DNA of 64,000 nt, from positions 615,722 to 679,721 of the forward strand of contig OZ287703.1 in NCBI GenBank assembly GCA_965649825.1, written 5' to 3'. Numbering within the stretch: position 1 is the stretch's first letter; each line of letters starts with the position of its first letter. Below, in pieces: positions 1-64,000 of this stretch. A program made the position numbers and the translations under genes. The notes below the pieces were generated by a model, which ran no database searches, had not been told where the DNA came from, and saw only the letters and a list, made by a program, of their open reading frames with translations. Source of the stretch: Penicillus capitatus. Its lineage: Eukaryota; Plantae; Chlorophyta.

Positions 1-229
1 GGACGCTTCCGACTTATTCCAACGCGGTGCCGAACAGGTAGTGCACAACGCCGAACTGTACGAGTCCCGAAGAAGCTCCGCACAAGAAGAGCGGGGTGAT
101 AACCTGAACGGGGCTGGTCCGTCAAATCATCGAGAAGTGGAAGAACATCAGTCGTCTTCACGGGTGGTCGACGAACCTACGAGAAGTGTCACAAGACCAG
201 ATCCACGAGGCCGACAGATTCATGTGTAG
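1..229 (+). CDS. Orphan protein, 3' part (truncated by window start); paralog of the ORF at 343-744
   Basis: Frame starting at nt 2 reads DASDLFQRGAEQVVHNAELYESRRSS...AGPS; 23 of 26 aa are identical to the minus-strand ORF at 343-744 and most nucleotide differences are synonymous. Confidence 0.5.
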   Translation, partial: DASDLFQRGAEQVVHNAELYESRRSSAQEERGDNLNGAGPSNHREVEEHQSSSRVVDEPTRSVTRPDPRGRQIHV

Positions 230-342
230 CTGATGAGAAGTTGCCGGTACAGATACGTATGCGTCGCCAGTTGCTGCGCTATCATAATCAGGGTCTTTTC
301 GATGCGTAGCTGTTGTAAAACCAAGTTGGAGTCAACGTGAAG

Positions 343-744
343 CTAAAGCAGCTGATGTAGACGGTGTCGTCCTTGTCGCGGTGTACTGCGGGGAAGATTT
401 CCTACTCGAGGAGATAACTGACTTCCTTCCTCGTCTTGTCGAGTAGATGGACCGGCCTCGTCCGCGAGTTCGCACCGCTCGTCGTGAATAGAGCTGCGTC
501 GGGAGTCGTATAGCCCGGCGTTATGCACCACCTGGTCAGCGCCCCGCTGGAATAGGTCAGACGCGTCCACACTCCGACGTTCTCCCTCCCTCCAAAACCG
601 TAGGGCTGATAGGTAGGGCGAACCCTGTTGCAGCGGGGGATAATGGACAGTCGCGTGCGAAACCGGACGTTGCTCGTCGTCGTCAGCCAGACTGAAACTC
701 AAGGCTCGAACGTTTACACCAAACCAAAGTCTCACAAAAGGCAT
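343..744 (-). CDS. Orphan 133-aa protein, intronless, inverted paralog of 1-229
   Basis: The ORF contains DASDLFQRGADQVVHNAGLYDSRRSS...AGPS; codon-level conservation with the copy at 1-229 indicates selection on the protein. Confidence 0.55.
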   Translation of the reverse strand: MPFVRLWFGVNVRALSFSLADDDEQRPVSHATVHYPPLQQGSPYLSALRFWREGERRSVDASDLFQRGADQVVHNAGLYDSRRSSIHDERCELADEAGPSTRQDEEGSQLSPRVGNLPRSTPRQGRHRLHQLL

Positions 745-1466
745 CCCGACCTAACGTTCTTTTCCTTTTAAGCCGTTCAAGCGATGTGGCCGGTGAGTCA
801 TCTCTCGCCCCGAGCCAGGGAATTCTGCCCCCCCCCCCGACGCCAAAGCCCCCTCTGACAAGACCCCGAACGCCCCTTGGCAACCTGGCCCCCCGTCCAG
901 CCAGACAGTCCTCTCAGTCCATTGCTGGCTCCCACATGACCCATGATGTCGTTGTCCCATCATCTAGCCGACAGACGGTTCGATGGTTACTGGACAAGGT
1001 GGACAGTATGCGACGGAACGTATGATGATTGGCGAAAGCATCGGAAAAGTTGCAGAGAAAATTACCGTGACACTCTTCCGTGTGTCCACCCTCATCAGTA
1101 TACCGTGTTTGGCCGCGTTTGCCTCTAGCACGTGCAGCCTAGTCTTGTTGAAGCTCGATTCCTCTGCGGTGCAATTGAGCTATAGCGCCATACAGACTTC
1201 TCTGTTCGACGAAGTTCAATCCAAAAGCGGAGCGAAGCTCTTTGTTTTAGGTCAACAAACAGTATTCGATTTGAACGGCAACAATCCGCCTTTTCTTTCG
1301 TATCTCGTCGTCTATCTACTCTAGGAACGTACTTATGATGACACACTTTAACTCTAATTTACAGAGAACGTCTCAATGCTTATAAAACGCGCTGCTAATC
1401 GATGCTATAAATGCAGGAAGACAAGTAGGCTTCTTCCTTCAGCTCTCGACCACTACTTTCCTTTCA

Positions 1467-4400
1467 ATGGAACCTCACCTCGGAATTCGGTTGGTGTCTG
1501 TGTTTTTGGTGGCATTGATTCTATCACCTCACTGCACTGCTGCGATGTGGCACTCGGGAAACGAAGTACGTGGCGTAAGACCGTCACCCGTATCGAAAAC
1601 AACAGGTAGGCCATTCGGCTAAGAGGCCACGCTGCAAATGTTTGCCAACTCCGGCAACCGTGTGCCTGATTCCAGAGGCAAAACGGACACACGTGGTCTT
1701 CCATGGCACAAGCACCGAGTATGACTTCTCGCTCAACCGTCGTCCCGCCACGGTAACTGTGACAGTGAGTGATGCACTCCTTCGACATCAATGCACCAAT
1801 GACGCCTTGCAGAATGCTGAAACGCAACGGGCTTTGTTGCAAGACATCGAAGATGCGGCAGACAGTGACGAGGCCTCCTCAGGTAATCCCTTCCCCTTTT
1901 GCCTCGCATGCTTATTCCGGTATCCATCGCCGTCTTATGCACAGAGTTCGACTGTGCATTGCGCGGAGATCGTCTCTTGAAGCGCATTCGCGTGGGGCAG
2001 AGGGGGTGGCGTGTGAACGATTCGATCATGCTTCGATTGCGGAATGACCTCCAAATGGTCGTTAATTGCACGCGTCCTGGTGACACGATCGCACTCAACA
2101 CAACAAACCCAACTCGACTTGCGTCGCGGGTGATCATCCCCTGGTCCCTAACGTTCGACACAGACATCGACGCGACCGACTTTGATGAAGGCATCCTTCA
2201 GCAGTCCCGGCGGAAAGCCCGCCTTGCCTGTCCTGGCGAAAACGAAGGTCTCTTCCTCGTCCGGTAAGAATCGTCCTCCGGCAGGACGGCTCCTTAAGGG
2301 GAGAGTCTTCAGGGCTCGGAATGTGACCTTTGCTAACATGGTCTTCGAGGGATGTTTTTTCACCCTGGACAGCGAACAGGCTGTCGTTGAGGTGGCATCG
2401 TGCAGATCTGGAAGAATGGACGGTATAGTCCGATGGAACAGCATCGTCATGAGAGACAACCAGTTAGCGACGGGAACAGGACTCCGAGTGCAAACACCGT
2501 CGTGTTTCGCAGTGGAGATGCTCTCTGTTCTGTATCAGAACAACACGTGTTCTGGCCAAGCATGCGGTGCTCTCCTGTCTCTGGAGAACCACATGGAGAA
2601 CTGTACCGTCTCCAGAAACCGCCTAACTCCGGACCAAAGCGCTCACTTCTTTCAGCCGCCTCCCGGATCGCGGACGTACATTGAAGGGCTGGTTGCATCA
2701 GGGAATGAGCCGACTGTACTTCACTTGTCTGATGCATCACTATCTTTGTCGAGATCGACCTTTCAGCAGAACTTTATCCGTTTCGAAGAAGAAGATGACA
2801 AGCAAATGAGTCCCTGTCTTCATCTCGTGAGGAGCTCAGTCACTGTGTCAAACAGCATCTTCCAGAGGAACAGAGGTTCATCAGGAGCTGCTCTTCACAG
2901 CGAAGCGTCCAATATCTCTCTGTCTGAAACCTCGTTTGAAGAGAACACTGCAACCAGAGGCGGCGTCCTGTTTCTGAAGATGGAGAGCGTTGCATCTATT
3001 CACAGCTGTATGTTCGTTTCGAACCATGCCTCTAGAGATGGCGGCGCTCTTTTTGCCTCTGAGTCCAGTGTCTATGCCACCCGGCTCGACTTCCTAAACA
3101 ACTCTGCCGTCGGCAAAGGAGGCAGTTTCCACACAGAAGGCTCCAACATGACAATTCGCCATTGTCGATTTGAGGACGGCTCTGCCGATCAAGGAGGGTT
3201 TCTTGCCATGACAGGATCCTCCTCGAACATCAGTCGATGCGAGTTTGTAGGCGGAGGGTCAGGCGAACTTGGTGGATGCCTCACACTCGAAGGCAACAGC
3301 CGCTCTCAGATCCAACATGCTTTGATGCAGTTTTGTGAGGCCAGACGACACGGAGGCGCCATCTACCTGCAGAGCCACTCCTCGATCGGTGCCGAAAACG
3401 TCACATTCGTCTCCAACACTGCCGTGAGTGAGGGAAACGTCTTCTACGGCAAATCTTCGACAATCGTTATGAAAGACGTCCTGGCAACAAACAACACCGG
3501 AGCGGAGAACGGCGGCGTTGTCTCTTGTTTCAATAACAGCAGACTAGAAATCTCAGACTCTGTCCTTGAGGGAAATGCTGCCAGGTTTGGCGGTGCTCTG
3601 TACATACGATCCCAAAGCCGTGGATATATCAGCCACAGCCTTATGTGGCGAAACCAAGCCTCTGAATCCGGCGGTTCTATCTACATGGAAGAAGGGAGTC
3701 TCTCCTCGAATCGCACGCGGTTTGCAGGTGGAACAGCACTCCATGGTGGTCATCTCCTCGTTATGCTCTCTGAGATTGACATCTTGAATTCTTCTTTTAC
3801 AAACGGCTCTGCAGTACTTGGAGGATGCTTGGGAATCAGTAGAAGCTCTGTGGTCAGTATTCGCAATTCCTCTCTCACTGGGTGCAATTCGCAAGAGAAT
3901 GGGGCCAGCATTTACATGCAAAACAGCACCTTGCGTATCCAGATCAGTAACATCTCTGACAGCACCACACAACTGGGCTACGGAGGAATTTCCTGTGCGA
4001 GTGGAAGTCAATTGGAAGTCACAGACTCGATCTTTTCCCGGAACAAAGCGAACAGCGGCGGGTCCCTGGTGATCCATCACAGCGCCTTTGCCAGAATCGC
4101 CAGTTGCAAATTCCTTTCCAATGAAGCCGAAGGACAAGGAGGAGCAATCTACGTCGAACAAACAAACGCCAGCTTTCACTTGTGCAATTTCTCCAGAAAT
4201 CGTGCTCTTGCCGGTGGATCAATCTTCGCCACGCGAAATGGACACGTGCATCTGACAGACTCTTTCTTGGCCAATGGATTCAGTCAATTTGGAGGCAGCC
4301 TCAATGGCCGTGGAAATGCCTCGTTTTGGCTTCGAAATGTCACGATAACTGGCTGCCGCGCTAACGAAGGAGGCGCGATCGCTCTGGATGCTGCATCTGC

Positions 4401-7400
4401 TGCCACCGTCATCAACTCCACTTTTCTCAGAAACCATGCCAATAGCCGAGGAGGCGCCATTCTCGCTACAACCGCAACTTTAGTCGGTATTCGGATTCTC
4501 TTTTCCGGAAACGAGGCCACCAATGGTGGCGGCGTACACTGTGATCAAAGAAGTCGGGTCGAAATCCGACATTCGGACTTTCAAGATAACAGTGCCGAGA
4601 ACGGAGGTGCCATGCACATCAGCCACTCTGTTACTGGAACATTTGCCAACATATCGTTCTATCAGAATGCAGCTTCATATTCTGGTGGTGTTGCACACGT
4701 TGCTGGATCGACGGTACATTTCACAAATTGCAGGATGAATGGAAATAGAGCAAGCTCGGGAGGTGGCTTCAGCACGTTTGTCGCAAATCTAAACATAAGC
4801 CACTCTTCATTTGTTAATGGCACTGCTAGTGAGAATGGGGGGTTCTTGGCAGCACTGGGTCCTCCTATGGTTGCCCTATACAACGTGACATTGACGAACG
4901 CACGTGCGAAAAATGGAGGCGCGATTTATGTTTTCAGATCGACCATCACAGCAGAGCATGTCAGTTTTTCAGAATGCACAGCCAGCTCGTCTGGCGGCGC
5001 CGTTTTCAGTCCAGCGGAGTCCACCGTTGTTTGCAACGACTGTCTTTTTGTCAACAACTCAGCTGGACTGAGAGGTGGTGCTGTCTCGATGTATTCCCTT
5101 GGTGTTCGACCCATCGTTCTCCAACTCGATCAGAATGTGTTCCGACACAATACAGCCGGATTGGGAGGTGTGGTTATCTGTCAGCCACTGACAACATCTA
5201 TCTGTTCAATCTGCCTGCATCTAGGTGGACTGATTCTCCTGAACGATCCTAATCAGACCAACTGTGCAAATAACTCGACCAACAACTGCTCCCTTGCCGT
5301 GATCACGGGGACGACCTTCCAGCACAATGAAGCTACAGTAGCCGGAGGCGGTCTGATGACTTCAGACATCCGAACCATTCGATTGAGTTGCGCATCTGCC
5401 GAGAGGGAAGACAGAAATCAACTCTACACGAGAGAAGAGCTTTTGGCCTTGAACCTCTTGCAATCACTGGACGATATTTGTGAGACTTGGTCCGGCAACA
5501 TTGCTGGGAGATATGCCCCTGATGCAGGAACCTTTGTCGTTCAAGTCAAGGAGACTATCGTTTTTGATAACGGAACCGAGATCGAGATTGCCAATGGCGA
5601 TTCATACCGTGTGATGGACCATGCTAGCGGAACACCGCTGCCAATTATTCATTTTGAGGCTATGGACGGATTGGGCCAAGGACCTGCAGTCGGATGGGAC
5701 ATCAAAGAGGTCACGACCACAGCATCTTCTCCAGATGGTTTGTTTGATGGACAAATGAACACTCTCCTGGAATCCGATTTTGCAAATCTCACCATCATTC
5801 CATTTGCATTGCCTGGCGAGTACACGGTTCTCATCGAGATCAACGGGATAGATTTGGGGATCTTTGAGATCACAGTGTATGTGCGTGAGTGTTTCATGGG
5901 TGAAGTGCGTTCTGCGAATGGCGCTTTTTGCGAGCCCTGCAGTGCAGCGACCTTCAGTTTCCTTCCAGAGGAGAACTTCGAATGCCATCCGTGTCCAGAC
6001 AATGGGAACTGTGAATCAAAGGTAATATTACCAAAACAAGGATGCTGGCACCAAATCCCATGTTCCGAGCACATCCAGCGATGCCTGACACCCAAAGCAT
6101 GCGAGTCCAAAGATCGAGACCAGAAACTGAGGAAGAAAACGGAAGATGTGAGGATTTGCGACTTCGATGAGCAGTACATCAAGAACTACGCCGAAGCACA
6201 GTGCCGAGAGGTGAGACAGCAGAATGTTTTATCCGGATCTATTCCTCAAGACGTGTCTTGACAGGGACACCAGGGGCCTCTGTGCGGATCTTGCAAGGAA
6301 TCTTACGGGAGGTCGCATTCCTTTCTCTGCGAAGAGTGCTTCTCTGATATGGGCAATGTCGTCCTGGTCTGTCTGTCTTTTCTCGTCCTGCTGGTTCTAT
6401 CAGCCATCGCCATCCGCAGCAATTTGATTTCGTCCACCTCCTTATCACAGCAGCCTCAGGATTCAACAACACCAGCAGCTTCATCCAACAGTCATTCAGC
6501 TCCGTCCAGCAGGGCTGGTACAGGGATGAGATTATCGCAACATGTTCCAGATGAAGAAATTGGATCTGATAACAGTCAGAACGCAAATCCTGCTCAGAGT
6601 CACGATGCCGAGCTTGCAAAGTGGAAGGCAGTCGAGTTGTTCAAAGTGCAGATTGTCCGTATCCTTCTTCCGTCCTAACCATTCTGAGTGTTCTGCAGAT
6701 TGCAGTGAACTTTGTGCAGGTCACGGCCATAGCTGTCGCTGTCGATGCGCAGTGGACATTCGCTTTAGTGGCGCTCTTCCAGACTGCAGGTAAAGAGTAA
6801 TTCTGTCAGTCCTTAAAAAAGAGTCTCCTTCTTGCAGAGTTTGTTAGTGCAGTCACATCTGAGGCAGTGAATCGATCTGTCGACTGTCTCATCCCGTTAG
6901 GCGCCTCCATGCAGCGCTCCATCGCCAGTACACTGGTGGATATATTGCAGCCACTTGCATGCATTCTTGTCTTCGTCGTTTTCTGGCTAGCGGTCAAAAT
7001 CGGACGGAGCAAGCCATGGGTGTACTTGCTGAAGAAATGTATTCTCAGTGCCCTTGTCGTCCTCTACATCAGCTATATCTCCATCACCAAAACACTCGTC
7101 AACATCCTCAACTGCGTCAAAGTCCATGATTCGACGACAGTTGGAATCGATGAGACAACAGACTACTGGATACTGGATACCGCTGTCATCTGCAACGAAG
7201 GATCTCATGCGATTCTAGCAGGACTTCTGGCTTGGCCATTCCTCGTCATCTTCACGTTCGGATTCCCTCCGGCGATCGCTTACCTCATCATCGTTAAGGT
7301 CGCAGAAGACTACAAGGATGGCTGGATCTATGACATTGCTGGTTTCGTCTATCGATCCTACAGTAAGAAGTACATCTTCTGGGAATCTGTGATCATGTTT

Positions 7401-7892
7401 AGGAAAGCCGTTCTCGCTGTCGTGGTTGTCCTCTCATACAGATTGGGTGTCAATATCCAGGCTGTGCTGGCCTCCTTTGTTTTGATCATGGCACTTTACT
7501 TTCAAACGAAGTGCCGACCTTACCGCAAGGAGTTTGATTGCCTCAACGACACAGAAAGTCTTTCTATTCTGTTCTCTTCCGTCACCTTTGTCTGCAGTAC
7601 CTTCTTTGCTGATGATCGTGTTTCTCGTGGTGTCCGAGTCTTGTTGAGCGTTTTCCTGTGTTTCGCAAACATTCTGCTCTTTCTCTACCTACTGGCTCTT
7701 TTTGCTGTCTTTGCAGCGGAGTACCTAAGAATGGTACTCGTCAAAAAAGGAATTCATCACTCTCCGACACACGGCACCTTTCGCATCCTCAATGCCTATT
7801 TTATCAATTACCTGTTCACTGATGTGAAAGATGCCATGGTGAAATGGGTGAATCATGGCAAATCTCGTCGCTATTGCCGTTCTGAAGTCTAG
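1467..7892 (+). CDS. Giant (~1900 aa) cell-surface protein: signal peptide, Pmp-like/pectin-lyase-fold beta-helix repeats, Cys-rich stalk, multi-pass C-terminal TM domain
   Basis: Spliced model starts MEPHLGIRLVSVFLVALILSPHCTA (ATG 1467); many FxxN...GGA(I/L) repeats in 2312-5400; CRECFMG...CEPC...CHPCP and GHQGPLCGSC motifs; several hydrophobic helices in 6349-7892; GT-AG introns near 1566-1605, 1883, 2264, 5168-5224, 6210, 6646 and 6790. Confidence 0.85.
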
Positions 7893-8430
7893 AGCTGGAT
7901 TTTGCTTTTCTTCATCCGTTACCATTCCGTACAGTTGAGTCTTGGAACAGATGTCCTTTCATGTGTGAACGACATTTTGTAAATAATCTCTACAGAACAG
8001 CTTCATGTTTACGACATCGTTTGAACTTTGTTTTTTCCGTGACTGAGAGAAGATCGACAAAGACAAGCCATGCTTCAAACGTCTTCTATGGTGAGCAGAT
8101 GTGCCAGAGTGCTCGCCTTCTTAATGACTGGATCTGTCAAACATTGCGAAGTTCACGAGATCGTGGCCATTTCGAAAAACGCGAAACGTGCCCTGAAGAT
8201 CACGTATCTTCAGCCAGAGCCGCAAAATTCAAGCAACATCCGTCCTCCCTCAAAGACGCAATGGACAATTTCTCTGCCAGAGTTGAATCATGCACATTGC
8301 TGTTGCCGTCATCGCTGTGTTTCTGAGAACCGCCTTCGCAGAAGTGTGCAGTGACAGAACGCTTTATTTAATGAACAGCATTCGAAGCATTACGCCCGTC
8401 ATTCGGCCCCACGTGTGCGATCATCGCAAC

Positions 8431-10461
8431 ATGGCGTCTTCGGCGGAGAATGGTGACACAGAGAACAGCATCTCGCCCAAAGGAAATAAAGAGGCCGAGG
8501 AAGCGAAGACCAAAGCCAACGAGTTTTTCAAAGGTCGCTTCTGCACAGAACTCAACGCACAGACGCTGTTTGTTTGTGCAAAGAGAAGCAGTACACGGAA
8601 GCTATCACCTGGTATGACCGAGCTATTGAATTGGATGATACGAAGGCGATCTATTACGCGAATCGTGCTTTCGCGCATATAAGAATGGAGAAACTGGGAG
8701 CAGCCATCACAGATGCTACCAAAGCCATCGAGCTCGACCCAAATTACGTGAAGGTATCGTCCCACACATCTCTGCCCACCAGACCAAAGCTATAGGGCTA
8801 CTATCGTCGTGGGGATGCTCAATTTGCTCTCGGTCGCTTTAAAGAAGCGCGGGCAGACCTTAAGAAAGTAAAGACGTCATGACAAGGGCTTCCTGTAGAG
8901 AGCACCTCTCTTTTCAGGCTGCACAAGTGGCCCCCAGAGATCCAGATCTGCGAAGGAAATTGGCTCTGTGTGAAAAGGCCTATCGAACACAGCTTTTCGA
9001 ACAGGCCTTATCGACCGATGTCTCTCGCCTTTGCAGACATGCACCCTCGATCCTGTCTGTTTCTTCAGGATACACCCACGAGGTCGGTATCAGAGACGAT
9101 CGTTTTGGAAGAGGTGAAAGTGGAGGAATCTTACAAAGGACCTCAGATGCATCGTGAGATCTCTTCGGCCTTGCATATCTGAGGCGTGATGTGACAGTTG
9201 TGGATGGAGCTTATGTACTGACCCTTGAATTTGTGCAAGAGATGATGCAAGAGTTCAAAGAACAACGCGTCATTCACAAACGCTTTGCCTTTGAAATAAT
9301 ACTGAAGGCAAAACGTCACATCATCGCATTCTGTTTTCACAGTCCCGATGCGCATTCTAGGCTCAGAGCATCTTCAAGAGCTATCCCAGTCTCGTACATG
9401 TGGATGTCCCAGCAGATGAACATTTCACTGTATGCGGAGACGTCCATGGGCAGTACTACGATTTATTGAATATCTTTGAACTGAATGGCCCGCCCTCTGA
9501 CAACAATCCTTATCTCTTTAACGGTCTCTCCACTGCTGAAAGGACAAGAGTGATGGTGGATGGCGTAGGAGATTTTGTGGATCGTGGATCATTCTCTGTT
9601 GAAGTCATTATTACATTATTGGCATTCAAGGTCCTATACCCTGATTACATGCACTTAACTCGAGGGAATCATGAAACGACATCCATGAATAAAATCTACG
9701 GATTTGAAGGAGAGGTGCCATCGAGGCAGGATATCCTTGCACACACGCATGCCATGCCCTTCAGGTCAAGCACAAGTACAGTACCATGATGGTGGACGTT
9801 TTCCGAGAGACATTCTGTTACATGCCACTGGCCTACGTTTTGAAGCAAAAGGTGATCGCCCTCTCTCTCCTCCCTTCAGAAGTGGTCTCCCGCTATAGGT
9901 TTTGATCTTACATGGGGGGCTGTTTAGCGAAGATGGAGTGAAACTTTCAGAAATTGAATCGATTAACCGAAACCGAGAGCCACCGGATTCAGGTCTTATG
10001 TGCGAGATTCTCTGGAGTGATCCTCATCCTCTATCCGGTCGACGGCCAAGTCAGCGGGGGGTCGGCATCGCCTTCGGTACCTTCATCTCAACACCTATGC
10101 CTCAAGGCATCCATAGACGTTCGTACGTTCTCTAGGCCCAGATGTCTCCAAGGCATTCTTGGATGACAATAATTTGGACCTCCTTGTCCGCAGCCACGAA
10201 GTGAAGAATCAAGGATACGAGGTGACCCACGAAGGACGCGTCATTACGGTGTTTAGTGCCCCGAATTACTGCGATTCCATGGGAAACAAAGTGAGAACCT
10301 GCTGTTCAATGGTCATACCGTGTTCACTCATGGCGACGCAGGGTGCGTTCGTGCGTTTCGACGGGTCCGATATGGTTCCGAAGTTTACGCAGTTTCGTGC
10401 CGTGACCCATCCGGACGTTCGACCAATGGCTTACGCCAATTCCTTCCTCTTTGGAATGTGA
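8431..10461 (+). CDS. PPP5C: Serine/threonine protein phosphatase 5 (TPR + PPP catalytic domain)
   Basis: N-terminal TPRs (KANEFFK...[13 protein letters not shown]...[16 protein letters not shown]); catalytic motifs [35 protein letters not shown]; many short introns. Confidence 0.97.
9308..9360 (+). other. GC-AG intron in PP5
   Basis: AAG|gcaaaa...ttctag|GCT joins FEIILK to AQSIFKS in the frame leading to GDVHG; the nearby GT donor gives the wrong phase. Confidence 0.75.
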
Positions 10462-10604
10462 CTTCCAAACTGTGTTAAATTGGCCGTTCGCTGTCGTCAG
10501 CATCGCCACCGTACGGCGCGGTATCTGTTCGTTCGTCTGTTGTCGAACAATTACACCTTCGAGCATCGGCCATCCTCTCACGAGGGTGAGGCCGTTCGGC
10601 AGTC

Positions 10605-11069
10605 ATGCCGTATATTCGGCGCGATGGTACGTCCTATACTCTGCAGCTATACGATATGCCGCGGAGATTCGAAGGGCATCGAATGGTCAAAGGGGTACGG
10701 TTCTGTTCTAGGGACCATTTCCAACGAGCGCAGTCCATGGCGGCGCTTTGTCGATTTTCTGCGAGCTATTTGGACGACCATCTACCTCTTGTACGCAAGC
10801 ATTGCATCTCCCATCGCTCAAGGATCATCTGATGCAGCCTCATGACACTCATCTCAATGGACACTAGCAAGAAGCATTCATCCAGAGGACGCTACGGTGG
10901 CGGCGGTGGTGATTCTCCACGCGGTGGCGGCGGTGGCGGCGGCCGAGGGCGTGTTGCCGGAATGGGCAGCATCCGCCCCACACCAGGTACAGCAGACAAC
11001 GGCATTGCACGGTACATGACCTTATCTACAGGGGCAGGTGCATGTGGCGGCGGCGGGTGATCCAGGTAG
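10605..11069 (+). CDS. SELENOK: Selenoprotein K-like protein with in-frame UGA (Sec) at 11058-11060
   Basis: Introns 10627-10711, 10791-10837 and 10987-11031 give MPYIRRDGTISNERSPWRRFVDFLRAIWTTIYLFLMTL...Gly/Arg-rich...GAGACGGGG-TGA-SR-TAG; the RSPWR motif, single hydrophobic helix, G/R-rich tail and third-from-last UGA match the SELENOK layout. Confidence 0.85.
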
Positions 11070-11148
11070 GCATCTGAGCATGTCTTTGAGACAAGCCAGG
11101 TGCCAGAGAAGATCGAAGGACACTTTCTAAATATCCAACACAAATGAA

Positions 11149-11199
11149 GGCAGTTTATGAAGGAACGGCGCGTGCCGTCATTCCCGATGTCTTCCTGCC
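11149..11199 (+). promoter_or_regulatory. Candidate SECIS-like hairpin (atypically short) in the SELENOK 3' UTR
   Basis: GGCAG(11149-53)/CTGCC(11195-99) lower helix; ATGAA(11157-61)/CGAT(11185-88) possible non-Watson-Crick core; upper stem GGAA-CGGC/GCCG-TTCC; no canonical apical AA. Confidence 0.4.
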
Positions 11200-12573
11200 A
11201 AACCATTCGTGTTGCAAAGCCGAGATACTTGTGTATTTCACAACCAAGTACAAACTGATATACACTGTACGGATGCATCTTTCGTACTTCTCCCGACGGA
11301 AACATCAGCAAGGTGCTAACGGCCGATCTGTTGGCTCCGAACGATGTGCGTGTGTCCGGTTAGCGATCTTTGATTGGAGGATGCACCGACGGTGCCCACG
11401 GAGAACCGTTCTGTGCTATCCGTCGACGAGGTCGATGACATCATCTGTCCTTTTTTCGCGCAGAACAGTACAGCCTTAAGTAATTTATGCAGTTCTGCAT
11501 TTTGTCCTTCGTTCTACGTTTCCTTGGCTTTGGGTCATGACCCATTGCCAGTCCCCCGTATTGAATTCCGTCCCCTCCGTCTAATTTCCCCCCGACTGGA
11601 AACAACCCGTGCGGCGCTTGGTCTCGGGTTAGACCTGCGTCTGTGTTCGGTTGTTGGGTTCGGTCGGGCACCATCCCTACCGTCCATTCCGAATACGTTC
11701 CCAGCGAAGCAGAAGCGCAACGACAGCAGTGGAGAAACAGTCCTGCCGTGCTTTTACTTGTGAATCTAAGATCGCGGTGGCGACGCCGCTTTGAAAGATG
11801 CGCATTGGAAGCCTTGTACAGGACTTCCACAACAACCCTACTCCCAAGTACGGCCCTGACAAAGCACCTGCCGTTTCTTACGTTTCTACGTCTGCTTAGT
11901 TCGAGCTGTTGGTACGCTTCGCGCCTCACTGTCGTTGAGGGAATGGCGGCACGAACCGACGTACATCCCCTGAACATTCCTACGCTCCCTATGCTGACGT
12001 CGGCATTGTTCTGTGCTCTGGCGATGTGCTAAATAAGCTCTGGATAGATATCACGACAGGCAGCATGACACTTTTCCTAAACGATCGATCTCCCAGAGGG
12101 CATCTCGCATGACTAGCGTGCAAGCGTCCCCTGTTTGACGACCAATCGTCTCACCGTAGCGGTTGGCGTGTATGTGACGCAAGATCTCAGTTTGTTAGCG
12201 AATTGAGGTTTTCTTAACTGCTTAGGCCCTCTAGTCACTAAAACCTAACACGTTTCCTTGGTCCCCGGGCTCCCATAGTTTAGTATCTAGTGAAATCGGC
12301 AGCGACGTGGTTTGTCGCGACTTTGTTAGTGATGAATCTTTTACACCTCCCATTCCGGCATCCTCCTTTCCTGTCCCCCCTAAGTCTTTTGATCATGCTT
12401 GACAGAACTCGAATCGTTGAGATTGGATACCAACTCTGTTGCCAGTTGGAAATCTGCTTCTTTGCTGTATACGGAGAATTTGCACATCCACAAAAACACT
12501 CACGCAAAAACATCATCTTGTTGAGCACACAACGGCCGATGTTAAGTTAACCCCTTTCCCCTCAATTGTATGA

Positions 12574-14437
12574 TCATCGCCGCATCAAGGCATCGAGCGT
12601 GATGTACTTGGTCTCACTCTTTCGCTTCGTTGGTTTGTGTGACTTGCGATTCTTCTTTCGCGTCATCCGGACGGCCGAAGGAGAAGAAGAACGTCTAGGC
12701 GGTAATGTGTTCTCTTCGCGTTGCAGATCGACGGCTAGATGAAAATCACGATGCTCTTGCAGACATGTCTCGCAGCAGCACACCATCTCACACCGATCGC
12801 AACGCCAGGCATCCGATCTACGCAGCATCCACAACTGCATCGATCAGACTGACAGTGTCATCTTTACGGTGGATCAGTTGGGTTTCGACAGCTGCATTGC
12901 TGAGTGAGAGAGGTGGATGGTTTAGCTAGTGCCATCTGACCCAAGAAATCCGTCAGCATGCTTTGACGCGTTTGGCCTTTTGTCTCGAAGCTCGACAGGC
13001 GAATGCCCATCAGCCGAAAAGGCGCATGAGACATGGTCGACTCCAGGAGAGGCAGGGATTGCGTGTAGATCTCTTTGGCCGATGCGACAAAGAATCCAAG
13101 GGTCGTTGCTCTTGTGTGAACCTCAAATGTCTGTGACTTGAGCTTCAGGGTGATCGTCTTGCCCCTTAGGTTTTCGTACGCCAAGTGCCGGGCCAGATCC
13201 ACGGAGAGCTCCTCCAACTGAAACGAACGTCGTGCGATCGATGATCATCGTCGCCGAGAGGTGCCTACCTTGTTTAAGAGATCGGGTTTGGAATGGGTGG
13301 CCCGAAAGGTGCGCTCGCAGCTCATGCCTTTTCGCCCGATCTCTCCCGGAGCAACGGGTTCGTGGTGCTGCGTTCGTCCGATGCCAATGCCAACACGTAG
13401 AAAAAACTCGAGACTCGATTCGGAGAACAGCGCAGCGATCCATCCACGTTTCTCCAACAAATCCGCACAGAACTCAACACCCAATGCGGCCAATGTCTGT
13501 TCAGAGACGCGGCCAACTCCCGAGACCTTTCGGACAGGAAGCGTCTGGAGAAATGCCTCGATTTCTGTCGCATCTGGCGGAATCTCATATTGTCCGTTCG
13601 GCTTGTTCATGTCCGACGCAATCTTGGCCAGCATACAGTTTGGTGCAATGCCTACACTGCATGTGAGCTGTGTCTCCTCCTGCACCGCCCTTCGTAGCTC
13701 CTCTGCCACGGTGCCTGGTGTCAGCGTGTGCTGATGGACATAGTCGGTGATGTTGAGATAAGCTTCGTCGAGACTGCCCGCTTCAAAATCTGCATCGTAC
13801 CGTCGAAAGATGTGCCGCGTTTGCTCACTCGCCGCTCTGTACTTTGCAAAATCATTAGGAACGAAGACGAGCTCGGGACAGAGCTTCAATGCAATGAATC
13901 CAGGCATCGCGCTTCGGACTCCGTATTTACGCGCCTCGTAGTTTGCCGTCGAAATCATTGCCTTACTGCCCACAGCCATCGGTCGACCACGCTACACAAA
14001 AAGAGTGAGAAAATAAAAATCTTTGCACAAAGTGTGAGACCAATGAAGGATCATGCCGTTCTTCGACTGCCGCAAAGAAAGCGTCCATATCCACATGCAA
14101 CCAGACCTGGCTCAAATCCCTCTCGACTTTCAGCTTGGCAAGCCGCTCGTCCGCCTCCCTTGCTCACACAGTGCATACATCTCGATCCTCCGCCACAGTA
14201 CCTCGTGTGTTTAACCACGTCTTCGTCCGTCAGCTGATCGGCAGCCGCTTTCAGCTGATCGATACGTCGATCGAGTTGTCGCTGCTTTCGTTGTTCGTTT
14301 TTGAAATGCTCGGAGTCTTTGCTCATGTCGTAGATGGTCTTCTTGACGCGTTCTTTATCTACCTGAGCCATTCCTGCCTTCTCGTTTGTATAGACGCGGT
14401 CACACTTCTCCCACGCGTCGTCGGACTTCGCGGCCAT
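12574..14437 (-). CDS. POLK: DNA polymerase kappa (DinB/Y-family) with C-terminal zinc finger
   Basis: N-terminal EKAGMAQVDKERVKKTIYDMSKDSEHFKNE (pol kappa N-clasp region), HVDMDAFFAAVE, STANYEARKYGVRSAMPGFIA, SLDEAYL, KIASDMNKPNGQ, little-finger RLMGIRLS; C-terminal C..C...EHRDFH. Confidence 0.95.
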
Positions 14438-14555
14438 GGCTAACAAGAGACAGCACAACAGAAAACCTCAGAAGAAAACGCTAGACGTCGTGTTCTAGAT
14501 GTCCCATCGTATGTTCTTTGTCCGTATCTCAGTGCTCAACATAAAGAACGGCTCT

Positions 14556-16329
14556 CTACTTTAGTGCTTTCTGCACACAGTCTGTCAATTTCTTAAGCAT
14601 ATCGTCGACTGCTGCAGAACTGGTGGCCTCGGCGTAGATCCGCACGACGTCTTCTGTTCCCGATGGACGCACAAACGCACGGCTCTTGGGATAGGCCGCT
14701 ACGATCCCGTCCACCTCTTTCTGCAGATGCTCTGGCGCCGTGATCGAGGTCTCCGTAACAGCATCGGTCTTCAGTACGCTCTTGTTGGCGACGGGGACGT
14801 TGACGATCTTCGATGGCAAGGGATCATAGAGCTTCAGCCATTCCTCCAGAGGCCATTCACGAATTCTCAACACCGCCTCGACCATGAGGATATTGGCGAT
14901 GCCATCGCCGACTGTCTGGTTGACGGTATCCATCAAAGCCAACAGTCCGAAGTTGCTGGGGTCCTCTGTTCTCTTCTCATCTACCTAGAAAGCACGTCTC
15001 CCCTCGTTCGTCACTGACGGTCGAGTTGACGCACTTCGCGCAAGCACTTTGCCAAACGGGAGGAAAAGATGACAGAGCCATGGCCGTTCGATTCATAAAA
15101 GACGCCGATATCGAATTTCTGAGCGGCGACGTAGAGATTCTTCACACCGGTAGGCACGATGACCACCTCGATGCCTTTCTCTTTGAGATGATTCACCACT
15201 GCTTGGTTGGAGTAAGCTGTCAGAACAACGCCGAGAGTGTACGTCTGTTGGTAGACGGTATTCATCGCGAGGAGCGATTGAACATGTAAGGCCGCGAGGG
15301 ACGCGATGCGATCGCCGTCCAGAACGATCGTTGCGCCTTTGGCACGCGTAAAGTACACGACGCGATCGGCATCTCCATCGACACTGGCGCATCGTTGCCA
15401 GTCTTCAATGGTGTCGAAGTTCTTGGGCAATTTTTGCTCTTTCTGCACGTACTCTGCCCCACACTTGTCGTTCAGCGTTCCCTCTCCCGTATTGACAACT
15501 TTGAAGTGATATCCTTGTGGAATGGCTCCTGGACAGTTGCCCAGACGTTTGATCTTTTCGGCCGCCACCTAGATGGCGTGCGTGTTTCCTAGAAAGGGCA
15601 CCGAGAGATAGACGTACGCCATCGGCACAGTCGACGGTCAGCACACCGTGGCGTCCATACGTACCACGAGCCATACGCATAAACCCACCCGATAGGTACT
15701 TTACCCACTGAAACTCTCCACAGGCTTCGTTCTGATGTCGTCTCCACACACGATAGTGCACCTGCATCGCCTCGATATCGCCACCCCGCCGTCCTGAGAC
15801 ATCGGTGTACCTGAGGCGTCGTCTGGAGACCGGGTTCAAAAGCGATTTCGATCCGCAGAGCCTTAATGCCTTTTGTGGCGACGTCCAAGAGCGCCGGGGA
15901 GGAAGGACGGGTATCGTGCCCCACAAACACTTTGTAGGGTTCGGCATCGCGCTGAAAGAGTGCGATGTTTTCGCGTTGACAGATGTCTTGGCAGACAGTG
16001 ACAACGGACTCAGCGGATTCCGCTTGGCATATGCGTTCGGCATAATCTTCCCATTGCGAAGTCAAGAGTCCTCCATCGAAATCGACGAATTTGACGCCGT
16101 TGTCGCTGATGGGATTGTGCGAGGCGGTGATGATGAGACCGCAATCACTCTTCGATGCGTAGCAGCGCAGCGCGACGACGATTCCGCAACGGAAGGCGAC
16201 GCCTTGAAGCGTCTCTGCCGGTCCTCGAAATCCTGCCGTTCCGTAACGCGGACGCGGCGAGGACGCAAGCGGAAAACGCGGGGCGTGTTCGAGAACGGAC
16301 GCAAAATCGGCAGACATATCGCTCGCCAT
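14556..16329 (-). CDS. PGM3: Phosphoacetylglucosamine mutase
   Basis: YGTAGFRG, ITASHNP (catalytic Ser), DTRPSS, DGDADR, FYESNGHG, FVRPSGTEDVVRIYAEA; start codon could alternatively be 16377. Confidence 0.95.
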
Positions 16330-16501
16330 TTGAAGGCAGCTAGCTATTTTATCGCGAAACACCAAACGTCTTTTCAAGGATGAAATTCAAGCCGGCGTTT
16401 GACATGCGATCCGATGTAGGGCGGCAGTTCCGTAAAGAGGGGGAGCACAGATATATCTATTTTTAACTGCCTTTCTTTCAGCGTGTCCACATGTCCTCCC
16501 A

Positions 16502-19500
16502 TTAGAACATAGACATCCCGGGAATGCTTCGAATTTTGGCCTGGGCCTCTCGTCTCGTCCTGGCGACCTCTTCCGCAAAAAGCTCCGCATTATCCTGCGT
16601 CTCAAACTGCTTTGTCTGAACGAGGAAATCTCTTAAGTGGTGTTTGAAGGTTTGAAACTCACGAATGTCAAACATTCCAGTAATGCACACCTGCACAAAG
16701 GCGTGTCATGGAATAGGAGGAGGAGAGGCAGAATATCGAACGTGAATTTGCTGAGGCATCATGTTGGGAAACGACTCCTGCAGGAAACCGTAGACGAACT
16801 CGGCCACATAGGCAGCATTGCTTGGATAGGCATTGACTCCTTTGGCTTGGGTGTCCCAAATTGGCGCGGACAGCGTCGTGTGGTCTTGGATGGACATGAA
16901 TAACAGGTGCAGGATTTTGCACTGATGTTTGAATCCGGGTTTGTGAAACGTATCTGCACACGACCATGGTGGTGGAGACATGTGCACCTACCTGGCCGAG
17001 AATGGGTTTACCTGTCATGACCGTGAAGATCTCTCTCATGATTTTGATGTAGTACTCTTGATAGAATTGCAGAAGCATGGAGGAACGGGTAAAGTGAGAG
17101 ATCAAGTCTTCCAGAAGGAGCAATCCTGTCTCCGCTACGTTCCGCATCGTATGCCGAAATGCCCATACGACTGAATCCATCACCAGTGTCAGCTGCTCCT
17201 TCGTCATCGCAAAGAGCATGGGATGACAGTACTTGGCAATGGACTGCAGCAGCGAAAAGAACTTGACACGATGTTCTGGGTAGTCTTCGAAATTCTGTGT
17301 GATCATATTGAGCGTGCATTCGAAGACGGCCTCAAAGACACGGGGGACTTCGGCTTCGATCATCATGCCAAATTTTTGAATGACGGTCGAGAAGAGGCTG
17401 AGAACCTCGGCGTCGCGTGCGTCAGGGACATTGCGTTGATAGTCTCCCAGGATGGGATCCATCATTTGCGGCACCAGTTCCTTGACTGCCTCATTCGGGA
17501 AAGCCAGTCCACCGACAAACGTCTCCAGCAATTGCAGCACAGCACGTTTGACAGAACGCATGGCTTTCACTGGACTGGTCCGTGCGGCATTCACTTCGCC
17601 AGACTGTACAGCGGTGGACACCAGTTCACTGTATTGCTTGTAGATGAGGAGGAAAGGCATAAAGAAGAGTCGCATCTGAGGCATAAAATCCATACCCAGG
17701 CTCTTGCAGACAGCGGTATTCGCCTGAAGACAATGGTGAATACGTCGTACGGTGTCCACGCCGGTGAGCGATGCCGTATTGGACGAGGCAGCGTTGACGA
17801 TCGAATGACAGATGGCGTTTGGCGGGGCCATGAGCATTTCTAAAAAGTTTTCTTTCTCAGCTTGCGAGTGCTCTGCGCTGATCATCAATCCCACAGACTC
17901 GTAGAAAGAGCTGACCTGAGTAGGGGACAGATCCTGAATGATATCTTCCAGCCTGTGCAGCAACTCAACAATGAATTTTTGCGTCTCATCGTTCTGCCGT
18001 ATCACAAACTGCGCTTTGCATTTGGTGCAGATCTTGAGAAACGTATCACAGGCCATGTCCTGAACACCGGGATGCATTTCGTGCATAAACTCGAAGAGCT
18101 TATTCACAACGGTCTTCAAAAACTTCCAGTGAGCCCTCAGAAAACGCGGATACTGACCCACGACCCACATGATATTCGAAGCGATGATGGCTTTGTTGTC
18201 TTTGCCCTTGGTACGTTCGCAAAGACTCAGCAAATCGCGAATGACGCCCACCAAAAACCGGCTCTCCTGTTCTTCGTCCATTGTCCCGCTGATGGATCCC
18301 ATCGCCCAACAAAGCGTATTCAATGGTCCCCACGAGAACCGCACCATCGTCTGCGATGCGTCCATCTCTGTGCGCAGCTTCGTGCACATCTGGTTTTCGG
18401 TGTCTGCCTGATCGAGGTTGCTCAAGTAAACGAGCGTTTCACGCATCGTCTTGTATTGCTGCAACGTATCGCTGTCCTTTAACGTCTCGCGAACGGCGTT
18501 TCCGTTCTCGTCTTCCACGATGATCACTTCCTCTGGCTTGGCCATTCGGACGATCATGATGCCTCGAACTTGGGAAAGGATATCCTTGAACACCTGGTTC
18601 TTGCTGACGCCTCCTTGATGATGATTGTGTTCGATATCGTGATTGAACACATCCACCACAAAGTAATTCCAAAACTCCAAGCATGTCTTGAAGACCTCCA
18701 TGTCATCGTGGTGCGAGATATGCACCAGATACTGCAGTCCTCCAACGAGATACTCCAGGTTTGCGCTGTCTGCCTCGAAAAGCGTGTAATGTGTTCTGAG
18801 AAAGGTGGCAAAGAACTCTGCGAGGTTGAGGATGAATTCCTGGAGGTCATCGGATTCTTGATCGAGAAACTGATGAAGCGGATGCTTGAAACTCCAGAGT
18901 CTTTGCAGACGTTCGAGGAAGACGCGATAGAAGGTCACAAACTGTTCTGTGAAATCTTCCACCTGCAATCCGCCGATCTGCATAACATCGCACTCTTCCC
19001 ACACATCTTTGATGCCAAACAGTATCAGACACACCTCAGTTAGGCACTTTAGCGCGACGTTACGGAAAGGCTCCTGGGGAAAGAGGTTGAGCAGACAGTC
19101 GACCAGATTCCCTTGAAAAATGAAGGCGATCGGTACCCAAGAGAGAAACACATGCAGCGTCTCCAAAGTGGCCTACAGATTTGAGTGAGAATGAGGATGA
19201 GCAAAAGAGTGAGATGACGTGGATAAGACGTGGATTGGTGGAATTGTTCAGCACGAAGGAACAGAGCTGTTGGATGGATGCAAATTCATCCTTGAGCGAC
19301 GTCTTGAGTTCCCGTGTCTTTGCACCCGTCAGATTTCCCCGTGAGAAATCAAAGACCTATCATCTCACATTCTCACCCTTTCTCTCACACACTCTCAATC
19401 CACCTCTTCTGAGAGCAACTTGAAAATTTCCATGGAGTTCTCACACAGCGTCTCTGAACTCTTTGAAGCTTCAACCATTTCGGACACGAATGTCGTCCAT

Positions 19501-20042
19501 TTGTGTGGCCATGTGTGCTTCAGAATACCGACCAGCACAATATTGAGCTTCGACATGAATATGCGTTGCTCATGATAGATGCGTGGATTCGTCGCGATGC
19601 TGACAATGAGATTCGATATGTAATTCTTCAGTCCCTCTTGCTGTTCTTCGGGCAATGCTCCCCAGCGATAATTCACGAGTCCTTCCAGAACCTGCAAAAG
19701 AGTGAGGACGATACAGGAGAGGAGAATGGTGACAAACCTGAAGGGCAAAGTATTTCGTGTTGAGGTTGTTGGAACGCTCAATGATGGTATTGACCTGACG
19801 CCACGTATCGGGATGCTCCTTGAGCTTGCGCAAGATTTGATCTGCCGCCGCTCTCTGCAAAAAGACCCAAGGTGTCGTCGATCTCGCCGAACGCACCAAC
19901 GCTGCGAACGGCTCGCAGAGAGACGCCGTGAATGCCTTACCTCTTGTTCGTTGTTTGTCGCCCCGAAGAAGGCGTCTATCGTAGCGTCGAGTATGACAAC
20001 GTCGATAGGTTTACTGAAGTCCAACAGCTCCTGAGCACTCAT
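16502..20042 (-). CDS. XPO1: Exportin-1 (CRM1)
   Basis: MSAQELLDFSKPIDV, KLNIVLVGILKHTWP, RMAKPEEVIIVEDENG, LNTLCWAMGSISG, IMWVVGQYPRFLRAHWKFLKTVVNKLFEFMHE, FKHHLRDFLVQTKQF; the extreme 3' end may have one more exon. Confidence 0.98.
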
Positions 20043-20234
20043 TTCTGTGCCTCACTCCAGCGACAATCAGGGACCAGAGCCGCCAAACGTCGTGCCGAAT
20101 TGTAAGGGAGATGGCAGCACGGATAAAAATGCGTCGTTCGTCGACTCAAAAAGCGCGAAACGTAGCGATTAAGGCAGACATGCCGTAACGTCACATCTCA
20201 AGGAAGGACGTGACCGAAAGAGTACACGCGGGGC

Positions 20235-21931
20235 ATGGCGTCAAGCTCCTCACGGTAACGTATCGCAGCGCAGAGAGAGGAGTCGATGGCCATGGCACAG
20301 GCAAAATGATTGGGAAGACAAAAGGATATGCACGAGGGTGATAGAGAAGCTCGGGACGATGGGTATCCCTGTAACACAAGAGATCGTCGAAAAACACTTG
20401 ACCCGACACAAAAGTAAACGCAGCGTACAGAACCACTGCTGGATGGCATCAAGAATGTCTGCATCGGACAGAGAGTATCCAAGAAGAGATCATGACGGAG
20501 CCTGAGGATTGCCCAGTTGAGAAGCATGCCGTCGAACGTCTCACTGCCTACGTGGCAGAGACACTGGCCTCAGCAGGGGATCTCTCGGGCGAACCTTACA
20601 TGGCAACGACATCGCATACCCTGTCGAAGACGGCATACTATGATGCAGAACTGTTAGCCCTGGTAGCGTCACGGATGACCATGGTGTGCGATATCTCTGT
20701 ATGATGCGTGGTGATGCAGGTGGAGGACATTCGACTCAACTGCTTGACAGAACACGGTTTTGATGAAGATGTGGATCGTGAGATTGAGAGGAGAGTGGAA
20801 CTGGCGCGTGCGGTGTGGGATGCACGAAAGCCCAGTTTGGAGAAGAGACAGGATGTCCTTCCTGAGTTTGCAGACTGGATTCCCAGAACGCGCGAGAGCG
20901 TTATCACTATTTTGGTAGAAGAAAAAGAGTGAGATCCTTGAGATGTGTGATCGATCCAGGGGTTGGACAATTGGCAAGAGCGTTGGGATTGTGTTCAGAC
21001 GTTAAGGAGAGAACGGTCAAATCTAGAGACAACACTCGGCGATGCAGAGTTCGCACATAAAGTGGACCAAGATCTGAAGGTTCGAAGCAATACCCGTCAC
21101 ATCAAATGTCACATCACATCGCGTTCTGCATGTAGAGTAAAGAAGACCGATTTGAGAAAACTTCCCTGAGAAACGGTCGGTATACCAAGCTCCATTATTG
21201 ATGCATGATCGGGAGAGATTTCTTTTCTAGGAAAACCGATTCGAAAGAAGAGAAAAGTGGAGGCCACAGTGAACAGGCATCCGACAGCCGGTCCATCTCG
21301 ATCACTTCCAGATCCTTTCCCATCCAACGAGTGGATTCGTGGACCCAATCGTCTGGAACGTAAGCCGCCTGTCCTATCCCGACACGACGAAGAAAAAAGT
21401 GGAAGAACCCTTCGTCTTGTACCATCCTCTGTCCCATCGCCATCTATGTTGATGGACCTCTCAGGTGCTGCAAGTTCTGTTGGAGGCGAAAACGAAAGAG
21501 ACATTGCAGGAGGCATTTGGTTCGAGCGTATGCTGTCTTCTCAATCGACCAAGAACCCAACGAGGCCTGTGGTGCAGGATTCTGAAGCGACAGTGGATGA
21601 TGAAGGTCCGTCTCAACCGCCGCCGCCACCGCCGCCACCGGCCAAAGAAGAATGCTCAGGCTATCTCAATGCAAAGGTGGCAATGTTCTTTTCTGTGGCC
21701 TTTTGATGAAATATGTGTGTGAAGTTGTAGGAGACCGTTACGTGTTCGGGTCCCTGTCCTAATGAGATATTCCCGTCTTGTGAGTTACCGCTTCCTTTGA
21801 TGATGCCTGAGGTGTCCTATCCTCCTCGTCATGACATGACCATAGATGCCGATATGTACAGTGCCGCACGTCTTGTGTACGAATGGACGCTCAAAGTGCC
21901 AGATTCCGAGAGCAATGTGAGGCTTGAGTAA
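20235..21931 (+). CDS. Uncharacterised multi-exon protein (helical N-half, Pro-rich linker, conserved-looking C-terminal exon)
   Basis: About 8 exons join in frame through GT-AG introns from MASSSSRQNDWEDK... to ...YEWTLKVPDSESNVRLE*; TGTAA follows at 21944; no family recognised. Confidence 0.6.
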
Positions 21932-21984
21932 AGATCTGATCCTTGTAATGGACAGATATCGTTAAATAAGAGCACTTCAGAAAT

Positions 21985-22530
<546 letters not shown>

Positions 22531-22648
22531 GATCAAGTGAACGCTCGGCTCGAGTGCGCGTCTTCCCTTGGCGGCGAATCACGTAACGAACGAAAATTTT
22601 GGCGTTTAATCGCTATGAAGACTCTGAATGCATCAAGTGCTTGCTACG

Positions 22649-24440
22649 ATGTCGACATTAGCCGATTCGTTTTTGGCCGATCTCGACGATTTGGCCGACG
22701 AAGAGGACTCGGCCGAGGAATTCGTTGATAAAGATGGCGACATCGAAGTTTGGTCTCTCCGTTTTGCGTGAGACGCAGCGAGGTGTCTGCTTAGATGGAT
22801 GGGTCGGAGGTGGTGGTGAAGGAACGTGTGGCCCATGCAAAGCTGACCAAGACAGAACGTTACCGGCATATCATAGAGGTGTGACTTCTCACTCTTTTAT
22901 CTCTGTTTCGTCGATGGGGCGGCGTTTCTGAAATCGTAGACCTGTTGTTGCATGATAGAACGTGCGTGAAGCGTTGCAACAGGCGAGCCAGACAAAGGCT
23001 CCGAAAGTGGCCAGCTCCAAAGATGACCCAACACATCTGTCCGTGCTTCGTGTCCCTTGTACGATGTGTGATAAAAGTGTGAGATACCTAGTTTGCTCGT
23101 TGAGTGCAATCAACTGGTAGTGGATATCGATAACGAAGTGGCTGTGGTGCACAACATCATCCGCGATGGATACCGTTCCAAGTTTCCTGAACTGGAGTCA
23201 TTGGTGTGATAACCAAAGAGTGAACAAAGAGTGCGATGGCGTGGTGTAGGTCCAACATCCCATTGACTATGCTCGTGTGGTCAAGCAAATTGGCAACGAA
23301 ATGGATTTGACACATGTGGATCTGGAAGGCCTTCTGCCGTCGGCAACGATCATGGTGGTCACCGTGACCGCCACGACGACCAGCGGCAAAAAACTGACAG
23401 AAGAGGCATATGAAAAGACAATGGAAGCGTGCGAGAGCGCCTTGCAGTTGGACCAAGACAAACGCATGGTCCTGCAGTTCATCGAGAGTCACATGCACAA
23501 GATCGCACCGAATCTGTCAGAGCTTCTGGGAACAGAGATCACAGCAAAGCTCATTGGATTGGCAGGTCTGTTGAACATCCAGCAAAGTGGATCTGCCTCT
23601 TTGTGAAGGAAGAGGGAATGTGTAGGTGGTCTGGAGGCTTTTGTGCAGATTCCTTCGTGTAATGTGAGGGTGTTGGGTGCCAAGAAAAAACTGTTGACGG
23701 GGTACTCGACTTCCAATGCCACGATTCAGCCGCATCAAGGTGAGTATCTGCTCCGTATGTAAATCCTGTCATCGGACTGTCGTGGGTTTGGAGGTTTCAT
23801 CATGAACTGTCACATCATTCAATCCACACCACAGCATCTGAGACAAAAAGCTGGCAAGATTGTCGCAGGAAAGGCGGCTCTGTTGGCCCGTGTGGACGCG
23901 GCGCGATCGAGTCCCAACGGCGAAGTGGGTCGGACAATGTGCGAGAGCATTGTGGCAAAGATCGAGAAACTCCAGGAACCGCCTCCTGCTAAGCAGCCCA
24001 AACCGCTGCCGGTGCCTGATGGGGTACAGAAGAAGCGCAGAGGCGGTCGTCGATTGCGAGCGATGAAGGAGCGCTATCAGCTGACAGATGTCAGGGCAGC
24101 TACCAATCGAATCCGTTTTAATCAACCCGAGGAGGAATTCATCGATGGAGATGAAGTGATTGGACTGGGCGTTTTGGGAAAGGAGGGATCCGGTCGACTG
24201 AAGATGGTCTCCAAGCAACAGAAGATGAAGCTCTCGGCCAAGACAGCCAAAAAATACAAACGCTATACATCCAGCAGTGGAGCCACGGGCGGCATCTCAT
24301 CTTCCCTCGTCTTCACCCCGGTTCAGGGAATGGAGTTCGTCAATCCTGAAGAGAAGACAGAAGGCGATGCTAAGGAAGGCACGGAATCGTATTTCTCACA
24401 GTTTGGTGGATTTCGATCCATTTCCAAAACGCCGAGATGA
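22649..24440 (+). CDS. PRPF31: U4/U6 snRNP protein Prp31
   Basis: [20 protein letters not shown]/Nop-domain motifs [10 protein letters not shown] and [44 protein letters not shown]. Confidence 0.97.
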
Positions 24441-24862
24441 AGGACGAGAATCGAATCTGATGTGACAGCTGATATGACGCGCGCGCGTCGCCGAATGTCG
24501 TCGTCGATCAAAGGCATACCGATCGCAACGGGAAGCCACGCAACTACCCCCATCCAGGCAATGCGGTCATGTCTTTTCGCTCTACGCTGTCCAGACGTCA
24601 CATCCATTACCTCCGGCCCACCGTCGAACGGTTTGTCCTGGAATTGCACGGATAACGTGCTGCGTCGCTACTGTTACAATCCTACTACGCTTGTGTGCCT
24701 TTGTGGTGTCAACGGAGTAAGTGGCAGAAGGCATTTCCACTCAATCGCGCTTTCTAACAACATCGCACTGCTCGTTTTTCTTCGTCCTTCTTCCGTAACC
24801 TGCTTCCATTGGACTGCCTTTGAGGCCCCGAATACTGACGTGTGACTAGGCAAACAGAAGAT

Positions 24863-26434
24863 ATGGCGTCCACGCTGGAAACATATGCCTCGTTGACCTT
24901 AGCGGAAATTCCCCCCGTCCCAACGACGCCGGTGGAACCTCGCGTCATGGCGTTCAGTGATGGCGACAGCGTTGCTGGAAACGACGCCCTCGCCGATGCG
25001 TACGCGTTAAAAGAAGAAGAAGAAGACGACATTGGCTTTGTGGATTTGTCAACGGATATGGTTCCGACGTTTTTTGAATCAGGTCAGTTGATGTGGGAGA
25101 TCTCGGCACAGACTGAGACCGACCATGAACAACCAACACTGATGCGTCCCGAAATCGTCCTCACAGACAGTTCCTTCTCATTGAGTGGACTCCAAGAAGA
25201 TCATCGTCATGATAAAGAGGGCAACAATACGGCACGGGAGAGGAGATCATTGGTCAACAGCCATCAGCAGCCTGATGATGTCGACAGTATTGATGCGAAG
25301 ACTGCCGTACTATCCGGACAGCACTGTTTTGAGCTGCTGACAGATGAGAACGATCCACTGTGCAGCTCAACCGCTCAGCAGCGTGCATCTGTCGAGTGTC
25401 TAGCAACGGAGGCGACAACAGATGACGCCTCGAGGCCGTTGTTGGATGGCATACGCTCAGCAAGCGATGTTGCCGCCAGCCATGCTGCTGTGCATCCTCT
25501 TGAAGCTGCAGCTGCAGATTGTCTGATGCATCAGCAACATCATTGTCTGGTCGATGAGAACGGCAGCGATCGAAAGACAAGCGATTGCACTGAAGACTGT
25601 TCACCTCATTCTCTTCAGAAAGATTCACAAAAACAACAACAGCATCATCATCAAGAGCAAGAACAGCAACAACAAGATCTCCGCGATCGTGAAGAATCAT
25701 ATGTTGGGCAGTCGGGCGACGAGGAGCGGAGAAATAAGGAGAGCTTCAAGAAACTGGGTATTGGTCATTTGCGACAGACATCCAATGACGCCGTGTTGAT
25801 GGATACATTGCCATCGTTCAAAGCACCAGTGTCTCCGAATTTGTGCACGGGAAAAGAAGCATTCGACATTGCGGACAGCGCATCGGAGATCTTCCGGACA
25901 CAGGATCCCAGGTTTGTTATTGGAAACGTCTACGACGTGTCGGCCGCGAAAGAAAGTGAACGGATGAAGCCTCCAAAACTAACAGCACTGAGCCTCCAGC
26001 CACGAATTGAAAAGCAGGATTCTGCCTTGCACTGTCATCCAGATCGACACACTTTTTCGCCGGAGCCATCCCCCCGTGTCCATGCCCCTGGATGTTCCTT
26101 GAAGGACGTTCTCTCCAGTGCCATGTCCAAAATCAATGATGTCGTGTACAGTTGTACGCACACAAAGCAGAGAAGAAGGGAAAGAGAGATTCTAAAGAAA
26201 CTTCAAGCCAGAAGCCGTGGCAATCTCACACCGAATGCATCTGCCTATGGCGGAGCGTACCGACGCAGGAATACTCTCATTCGTCAGAAGATGGAGGGGA
26301 TGATCGACAACGAAAGCAAAACAAGATCCAACAACATGTGCAGCAGCGGCAGCAGCAAGACACGTCGATCGTCCTCTCCCTGCAGTAGCAAGAAGAAAGT
26401 CCATGGAGAGCTCAAGTCACCCTCGAAGGCTTGA
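24863..26434 (+). CDS. Uncharacterised intronless low-complexity/disordered protein (~520 aa; acidic, Gln/His-rich tract, basic C-terminus)
   Basis: Uninterrupted 1.6-kb ORF; first ATG at 24863; no recognisable domain. Confidence 0.6.
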   Translation: MASTLETYASLTLAEIPPVPTTPVEPRVMAFSDGDSVAGNDALADAYALKEEEEDDIGFVDLSTDMVPTFFESGQLMWEISAQTETDHEQPTLMRPEIVLTDSSFSLSGLQEDHRHDKEGNNTARERRSLVNSHQQPDDVDSIDAKTAVLSGQHCFELLTDENDPLCSSTAQQRASVECLATEATTDDASRPLLDGIRSASDVAASHAAVHPLEAAAADCLMHQQHHCLVDENGSDRKTSDCTEDCSPHSLQKDSQKQQQHHHQEQEQQQQDLRDREESYVGQSGDEERRNKESFKKLGIGHLRQTSNDAVLMDTLPSFKAPVSPNLCTGKEAFDIADSASEIFRTQDPRFVIGNVYDVSAAKESERMKPPKLTALSLQPRIEKQDSALHCHPDRHTFSPEPSPRVHAPGCSLKDVLSSAMSKINDVVYSCTHTKQRRREREILKKLQARSRGNLTPNASAYGGAYRRRNTLIRQKMEGMIDNESKTRSNNMCSSGSSKTRRSSSPCSSKKKVHGELKSPSKA

Positions 26435-27947
26435 TCGAATGGTCAGAACGGAAGGAAGGTACTGCCGAGTAAAGAGCTGGCTGCTCCTGTAGAAAAGAAG
26501 AGTTTTGTGCTTAATGTTACCTTGAAAGGATGCAGCTTCCTGTACAGGTTTTTCATTAACAGAACTGCTTTTTTCTAGCTCTTTCCGCGGCATGGACCCT
26601 TGTTGAGATTTGTTTTCTTTGGAGATGCATCTCTGTATCGGTCCTGGGCTAGGTGTTGGGTTGATGATTGATTTTTCTGCTTTCTTAGAGCTTTCTATTC
26701 TCATCTGCGGCTCAAGGAAGTCAAATTGAAGGATATCTTATCTGGCATTCTTACAGGTGTCTTTGGAAGAGATTCTCCAAATAATGCACATGCACGCGTG
26801 ATTGAAAGCGCAATCACCCGCTATTAAGGTTACTGCTAGTTCAAAGATTGATGTTTGTGCAATGGTGGCGGTGGTGAGGGAAATAAGAACTCTCATCTGT
26901 TGTTTGTTGTTGTTGTTAGTCTAATGTGGGCAAGCTTGTCGAGTGAATCCGTAACACATGCTTGAGTGTTGCATGCAAGCGTAATGACAAGACAGACTTG
27001 ATGGCGATTTGTATCCACAGAAGCCGTAGGTGTCCATGGCCCGTCCATGTCCAATGCAAATGGTAGTAGATTCGTATAAAGCTCGTGTTTGGATCGCTGC
27101 CTATTTTTCCTGATTCCTTACGCACCGGCACTTTTCCTGTCATTTTTTTCTTCTTCTTTCCCACCCAGAGTAAGATTCTATTTTTTGGTGAATGTAAATG
27201 CACGTCTCCAATAATTTTGATCGTAGAAATAGAGCGAGCATACATCCTCCCAGTGCGTCCTTCTCCTCTGGTTGATTAAGTTATGCCTCGATGAAGAAAA
27301 GAAGAAATTTGATCACTCATGAGCGACCGTCTCTTACTCATTTTTTTCTTCCCTTGTTTGTTGTACCCTCCGAATTGCACTTCGTTAATGCGCGGTGGTG
27401 GCTAAGGGCATTTCGGTCGATTTTACGATGTATCGGTCTTCAAATTCCATTTTGTTAAGCAGGGTACTGAGATCACTGTTGGCGTCGTTGCCCGGCCACG
27501 CTAGCAACTGTTGAATGTGAAGACCATTGGGTGGATGCTCCGAAGAGCGATGGGACATTCTGGCGATGATGTTCCCGTTCTTTATTCACTGAAATTGTTT
27601 CTGACACACCTATGATGATAGATATCGCGTGGTAAAGTTGATCGTTTGCAGAACTTCCACTTGCCCCACTATAAACATGAAGAAGCACTTTGCAATTCTC
27701 ATATTTTATTCCGAGCAATATCTAACCGCTTTACGGAAGTGTAAGGATTATATTGATATGAATCCACCCTCTCCCCTTCCCAAACTTACCTGCGAACGAA
27801 CGCACCCCTATGATACCTCATTCCTCTTGTGCTTTGCAGGCAGAGAGACAACGACGCGAGACCTCAGCCTCGGGACAATCACAGTAGAGAGAAAAAATTT
27901 CACCAATTGATCCATCGTTTGTTTATCTTAGGACAAGGGACATTTGA

Positions 27948-30900
27948 TCAAACGCCTTCCAGTTTGTCCTCGATATCGGTATAGAGAGCCTGAAGTTTCT
28001 GGACTTGCTCATCGCTCGCTTTCCAGAATCCTCTGCCCGTCGCTTCCAACATCCGTCGGATCACGTTACGAAACGCCTGATGATATGTCACACATGTCGG
28101 TCACACATACTCTGCCTGGAATGCGCACGCACTTGAGGATTGGCCTGTCTCAGTGTCTTTGCCATTTCTGGATCGAAAGCGTAGGTGGATGCCGCTTCGT
28201 CCCAAGACCAATCCTCTGCAAAGTCTGTCGTGGCACCCCAGCCAACCATGGCTGTCATTCTCTGGGAGATTTCAAAGGCGCCGCCCGATCCCTGCTCGGC
28301 CATCGCTTTCGCCCAGCGTGGATTCAGCAGCTTCGTTCGGTATTCCATGCGCAGGACTTGGTCGAGCTGCTGAGGACGTACCTCTTTGGAAAACGTTTCC
28401 ACCACGCTGCAGTCCACCGTCTCCTCTCCACGGACATTCCTTATGGCTCGAACGAGCGCTCCTGTATTGGCATAGTATTCCTGCAGCAGTCCATACATCT
28501 GTGTTCAGAGAAGGCAGTCGTGGACGAGTCATGTGCCTGGATGTCGGTGAGGCCGTACTCGACGGAATCGATCTCCTGGATGACGTGACTGGTGGACTTC
28601 AGCAAGGATTGGAGCACTTCTGGCCGAGCTGTTCCTTTCTCGCCCCTTCCGTAAGAAAATGAGTTTCGTGATGCCCACGTCGTTCCCAGTTCCTGGTTGT
28701 TTATCCAATCGGACGCACCCACCCGTTCGTTAACCATGGAACCGAAATCTCCGGCAGGGTTGGAGAATAGACGTGCCGATGTGCCATCCGCCAGACCGTC
28801 ATCTCCCATCTCCAAAGCATGTTTGCGGACAAAATTCATTTCCGGCGGCTCGTCTGCCTCCGACGCTCTCTTGAATAAATCATCCAACAATTCCACCACG
28901 TTCTGAAAAGAGTCTCGGAAGATGCCACTCATATGACACAAGCAATCGATGCGTGGTCGTCCGTTGAGCTGTTCCAGTGGCAACAGCTCAAACCGAGCAA
29001 TCCTGCCGGTGCCTTCCTGAATGGGCGTGGCACCGACCAATGACAGCACGATCGCAACGGATTCGCCTTTTGTCTTGATACTGTCCAGTCCCCACAGATT
29101 CACAGCGATGGTTTCGGGAAGAGTACCGTTCCGCTGAATGTGTTGTTCGATGATGGCCTCGGCGACCTTTTGGCCGCGATCGATGGCAGTGGGTCCAGGC
29201 ATGCGATAGGGATCGAGCGCAAAGATGTTTCGGCCTGTTGGCAGCACGCCAGCCCCATCTCGTAGCAAGTCTCCCCCTGGAGCGGGCTGCACGTATTCTC
29301 CGTTTAATGCGCGGACAATGCTCTCCATCTCTTCGGTATTCTGTTGCAAGAGATTCTTGATCTCGATGGCATGCAGAATGCGTTGCCGTTGAGTGTCGTC
29401 TGTTGCCATCCGCTCAGCCGTCGTTCCGTTGGAAGACACACGGGCGATGACATCCTCTGGCAGATCGGCTCCGAAATAGGCCTCCAGATAACGAGCAATG
29501 GCGTCTGAGTCTGGTCTCTTTCCCAATACATGCAGACCTTCAGAATAGAGACGGTTCTCCAGTACCTGCACACAAAAGAGTAAGAAAAGGTGTGAGATAA
29601 ATATAGGGTGGACCATTAAGTACTGGTAGAGATCCGCAATGTAGTCTCTGAACATCTCGGACGTCAGTTGATGCACATTCTCGACCGTCAATTTGAACGC
29701 AGCGTTGTTTTTGAAGTCTGGATGGCGGAATGGACAATCCTCGTTCAGTCCTGAGCTTTCCAACAGATTCACAATCGATTCTCTCAACGTATGGCCGTCC
29801 GCCGCCTCTCTGTCGTCTCGCACTTCATCGACCAGGCTTTTCAGCTCGGCGAGTTGACGATAAAGACCAGCTCTGCCGTATGGGGGTACGTTATGCGAGA
29901 CGATGGTTCCATATCCTCGGCGCTTGGCGATGAGCGACTCGGATGGATTGTTGCACGCATAGACATAAACATTCGGCATATTTCCCAGCAGGACATCTGA
30001 CCAGGAAAAGCCTGTGTTGCCCAATGGCGCACCCGGGAGCCATTCGACCGTTCCATGCATTCCAAAATGCAGCACGACATCGGCGGCAAAATCATCCTGA
30101 AGCCACTTGTAGAACGCACAGTACTGGGGGTGTGGTGTGAGATCGCGTTCAAAGAGTAATCTCATAGGGTCGCCTTCCACCCCCAAAAGAGGCTGAACGC
30201 CGATCCACACGTTTCCAAACTGAAGACCGCTCACCAAGAGATTGCCACCGGCCGAAGTGGACAGGCCTCTAAAGCCAAAGCAGCTGTCACATCGTTGACT
30301 CATGAGAGAGCCCACCTGTAACGGTTGACATCGCCCCACTGTTTTTCGAGTTTCTGGACGAGGACGTCGTTGTCGGGAAGAAAAGGAATCGGTCCCCATT
30401 CGGACGGCCCCCATGTCTCAGGATAGGTCAGTCCTGCCTTGAGCTCCTCCGGCGTCACTTCCTTAGCCGCAATGGCGACGCCAGTAGCCGCAGCCGGACC
30501 AACTCCGACGTCCTCGACGCCTTTCTCTCCTCCAAAGATGACGCGCTGCTCCTGCTGCATCTTTAATGCATCGATCAGAGCTTCTCCATCCACGTTATCC
30601 GATAGATCACCCACATCGTATCCCTAAACGCCACGATCTCGTGTTAGGTGCGTTAAAACAGAGATAGATGACTTCTTGTTTGAGGCGGAGAAGGAGAGAT
30701 TTCAATGACTGTGGGACATTCAGTAAAGCTGCTGTGCCAACGGCGCCAACGCCTGGTGGGAATCCATACAGCAATACAGCCAGCTTTCTTTCGTGGACGG
30801 GTTTCTTTCGGAGCCCTGTCCACTTTCTGACCCGAGCCGTGAGCTTCTTCACGCGTTCAGGGATGAGAAAGATGTTGTCTCCGACCAGTCCACCCAATGG

Positions 30901-32731
30901 CACGGTATCGACAGATCCATCAAGTTCTGGAAGGGAATAGAGGACGACAGATTGGAGTCCAGCGACGCCATCTGCCATCCAGGATTCGAGATTCTGCACC
31001 AGTAGAGGCGCTGCCACAATGTATGGAATATTCTTGGCTGTCAGGATCGCCTGGGCAATATCTGCCTGTCTCCCTGCCTCCATGCTGCCGGCCGGTCCAC
31101 CAACCAACGGAAATCCAATGGTATTGACCACAGCATCGACAGGAATAGCATCCCCACGCAATGTATCACGTTTCTGGCTGCCAGATGCAATTCTCTGCTG
31201 TTCCGTCTGAGACGTCAGCACATCGCGGACAACCGTATGCGCCTCGATTCCTGTAATAAAAATCGGCAGCGGTTTTAGGCCGTCATCTTCAAAGAGGCGA
31301 ATCAGATCATTTATGTAATGTTGGTTAGTGATGACGTGCTTTCTGTAGAGCAGAATAGCAACGGTGGGAGCATCTTCCTGCACACGTCCATGCATCTGGT
31401 ACCATGTCAAGTACTCCTGTGGTGTGGCAAACACGCCATCATGATCGGGATGAACACATCCGGTGTTGGGCGTTTCCACAGGGGCCGCACAGCCAACAGT
31501 CGTTGTTCCACGTAAACGCCCGACCATGTACTGCGCCATATTTTCAATGTTCTCCGATCCTCCCTGTGTCCAGTAGTTGTACACCATGAGCCAAGTTTGC
31601 AGATCATAAGCCCTCTCCCCTGTCGACATTCGGCAATGAGATATTTGAGAAGAGTGTCTAGATGGCATGCCTGGTATGAACTTCAGTATTTTCGGGCCGA
31701 TCTTGAGAAACGATAGGTATCCCAGCATCCTGTCCTCTTCCTTTTTGGATCCGAACAGCGAGAGGAGTTTCTTCACAGCAGGCGGAGCTCCCTGCGATTT
31801 GCCTTTCGGTTCCATCGTGAACGTGCCGATCTTGTTCAAGGACATCAATTCGAGAGCAGATTCGAAAACAAATCGCGTCGGAATATGACGGGCGCGTTCC
31901 CGCAGCCATAACGCCTCCTCGTAGTCCACAATCAGACTGGCAAAGAAGACAGAGGCAGATTTCAGAGCCGCTTCCAAAGCATCTGGCCGTTCGTGGATAT
32001 CCCGATCATTGAACACCGACATACGCACATCTGGCATCTTTGCCGCGATCTGTCGAGATGCATTTCCATAGAGATCCGTATTGAACGACTCGAATCCCGT
32101 GATCAGAACGATGTGAATGTGTCCTTCCTGCTGAAGAGGAACGGTCGATGAGACATCGTTCATTTCGTCTCTTCTCTCTCGCCATGTGACAGCGTCTTTG
32201 GCATCTTGTAACTGCCGTTGGCAGAGATTCTGTTTCATTTTGAGCTGTTGAATGGTGGCCTGCAGGTGATACCATGCATCGGGCTCCTCCTGCATCACCT
32301 GATCCAGCAATGCCTTCATCACGGCTGGCTCTTCTCTGCCAATATCGGCGAAACGCGTGGCAGTAACGTCGCCCAAATGAAAGACCTCGTCTGAATCCCC
32401 CACGGTCACTGTCTTGTTCGAAAACAGCTTTCTATAGGCGTCATCCATCATCGACTCCACTTCCAACAACTGCAAGTCCACACACTATATCGTGCTTGTT
32501 CATGGAGACGAAGATGTTTGCTTTGGTCTGGAGCTTGTCGACCGTATCGCTCGCATAGGTTTCGGTAAACTCCTCGACGAACAGTTCATCGCGCGTCTTC
32601 TGTTTGCCATCAATGGCGTTGCATCTTCGGATCCGAGTATTCGGCGTCACGCGTCGCCTTCTGTCGCGACAATGTCCCGACCGTGCTGGCAAAGCGACAC
32701 GGAGCACTGGCACAACGCTCGGAGACAGCAT
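27948..32731 (-). CDS. CHLH2: Magnesium chelatase H subunit, CHLH2 type (CobN/ChlH superfamily), plastid transit peptide
   Basis: Arg/Ser-rich N-terminus; IVLITGFESFNTDLY, NTIGFPLVGGPAG, FGNVWIGVQPLLGVEGDPMRLL, HFGMHGTVEWLPG, LPTGRNIFALDP, LWGLDSIKTKGE, LLNPRWAKAM, AFRNVIRRMLEATGRGFW. Confidence 0.93.
31620..31670 (-). other. GC-AG intron in CHLH2
   Basis: CCA G|gcatgc...cgacag|GG GAG joins KFIP to GERAYDLQTW; 51 nt, the typical intron size here. Confidence 0.7.
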
Positions 32732-32843
32732 GTTGCAAAGGGCGTTACTCAGAATTGCGTGAGCATATGGTCGGATGACGTCTCGTCATGTGAAGTCTCG
32801 TCCAACGGCGAATGGTCTCCGCCACAATCGGCGTCCTTCTTGA

Positions 32844-33135
32844 ATGGTAATGACCCCCGTGCCTCCGAGCGCCGCAATAAAGGGCGTCACTGTTCTTAGC
32901 GACGTCCCTTCGAAGGAGTTTATTTTAAGTCTGGACCGAAAACAGCCGAGTCGGTGAGATCTGGCATCGCTGGTGACAGACATATGCATGTGTCTTGAGG
33001 TTTAGGCAGAAACTTGTGTTAAGGGACTTGGACACGACACACCTCTTTGTGCATCCAGACGCCGTCGAGTATATTCTCACGGAGCTGCGGCAGTTTCAGG
33101 AGCTCAATACGTACGAGGCACCAACACTGTCTTGA
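32844..33135 (+). CDS. TFB5: TFIIH p8 subunit TFB5 (REX1-S); absent from the ORF track because it is intron-split
   Basis: Intron 32954-33005; protein MVMTPVPPSAAIKGVTVLSDVPSKEFILSLDRKQPSRQKLVLRDLDTTHLFVHPDAVEYILTELRQFQELNTYEAPTLS* matches the TFB5/GTF2H5 pattern (KG...D...K.FIL.L...LD.TH.FV). Confidence 0.9.
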
Positions 33136-33138
33136 AAA

Positions 33139-33721
33139 ATGGATTCGGTGTCGACATTGACGTCTCTGCTCGGGAAGTTTCTCAAGAGACAGGAGGATCG
33201 TGCACGTGAGTATCAGCACCTGCACGAGAGATTCCGAAAAATGCTGGAGACGAAGGAAGAGGGGCCTTTCGTCGAGTGCATCTCCGAACAGACGCAACGA
33301 TTCGCACAGATCTCAAAAGATATCATCGACATCGAACAGCAGTTACATCAAGTGGGTACACAGTGAGTATCAAAAGAGTGAGAAATGTGTGAGATGGGTG
33401 TAGCTTGGCGTGGAGAGTGGTGTGACCTGTGCGAAATGGATTCGTGTCGTGCAGCTTGGGGAACAGTCCAAACTCCGAGCAACATCACAGCTACAGGCAC
33501 TACGAAAGAACTACGAGTTCGAGGAGTTTGCCTGGCAGCAGAGACCAGTGGATGATGCCTGTGATCAGTCCTCTGCAGACATCATCTCGGATGCAGGATT
33601 CAGAGAAGAGATGAAAAGGAAGACATTGGCATTGGATGCCGCCATCCATCAGATCAATGACGCATTGGACGAGATTCGATGCGTCAAAACCGATATCGAG
33701 ACGCAGCACCAGGCAAATTGA
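33139..33721 (+). CDS. REX1B: REX1-B domain protein
   Basis: FLKRQEDRAREYQHLHERF...EQTQRFAQISKDIIDIE...IRVVQLGEQSKLRATSQLQAL...INDALDEIR resembles REX1-B/C19orf60; one intron; position directly after TFB5 matches the REX1 locus. Confidence 0.82.
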
Positions 33722-34065
33722 GCAAAGCCACACAGAAGACACGCTTTCTTTGTTGCGAAACGGGAGATGCAGCTTTCTTGTGCCATTGGTGGGTGAAGAC
33801 ATCGAGGCATCGCGATAGGAGTGACCGTCGTCTTTCGATCGTGGACACAAATGGATGCATTTAACACGCGGTCTTCTCTAGGCCAACAGAAAATCTCTTT
33901 CTCTAGTCGACACGACAGAAATCTTCCGGATACTCGACAGACCCGACTGACCAACCAATCATGCGGCCCTCCATAAGAAAATGTGTATCATCCTTGTGAT
34001 CCAGTCAGGCGCGCATGAGAAAAGAGTGACCGATGAGTGAGAGCATTCATTGATGTTGTTTGTCT

Positions 34066-36522
34066 CTACGTTGTCGGTTCATCAGCAACGAGAGATTTTA
34101 ACCACATCTCGGCGTAGATGCCGCCCTTGGCCAGGAGCTTGGTATGACTGCCAGATTCTACGATGCGTCCATTTTCCAAGACAACAATTTTATCACACTG
34201 TGAGGCAGTAGATAATCGGTGAGCAACGAAGATCGACGTGCGGCCCACTGCCAGGTTCCGTACAGCTTCCAAGATGTCTTGTTCTGTCGTCGCATCCAAT
34301 GCAGATGTGGCTTCATCAAACAACAGCACCTGAGGTGCCTGCAAGAAAACCCGAGCGATGGCCACACGTTGCTTCTCGCCGCCGCTCAGTTTCAGACCAC
34401 GTTCACCCACAATCGTATCATAACCGTCCGGCATTTTGAGGATGGAATCATGTATTTTGGCGGCTTTGGCCGCCGCATAGACCTCGTCAGCCGAGGCACC
34501 CAATCGACCGTATCTACAGAGACAATCAGATGAAGGGCAATAGACATGTGGCTTGAACAGACTCGATGTTGTAGAAGATGCTCTCGTTGAAGAGGACCAT
34601 GTCCTGTGGCACCTGCCCCAGTGCCGATCGCAGGCCGCGGAATCGGAGATCGCGCACGTCATAGCCGCCGATTCGGACAGCTCCCTCATCCACGTCATAG
34701 AATCGGTAGAGCAACCGCAGGAGTGTGGATTTGCCACTGCCACTGGATCCCACGATGGCACAACTGCTGCCGGCAGGGATCGTGAAACTCAGATTCTGCA
34801 TGATATAATGTGTGAGAAAGAGTGAGAGTATGCTCTGTCCAGAAGCCTTACTTTAAAGATGGGCGCTTTGTCGTTATAGCTGAACTGCACGTTCTCGAAG
34901 GCCAGATCGTATCCACGCTCCTGAGACGGCAAATTGAAGGCGTTTGCCTTTTCTGTCACCTTGGATCGTTCTTTAAGCAACTGAAACATTTCTCCCATAT
35001 CGACCAAAGCCTGCTTCGTCTCGCGATACACCGTTCCCATGAAATTGAGCGGCGACGCTAACTACAAGATATCGGGAAAGATAATGTGCGTTGAGAGATG
35101 CGGCGGCGGCGGTTATACTTGAAAGAGCAATCCGTTAACCATCACAACATCTCCCACCGACAGACGGCCTTCGATGACGCCATGTGTCGTCATCATCATA
35201 GCGATGGCCATTGTTGTGGACAAGATCAAGTTCTGTCCAAAATTGAGAAACGCCAGGCTGTAGAGCGTCTGCAGAGCAGATTTCTCATACTCAGCATAGC
35301 ACGCATCGTGTCGTTTTCTCTCATGTGCTTCTGCCTGAAAGTACTTGACCGTTTCGTAGTTGATCAGAGAATCGACCGTCAGCGCCATTGCCTTCTGATC
35401 GGCGGCATTCATGTCCTTTCTGCAAACATAAGACTTATCAAAAATCATTTCTCCGATGATATCTACCGAAAGCGCATGCGCTGTTGTGTGACATAGAAGG
35501 TAAACAATGTGTAACTGGTAATGCTTGCGAGAGTGAGAACGCCGAAAGAGGGTCCACATTTGGTGGACAGGATTCCCGTCACGAGGGCCACTTCGAATGC
35601 CGTGGGGAAGACATTGAAGAGCATCGCCCCGAGGATAAACGCAATTCCCCGTAGACCACGGTCCATCATACGGCTCACCGCTCCCGTTTGCCGTTCCAAA
35701 TGAAACCTGCATCACACTCTCACTCTTTGCCTCCATCAGGCACTCTATATTCCAGCGACAGACTTGAGATCCTGAGCATGGAGATGGACGAAGACCTCAT
35801 CGGCTATTGTCCGAATGGCTCTCTGTGATACGTGCGAGAACACAGCGACGCGTAGTTCAGAACAGAGCGAGGCAGCACTGCGTATGGCCCCGTAGCCTGC
35901 CATCATCATCATAGGCGTCACCATGACGAGATTGGCCACATTGAGGGACCCCGTTGGATCAATCGTCAGTGCATCGATGGCATACTTAAAGACAAAAGGA
36001 ACCTGTTCACGTCTATCATCTCATTGCCAAAAGAGTGAGGGGCCATGGTTGGACCTGAATGTTTAGTATCTTGCCAGAGATGAGCAGGAAGAGGGAAGCG
36101 ATGACACGTCTTTTCAGTTCTGGATGATCCTTGGGCCAGAGATACGATCCCAGCTTTCGCAGAACGGCATCCGTCGACATCTGCTGTCGATCTGCATCAT
36201 CCTGTGTGCCCATCTGTCCATTCCTGCCCTTCTCATCTGCGCTCATTCTCTGATCCTTTTTCGAAATTTCTGCCGCCGTTGTTGTATGCCATCTCTCCCA
36301 ATGTCTCATCCACGCTTCGTGGCCACAATCCCATCGACGGAGTGGCCGGATCGCGCGACCCGGCTGTTGCTCGGGTGTTTTCGATTTCTCTTCCGTTCCA
36401 TGAGATCGGACGATCGACACCGTCGTCTCCGACGCCTGTTTGAAGAGGCCGGTCGTGTCTGGACGGCGACGGGGATCGAGTGCCGCGAGGATCACCCGAG
36501 TACAGCGCCGGCTGCGTCGCAT
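34066..36522 (-). CDS. ABCB7: Mitochondrial ABC half-transporter (ATM1/ABCB7 family)
   Basis: [43 protein letters not shown], Walker [10 protein letters not shown], signature LSGGEKQR, Walker [12 protein letters not shown]. Confidence 0.95.
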
Positions 36523-36678
36523 CTCAGGTGTCACATCACTGTCATCTCAGGGCTTTGAAGATCCGATTCTGCAAACCCCGTCGATTACTTACTTCATCAG
36601 CAGCATCGATTACGCGTTCTCTGCTTTGTCCACCTCGTCTCTTATTAACAGCACCGTTGTTCGAGATTCTGATACCCT

Positions 36679-36992
36679 ATGCGTCTTGCGCTTTCGACTG
36701 CCTCCTCTGCTCTTGCCCTCGGCGCGACGGCCATCGGCGGAATGGAACTCGGAAGTCAGCTCGCGGCATTCGCGAGTCACCTTACTCCTGGCAAACAAAC
36801 CGAAGACTGGACGCCTTCCTGCGTCCAGCAGCCCATCGACGACGCCAAACAAAAACCCGCAGCAAAGAGTTCATAACAGCGATGACTCACTTGCAGCATA
36901 CCCTAGACCAGACGAAGAAGAAAAACAACGCATCCCTTATTCTTTCGCATTTGATTAGAATCTCAGAAGCGCTAGAGAAGATGAAGGAATGA
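36679..36992 (+). CDS. Possible small (~86 aa) protein with N-terminal hydrophobic segment
   Basis: A 53-nt GT-AG intron joins MRLALSTASSALALGATAIGGMELGSQLAAFA to TAHRRRQ...EALEKMKE*; no homology recognised. Confidence 0.3.
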
Positions 36993-37285
36993 CCTCAGTT
37001 CGTGGTGCTGTGGATGAAGCAGGGGGTCTTGCTGAAAAAAAAAACAACACATATATTCTGACGGACTCTGTTGTTGAGGACCTAATTATGACGGACTTGG
37101 ATTCTTAATGCCCGCTGCTGACTTGATGGATACGAAGTCGACCTCACACATTAACTTTCATGGAATGAGTGAGATGACGGATACTTCGTGTAGCGAGCGT
37201 GTGATTTGTGTGGGAATTCACTTTAATCAAAGCATTACAGGGACATCGTGTGTGAGATGATGATTTCTCACTCTTTTTCGCGTTT

Positions 37286-37909
37286 CTATTCCGTTTTAGG
37301 TTTTCGATCCTTGCGGACTTTCGTCACGTAGGCAATCAAGCCACCCAGAATCGCCACGTTCTGTGGGGGATCCCGCTATCAGATGGAGAGAAACAGCGAG
37401 AGAGGTCACACTTTGAAAAAATTGATCATCTCCGGCACTTGATCATCTTGATAGCAGGCGGGATCCCAGAAATTATGCATCACGGGTGTCACGCCAATCA
37501 AGAAAAGCATCTGCATCAAGAGACCGTCCTCGAAGCCGAAGCAATTGCCGTGGCCGGACGTACCAACAACATTGCCCCGAGTGTAAAATCCAGAATGAAA
37601 AGACATGCACCTGCCACCTCCGTCACCCCCGCCACAAAGACCAAGTCCTTTGCGTGCTCCTCAAAATACACGAAACGCATAAGTGTGTCCGCGCAAAGTG
37701 TGAGATTGGGTTAACACTTGGACGTCGTTGAGTGGTAGAGGCAAGGGAGCAACGTGCTCAACCGATTGAAGAAAACAGTGCATCTTGGTCGTCACCACTT
37801 TCATGATCGACCCGTCGCGGTCGACATCGTCGCTCGTCAATTTTGCGACGCCGGAGAGGAGAAAGATCGCCGAGAGTAGCAGACGACCGCCAAACACCGC
37901 GAATCTCAT
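37286..37909 (-). CDS. DoxX/SURF4-like (HR-like lesion-inducing) membrane protein
   Basis: Four exons: GRLLLSAIFLLSG...EVAGACLFIL...TPVMHNFWD...INFFKNVAILGGLIAY. Confidence 0.8.
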
Positions 37910-37940
37910 CGAAAGAGTACGACACTTCGTCGAGAACGTG

Positions 37941-39019
37941 ATGATGATCGTGCCTTTGCGCTGGACAACGTTTCGTCCTTATCGTCTACGCTGCCCGAAA
38001 GGTCATCGCACGAGACCAAGGACGCGACGTCGCGTCATACAGGCAATGCAGGTGGACTTCTCCAAATACCATGGCATCGGCAATGATTTCATATTGGTAA
38101 GCTTCCGAAACGCACAATGGAGAGTGCGTGTTCACGAGAGGCGTTCAGATTGATAACCGTCAGTCAGCAGAGTTGACGGTGTCGGCGGGACAGGCAACGG
38201 CGCTCTGTGATCGTAACTTCGGCATTGGTGCCGATGGGATCATCTTTGCCACGCCTGGCAAAAATGGATCTCACTTTTCGATGAGGATACTCAACAACGA
38301 CGGCAGCGAGGCCGAAATGTGTGGGAATGGCATTCGATGTCTGGCCAAATTCATATCCGAACGCGACCAAGGCGAACAACGCAAGTTCAAAATCGACACC
38401 CTAGCAGGTCGGCACCAGCTTCCCCATAACTTCCTTTACTTGAACGTTTTGATCAGGACTCATTCAACCGGAACTTATGGGCAATGGACAGGTGCGTGTG
38501 GACATGGGTGAGCCCGTCCTCGTCGCGTCCAAGATCCCGACGACGCTCCCGTCTGATGCTGGGACCGGTCACGTCATTCGGCAAAGTGTGACCATCGAAG
38601 GCGAAACCTACACGGTGACGGCCGTCAGTATGGGCAATCCCCATGCCTGTGTCTATCGTAAGAATGATGGCCCCATCAAGATATCGGACATCAATCTCTT
38701 CCACATCGGTCCCCTCTTCGAGGATCATACGGCCTTCCCTGCCAAGACCAATACAGAATTCGTCGAGGTCGTCGATCGCGAGCACGTTCGGATGGTCGTC
38801 TGGGAACGTGGCGCTGGTCCCACTCTAGCATGTGGCACCGGTGCCTGTGCTCTGGTCGTGGCTGGCGTCTTGGAGAATCGCATTGAACGTCACTGTCATG
38901 TCGAGTTACCAGGCGGGACACTGGAGATCGAATGGGATGCAAATGACAACCACGTCTATATGACAGGACCGGCTGAGTGTGTGTTTACGGGAACGGTCAA
39001 GTTGCCGCCTATTGAATAA
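37941..39019 (+). CDS. DAPF: Diaminopimelate epimerase, plastid-targeted
   Basis: Arg-rich transit-like N-terminus; KYHGIGNDF, EMCGNGIRC, SMGNPH, TLACGTGACA, YMTGPA. Confidence 0.97.
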
Positions 39020-39039
39020 GGCAGGACCTTGCGCAAACG

Positions 39040-39044
39040 TGTAA
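39040..39044 (+). promoter_or_regulatory. TGTAA (UGUAA) chlorophyte-type polyadenylation signal; others at 7978, 21944 and 52425
   Basis: Lies 20 nt after the DAPF stop; the same pentamer occurs 12-85 nt after three other plus-strand stops. Confidence 0.6.
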
Positions 39045-39061
39045 CGCCATTGTGTGCCGTC

Positions 39062-41266
39062 ATGAGTACAAAAGAGACGCAAGATAAGGAATCGGCAACG
39101 GACGTCGACGAGGAGGAGACTTCGGTTTCGAGCTATGCCTCTCCAAAGGATCACATCTCGGTGTCATCCGGCTGCTCTGACCTTCATTCGCTGACACAAG
39201 CGAACGGCGACGACGACGCTCCGGCGCTGGAAAGACTGACACGAGAAGAAACGTCTGAGGTGGATGAGATGGTGCAAGGCGGAGAGAATGAAGACGACAA
39301 CAATGCGCCGAATCCTTCGCCATCGTCCTCTGAGGAAGTTGGTGCGAAGCTGAGGAGGTGAAGGAGGTGTTGACAGCCTTGCTGTGCAGAACGCGCTGTC
39401 AATGGAATGCAAGCGTTCTCGATGAATGAGGATGATGATTTTGGAGTGGAAGATATCGAAGAGCCTTGTCTGACGGATGAGTTGTCCTACGCTCACCGTC
39501 CCAAAGAATCGACGCCCACTCGGAAGTCTTTGTCCCCTGCGGCACGGGAACTGACAACAGAGGTAGCTCAGATGTGATAGGAGAAAAGAGGTGCGATGAT
39601 GTGACGTTTGTTATCAAGGGTGTACCGAAAGCGGATGGAAGATTTGCACGTTCTTTGTCTGGACTGACGGCCGAGGTGTTGGGCGACGAGGGTCGGATGA
39701 ATTCGCCCTTGGATGACGAGGTCTGGCGAAAACAGGAAAAACACTTCTTCATTCTGAGCAGCGCAGGGAAGCCCATCTACAGCAGGTTGAATCGAAGGGG
39801 TGAGAGTGAGACTCGAGATGGATGACGCGTGTGTGTCTTAGACATGGAGATGAGGGGGCGCTTTGTGGGATGATGGCCATCTTGGAGGCGATCGATTCTG
39901 TCGTCCATTCAAAAAACGAAATGCCGATATCGATCGTCGATGGCCCTGTGAAAATCGTGTTTCTCTCGAAGGAACCGATTGTCTTGGTTGGAGTATCCAG
40001 GAAGAAGGAATCGATCAAGTGGATCCTGAAGCAGCTCGATTACCTCTATCATCACGTATGGGAGAGAGGCTGTGTCTGCACCAACACACAGTATTGTTGC
40101 TTAGATGCTGTGTCTGGCAACGGGTGCGCTGTTGCGTGTGCTCAAACAGAATCCGGGTCAAGATATCCGTAATCTTCTCAAAGGCAGCGCCCAGTTGACG
40201 GAAGGACTGATCCAGGACTTTGATCTCAATCCTGGTCTCTTTCTGGAATCGTTCTTCCCTGTGCGCATGCTCAAAGGCATTCGATACAATGCCATCTCTG
40301 CCTTGTCAGAAGCGGCCAAGGTAAAACACTTAGCACGTAGACAAATCCACTGACCAATGATTTCTGTGCCATATAGCTGTGCCAGGCGCGAACGAGTTTT
40401 TTGCTGTTCGATGGCCAAGTGGTCTGCATGACACAAGAGAGTGGGAGTTCTCTAGAAGTGATCGATATGTTGCTTCTACTGAATTTCGTTCTCTCCAATC
40501 AGCTCTACCGCTCTCAGGCTGCTGCTGAATTCAATGCACCTGTCTGCATGCCCCATCTACACGAAACGGCCTTTCTGCATGCCTACATCTATTTTATAGA
40601 AAAAGATCCCGATCTGGTCGTTGTGCTCCTCATGACACAGCCAGATACTTTTCACGTGGCATCCGAGGCACGGAAGAAGATGGAGAAACGTTTGCGGGAG
40701 GTCGGCGTTGTCCATTCGCTCCGATCGAAGAAAACAGGATCGTGCATTTTCGACAAGGGCCAAGTCCTGATGGAGGAATTGCCCTTGGCTGCAGGCAGAA
40801 GTGACAAGACAGGCAAATCCTTTGTTGATGGAGACGTGTGTAGGCGGTGGCCGTCGTGATCTCTCAGCCGTTCAAACATTCCTCTTTCATCGAAGACACA
40901 GCACCTGTCCTCAGTACATCCTCTGTCAACCCTCTCCCCTACTCGCAGCAAACGGCTGGAGAGATGTCATGAACACCATTGCCAGCATTCACTCTGAGCT
41001 CCCAGACGGCAAGAAAACCGCCGCCAACAAGGTCCCGCACGTCACATCACACAGTACTGTACCCTAACGTTGTTCTCTAGATCTATTGGCACATGGACGG
41101 TCGCCATTCCATTCTCTATGAAAGCAACAGCGAATGGGAGATGTATTTGGTCTGCGATGCCTTGACGATGAAGGAACACGCGTCAACGATTGGCAAACAG
41201 ATCGTGCGCTTTCTGATGACGGATCAAGTGAAGGATGAGCTCTTCATGATCACAGATGAAAAATAG
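39062..41266 (+). CDS. MON1: Vacuolar fusion protein Mon1 (Rab7 GEF subunit)
   Basis: Acidic N-terminus; [45 protein letters not shown]; multi-exon, ends DELFMITDEK*. Confidence 0.92.
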
Positions 41267-41285
41267 GACCACCCTCGGCATCATC

Positions 41286-42016
41286 TCAGAACTTCGTCAG
41301 CAGATGCATTGTCAGTCGACACGTTCCTTTGACTGCTGCACCGACGCCTTGTGACAGGGAGAGTTCCTCGATGCGTTGGAGATTCTGTAGATCTGGTGGC
41401 GCCGTGGCACCCTCTGGGACGCGTATCTCGTCACGTAACTTCACGAACAACTCCTTTAATCTAGCTTCTCTGCATGGGTGATCACGACAATGTCTCTCAA
41501 ATAACGGAGCGACCGATCAAGGGTGGTACCTTTGAGCGGGTTGAAGCTCAAGCACTGTCCGGATGTGGTCATTGTATCCATCCGATACAGAATCTTGCAA
41601 CGCGCCGTAGATGGCCATTCGCAGAGATTTGGGAGCGTGGACGACGGCGGCGCCAAATAAGAATCCTGCTGGCCGTAACAGAGGCACCAGAGCCGAGATC
41701 GGTGCATCGTGGTGCCGATGCAGATCCTTGATCTGGGAGAGATGCTCCGAAGCCATGCTACGAAAATGCTGTGCGTCGATGCGCCCTCCGAGGGACCATT
41801 CCTGCCCTTCCATGAAACTACACATGGTCTCCTGATCACACATCACTCTTTGATGCAACACCGCTTTCGCTGCTGCGGTACCTCTGTCGCATGGCTCACA
41901 CGTAGACAGGTCAAGAGAGCATCCGACAGGGTCTTGCCATTTTCAACCTGGGCACAGAAGCGACGCCTCAGTGTGGACCACCCGAACGCACGGCGGCCGA
42001 TCGAAATGGTCAACAT
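41286..42016 (-). CDS. COQ7-like (ferritin-fold) mitochondrial protein with degenerate metal ligands
   Basis: Mitochondrial-type presequence; LRVSHATEETMCSFMEGQ aligns to COQ7 RVDHAGE...GQ; SALVPLLRPAGFLFGA, YNDHIR and LRDE follow the COQ7 pattern; two introns. Confidence 0.78.
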
Positions 42017-42067
42017 GGATGGTTCTTAATGCCCATCACGTCTGTCGATCGTCAGAGACGACGTCCA

Positions 42068-43073
42068 ATGGCGATGTCCGACGATGGGGAGTTCGATTTC
42101 GACAGCGACGACGATGCATTCGCTTCTGTGCGCATCGTCCTGTCGCATGAGATCCTAGTCAGACGTGCTCTTCCCTTCATAGGCCATATCGCATCGCATC
42201 GACAGACAAGAGTGTATGGAAGAGGGTCCATCCCGTGCTGTCGCTGTCGCGGAATCGGCAGCGCTGAAACCGAGAACGGTGCGTGCATGGGATGAGGAAG
42301 ATCTCCCAGAGTCTTTCAAAAACCTCTTTCTCTTTGTTAACGCATACGAGCCACAACAACGCGCCATCCATGCCGTCGCCAAACCGTTCATCCCTGATTA
42401 TCTGCCTGCCTTTGGAGACGTGGACGATTTCATCAAAGTTCCGCGTCCAGATCAGTGTGCCGAACACCTGGGGATCGAGGTCGCAGTGGATCTGATGATC
42501 GATGATCGATCGGATGGCGATGGCATCTCAGGTGCTGGATGAACCATGCACGAGACAATCGGATCCATCTCTTCTCGAACTGAAGCTGCGTTCCTTCTTT
42601 GCACAGACAGGCTCGTTCGATGTGCGGAAGATCGCACAGAGCGATTCTCAAAGAATGCCAAAGATTGATGACTGGGTACAGGTAAAATGCTTCAGCGCCA
42701 GCCATTTGGTCCAAAGAGAGATTTCAGACAGTGACAGAGATCCACGCAAGGGAACAGATGCAGAGCGTGGTCTATCAGAATCCGATGCCCAGTGTGGAGG
42801 CATTGATGAAACAATGGCCAGATCAAACGGCAGATCTGATCAGCGCCATGGATTTCTCGATTGGTCGGCACATGGTTAGCAGATCATCGGATTGCGGTCT
42901 CAGAGATCGTGTTCTGTGTCTGGCAGGACATGGAGCTCGAAGAAGCGATCGTGTTGCTCTGTGCACTTGTGCAGATTCCTGTCTTTCCTTCCTGTCTCAA
43001 TGACGCATTACACGTTCTGTTTTCTCTTCTCATAGAGTTACAATCTAATCCCTATATCGAGAGGTGTGAATAA
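42068..43073 (+). CDS. IFT46: Intraflagellar transport protein 46
   Basis: Acidic N-terminus; KPFIPDYLPAFGDVDDFIKVPRPD, VLDEPCTRQSDP, MPSVEALMKQWP, LHVLFSLLIEL. Confidence 0.92.
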
Positions 43074-43095
43074 AATGATCAGACCATGTTCTTTG

Positions 43096-44349
43096 TCATC
43101 TCTTGTATTGTGCGATCTGTTCAAAGACTTTGAAGAGAATGTCTGCTGGACTCGTGCCTCGGATGTGACAAATCTGTCCTCCCTGTTCGACAAACCCCGC
43201 CAGACTCTCCGTTTTGTGAAAGCATCGATCCAAGTGTTGCTGTCGATCACAGATTTCGGCATCCAGATCAAACAGTTCCAAGGATGGCGGTTCGACTCCT
43301 GGACCGGGCATTGGGAAAACAGCCGGGCGCAGCGCAGGCGTGGGAGTCCAGAACTGCGGTGCAATGATCGAGAGATTTGTTCGAGGGACTCCCAATTCTT
43401 CACACAACTGCTTCACTCTTAAGCACACATCCAGATCAAACGCATGCAGCGCTGTGCAGAACTCGAGCCCCGGCTTCTGTTTTCTAAGCTGCATGTGGAA
43501 TCGTGGCATATCAGCCATAGCAGATATATCCGGACGGTATCGATTCGACAGAGTGGAAGATGGGGTCGATTCCGGAACCCGGATCGCTTTCGCATCAGAA
43601 AGAAGCCAGTCGAGCAGATGATCCATGAACACCGCATTCGAGCGTTGCTCAAACCACTTGTCCACAACGATGGAAGCACATCCCAACACTAACAGCTTTC
43701 CTCTCTTCTCACAAACCGCCCCTATAACTCATACTCGCCATGCATCCTCAGGCATCGAGCAGAGACCGATCGCCGTGTGAGGTGGAAAGCAAAGAGCATC
43801 TGTTTTGAGAAGTGCCGCGGCTGGATGGCTGATCGCTAATGGAGAGACGGCTGGTAGCACGATGCCGAGTGGCAGATCGACGGAGGGGAGGCCTATGAGA
43901 TGCGGTGCGTCAAGGACGACCTGCTGAGGATGGTTGGTGTCGGGGTGAGGGGTGACACTCACAATAGCCTCTCCACGAAATTCAATGCCATACGTCATCA
44001 GCCATCCATTCCATTCCTCCATCCCTCTCTCCATCAACACCATCCACCGAACGCCACGGTGTTCCAAAGATGCCGTCCAGTTTTCGATGTCGACTGGCGA
44101 ACAGCGCCAGATCGATGCACAAACGCACAGGCAATCTTCGGGTCGCATCTCCTCCACCCGGAGCCTCTCCATGGCAACGTGCTCCACAATAAGATCCTTC
44201 TTGAGTGTCTTTATCCATTTTTTCATGCGTTTCCGCCTCGTCGTCCATTCGGACGCGTCCTGGTAAAGGAAGAAGAGTCGAGGGGTTGGACGCGGGACCT
44301 AAGAAATGCATTCGGCCCTGTCTGCCGTCGTGTGACATAGACTTACCAT
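43096..44349 (-). CDS. IFT52: Intraflagellar transport protein 52 (divergent)
   Basis: ATG-only first exon then a gtaagt intron; GKLLVLGCASI..DKWFEQRSNAVFMDHLLDWL, PQFWTPTPALRPAVFP, PPSLELFDLD, DILFKVFEQIAQYK. Confidence 0.8.
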
Positions 44350-44409
44350 TCAGCGAAAAAGAGTCAATATCATTGGATGGGGCATTTGTTACGGACATTA
44401 GCCTCATCC

Positions 44410-45508
44410 ATGACGGGTTCGTGGTACCTGGCACGCCACGGCAACATCTACGTCTATCTCCCAAATCTCATCGGCACGCTCGTTTGGCATCGCTTTAGCT
44501 GCTTGGCATACAGCCTTGGTGGCAGGTTATCTGAGATTGGCCTGTGCACTCTACGCCTTCTACATCTCACGGCAACACCCCTACATCTGTGTCATCTCCT
44601 ATCTCGTGGGGTACTGCACGCCAATGCCGACCTCTTCTATGACGTCACTGAGTTTCTCTGCATTCAGTTTTGTTTGCGATGATTTGGATGGAAGAGTGGC
44701 TCGGTGGTTGGATCAGACATCTGTCCTGGGCGTGGTGCTGGATATGGTGACGGACAGGTGAGATCACTCTCTGGCATCTCTGCCATGCTGCATGTATACG
44801 CGACACATCTTACACGTATGCAGATTGTCGACAGCAGGGTTGTTTGTGCTGTTGTCCATGATATACCAGGAATGGTTCTTTGTGTTCGTTCTGTTGCTGA
44901 TGTTGGACATCTCCAGTCACTGGTCGCAAATGTACTACGTCCTGACGACCGGGAAAACGTCACATAAAGTACAGACAGATGATGTGACAGTTGTGCATGT
45001 CTTCTGTGCAGGAGGTGACAAGCAAGAGCTGGTTAGTACGTTCATATTATCGCTATCGTATCTTCATGGGAATCTGCTGCATCAGCTGCGAAGTGCTATA
45101 CCTATCGGTGCGTCCAATACCTATCATCCCCTTCCTCATCGATTCCGATTGCTCCAGCTCTATCTGATGCATTGGGCAGGTCCATCAGATGTCGAGTTCT
45201 TCGTGTTTGTTCGTGTTCTGAACCTTCAGATTCTCTTGCCCAATCGTAATCTGTCCTTTTCACATCTGTACGGGATGGATGTCGTTCCTGTCACAGATGC
45301 GGCCATCCATCGCGTGCCCTATGTCTGCTGGATCGCCGTTTTGGCATTCCCTGGATTCTTGATGAAACAGGTATGGCTGCCGTTATGCATGACAGATGGG
45401 CGATAGCGTATGTCCCAGGTGATCAATCTCTTTCAACTAAAGAACGCAATGATTGGACTTGTAAGGCACGAGCTTCGTTCAAGAGCAGAAAACCATAAAC
45501 TACATTAG
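44410..45508 (+). CDS. PIS1: Phosphatidylinositol synthase (CDP-alcohol phosphatidyltransferase)
   Basis: IYVYLPNLIGYLR, DDLDGRVARWLDQTSVLGVVLDMVTDR (CDP-OH motif), LDISSHWSQMY. Confidence 0.93.
44474..44525 (+). other. GC-AG intron in PIS1
   Basis: ATC G|gcacgc...tggcag|GT TAT restores the conserved PNLIGYLR; 52 nt. Confidence 0.8.
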
Positions 45509-46074
45509 TCCTCAAGTGCGGCATTGAGATCAATGCTTGCTGTTCTTGATAGAGGAACGCCTTCTGTTTGCTGACCCTGCCTGCATGGATAGACATCTGG
45601 CTTCTCATTGAAAATGCGCGACATGATTCGAATCCCATACCTTCTGTCCGATGGCGAGCAGCACCACATAGCACGATACTCCTCTATCCGCTGTGCAATT
45701 CCGGCATCGGTATCCGAATGGTGTCAGGTTGACAAGGGAGGAAGTGTCGTTTTGGTTTACTGCTGGATCGCTCAGCTGACATCTCTACATTCCTGATGCA
45801 ACAGATACGGCTGCGCTCGCATTAAGACATGGAAGGGTTCGCTGCAACGGGGAGCGATGCTCAGCAGCTGAGGAATGCGACGGTTGGATGCTCGTGTGTG
45901 TTCTCACTCTGATGACAAGGAGTGAGATGGTAGCAGGTCTTCATACAATCAACTAACAAACAGCAACTGTACATATTCTTCATAAACTGACCTAGTTTAT
46001 CAGCTAATAAGGCATTCATTCAATGGTGGGCCATACCAGAGATTTTCAAAACATTCACAAATCGCACCCACAGG

Positions 46075-47992
46075 TCATTCCGACTCGCACTTTTCGTAGA
46101 GATCAGGCTCTGCAAAAACCTTCTGCAGAAAATCTTGAAGAGAAGCAGATGACAGGACATCTGCGAAGGGACTATATTGCAAAAATGGATCGTGTCTCTT
46201 GTAGGTCGGAACAGCAAAGCCATGAAGCGTTCCGCCATAGTTGGTAAACTCCCACGTCACATTCATTCCTGTATTGTGATCAAAGAATTCGTTAATTGCT
46301 TTCTTCGTGACCGACAAGTCATTCGCTCCGTTGAGGACGAGAAGAGAGACGGGCTGGCATTCGGCATTGGATTGCGTTTCTGGGATCAGAATTCCAGCAT
46401 GGAGCGTGACGACGCCCTTGAGGCCAGGAATGTCAGCAGCAGCGCCTTCCAAAACACCTGAGCCGCCAAAACAGTACCCAACCATCGCGATGCGTGTCAG
46501 ATCCACATCGACGCGTCCAGATTCCACGACGGCGTCGATGGCAGATGTCAGGCGACTGACGAAGGGTCTGCCTTCATACGTCTGTGTTAAGAGCTGTCGC
46601 TCGGTGATGGACAGACTGTCCCCTTGTTCGATATCCGCTCCAAAGATATCTGTCGCCAACGCTGCGTAGCCCATATGTGCAAAGAGCTTGGCTCTCCAAA
46701 ATTCATACTCCGCAATGCCATCCCAGTCTGGAGCAACGAGAACCAGCGGTAAGGGACCGTCAGTTTGTGGATTGAGTGGATAGGCAAGGTAGCTTCGGAG
46801 TTCGTCCTTGCCATCCTTGTACGCGATAAACTCAAGTCCAAGCTCATCGTTGTTGACATTTGTATCGTTAAACGGCTCCGAGAGATACTCCAGCTGATCT
46901 GGATCGAAAGCCGTGCTTAAGAATGCTAGATACAGATGTCCATCGAGTGGGGCTTTGGGGAAACGAAAGAGTACTTGTCATAAGCGAAATCGATCGTTCT
47001 GTGGACACTATATCGGTGAGTATATCTGCATCTGCCGTGGAGAAGCGCGTCACTTCGTACGATGCATTGACCAAACGCAGTTCGTTTTCAAAAAAGAAGA
47101 TCTGGTTGCTTAGGACGGGGCCGTTGTGGCTGAGATACAGAGCGATGGATGTCTTTCCGATGAATGGCAGTCCTGAGAAGCCAGTCAACGACGTTGGCGA
47201 GAGAGCAACGACTGCTTCCACATCCTACACAGCGCTATCAAGTCTCCACTGCATCGAAACGCGCGAGACAACACCAGGGCGCCAATTCTTGCAGCTTCAA
47301 GTGCTAGCGTTGCGCCGAGGCCATGGCCCACGACAGCAGTGTCGCTGTCCAAGAAGAGAGGATTGCTGCCGAGGATGCGCGCCGCCATTGTCGGATGATC
47401 GATCAGACTCTCAGGATCCTCTTTCATGGCATCTATAGAGAAGAGGTGTCACGCGAGAGCGCGAAAAGAGTGACCGAAGAAGTGTGACCCGTGAAGGTCT
47501 TGGGACTACGGAAGGCGCCGTAATCATCGATCATTGCCACCGTATATCCCTGGCGTGTTAGATGGGTGATGACTGCCAACTCGCTCTCGACATTGGCACC
47601 GAAAGGATCTGCCAAAAACGTCACCAATGGATTCCCCTCTGCATCACACGTGTGAGATGGACGACATTTCTCTGATCATTTTTCCGACAACCTGCAGCGC
47701 CGTTTGAAAACAGCGTTCCCTCGTAATCTCGTCCGTTCAGGTTGTAGGTAAACGCATCCTGCGGTACACATCTCCCATCGTCTATCTTTCTTTCACCGAT
47801 GTCCGTTACGTACTGAAAGAAGACCATCGACATCGGGTTCCGGCGCCGGGGCCAATGGGTGACCGTAACACGACACGCAGGCCTATGATAAAGGGAAGGT
47901 ATGGGGAGAGGCTATGGGTAACGCGGCAGGACCGAGAGAAGAATGATCAACGACCAGAGGTGCGACATCGGATCGAACAAACGTTTCACCAT
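46075..47992 (-). CDS. Secreted tandem dienelactone-hydrolase-like protein (degenerate domain 1, intact domain 2)
   Basis: Signal peptide MSHLWSLIILLSACVSCYG (start 47992 or 47968); domain 1 VVGHGLGA; domain 2 LVAPDWDGI, GYCFGG, NGAND, LHGF. Confidence 0.82.
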
Positions 47993-48202
47993 TGGCTTCC
48001 AAAAAGACTCTTTTCTACTATGCGTGATGGGACAACGTCCTATTTTTTGTACCAGAAGCTTCATGACAAGTCACCCCTCTTCTGTTCGGATGGAACAAGC
48101 GTTTTCGTTGGTGGCTTCCAAAAGACTGTTCTCTGCTGCGCGTGATGCGACAACATCTTATTTTCTATACCAGAAGCTTCGTGACAGCTCGCCCTCCTGT
48201 AG
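47968..48202. repeat. Two-copy degenerate tandem repeat, period ~119 bp
   Basis: gatcgaacaaacgttt..tggcttccaaaaagact...taccagaagcttcatgaca versus gatggaacaagcgttt..tggcttccaaaagact...taccagaagcttcgtgaca. Confidence 0.85.
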
Positions 48203-48611
48203 CTGTGCTGCACGATAGTGGCAGCTGATGATGACAACACCACCTGTCTTGAAGCGAACGGCGTTTGCGTTTCGTCGGTCGTTCAGTATGAGATGGCAAT
48301 GACTGCTCCGTTGACTCGGCAAAGATCCCTTGATAGGTCGTTCGATTCTCAACGGGAAGTCTGTACCGTTCGGTCCATTCATATTTGGAAACAAAATCGT
48401 TCGACTTCACCTTGCTCTATCTGCTTGATGTTATTGCTAGTACTTTCACAAAGTGCGGCAGTCTTTTCGGCGTCGCGTCGACTGATGTGATTGCTGCGCT
48501 TCCGATGCGATCCTGCACCTTCCGACAAACCGCCCACGGGATAGGAAGGTTCACAGACGAGAGTTTTAAAGGAGTCTGAATTCGTGTGACGAGATTTGAG
48601 GGAAAGATGGG

Positions 48612-50143
48612 TCAAGCGACGTATAGAGCAAAAAAGGTGATCCACAATGTGATGGGCACGATCGCTGCGACATACATCCCGACAATGGCTCGGGCGACGC
48701 CTGGCACGAGATGGCGGGTCTCGGGTTGAAGCTCGAGCACGACGACTGAGTTTTGAGCAGATGGCATGACGCTCATGATCAGCACAGTCATGCGCGATAG
48801 GGTATCATTGAGTGAAATCCACCCAAGGCGTGTGATGCAGATGAGCGACAGCCAACCGACAAGTGGCATGATGAGAAAACGCACAAGCGCTGCGCCAATG
48901 AGGATGCTGGACTCGACCGTCATTCTCGGAATCGAGAGAGGCAACGATCGTGACGTCTCGGTGTCTGAGATGCATAGAACAGAGAGTGAAGGAGAAAAGG
49001 AGAGGGGATACCTGTCTTCGACGCATCGAAGCTGAAAGCTGCGCCCAGGACAATGGCTTGCACTGCAATGCCTGCCATGGCGATGGTTCTGATGACGTCC
49101 AAAACGGGACGGGCTATTTCTGTGAGGCAACGTTGAAGTAAGGGACCGTTCGAAGAGTCACCGGACAGCAAAGCTCGACCCAACGGCAGACTGGTGAACA
49201 GGAAGGCTGTTACGAGCGCCATGGTAGGTGGATTGACAATGCGTTTGAGACTCTTCATCAGCTGGAAGCTGCCTGAAAGTCAAAGTCACTCTTGAAAGAG
49301 TGAGAACAGTAAATGGCGTACGAGGCTGTTTGGTGGCTGCGCCGCCCAAAAAGAACTGCGAGGCGAATGGACCAAAAGTCCAGAAGAAAGGTGACCAGCC
49401 AACCACGCAGAAAGCGATGTAGCCAATGGCCAGTTCGGCCTGTGCGGGATACAGGGTTGTGAGAAACAAGACTGGCAATGTCCAGACATTGCCGAAAGCA
49501 GATAGTAGCATCGATAGTAAGCCCAGTTCTTCATGTTTGGCCCCATCGGAGTGATGCGAACGATTCTCCGCCTTTCATGCATGACTCTCGTGCTACACGC
49601 CCAAAGAAACGACGGATAGCTCACTGTGGATGCAGAGATTTGCCGAGTGGGCATGATCCATGTGATCAGACGCCAGGATAGCCAGCCAAGGAAAGCGCCA
49701 ACCAAAATCTGATGTGACAGCGCTTAAGTATGGGATTCTTTACCGGAGAGATCCATACTTGAAAGATCATGGCGACGGAGAGACCGATAAGGGAGTATGG
49801 CGCTTTCATCGTTGTGAGCAAAGATGTGAGCCGTGTGAACGACAAGCACGGGATCACCAGTTCATAGGAGAGCTATATCCATGTCTCCACAGGTCTCTCG
49901 TCCATTCAGCCGCACTTTGCTTAACGCGGTTGACGAATTGCCCGGAATGCGACCCGTCTGTGTCAGAAACCGGATGACGCCGCAGATGAGGGCGAGTTTG
50001 GCGACCGTTGCCACAACGCCGAAGAAGACGCCAGTTTCAAAACCCGTCGGTTGAGCAACCGCTCCGTTTATCGGCCATGATACTCTTATGGACCCATTGT
50101 CCACTGGAGGATTCAGTCGATGCCACCGTCGTTTACGGATCAT
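48612..50143 (-). CDS. AEC/PIN-LIKES (PILS) family membrane transporter
   Basis: About 10 TM segments in two blocks; LVIPCLSFTRL, AFGNVWTLP, IVNPPTMA, LVRFLIMPLVG, MPSAQNSVV. Confidence 0.8.
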
Positions 50144-50272
50144 ACGCGTCTTGTTTCCTACTGTGTGATCTATGGGGGAAACATGACAGGGTTTGGCTCG
50201 AAAGGATCGACAGATGTTTAGGAACATGAATTCAACAACGTTGTTGGTACGTTCGGTAGTCGAATCTTGTGC

Positions 50273-52405
50273 ATGGTACGCGTGTTGAAGGGCACACCGT
50301 CGACGCCATCTTTTTGGCGTGTCTCGAGAGAGACATCGAGGCTTCGTCCGGCGATTCGGGAGACGCGACGACGGTCAACTCCGACGGAGAAGTCTCCAGA
50401 CTATCGTCTCTCGATCGAGACGGACATTCAGAGCATTCGCGAAATCGATTTGGAGCTCCTCGATGATATTCACTCCAGCAAAGACTCAGACGACGGCGAT
50501 GAGGACTTTGAGGAAGATGACGAGACAACGGGTCCAAAAAAGCGTGGTCGGAAGAAAGGCATACCGCTGGACGAAGCGAACCGCCTGGCAATACAGGTGC
50601 ACACAAGTGTGGGAGTGAGAAAAGTGAGATCGAGTGTAGGCAGCTATGAAAGGGAAGAACAAATACAAGCGCACCTCTTTGCATCGCTCTCGCGTGGGAC
50701 GATCGTTGAAGAGAATATGGAAAGAGAGAAAGGCAACGGGATGGAAGGCAAAGCCCAAACGATGTTCCATCTGTGGGGAGATGGGGCACAACAGACTCTC
50801 TTGTCCAAAGTCTGACTCATGTTTACAGGAGAAGTGTGACGCAAAGAGTGATATCTGTCTATCGTAGACTGCCGGAATCTCAAAAGAAAAAACGGAGGCC
50901 GGTATCTTTTGAACATCGCTGGAGAATCGCCGAGAGCTGGAGGAGAAGGACCAATAAAGAACGAATAGCCACAGGCGAATATGTGTCCAGGTACAGGAGA
51001 AATGTGTTTCGAGTGTCGAAAGAGTGAGAAATGTGTAAAAATGAGAGGGAGAAGAAAGTCGTGCGCATCTATCGATGCAGTATATGTGGAGAAGCAGGGC
51101 ATGGCAAAAGAACATGTCCACGCCTTCCAGGCAATGCTGCCAAACAGAAAAAGACGATGACACTTGCACAGGCGCTGTCAGAGGATGGCACATTCAGTGA
51201 CGAATGGACCAATTCTCTCAGAGCACAAGCCATGATGGAAACAATTCGGCAAGTGAAGATCAGTGAGGTCGAAGATCTGCAGAGTCTGTACACCGTTCCA
51301 CTCAAGGTTGATGTGACTGGATGTCGATTGGTGATGTGACAGATGCGCTTGTAGGCAGAGAGTATGTGGAAAACGGCACTCGAATGCTCCGTCCGAGCCT
51401 ACAAAAGCGGTGTACATCGCCAGTGCATGGAATTTACGTTTCCAACGCTCCGTGATGGCGTAACCGTCGATCCAGTGATGTCACCAACAGGTTATCCAAC
51501 CTCGTGCATTTTTCTCTTACGGATGGAGAGAAACAGGAGATCTGATTCGACAATTCCGTGTGGCCTCTCTCATCGTGGAAGCCGTTTTGAAGGGGATGAA
51601 AACCGAGTCCGGATTGGAGGGGCATTTGGATGTCGACGTCTTGGACGAGAACGAAGGCACAGGTCTGTACTGAACGATTCCAGCGTGTTCATCCTGCCGA
51701 ACCTTGTTCGTAGTTTATTGGGAGGGCGAAGAGATATGTGCCTTGCTGTTTCCTCAGCCACAGACATTGGATGTCATGATCTCCCGTGCCGTCATGCAAC
51801 GCGATGAGGCACCTCGAGTTCAGCTGCTGGTCAATCCCCAATGGCAGCCCGGTCAGATTGTCTCAGATTTCGGTTTTGGCCAATTGAAGACGCTGCGAGA
51901 GAACTACGCCGCTTCATTTGATGATGTCTTCTACATGAAGCAGATTTCTATCTTTGGCGACACCGTCATCGTCCTGCGTTGCTATCCAAGTCAATGGCAG
52001 GTCCATCTCGTCAAGTCCAACGAAGACATCGTCCTGATCGGCACGACAAAGAAGAAACCCGATTACGATGAGATCTTGGCCGTGCTGCGTAACTCAAAGG
52101 ACTCCCTCTCTCGGCTCAGTTGGATCGACCGTTTTAAACGAAAGTACATGGAGGGGAAGCAACGTACGAGTCCCTCATTCTCCCTCACTGTTAGCAAGAC
52201 AGAGTTGGAAGAGTGCTTCGACAATGTGGATTTGTCCGTGTCCGCGAGACTGAGTGCATTGAATGGTGGTGAAGAAGAAGAGTCCGTGGGTCAGCGTTAT
52301 AAAGATTTGGCATCAGATTTCGATATCATCACGGGAGAGGCCAAGCGAGACATCAACGAGGCTCCCGTCGAACAAGGCGCTTCTTTGTTAGAGGTTGAGG
52401 AATGA
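50273..52405 (+). CDS. Putative plastid protein: basic region with two CCHC zinc knuckles fused to a DUF1995 (LPA3-like) domain
   Basis: CSICGEMGHNRLSC and CSICGEAGHGKRTC; exons join in frame to AYKSGVHRQCMEFTFP...ALLFPQ...LLVNPQW...LRCYPSQWQV; TGTAA at 52425. Confidence 0.7.
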
Positions 52406-52476
52406 GCAACGTTGTTCTTGTTTGTGTAATCTCCGCTCTCATTTTTTGTGGTGCTCGGTCAGTTGGCATAATGATG

Positions 52477-52548
52477 TGACCCAGACGTGAATCGAACACG
52501 CAACCTTCTGATCTGGAGTCAGACGCTCTACCATTGAGCCACTAGGCC
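52477..52548 (-). tRNA. tRNA-Trp (CCA), intronless
   Basis: GGCCTAG-TG-GCTC-AATGGTA-GAGC-G-TCTGA-CTCCAGA-TCAGA-AGGTT-GCGTG-TTCGATT-CACGT-CTGGGTC-A folds to a full cloverleaf. Confidence 0.95.
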
Positions 52549-52985
52549 ATGTCTACACCATCAGTGCGTGCGACGATTGACATCATCAGTTCACAGAGAC
52601 CACGGTTGAGTCAGGCACGTACTTCCGTCTCTTGGGAGGTTGTAGTTTAGGCACGCGCATTCGCATTTTGCACGGTATTCGCCAAGACACTTGCCCGACG
52701 CTGTTGCTTCCAGGTGAGCGGCGCGTGAATGCTACGAACCGTGGCGAAATGCCGACGGTGCCAAGGCATGGAGAGCGAGCGGCGTCTGTGGTTCGATTGT
52801 CTATCTTTAGGCGCGTCGTTTCCACGCCGGTTGTTCCTCAACCGACCTCCACTCCTGACGCGAATTTCTCAGCGATGCACGCCATCGAGATATCTCGGCT
52901 TCTCAACAACTTCTTTTCTCAGGAACTTGGCGCAAACGTCCTGTGAGGCGACGGATTTAATAAACATCCGTTGTGTTTTGAGACG

Positions 52986-55280
52986 ATGTCGATGCAAGAA
53001 AAGAAGGAAGATTACGGCCAGTCGAGCAAATCAGATCGTAGATACCCAGCCGCCTTTTTCAACATAATTTGATAGCTGACTGTTTCAGGTCCAGATGAGC
53101 ATGAGACGCCTCCCCCAGAGAATCGACCTGGAGGCGGTGCCGAAACGTCCACAGGACGATCGGAGACACGGTCAAGGAAAGATCTCAGTGGGGAAGTGGC
53201 TCGTCTTAACAGGGTCGTTGCCGAATTACACGAGACTCTACAGCGATCCCACGATGAATGCAACAAAAAAGAAGATTGGGCCCGTCGACTTGAAGCTATG
53301 CTCCACGAGGAACGCAATCACCAACAGGAAAATGTAGCCCAATACACAGCAGTGCTCGAAGACAAAGAATCCAACATCAGAGAGCTGCGCAGATGTCTCG
53401 AGGCACAGCACATCCAGATGTCTCAGGCACTCGAAGACCACAGTCGAGCCGGACAGAACCTAGCGCAGATTCTAGAGCGAGAGCGTCGAGACTGGATGAT
53501 CGAAAAAGAGATGTTGCAGTCTCAGCTCCATGGGACGCAACAGCTGATCCACGAGCTCGAAAACGTCTCCTCTTTGTGATGTTGTTTCGGATGACAGCGC
53601 GGATGTGTGCTTAGAATGCGCAGCAGGATATGGAGGAGGCGAATAATCGAGCTCGTTCCTTAGAGGTTCAGTTAGAAGAAATCAAAGTGTCGAACACGGA
53701 GTTGCGTGATGCAAACGAGGAGCTTCAGAATTTAAAGCTCAGTAAGGCCACGCGTCGTAGCAGCTCCTCTGAGAAGGAACTTGAAGATAACATAAAAGAG
53801 ATCTCAGAACTGAATTCGAGGCTGACCAAGTTCAATGATCGGATGGAGGAAGAGTATCAAAAGATGGAGCACAAGATGTCTAAGCAGAGAAATCAACTGG
53901 CCGAGGTCATCGACGAACGCGACAAGCTTGTGGCCCAACTTCACGCCTTCAAAGAAAAGGAGATGCAACGCAGATCCGTACGCAGCGCCAGTATGTCGTC
54001 TGCGGTAAGCGCCTTCTTTTCTGTGGATGTGTGCGCGATGCTGTGCGTCAAGGGTGGAGATGTGTTGGTCCCTGAGAGAAAGACCATCGTCGATGCACAG
54101 ATCGAGGAATTGAGATTTGAGCTGGAAGAGGAGCGTGCTATCTCTCAGGCAACGCAAGAGAATCTAGAAGAGCAACTGCGAGTCAACCGACAACTCGAAG
54201 TGGAAATTGACCAACTCAAACTTGCAACCCCTCAGGTGCCTCCTTCCTACGCCGACGGTCATTGTTGTGAGACATGTGCTGGTGATGTGACATCAGACAT
54301 TTTCTCGTTTTGGACGGTCCGCCAGTCAACTCCAATCAGGACTATTACTAGACCGACTTCATCGCGCCGTCATGCAAGTGCAGGACACCATCAGTGCCGC
54401 CCAATCTCAGATAGCCGGCATTCTTGCAAAGAAAAGCTCGTCTCAAGTGCAACCAAATTGCATATGGATGTGTGAGAATGTGTGACGATGTACTGTGCTG
54501 TGGTGTGCCCTTAGATGACCTATCATGCATCTTCGTTAAACATCTCCATAGAAGAGGCCCGGTATCAGTTAGAGAACCTTAGATCAATGATAGAATCTTC
54601 GATGGATAGTACTGGAAGAAACTCGCCAGAATCATCATCACGTCGACGCCGTTCTTCTGTAGACAAAAGACAAAGGTCCGCCGCCACGGATGCCGGCATT
54701 GTGGTTGTAGATAGAGATGGATGGATGTGTGCTGTGTAGAGTGTTAAGTGTGGGAAGCTGGTCACTGAGAAAGACTTTTACCTCGAGGCAAAAACAGAAC
54801 AAGCAAGCGAAGCCTCAAGACGAACTGGAAGAGAGTCTGAAGAAAAATGCGACCCTGACGCAAGATAAATTTGTGTTGGAGCAATGTGTTCGATATTTGA
54901 GCTCTCGATGTCAAATGTACCAGACTGTATGGAAGGCAAGAGAAGGAACGAAGAAACAACACCGAAGGGTAACATCCCTCTCAAGCAGATATGAAGGCGC
55001 CAGTACCTCAGGGACATCTGGCGAAATTCAATACGCTGAACGAGATGAAGCTCAACGTGAGCAGCAACCGCAACCGCAACCGCAAGAGATGACATCTATG
55101 GAGTCCGCATCGAGTCCAGGAGATGACAGTCCACGATTATCAAGATCACTGGAATTGCAGATTATTAACAAGATTGCTCAGATCTGTGAACCGTTTGTCA
55201 CACAATTCTCTGAAAGCAGCAGCGCCAGAATGCTCTCAAGACAGAGATCTTCGCGAGAGGTCTCAAACTTCGCTTCGTAG
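52986..55280 (+). CDS. Long coiled-coil protein, uncharacterised
   Basis: E/K/Q/R/L-rich heptad exons (53196-53579, 53630-54240, 54780-55280) linked by short introns. Confidence 0.7.
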
Positions 55281-56217
55281 TCAAAAAAAAATTCTGAGAT
55301 GATGATGATGACCTCATTGGCATGCTCCACTGCAATAAACAAGGCATATGGCCACACGTGCGGCACTTCTTTCTCTGAAGAGACCCCCAGACGCGAGGAA
55401 TGTCATCCAATAATCCTCTGTCCCCCTCGAGCAGCTTTGCAGCGTTGCCCTTCCAGTCATTTTGCCACGGTTGTTACTGCTGTTGTCCTCCTTGCCCTCT
55501 CTATTTTGTTGTTTCTTTATATACAGAACCTTACAAACCATAGTTGTTCCTTTGTACTTATGTGACATTTGATCCTGCTATTACTACTACTACTGACATG
55601 AACTCTTTCTTGTCGACGTCTCGTTGTTTTATATATGGATAGTGTCGATGGTTTTACGTTTGCTTGGAAGAGTGAGATTGCATCACTCTTAATCAAGTCA
55701 GGGAGCAAAGGGCTCCTAGGCAGCAACAGAAGAAGAAGGCTGCATTCTTCATTTAATTGTGTACGTTCTCTCTGCTGATATGCACACTGTGTGAACGGGA
55801 ATGAGACAACACATCACTCACTTTGTGAAAGAGGTCTGCTCAGGTGCTGTGTCTCATTTTTGGGCAGGAAGAGTCATTACGTTATTCGCGGGCTGTCTGT
55901 TTTTGGTTCCTGCACTTGTCTATGATGTACATCTCTGAACGAGATGAATACCACAAGGCTTAAAAAGCAGCATAAGTAAACACGCCCTTTCTGTTTTGTG
56001 CCTCCATGATCATTTCTTTCGTGAAAGAGATTTAATTTGCAAGGGATGATAAGTTGCGAGACGCGCCAAGAAGGAAGGCCGTACCAATCAATAAAGATGC
56101 CTCTGGACGGCACAGCACAGAAACGCACAAGTGTCTCTCCCTGAAGAGACACATACGTATCTATCTGATCATCAAACACCGATATGTAATACTCCAAGTT
56201 CCTCGACACACCGATCT

Positions 56218-57744
56218 TCATGTGGCAGGAACTGCCAGTGAGCCATCACCATCTTTCATGCTGCTGCTGCCGTTGCTGCCTCCAAACAAAGACGCCGTTT
56301 CTGGAAGGGAATCGTCCTCTTCTGCAGACTTGTTTTTTCGACTGAGGTGCACATCGAATCGAGTGAGAAACGGAGCTTCGTGAGCATCCGTTTGAATTCT
56401 GAAGATTCCTTTTGCGTCGTCTCTTTGAAAGTAATGATCAATTAGATCATCGTAGAGCACATCCAGATCTGTCGCGCTGTCAGGGGATCTCGATTGGACG
56501 GAAGAGTGTTGCTGCACGTGTCGTTTCGGGTGTTGCTTGAAACTGATCACCACGCCAAACAACGAATGAAAGAGTGACTGCCACTGCTGCTGTCTTTTAT
56601 CCTCAGGGCACGTCAAAAACTGCGAGATCTGTATCAGATGCCGCTCCAGTGTCAGACAAGCCATCTGCAGTGCAGGCGCTGTCACAGGCTTGGCACAGTT
56701 GGCAGTCAGATCAAAAGGATCACGCACAAACACACCACTCTTCCTGCCACCTTTTGCTGGAACATGCTGCACAATCCCCTTGCGACAACACACAGCGATC
56801 CGGGGTGCCTGGCCATCGTACAATGCCTCCCTACTGCAGTACAGGGAGAGAAATGTAAAGCACGACAATGCCAGTTCCAGTAAAGATGCTTCTTCGTTCT
56901 TCTCCTTCTTCTCTTCCTTTAGTCGATCTCTCACTTTTGAGCAGTACTTGTCCACATCAGAGTCGTGCGCCCCATCGAGAATGGTATCGAGCGACGGTAG
57001 CAGACCCTGTTGACGACAGACGGTCAAAACGATGATGGTGAGAGGGTAGGATCCAAAAGATCCTTTCGAAGCGTCGTTCAGTTCATGCACTTTCGACCAT
57101 TTCTTCATCAACAGCACCAGATTCCTCACCATCGGCCGTTGACGGATCACTTCGCCCAAAACGCGACTCCTCAAAATGCCAGCCTCGTTACCCACACTGA
57201 AATCGCATTGAAACCCATACATCCGATCCGTACACCTGAGGATGGGAATCTTCGCTCGGCTCAGCACAAAGGCAGGCGACGTCAGACGCAATCGATTTCG
57301 GAACTGAAGGAACTTGAGGATATCGTAAAGCAAACAGGAACGCAGTTCCTTTTTCTTGATCTTATTGAGCGCCATTTTCTTGCTGTTATGGTGATTTTGA
57401 TAGTGGCCACTGACTGAGATATCCACATCGCCATGTCGCAGACTCGTGCCCATCACCGTTGATCCGTAGGGCGTCAGAGTGAGATCGGACACACGTTGCA
57501 GATACATCAACGGTTTGGTTGCTGGATGTTTTGAAGTGTTCAGGAGTTCCTTCTGCAAGGCGAACACGAAGTTTTCTCTGGCGGCATGATTCTCTGGTGT
57601 CTCGCCCAGAGTGCCGGTCAGTCTGATCAGGGTCTTCGAGTAAAGACGCAGCTCCTTTGGATCAAACGACTGGAGCCGTGCTTTGACGATTTGGACGGCG
57701 CGCTGGAGGAGTTTTTGTAAAAAATGGGCTTCGACGATCGTCAT
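56218..57744 (-). CDS. Cid1/TUTase-like non-canonical nucleotidyltransferase (intronless)
   Basis: YGSTVMGTSLRHGDVDISV (GS...DxD), AKIPILR, CDFSVGN, LMKKWSKVHELNDASKGSFGSY, VRDPFDLTANCA. Confidence 0.9.
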   Translation of the reverse strand: MTIVEAHFLQKLLQRAVQIVKARLQSFDPKELRLYSKTLIRLTGTLGETPENHAARENFVFALQKELLNTSKHPATKPLMYLQRVSDLTLTPYGSTVMGTSLRHGDVDISVSGHYQNHHNSKKMALNKIKKKELRSCLLYDILKFLQFRNRLRLTSPAFVLSRAKIPILRCTDRMYGFQCDFSVGNEAGILRSRVLGEVIRQRPMVRNLVLLMKKWSKVHELNDASKGSFGSYPLTIIVLTVCRQQGLLPSLDTILDGAHDSDVDKYCSKVRDRLKEEKKEKNEEASLLELALSCFTFLSLYCSREALYDGQAPRIAVCCRKGIVQHVPAKGGRKSGVFVRDPFDLTANCAKPVTAPALQMACLTLERHLIQISQFLTCPEDKRQQQWQSLFHSLFGVVISFKQHPKRHVQQHSSVQSRSPDSATDLDVLYDDLIDHYFQRDDAKGIFRIQTDAHEAPFLTRFDVHLSRKNKSAEEDDSLPETASLFGGSNGSSSMKDGDGSLAVPAT

Positions 57745-57787
57745 GCGACAGAGAGGGCAGACGGTGCGCGCACCGGCAATATCGAGG

Positions 57788-58984
57788 ATGTTCTTCGATT
57801 TGAACCAGCCGTGGACGGCCGATGCGACGGAGGCGAAGGATCGCCTGGTGACGTCGATGCGACTCGGATACGGATGTCTAGCGCTGAATCATGTCGTGCA
57901 TAACAAACAGCAACTGCTCTCGGCGTTTCGTTGCTTCCTTTGATCTGGCGCGATCCGAATGATCGCATGGCTTAGGGATCCCAATGATCTGTTTGATCTG
58001 GATTCGATGATCCAGATCTCCATGCCGGACAGAGAACGACAGGCACGGTTGGTGGGCGGTTCGGATGGGATAGAGCAACTGAGGCGCCTGACCTTCTCAA
58101 CAGAGAATGCAGATGAAGTGCCCCTGCCACGAAACAAAGATGCAGAAGGGATCTGTACATAACTCCAGGCACAAATTCTGCTGCACACGTCCAAAAACAA
58201 AAGACTTCAGCGATGGGACATCGTCTCCTGTGCTCCCCGCTCAACCGAAGCGCTCAAATTGGTTCGTCGCGATCTTACGGTTGTCCAAAACCGATGAGAT
58301 GATAAGACAGGCATGTGAAGCTATGGAGATCGATATGATTACGCTCGATCCTCTGCTGCCATGTATTCTTGCTGCAAAACAGTCTCTTCTGAAGACAGCT
58401 GTGAAACGAGGCCTCCACATTGAAGTGATGCCGAGCTTTGTGTCCTGCACCAGGCAGTTCGGAAGTGCCTTCTAGATCTGCTGCTATCCTGGTTTGTTTC
58501 AGGGATCCGCAGAGCGACAAGCCTTCTGTCATTTTATGAAGAACTATTCGGCGATTACGCGTGCCAAGGTAAGCGCACGCTGCCTCCATCAATTAACCAT
58601 CCAGTGCGATGGCAGTGTACGCTGCTGAGCAGCGGAGCCTGTGAGGCGAAGTTTTTGCGATCGCCTTATGACCTGATCAACATGGCGATGTTTATGGGAT
58701 GGAAGAAGACGCAAGCACAGGTATCGATCCTGCACCATAGCACGCTTCACCATGCACTTCATTCCGCACAACAGAATGCCGTTTCCGCAGCAGGACAGGC
58801 AGTCGTTCACCATGCCTCCGAAAGAAGACAGCGAAACAGCAACACACCTTTCAAGGTCACCTGCATTGCGTCATGCATTTCTGTGACATTTGGATAGATG
58901 CGACAGTCCCTGTCGCCAACGGGCGTTGATGAACCGAAGGCTAAACGTCCAAGATTGGGCAGACGCGATCAACACTCAGGCTGA
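57788..58984 (+). CDS. RPP30: RNase P/MRP subunit p30
   Basis: MFFDLN...LGYGCLALNH, QLRRLT, WDIVSCAP, EIDMITLD, AVKRGLHIE, LRSPYDLINMAMFMG. Confidence 0.85.
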
Positions 58985-59143
58985 CACATGTTCAATTGCA
59001 AAAAGCGATTGTGTTTTGACCATCGATCACAGATGTAGACGTCTCAGGAGGGATAGACATCTATGAGCAGAGAGGGAGAATGCTCGTAGGCGCATCGAAT
59101 CCGATGGATAGCTCCCTCTGCATCTCATAGATTCGTTGCCCCC

Positions 59144-61390
59144 TCATCCAGGACGACGCGGACTGTACCTGACGATCGGCAACGGCACTTTGAATCGCTT
59201 GAATTTGTCAGAGGGTGGTTCAGGGGCATCCTTCTCGATACGCAGGAGGCGTGGAGACAAAGAGGTGGGTTTCGGCCTGTGCTTCATTCTTTCAAAGACG
59301 TATGCCTCTCCAAAACTGAAAAGCGCATTGTCTTGGACAGTGAATTCGGTGACGGGCACATTCTTCACGGCCTTCTCGATGCGATCGACAGGGAAGGGCT
59401 CATAGGGATGCTTCTCAATCATATGGAGCTCACGTGCTGCATGACTCTCACTAGAGAGAAATACATTCTTCTGGAATGGGGAGGCGGGAGGGAGTGGCCT
59501 ACCGGATCTGCTCACGAAGTTGTTCACGTTTTTCTTCTAAGGCTTCTATCTTCTTCTGCATTTTTGCCTGCCGGTTTTCATCCATCGGCAGCATTTTCTC
59601 TCTCAGCTCAGCTGTCTGCGCTGCATTCTCAGCCATATCTTTTTGTAAGGTCGACATTTCCCGTGAGAACTCAGCGCATTCTTCGCATACTTTGAAGAGA
59701 TCTCCGATTGGAGAATCCGGTTCCATGAGATGCCGTAGAGGCTTTGGAACGTAACGCTGTGCGTGATAGGGCAGCAAAGCTAACGCACATTCTGACGGCC
59801 GCAGAGGTAGGCGCTTACTCTGCGATGACATCATTGTCCTGCAACCAAACATCCACCATAGGCCTCGAAGCACCAACACTGTCTTCTTACATCGGCGCCG
59901 TCGCTTTCTGCCTCTCCAGAATTGCGTCGCAGAGCTCCTGGGCAGAAGGGCCTAGTCCATCGTACACATACCTATCCAGCATCTCTCATGTCCAAGTGGA
60001 CAACGATCTGTTATATCGGAGCTACCGGTAGTCTGGGCAGGTGCCTTTAGAGTACATATCGAGTATCCATATCAATCCATCAAGGTAGAGATGTGCATCG
60101 GGTGCACGTTTGTTTTCCGCAATGCGTCGATGGATCGGTTTGATTCCGGAGTGCTTAAGAAGCTCATACAGGAATTCATAATCTAGCCGAATCCAGCCGT
60201 TCTGTCGCCGGGCCAACGTCCTCGTATTGTATGCCTTTTTGTTCTTGAGCTGCAGATAGACCTTCCACAATCCAGCATCATCTGCCACATGCCAATCTTG
60301 CAGAGCAGAGAGAAAGTGACAGTGATGGTACGTCTAACGCCATTGAAGCCTTCATCGACACGATCCAGTGAGGTGCCCCCTACGCTTGGCAGGTAGTCAT
60401 TCCCGCGACTCAGAATGCATGTAATAGCCAAGTCCTGTCAACAGAAAGAGATTTCCATCTATCGTTGTGCTTTGAACGGAGAGAGATACACGGCGAATGG
60501 CCCTTAGGTAAGCCTTCTCTTCATGCGATGGTACTTTGTACGAAGTCACCAAATTTAGAAGCGGTTTCTTCAGTTTCTCGACCGAAAAGACTTTCAGTTG
60601 GCCCAGAGACTGCGGCAGATCTTGATAACTGTCCAGAATCTGACCTGCACAGCATATCTCACTCTTTATAGCATCACCATAAGCATAACACGCACCCAGG
60701 ACGTAAACCCTGTTGCAATCTGCAATGAGTGACATCATGAGAAGATCGGAATCGTTGCCGATCAAGGCATGGGAATCGGTGGGCAAGACATGATCGAGTG
60801 GCTGCTGCATACGGGCCAAGATTTTGCACTCCCCTTCACCCTAAACAGGTCCCTCCAAACTTTGTCTATCGTCTCGTGTCGCCTCACCTGCACCGTCGAA
60901 CCCGAGAGTTCCATTCTCAGATTCTTCCACTTCACTCCGACAAGTCGCTGACAGATGTAATAGGCCATGGCTTCATGTAGCTCTTGCATGAAAGGTGTCC
61001 CAGGTGTCAGAGCCAAAGGCGATACCGTCTTGCCCTTCTCGTCAGAAGAGGTCAAGGTCACACGTTTGCGACGGATACGCTGTGTCAGAAGCTTTGCCAC
61101 GGGTGCAGGGCCATCCAGTGCAAACATAACGGACTTTGTTGGACGGCAGGTGTTCAGAAAGAAATCACATTTGCGAAAGAGCATAGGATAGAACTGATTC
61201 ATATTTCGCGCTGCAGGACATGCCGCCGTTCTGTGTTTCCTGTTGTAGGGCGGGGCCTACCTCGACGCAGGACGAGGTGCAGCACGCTGTTCATATCGAC
61301 GTAGAGGTGATCGATCTTGACCTGTCCCAAATTGACATACGCCTCGGAAAAGGATTTCTTAAACCACGAGTTGAGTCCGGGAATCCCCAT
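59144..61390 (-). CDS. XRN-family 5'-3' exoribonuclease, short form (3' end approximate)
   Basis: MGIPGLNSWF, HLYVDMNSVLH, FALDGPAPVAK, LTPGTPFM, GEGECKI, GNDSDL, GNDYLP, YLDGLIWILDMY. Confidence 0.9.
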
Positions 61391-61476
61391 GATGCCAAAA
61401 GGACGCCACAGCCAGGTTAACGCAGAATGTAGCGAGACGCGTCGATCGAAATGATCATCACTCGATTGCGAAGCAC

Positions 61477-62504
61477 TTATTTAAAAGCACTGATTTTGCA
61501 AACGCATTCCATAGGGTCCTGGAAATGGGTGGCGTATGGCAGAGATGACGAGGGAAGGGAGCTTACCACGTTGAGGTAGGTACAGCCTTCGGGGAGAACG
61601 AGATCTTTGGCGAAAAGCTTTTCATTAAAATCCAGATTGGACACATCGGCGATCAGCGCTCCTGGCACGTGATCTCCTCGGCACTTGATACGCAAGGTGT
61701 ATCGGATCTGCAAAGGAAATCCATTTTTCTTCACCCCGGGACAATTGTCTTCGCCCACAATCTGCCGAAGACGATCTCAGAAACGGAAGCTATTGCGAAG
61801 CTCGTCGCACAGAAATGGGCACAGAGATGCGAACAATGTCGTCTGGCTTCAGAATGCGAAAAGTGGCGTTGTTTGGTTTGAAATCATTATTACTGAGCCG
61901 CAGCTGCCGGGGCTAACAGTCCATACACACGATGTCTGAGAATGCAATGGATGGACGGAGTACCAGAACACGATAGGATTTTTCTTCCTCTCCATAATTA
62001 ATTTTCATATGCAGCACGTGGGACAGAAAAGCATCGTTCCCTCCCACTGTTTTAATCTAGAGACCGTCTCGTTGGCATGAGAGACTGGAAAATGGAGGAC
62101 AATGCGACGAAAGTGTGTGGTGTCAACGGACAGGATTTCCTGCCGCAAGCGTCCTTTATCCGTAAAGATGCCATTGAGCAAAGCAGGAGTCTTGCCCAAC
62201 TGCAAACAACCCAACGATATGTACCGCATCGTATCTGAATCCATCCATCACTTCGCGCAGTCGATCGTTCTTCCGGCGTCTGCCGCTGTATCTGGGATCG
62301 CGAGGCTCTGCCAAGATGACGGGGAGATCTGCAGGCAGCGCCGCCACTAAGTCTCTCTGCCGTAAAACGTGCCACACAGAGAGAACCCGATTCGATGGCG
62401 TATGTCGACGATGGGTTTGTGCTCTCCGTCTCAGTCACAGTGGCCAGACTGCGAAAACACTGAACCTTCTGAAGCACTCGCCGTGTGCATCGATGCAGTG
62501 CCAT
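61477..62504 (-). CDS. Organellar (probably mitochondrial) ribosomal protein bL25/CTC-like
   Basis: Presequence MALHRCTRRVL; ILAEPRDPR; PRQLRL...NATFR...VRISVPIS IVGEDNCPGVKKNG...DHVPGALIADVSNLD. Confidence 0.8.
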
Positions 62505-62899
62505 GGTGGATGGATGAATGGATGCTGATCCCCTCAACGAGAGCGCTGTCCTGGATGTCGCTGTCAGATGTCGGTTGAGGCGATGGACGACGGCCTCGTT
62601 TGCAAAGAAACACATCTTAAACACACAACGAATTCAAACCTCGCTAGAAACACATTGATTGGAGATTTGGTGCACAAGGTTTCAAACACACTCACACAGA
62701 CATCTAGGAGTCACTGCTTTTGAGTTTCTGTAAATAGGGTCTGGGCATCAGTGGCTTCGAGCATTGGGGTGTGTCAATGCATGTATCTGTCCATGCATTT
62801 GCATTTTGCATGCCAACGATTGATAAATTGAAATTCAGAATGGCGGTATGTCTCGCGTCCACGCTCAGAGCAAGCTTATCAAAAGTTTAGTTGTCTTCT

Positions 62900-64000
62900 T
62901 CATCGTCACCGTCATCTTGTTGCTGTCCTGAGAGATGAGGCAGGTTTTATTGTTGTTAGCGTAAGAGTCAAGAAAGACGATTTGGATTGAGGTACTCCAT
63001 CAAGCCATAGATAGACGGCCCTCCTTATTTCTCAGAAATCTGCCCGGCATCCATTCCAAGCAAACACAGACATGAAACAGAGAAGCAAGAACCTATATGG
63101 CTGCAACTGTACGCATACTTAAGACGAGAAATATAAGCGAGAAGAGGCACTCTGCCTTCAGAAGAGGCAGGAAAAGCACGCTCTTTTCTCCTGCACTGAC
63201 AACCTGTATACAGAATGAAATACAAAACCGATGGATGTCAGTTGGTTCTCAGGTTCTCGCCGGAACCCCACTCAACATAACCCAGATGACTAACGAACGA
63301 ATAGAGGATCAATCTGATGATGGCTCTCAGGACCACTGAATAATGTACGGACAGGTTTCGTGAAGTGGCATGCATTAATAAAATTGCTAGAGCAGAACAA
63401 ACGACAGAACCTTGCAGACAATGATGGTCTTGAAGCAATGAAACCTGCTTTCCTTACTGGCTTGTGAGAAAAAGATCCACAAGAATCTCTATCAGCGTCT
63501 CCGCAATGGTATTGTCTTAGTTGTGGTGGCGCCTCGATAAATGGCCCACGATCATGCTGCCGAATCCGGTGGCTGCTCCGACGGCAGCACCCCAACACAG
63601 TATGCCTTTCATGTTTAACGTCGCTTGGCGTAAGCCTCTCGTCGTGCCCGGATGAATCTACACAGACAGATATATCCACTGCCCAGCCGCCGGCGGCGGC
63701 GGTGGCGGCGGAATGCGTACTTGATACGGCGCACGGTCATCTGTCGATTTCGCATCGGCATCCGAGCGATCAGCACCCACCCTCTCTATCGAACGAGGAG
63801 TACGAGAGACGGTGGCGTTTTCAAGTCTCGGTCCCGATTCTGTCGAGGAATGGGCATCGTGAGAGATCTGCTTTGGAATCAGGTGTGCAGAACCAAACTG
63901 AAAACAGCATCACCACCGTGCGCAAGACATCGAAGAAGCCCATCTTCCCTCACCTGTATGCCCGTCTGTGTTAGCACTTCTTCGACTTCGGCTGCCGTAA
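62900..64000 (-). CDS. Partial uncharacterised gene running off the window end
   Basis: GT-AG-bounded open exons (AAEVEEVLTQTGIQ; FGSAHLIPK...DRAPYQ; IHPGTTRG...); the 3' structure is unresolved. Confidence 0.35.

Follow-up and report, generated by a model that had tools for sequence, protein, structure and literature searches.

The locus at 32812-33721 of the window (the whole 64,000 nt stretch of Penicillus capitatus DNA that was analysed) encodes TFB5 (REX1-S) followed directly by REX1-B. Judged by its sequence, it is an orthologue, in a Bryopsidales-like ulvophyte, of green-algal REX1 (REX1S = TFB5, then REX1B). The domains, collinearity, stop and start codons and chlorophyte host, which are the features that can be tested from the DNA, all place it in the known green-algal REX1S-REX1B bicistron family. 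In Penicillus capitatus the two ORFs would most likely be co-transcribed, with leaky scanning the most likely route to REX1-B. The best-studied green-algal nuclear bicistron is thus extended to siphonous ulvophyte seaweeds and their relatives. The new observations are modest, being the extension to Ulvophyceae, the range of spacers and a conserved pyrimidine at -3 of the TFB5 start, and the understanding of the REX1 system is unchanged by them. The features of the locus are as follows.

ORFs up to 32731 (putative ATG), minus strand: ChlH/CobN-like gene, the divergent neighbour
32732..32811, plus strand: interval of 80 nt between the putative ChlH/CobN-like ATG and the TFB5 ATG
32812-33721, plus strand: the TFB5 and REX1-B gene pair, two small DNA-repair genes in head-to-tail order
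32812..32846, plus strand: TFB5 exon 1, encoding MVSATIGVLLE and the first 2 nt (TG) of a Cys codon, start cggcgaATGG
32847..32899, plus strand: TFB5 intron 1, 53 nt, GTAATG...CTTAG, phase 2 within the Cys codon
32900..32953, plus strand: TFB5 exon 2, encoding (C)DVPSKEFILSLDRKQPS(R)
32954..33005, plus strand: TFB5 intron 2, 52 nt, GTGAGA...TTTAG
33006..33135, plus strand: TFB5 exon 3, with the stop TGA at 33133-35
33136..33138, plus strand: inter-ORF spacer AAA, 3 nt (GAA in the near-identical contig L003, AAA in L001/L002)
33139..33351, plus strand: REX1-B exon 1, start tgaaaaATGG
33352..33403, plus strand: REX1-B intron in the best model, 52 nt, GTGGGT...GTGTAG
33404..33721, plus strand: REX1-B exon 2, with the stop TGA at 33719-21
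Ending at 34066, minus strand: ABC transporter on the other flank

The TFB5 coding sequence given here (32812-32846 + 32900-32953 + 33006-33135, product 72 aa) corrects the preliminary description, in which the gene began at ATG 32844 with MVMTPVPPSAAIKGV... and encoded 79 aa. That 5' end is wrong, as it misses exon 1 and reads through intron 1; exon-wise or longest-ORF calling was here misleading as to the start codon. Comparison with relatives places the start at ATG 32812, where the protein begins MVSATIGVLLEC, and exon 1 is supported by homology to Caulerpa L004 and to L005, L007, L013, L014 and L016. The L004 contig (Logan SRR2835676) has a TFB5 ORF that opens MVATTIGVLIEC, with a 49-nt intron within the Cys codon and then DIPSKEF.... 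The position of intron 1 is common to Caulerpa, Bryopsis and L016; intron 2 is missing from Caulerpa L004, in which the coding sequence is contiguous. The corrected 72 aa cover positions 1-66 of 67 of Pfam PF06331 with 78.4 bits, compared with 63.8 bits for the earlier model, and align Met1-to-Met1 with human GTF2H5 (MV..GVLIECD). The alignment with yeast Tfb5 PDB chains likewise runs from residue 1. Identity is 78% (56/72) to the Caulerpa-run contig and 51% (37/72) to Bryopsis.

The 79-aa product from 32844 is rejected on three grounds: L001/L002 lack 2 nt that its frame requires, its Pfam score is lower and homologues have an upstream exon. The 2-nt indel of L001/L002 lies within intron 1, so the exons are intact and the broken frame of the longer model is explained. 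There is therefore no need to suppose that L001/L002 have a pseudogene, a +1 frameshift or an assembly error. The ATG at 32844-46 consists of the final 3 nt of exon 1 and, once spliced, is not read in the TFB5 frame (GAA-TG|C), and ATG 32850, the claimed second Met, is inside intron 1 as part of the GTAATG splice donor.

REX1-B is 176 aa (33139-33351 + 33404-33721) and matches positions 2-94 of 94 of Pfam PF14966 (DNA_repr_REX1B) with 72 bits. Its homologues include Chromochloris Cz12g12030 and proteins of Volvox and Bryopsis, and it is 44% identical to Caulerpa protein P0003. The 52-nt intron retains the conserved CAKWIRVVQLGE segment, its donor GT is kept in L001/L002, the resulting length fits the intronless Caulerpa protein and a 2-nt indel relative to L003 is inside it. 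An intron at 33363-33417 (55 nt) would be an alternative with an equal Pfam score. A 103-nt intron (33352-33454) was rejected, since it loses the conserved CAKWIRVVQ segment and its Pfam match stops at position 70 of 94.

Between the window and L001/L002, dN/dS is 0.05-0.07 for TFB5 and 0.14 for REX1-B, with a dS of 0.47-0.60. Both ORFs are apparently functional, separately terminated coding sequences. As purifying selection acts on both, both proteins are presumably made, which concerns their production and not the route by which it occurs.

The junction reads as it was originally described, with TGA at 33133-35, AAA at 33136-38 and the REX1-B ATG at 33139-41 in a single frame. Both ORFs are on the plus strand and each has its own stop and its own start, giving TGA-AAA-ATG at 33133-33141. 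The pair was correctly named, with PF06331 upstream and PF14966 downstream in the arrangement of the Chlamydomonas REX1 bicistron, and a gap of 3 bases indeed leaves no room for a promoter or terminator between the ORFs. On the other side of TFB5, a bidirectional promoter shared with the ChlH/CobN-like gene and a short TFB5 5' leader would both have to be placed in the 80 nt of 32732..32811, an interval with three ATGs, at -44, -36 and -23 when counted from the TFB5 start. No TGTAA, the poly(A) signal of chlorophytes, occurs on the plus strand of 32701-34100, which is uninformative. The neighbouring ChlH-like ORF has a weak match to cyanobacterial ChlH (E = 6e-39).

The host was placed using an exportin-1 ORF of 832 aa (16668-19166, minus strand), for which the named best matches are all Viridiplantae. 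Identity is 66% to a Logan protein that shares its run with L004 and clusters at 90% or more with Caulerpa lentillifera g3212.t1, followed by 58% to Bryopsis sp. KO-2023, 56% to Ostreobium quekettii, 55% to Coccomyxa and ~51% to land plants. This single marker protein places the host in the Chlorophyta. Together with TFB5 and REX1-B, it indicates that the host is most likely a core chlorophyte, either bryopsidalean or a closely allied ulvophyte. The bicistron had been presented as conserved in a distant lineage, which is not upheld: the exportin's best named relatives are Caulerpa, Bryopsis, Ostreobium and Coccomyxa, which puts the host inside the range of taxa with a reported bicistron (PMC7896298, PMC11291117). 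A non-green distant lineage is rejected by the exportin search; the weak ChlH match had hinted at something unusual.

Relatives of the locus come from a full HMMER scan with REX1-B, which found 49 homologues; flanking DNA was retrieved for part of them. A word-indexed search with REX1-B gave 2 matches and a 48-sequence profile gave 11. In each retrieved green-algal locus of sufficient length, REX1-B is directly preceded by TFB5 on its own strand. The same adjacency is found in at least 8 further sequence groups, with spacers of -1, 1, 3, 11, 13, 30/380, 42 and 173 nt.

Window and L003: spacer of 3 nt (AAA and GAA), same species, ~99% identical
L001/L002 (ENA ERZ26696514): spacer of 3 nt, a ~89% identical relative
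L005/L006: spacer of 11 nt
L007: spacer of 1 nt (TAA-A-ATG)
L004 and L010: spacer of 13 nt, Caulerpa-run contigs
L011-L013: spacer of 42 nt, three ~1 kb contigs from three sequencing runs
Bryopsis L014 (GCA_030272585.1): spacer of 380 nt in the genome, predicted to be 30 nt when spliced
L016/L017: TGATG overlap (-1 nt), a compact GC-45% chlorophyte
L008: spacer of 173 nt, a GC-75% alga

The adjacency of TFB5 and REX1-B is far beyond chance; both the window's own clade and these further groups show it. The two genes stay together across deep chlorophyte divergences, with a spacer that ranges from an overlap to at least 173 nt. The 3-nt junction had been singled out as extremely tight; it is not special in this respect: relatives have -1, 1, 11 and 13 nt between the ORFs, and Auxenochlorella has 14 bp (PMC11291117). 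In L009 (TARA, GC 64%) REX1-B has an N-terminal extension, and no TFB5 is found in the 106 nt present upstream of it, which is uninformative.

Two of these groups bear on the transcript. Each of the contigs L011-L013 contains both ORFs and is intron-free, in contrast to the genomic locus of the related Bryopsis, where introns interrupt both genes. This suggests that the three contigs are probably cDNA, that is, assembled transcripts, and as such they would be probable direct evidence for a bicistronic mRNA in a Bryopsis-like relative. The 380-nt gap of Bryopsis itself contains a predicted intron (L014 about 2626-2970), opened by GTGAGT 4 nt beyond the stop and closed by TATGCAG, 26 nt short of the REX1-B ATG. 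All 8 ATGs of the gap are inside this predicted intron, and the predicted spliced leader of 252 nt has none.

REX1 of Chlamydomonas reinhardtii is described as a single transcript for REX1-S (TFB5) and REX1-B (Cenkci et al. 2003, as cited in PMC7896298), and the bicistron is conserved in four chlorophytes: Chlamydomonas, Volvox, Chromochloris and Coccomyxa (PMC7896298). The window locus shares with Chlamydomonas REX1 the two families, their order and strand, a stop and start for each ORF, a small first ORF and a chlorophyte host. It differs in its spacer, which is 3 nt compared with a median of ~183-260 nt in Chlamydomonas bicistrons. Its host is ulvophyte/Bryopsidales-like, a class not sampled there, and its introns are tiny (52-53 nt). 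No report of nuclear polycistrons in Ulvophyceae was found in the literature search.

Bicistrons of green algae have a weak Kozak-like context at ORF1, short 5' UTRs and a depletion of ATGs before ORF2, the median observed/expected ratios being 0.43-0.49; mutagenesis in living Auxenochlorella speaks for leaky scanning and contradicts both reinitiation and IRES (PMC11291117). The REX1S-REX1B pair of Auxenochlorella protothecoides (UTEX250_A11.30960/30955) has a 14-bp inter-ORF region, which was used in a working reporter, and overlapping stop and start codons occur at other loci of that alga (PMC11291117). The window contains the orthologous pair, likewise with a very short inter-ORF region, but its 3-nt spacer is in frame and one out-of-frame AUG is left in ORF1. 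Outside the algae, Drosophila has a bicistronic Tfb5 (Dmp8)-Dmp18 transcript (PMC9514664), and TFB5 has been given as a conserved uORF of CG31917 (PMC2276209). TFB5 is there also the small first cistron of a nuclear bicistronic mRNA; however, the second cistron is a Znhit1 homologue and not REX1-B, an independent origin in animals.

It is probable, although well short of certain, that the two ORFs of the window are co-transcribed on one mRNA and that REX1-B is reached via leaky scanning. A single capped, polyadenylated mRNA with both ORFs would be transcribed from the short bidirectional promoter region that also serves the ChlH-like gene. The 72-aa TFIIH subunit would come from ribosomes that start at the TFB5 AUG, which is sub-optimal with its pyrimidine at -3. 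The 43S complexes that pass this AUG would meet only one more, which is weak and out of frame, before beginning translation at the REX1-B AUG, which has A at -3 and G at +4 and stands 3 nt past the TFB5 stop. The window fits leaky scanning because the ORF1 start is sub-optimal, the leader is ATG-poor, at most ~80 nt separate TFB5 from the ATG of the divergent neighbour and the RNA has no excess structure.

The claim of a sub-optimal first start holds in that the true TFB5 start has no purine at -3. [quoted passage not shown] With G at +4, which is favourable, the TFB5 start is only moderately weak. The REX1-B ATG is strong in the window, as described, with A at -3 and G at +4. Weak and strong contexts are here judged by the bases at -3 and +4. 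Across the lineages in which the TFB5 start is visible, the window included, a pyrimidine stands at -3 in 7 of 7 (C, T, T, T, T, C and C), with G at +4 in all, so that the Kozak-like context of ORF1 is sub-optimal at -3 while G at +4 is present everywhere. This conserved pyrimidine is comparative support for leaky scanning that is independent of the model species. At the REX1-B start the base at -3 varies across lineages (A/G, C, A, C, G, C, C). The strong context is therefore not conserved, being replaced by C at -3 in Caulerpa, L005, Bryopsis and L016, and this counts against leaky scanning.

Depletion of ATGs had also been claimed, on the basis of an ORF with none after its first two Met codons. 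The region between the two starts is ATG-poor, but those two codons are not start sites and one internal ATG stays. It is the single one in 222 nt, at CDS position 33 (32844-46), in a weak context of T at -3 and C at +4. The ORF starting there has 86 codons and overruns the REX1-B ATG by 71 nt; the 187 nt that separate this internal ATG from REX1-B contain no other. From base composition 3.4 ATGs are expected and 1 is observed, a ratio of 0.30 (Poisson P(<=1) = 0.15); synonymous codon resampling with the window's own codon usage gives 2.3 expected (P = 0.22). The depletion in the window sequence alone is suggestive and not significant (P = 0.15-0.22). The ratio of 0.30 would suit leaky scanning when set beside the published medians of 0.43-0.49 for algal bicistrons (PMC11291117). 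Across seven lineages the internal ATGs upstream of REX1-B number 1, 1, 1, 1, 4, 0 and 1. The 4 of L013 count against leaky scanning, as does the overrunning ORF from the position-33 AUG, since it would draw off part of the scanning ribosomes. Termination-reinitiation, too, would favour spacers that are very short or overlap.

Termination-reinitiation is the main rival, although an unlikely one. The bicistron would be the same, with REX1-B made mainly by 40S subunits that re-acquire initiator tRNA after the TFB5 UGA and restart 3 nt on. The stop-start distances of -1, 1, 3, 11 and 13 nt across several lineages are what this predicts, with stop and restart overlapping or a few nt apart in the window (3 nt) and in five relatives (-1 to 13 nt). 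Neither the position-33 AUG, which is out of frame, nor the 4 internal AUGs of L013 would matter, and the weak REX1-B context of several relatives is accommodated. Reinitiation is, however, normally efficient only after very short uORFs, and TFB5 has 72 codons. The arrangement is kept with spacers of 42 nt and 173 nt in relatives, and the conserved -3 pyrimidine at the TFB5 AUG is given no role. In calicivirus termination-reinitiation, AUGA/UAAUG stop-start overlaps depend on a TURBS. The junction in the window resembles these in having stop and start a few nt apart, and in L016 they overlap as TGATG, but it belongs to a cellular nuclear gene and lacks UGGGA, and relatives tolerate spacers of 42-173 nt. 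No TURBS-like UGGGA is present in TFB5 exon 3, and the mature RNA of the TFB5 junction folds no better than shuffles (z = -0.41); ORF1 is neither very short nor accompanied by a TURBS-type 18S-binding element or excess structure. Reinitiation is also contradicted by the in vivo tests in Auxenochlorella (PMC11291117).

A variant confined to the bryopsidalean clade is somewhat more doubtful still. It supposes that the REX1 bicistron has there shifted to obligatory stop-start coupling, with ribosomes that reinitiate efficiently behind a 72-codon ORF at spacers of -1 to 13 nt and without a viral-type TURBS. If true, this would be a cellular, nuclear case of termination-reinitiation after a long ORF, and the TFB5:REX1-B ratio would be set through the coupling rather than through leaky scanning.

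Separate overlapping transcription units, in which REX1-B would start in TFB5 exon 3 or an intron and both mRNAs would be monocistronic, are improbable. The genome is compact and its bidirectional promoters are only tens of bases long, which would be in keeping with such starts. Against this, adjacency, order and strand are conserved where the REX1-B proteins are only ~45% identical, the probable cDNA contigs cover both ORFs and the predicted intron of Bryopsis spans the inter-ORF gap. The REX1-B leader from TFB5 exon 3 would necessarily be very short, and Iso-Seq in other chlorophytes finds exclusively bicistronic REX1 mRNA (PMC7896298).

The preliminary description had also raised readthrough of the UGA. 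A functional TFB5-K-REX1B fusion, for which the in-frame 3-nt spacer had been selected, is very improbable. In the window, L003 and L001/L002 the ORFs share a frame and are a single sense codon apart; with longer spacers the frame is shared in L013 and possibly Bryopsis. It is absent from four groups: L005 (11 nt), L007 (1 nt), Caulerpa (13 nt) and L016 (-1 nt). Since the shared frame is not conserved, readthrough into a fusion is unlikely to be of importance. UGA is followed by A in the window and by G in L003, and not by the readthrough-prone C, so that neither a conserved frame nor a leaky stop context is found. REX1-B keeps its own conserved Met start, and chance alone puts about a third of algal bicistrons in frame (PMC7896298). 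Least credible of all is an IRES within the TFB5 coding region that recruits ribosomes straight to the REX1-B AUG, which has no specific support. Against it, the TFB5-junction RNA is no better folded than its shuffles, exon 3 is conserved in a synonymous-substitution pattern (18 synonymous and 4-5 non-synonymous changes) and IRES models have been tested and rejected for algal bicistrons (PMC7896298, PMC11291117).

Fusions of the two proteins do occur in annotation. Micractinium tetrahymenae KAL4434050.1 and Haematococcus lacustris KAJ9513508.1 are annotated as TFB5::REX1B fusions. These are products of gene prediction, and the fused models imply that the two genes are adjacent there too. Exon-wise or longest-ORF gene calling misses TFB5 or, as in these two algae, fuses it with REX1-B.

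The junction between TFB5 and REX1-B takes other forms in relatives of the window. Two loci of a compact chlorophyte with a GC content of 45% (L016, L017; ENA ERZ25074155 and Logan SRR28170465) have the sequence TGATG at position 2999-3003, in which the TFB5 stop codon overlaps the REX1-B start codon; intron 1 of TFB5 in this alga lies at a Cys codon position identical to that of the window. In Bryopsis sp. KO-2023 (BSYQ01000006.1; locus L014, 2622-3000) there is a gap of 380 nt from the TFB5 stop to the REX1-B start, which from its sequence looks like an intron within the inter-ORF spacer. The putative intron would begin with GTGAGT, 4 nt past the TFB5 stop, and end with TATGCAG, 26 nt before the REX1-B ATG, and all eight of the ATGs in the gap are inside it.

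Public gene models exist in which the N-terminal part of TFB5 is joined to REX1-B, namely those of Micractinium tetrahymenae (P0036, KAL4434050.1) and, likewise, Haematococcus lacustris (P0048, KAJ9513508.1). These fusions look like annotation artefacts of a bicistronic locus.

The introns of TFB5 and REX1-B (window 32847-33403, and relatives L001, L005, and L007) are all tiny and uniform across the clade, at 43–53 nt. Between near-identical strains, indels are confined to the introns of both genes, as in the 2 nt indel near 33399-33400 that separates the window from the same-species locus L003.

Upstream of TFB5 are a divergent gene and, between the two, a short motif:

28441-32731, minus strand: CobN/ChlH-like gene with a DUF3479 N-terminal domain, head-to-head with TFB5
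32766-32772: palindromic TGACGTC motif, inside the 80 nt bidirectional promoter region

The 80 nt are those between the TFB5 ATG and the putative ATG (32731) of the CobN/ChlH-like gene. The motif is also kept in the 89% identical L001 and L002, and may be a promoter element common to both divergent genes. The CobN/ChlH-like gene is far more diverged than canonical algal ChlH; cyanobacterial ChlH is only a weak match to it (E = 6e-39, ~430 aa).

Synteny between the window and the Caulerpa contig L004 is limited to the TFB5-REX1-B pair itself. In L004, a gene for an MTPAP-like poly(A) polymerase (1643-4603, minus strand) is head-to-head with TFB5. The MTPAP-like gene of the window (56218-57744, minus strand) is 23 kb away and TFB5 adjoins the ChlH-like gene instead.

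L001 and L002 are collinear, slightly differing copies of the whole 20 kb region from one metagenome (ERZ26696514). Their contigs measure 1.15 Mb and 0.66 Mb and are covered to about the same depth, at 159x and 173x; the pair probably represents either two haplotypes or two strains of one alga.

Elsewhere, the window contains an ORF that is unusual in a green algal nuclear genome:

2182-6261, plus strand: intron-free ORF of 1359 aa, with Chlam_PMP repeats (Chlamydia polymorphic membrane protein repeat) throughout (Pfam E = 8e-24)

Among all matches to the exportin-1 ORF of the window, used as a host marker, the third-ranked (978 bits) is P0057, filed under the jellyfish Rhopilema esculentum (EukProt EP00795, gene2799-1022_t). 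The high rank of a jellyfish entry suggests that the Rhopilema data set is contaminated with algal sequence or includes a symbiont.
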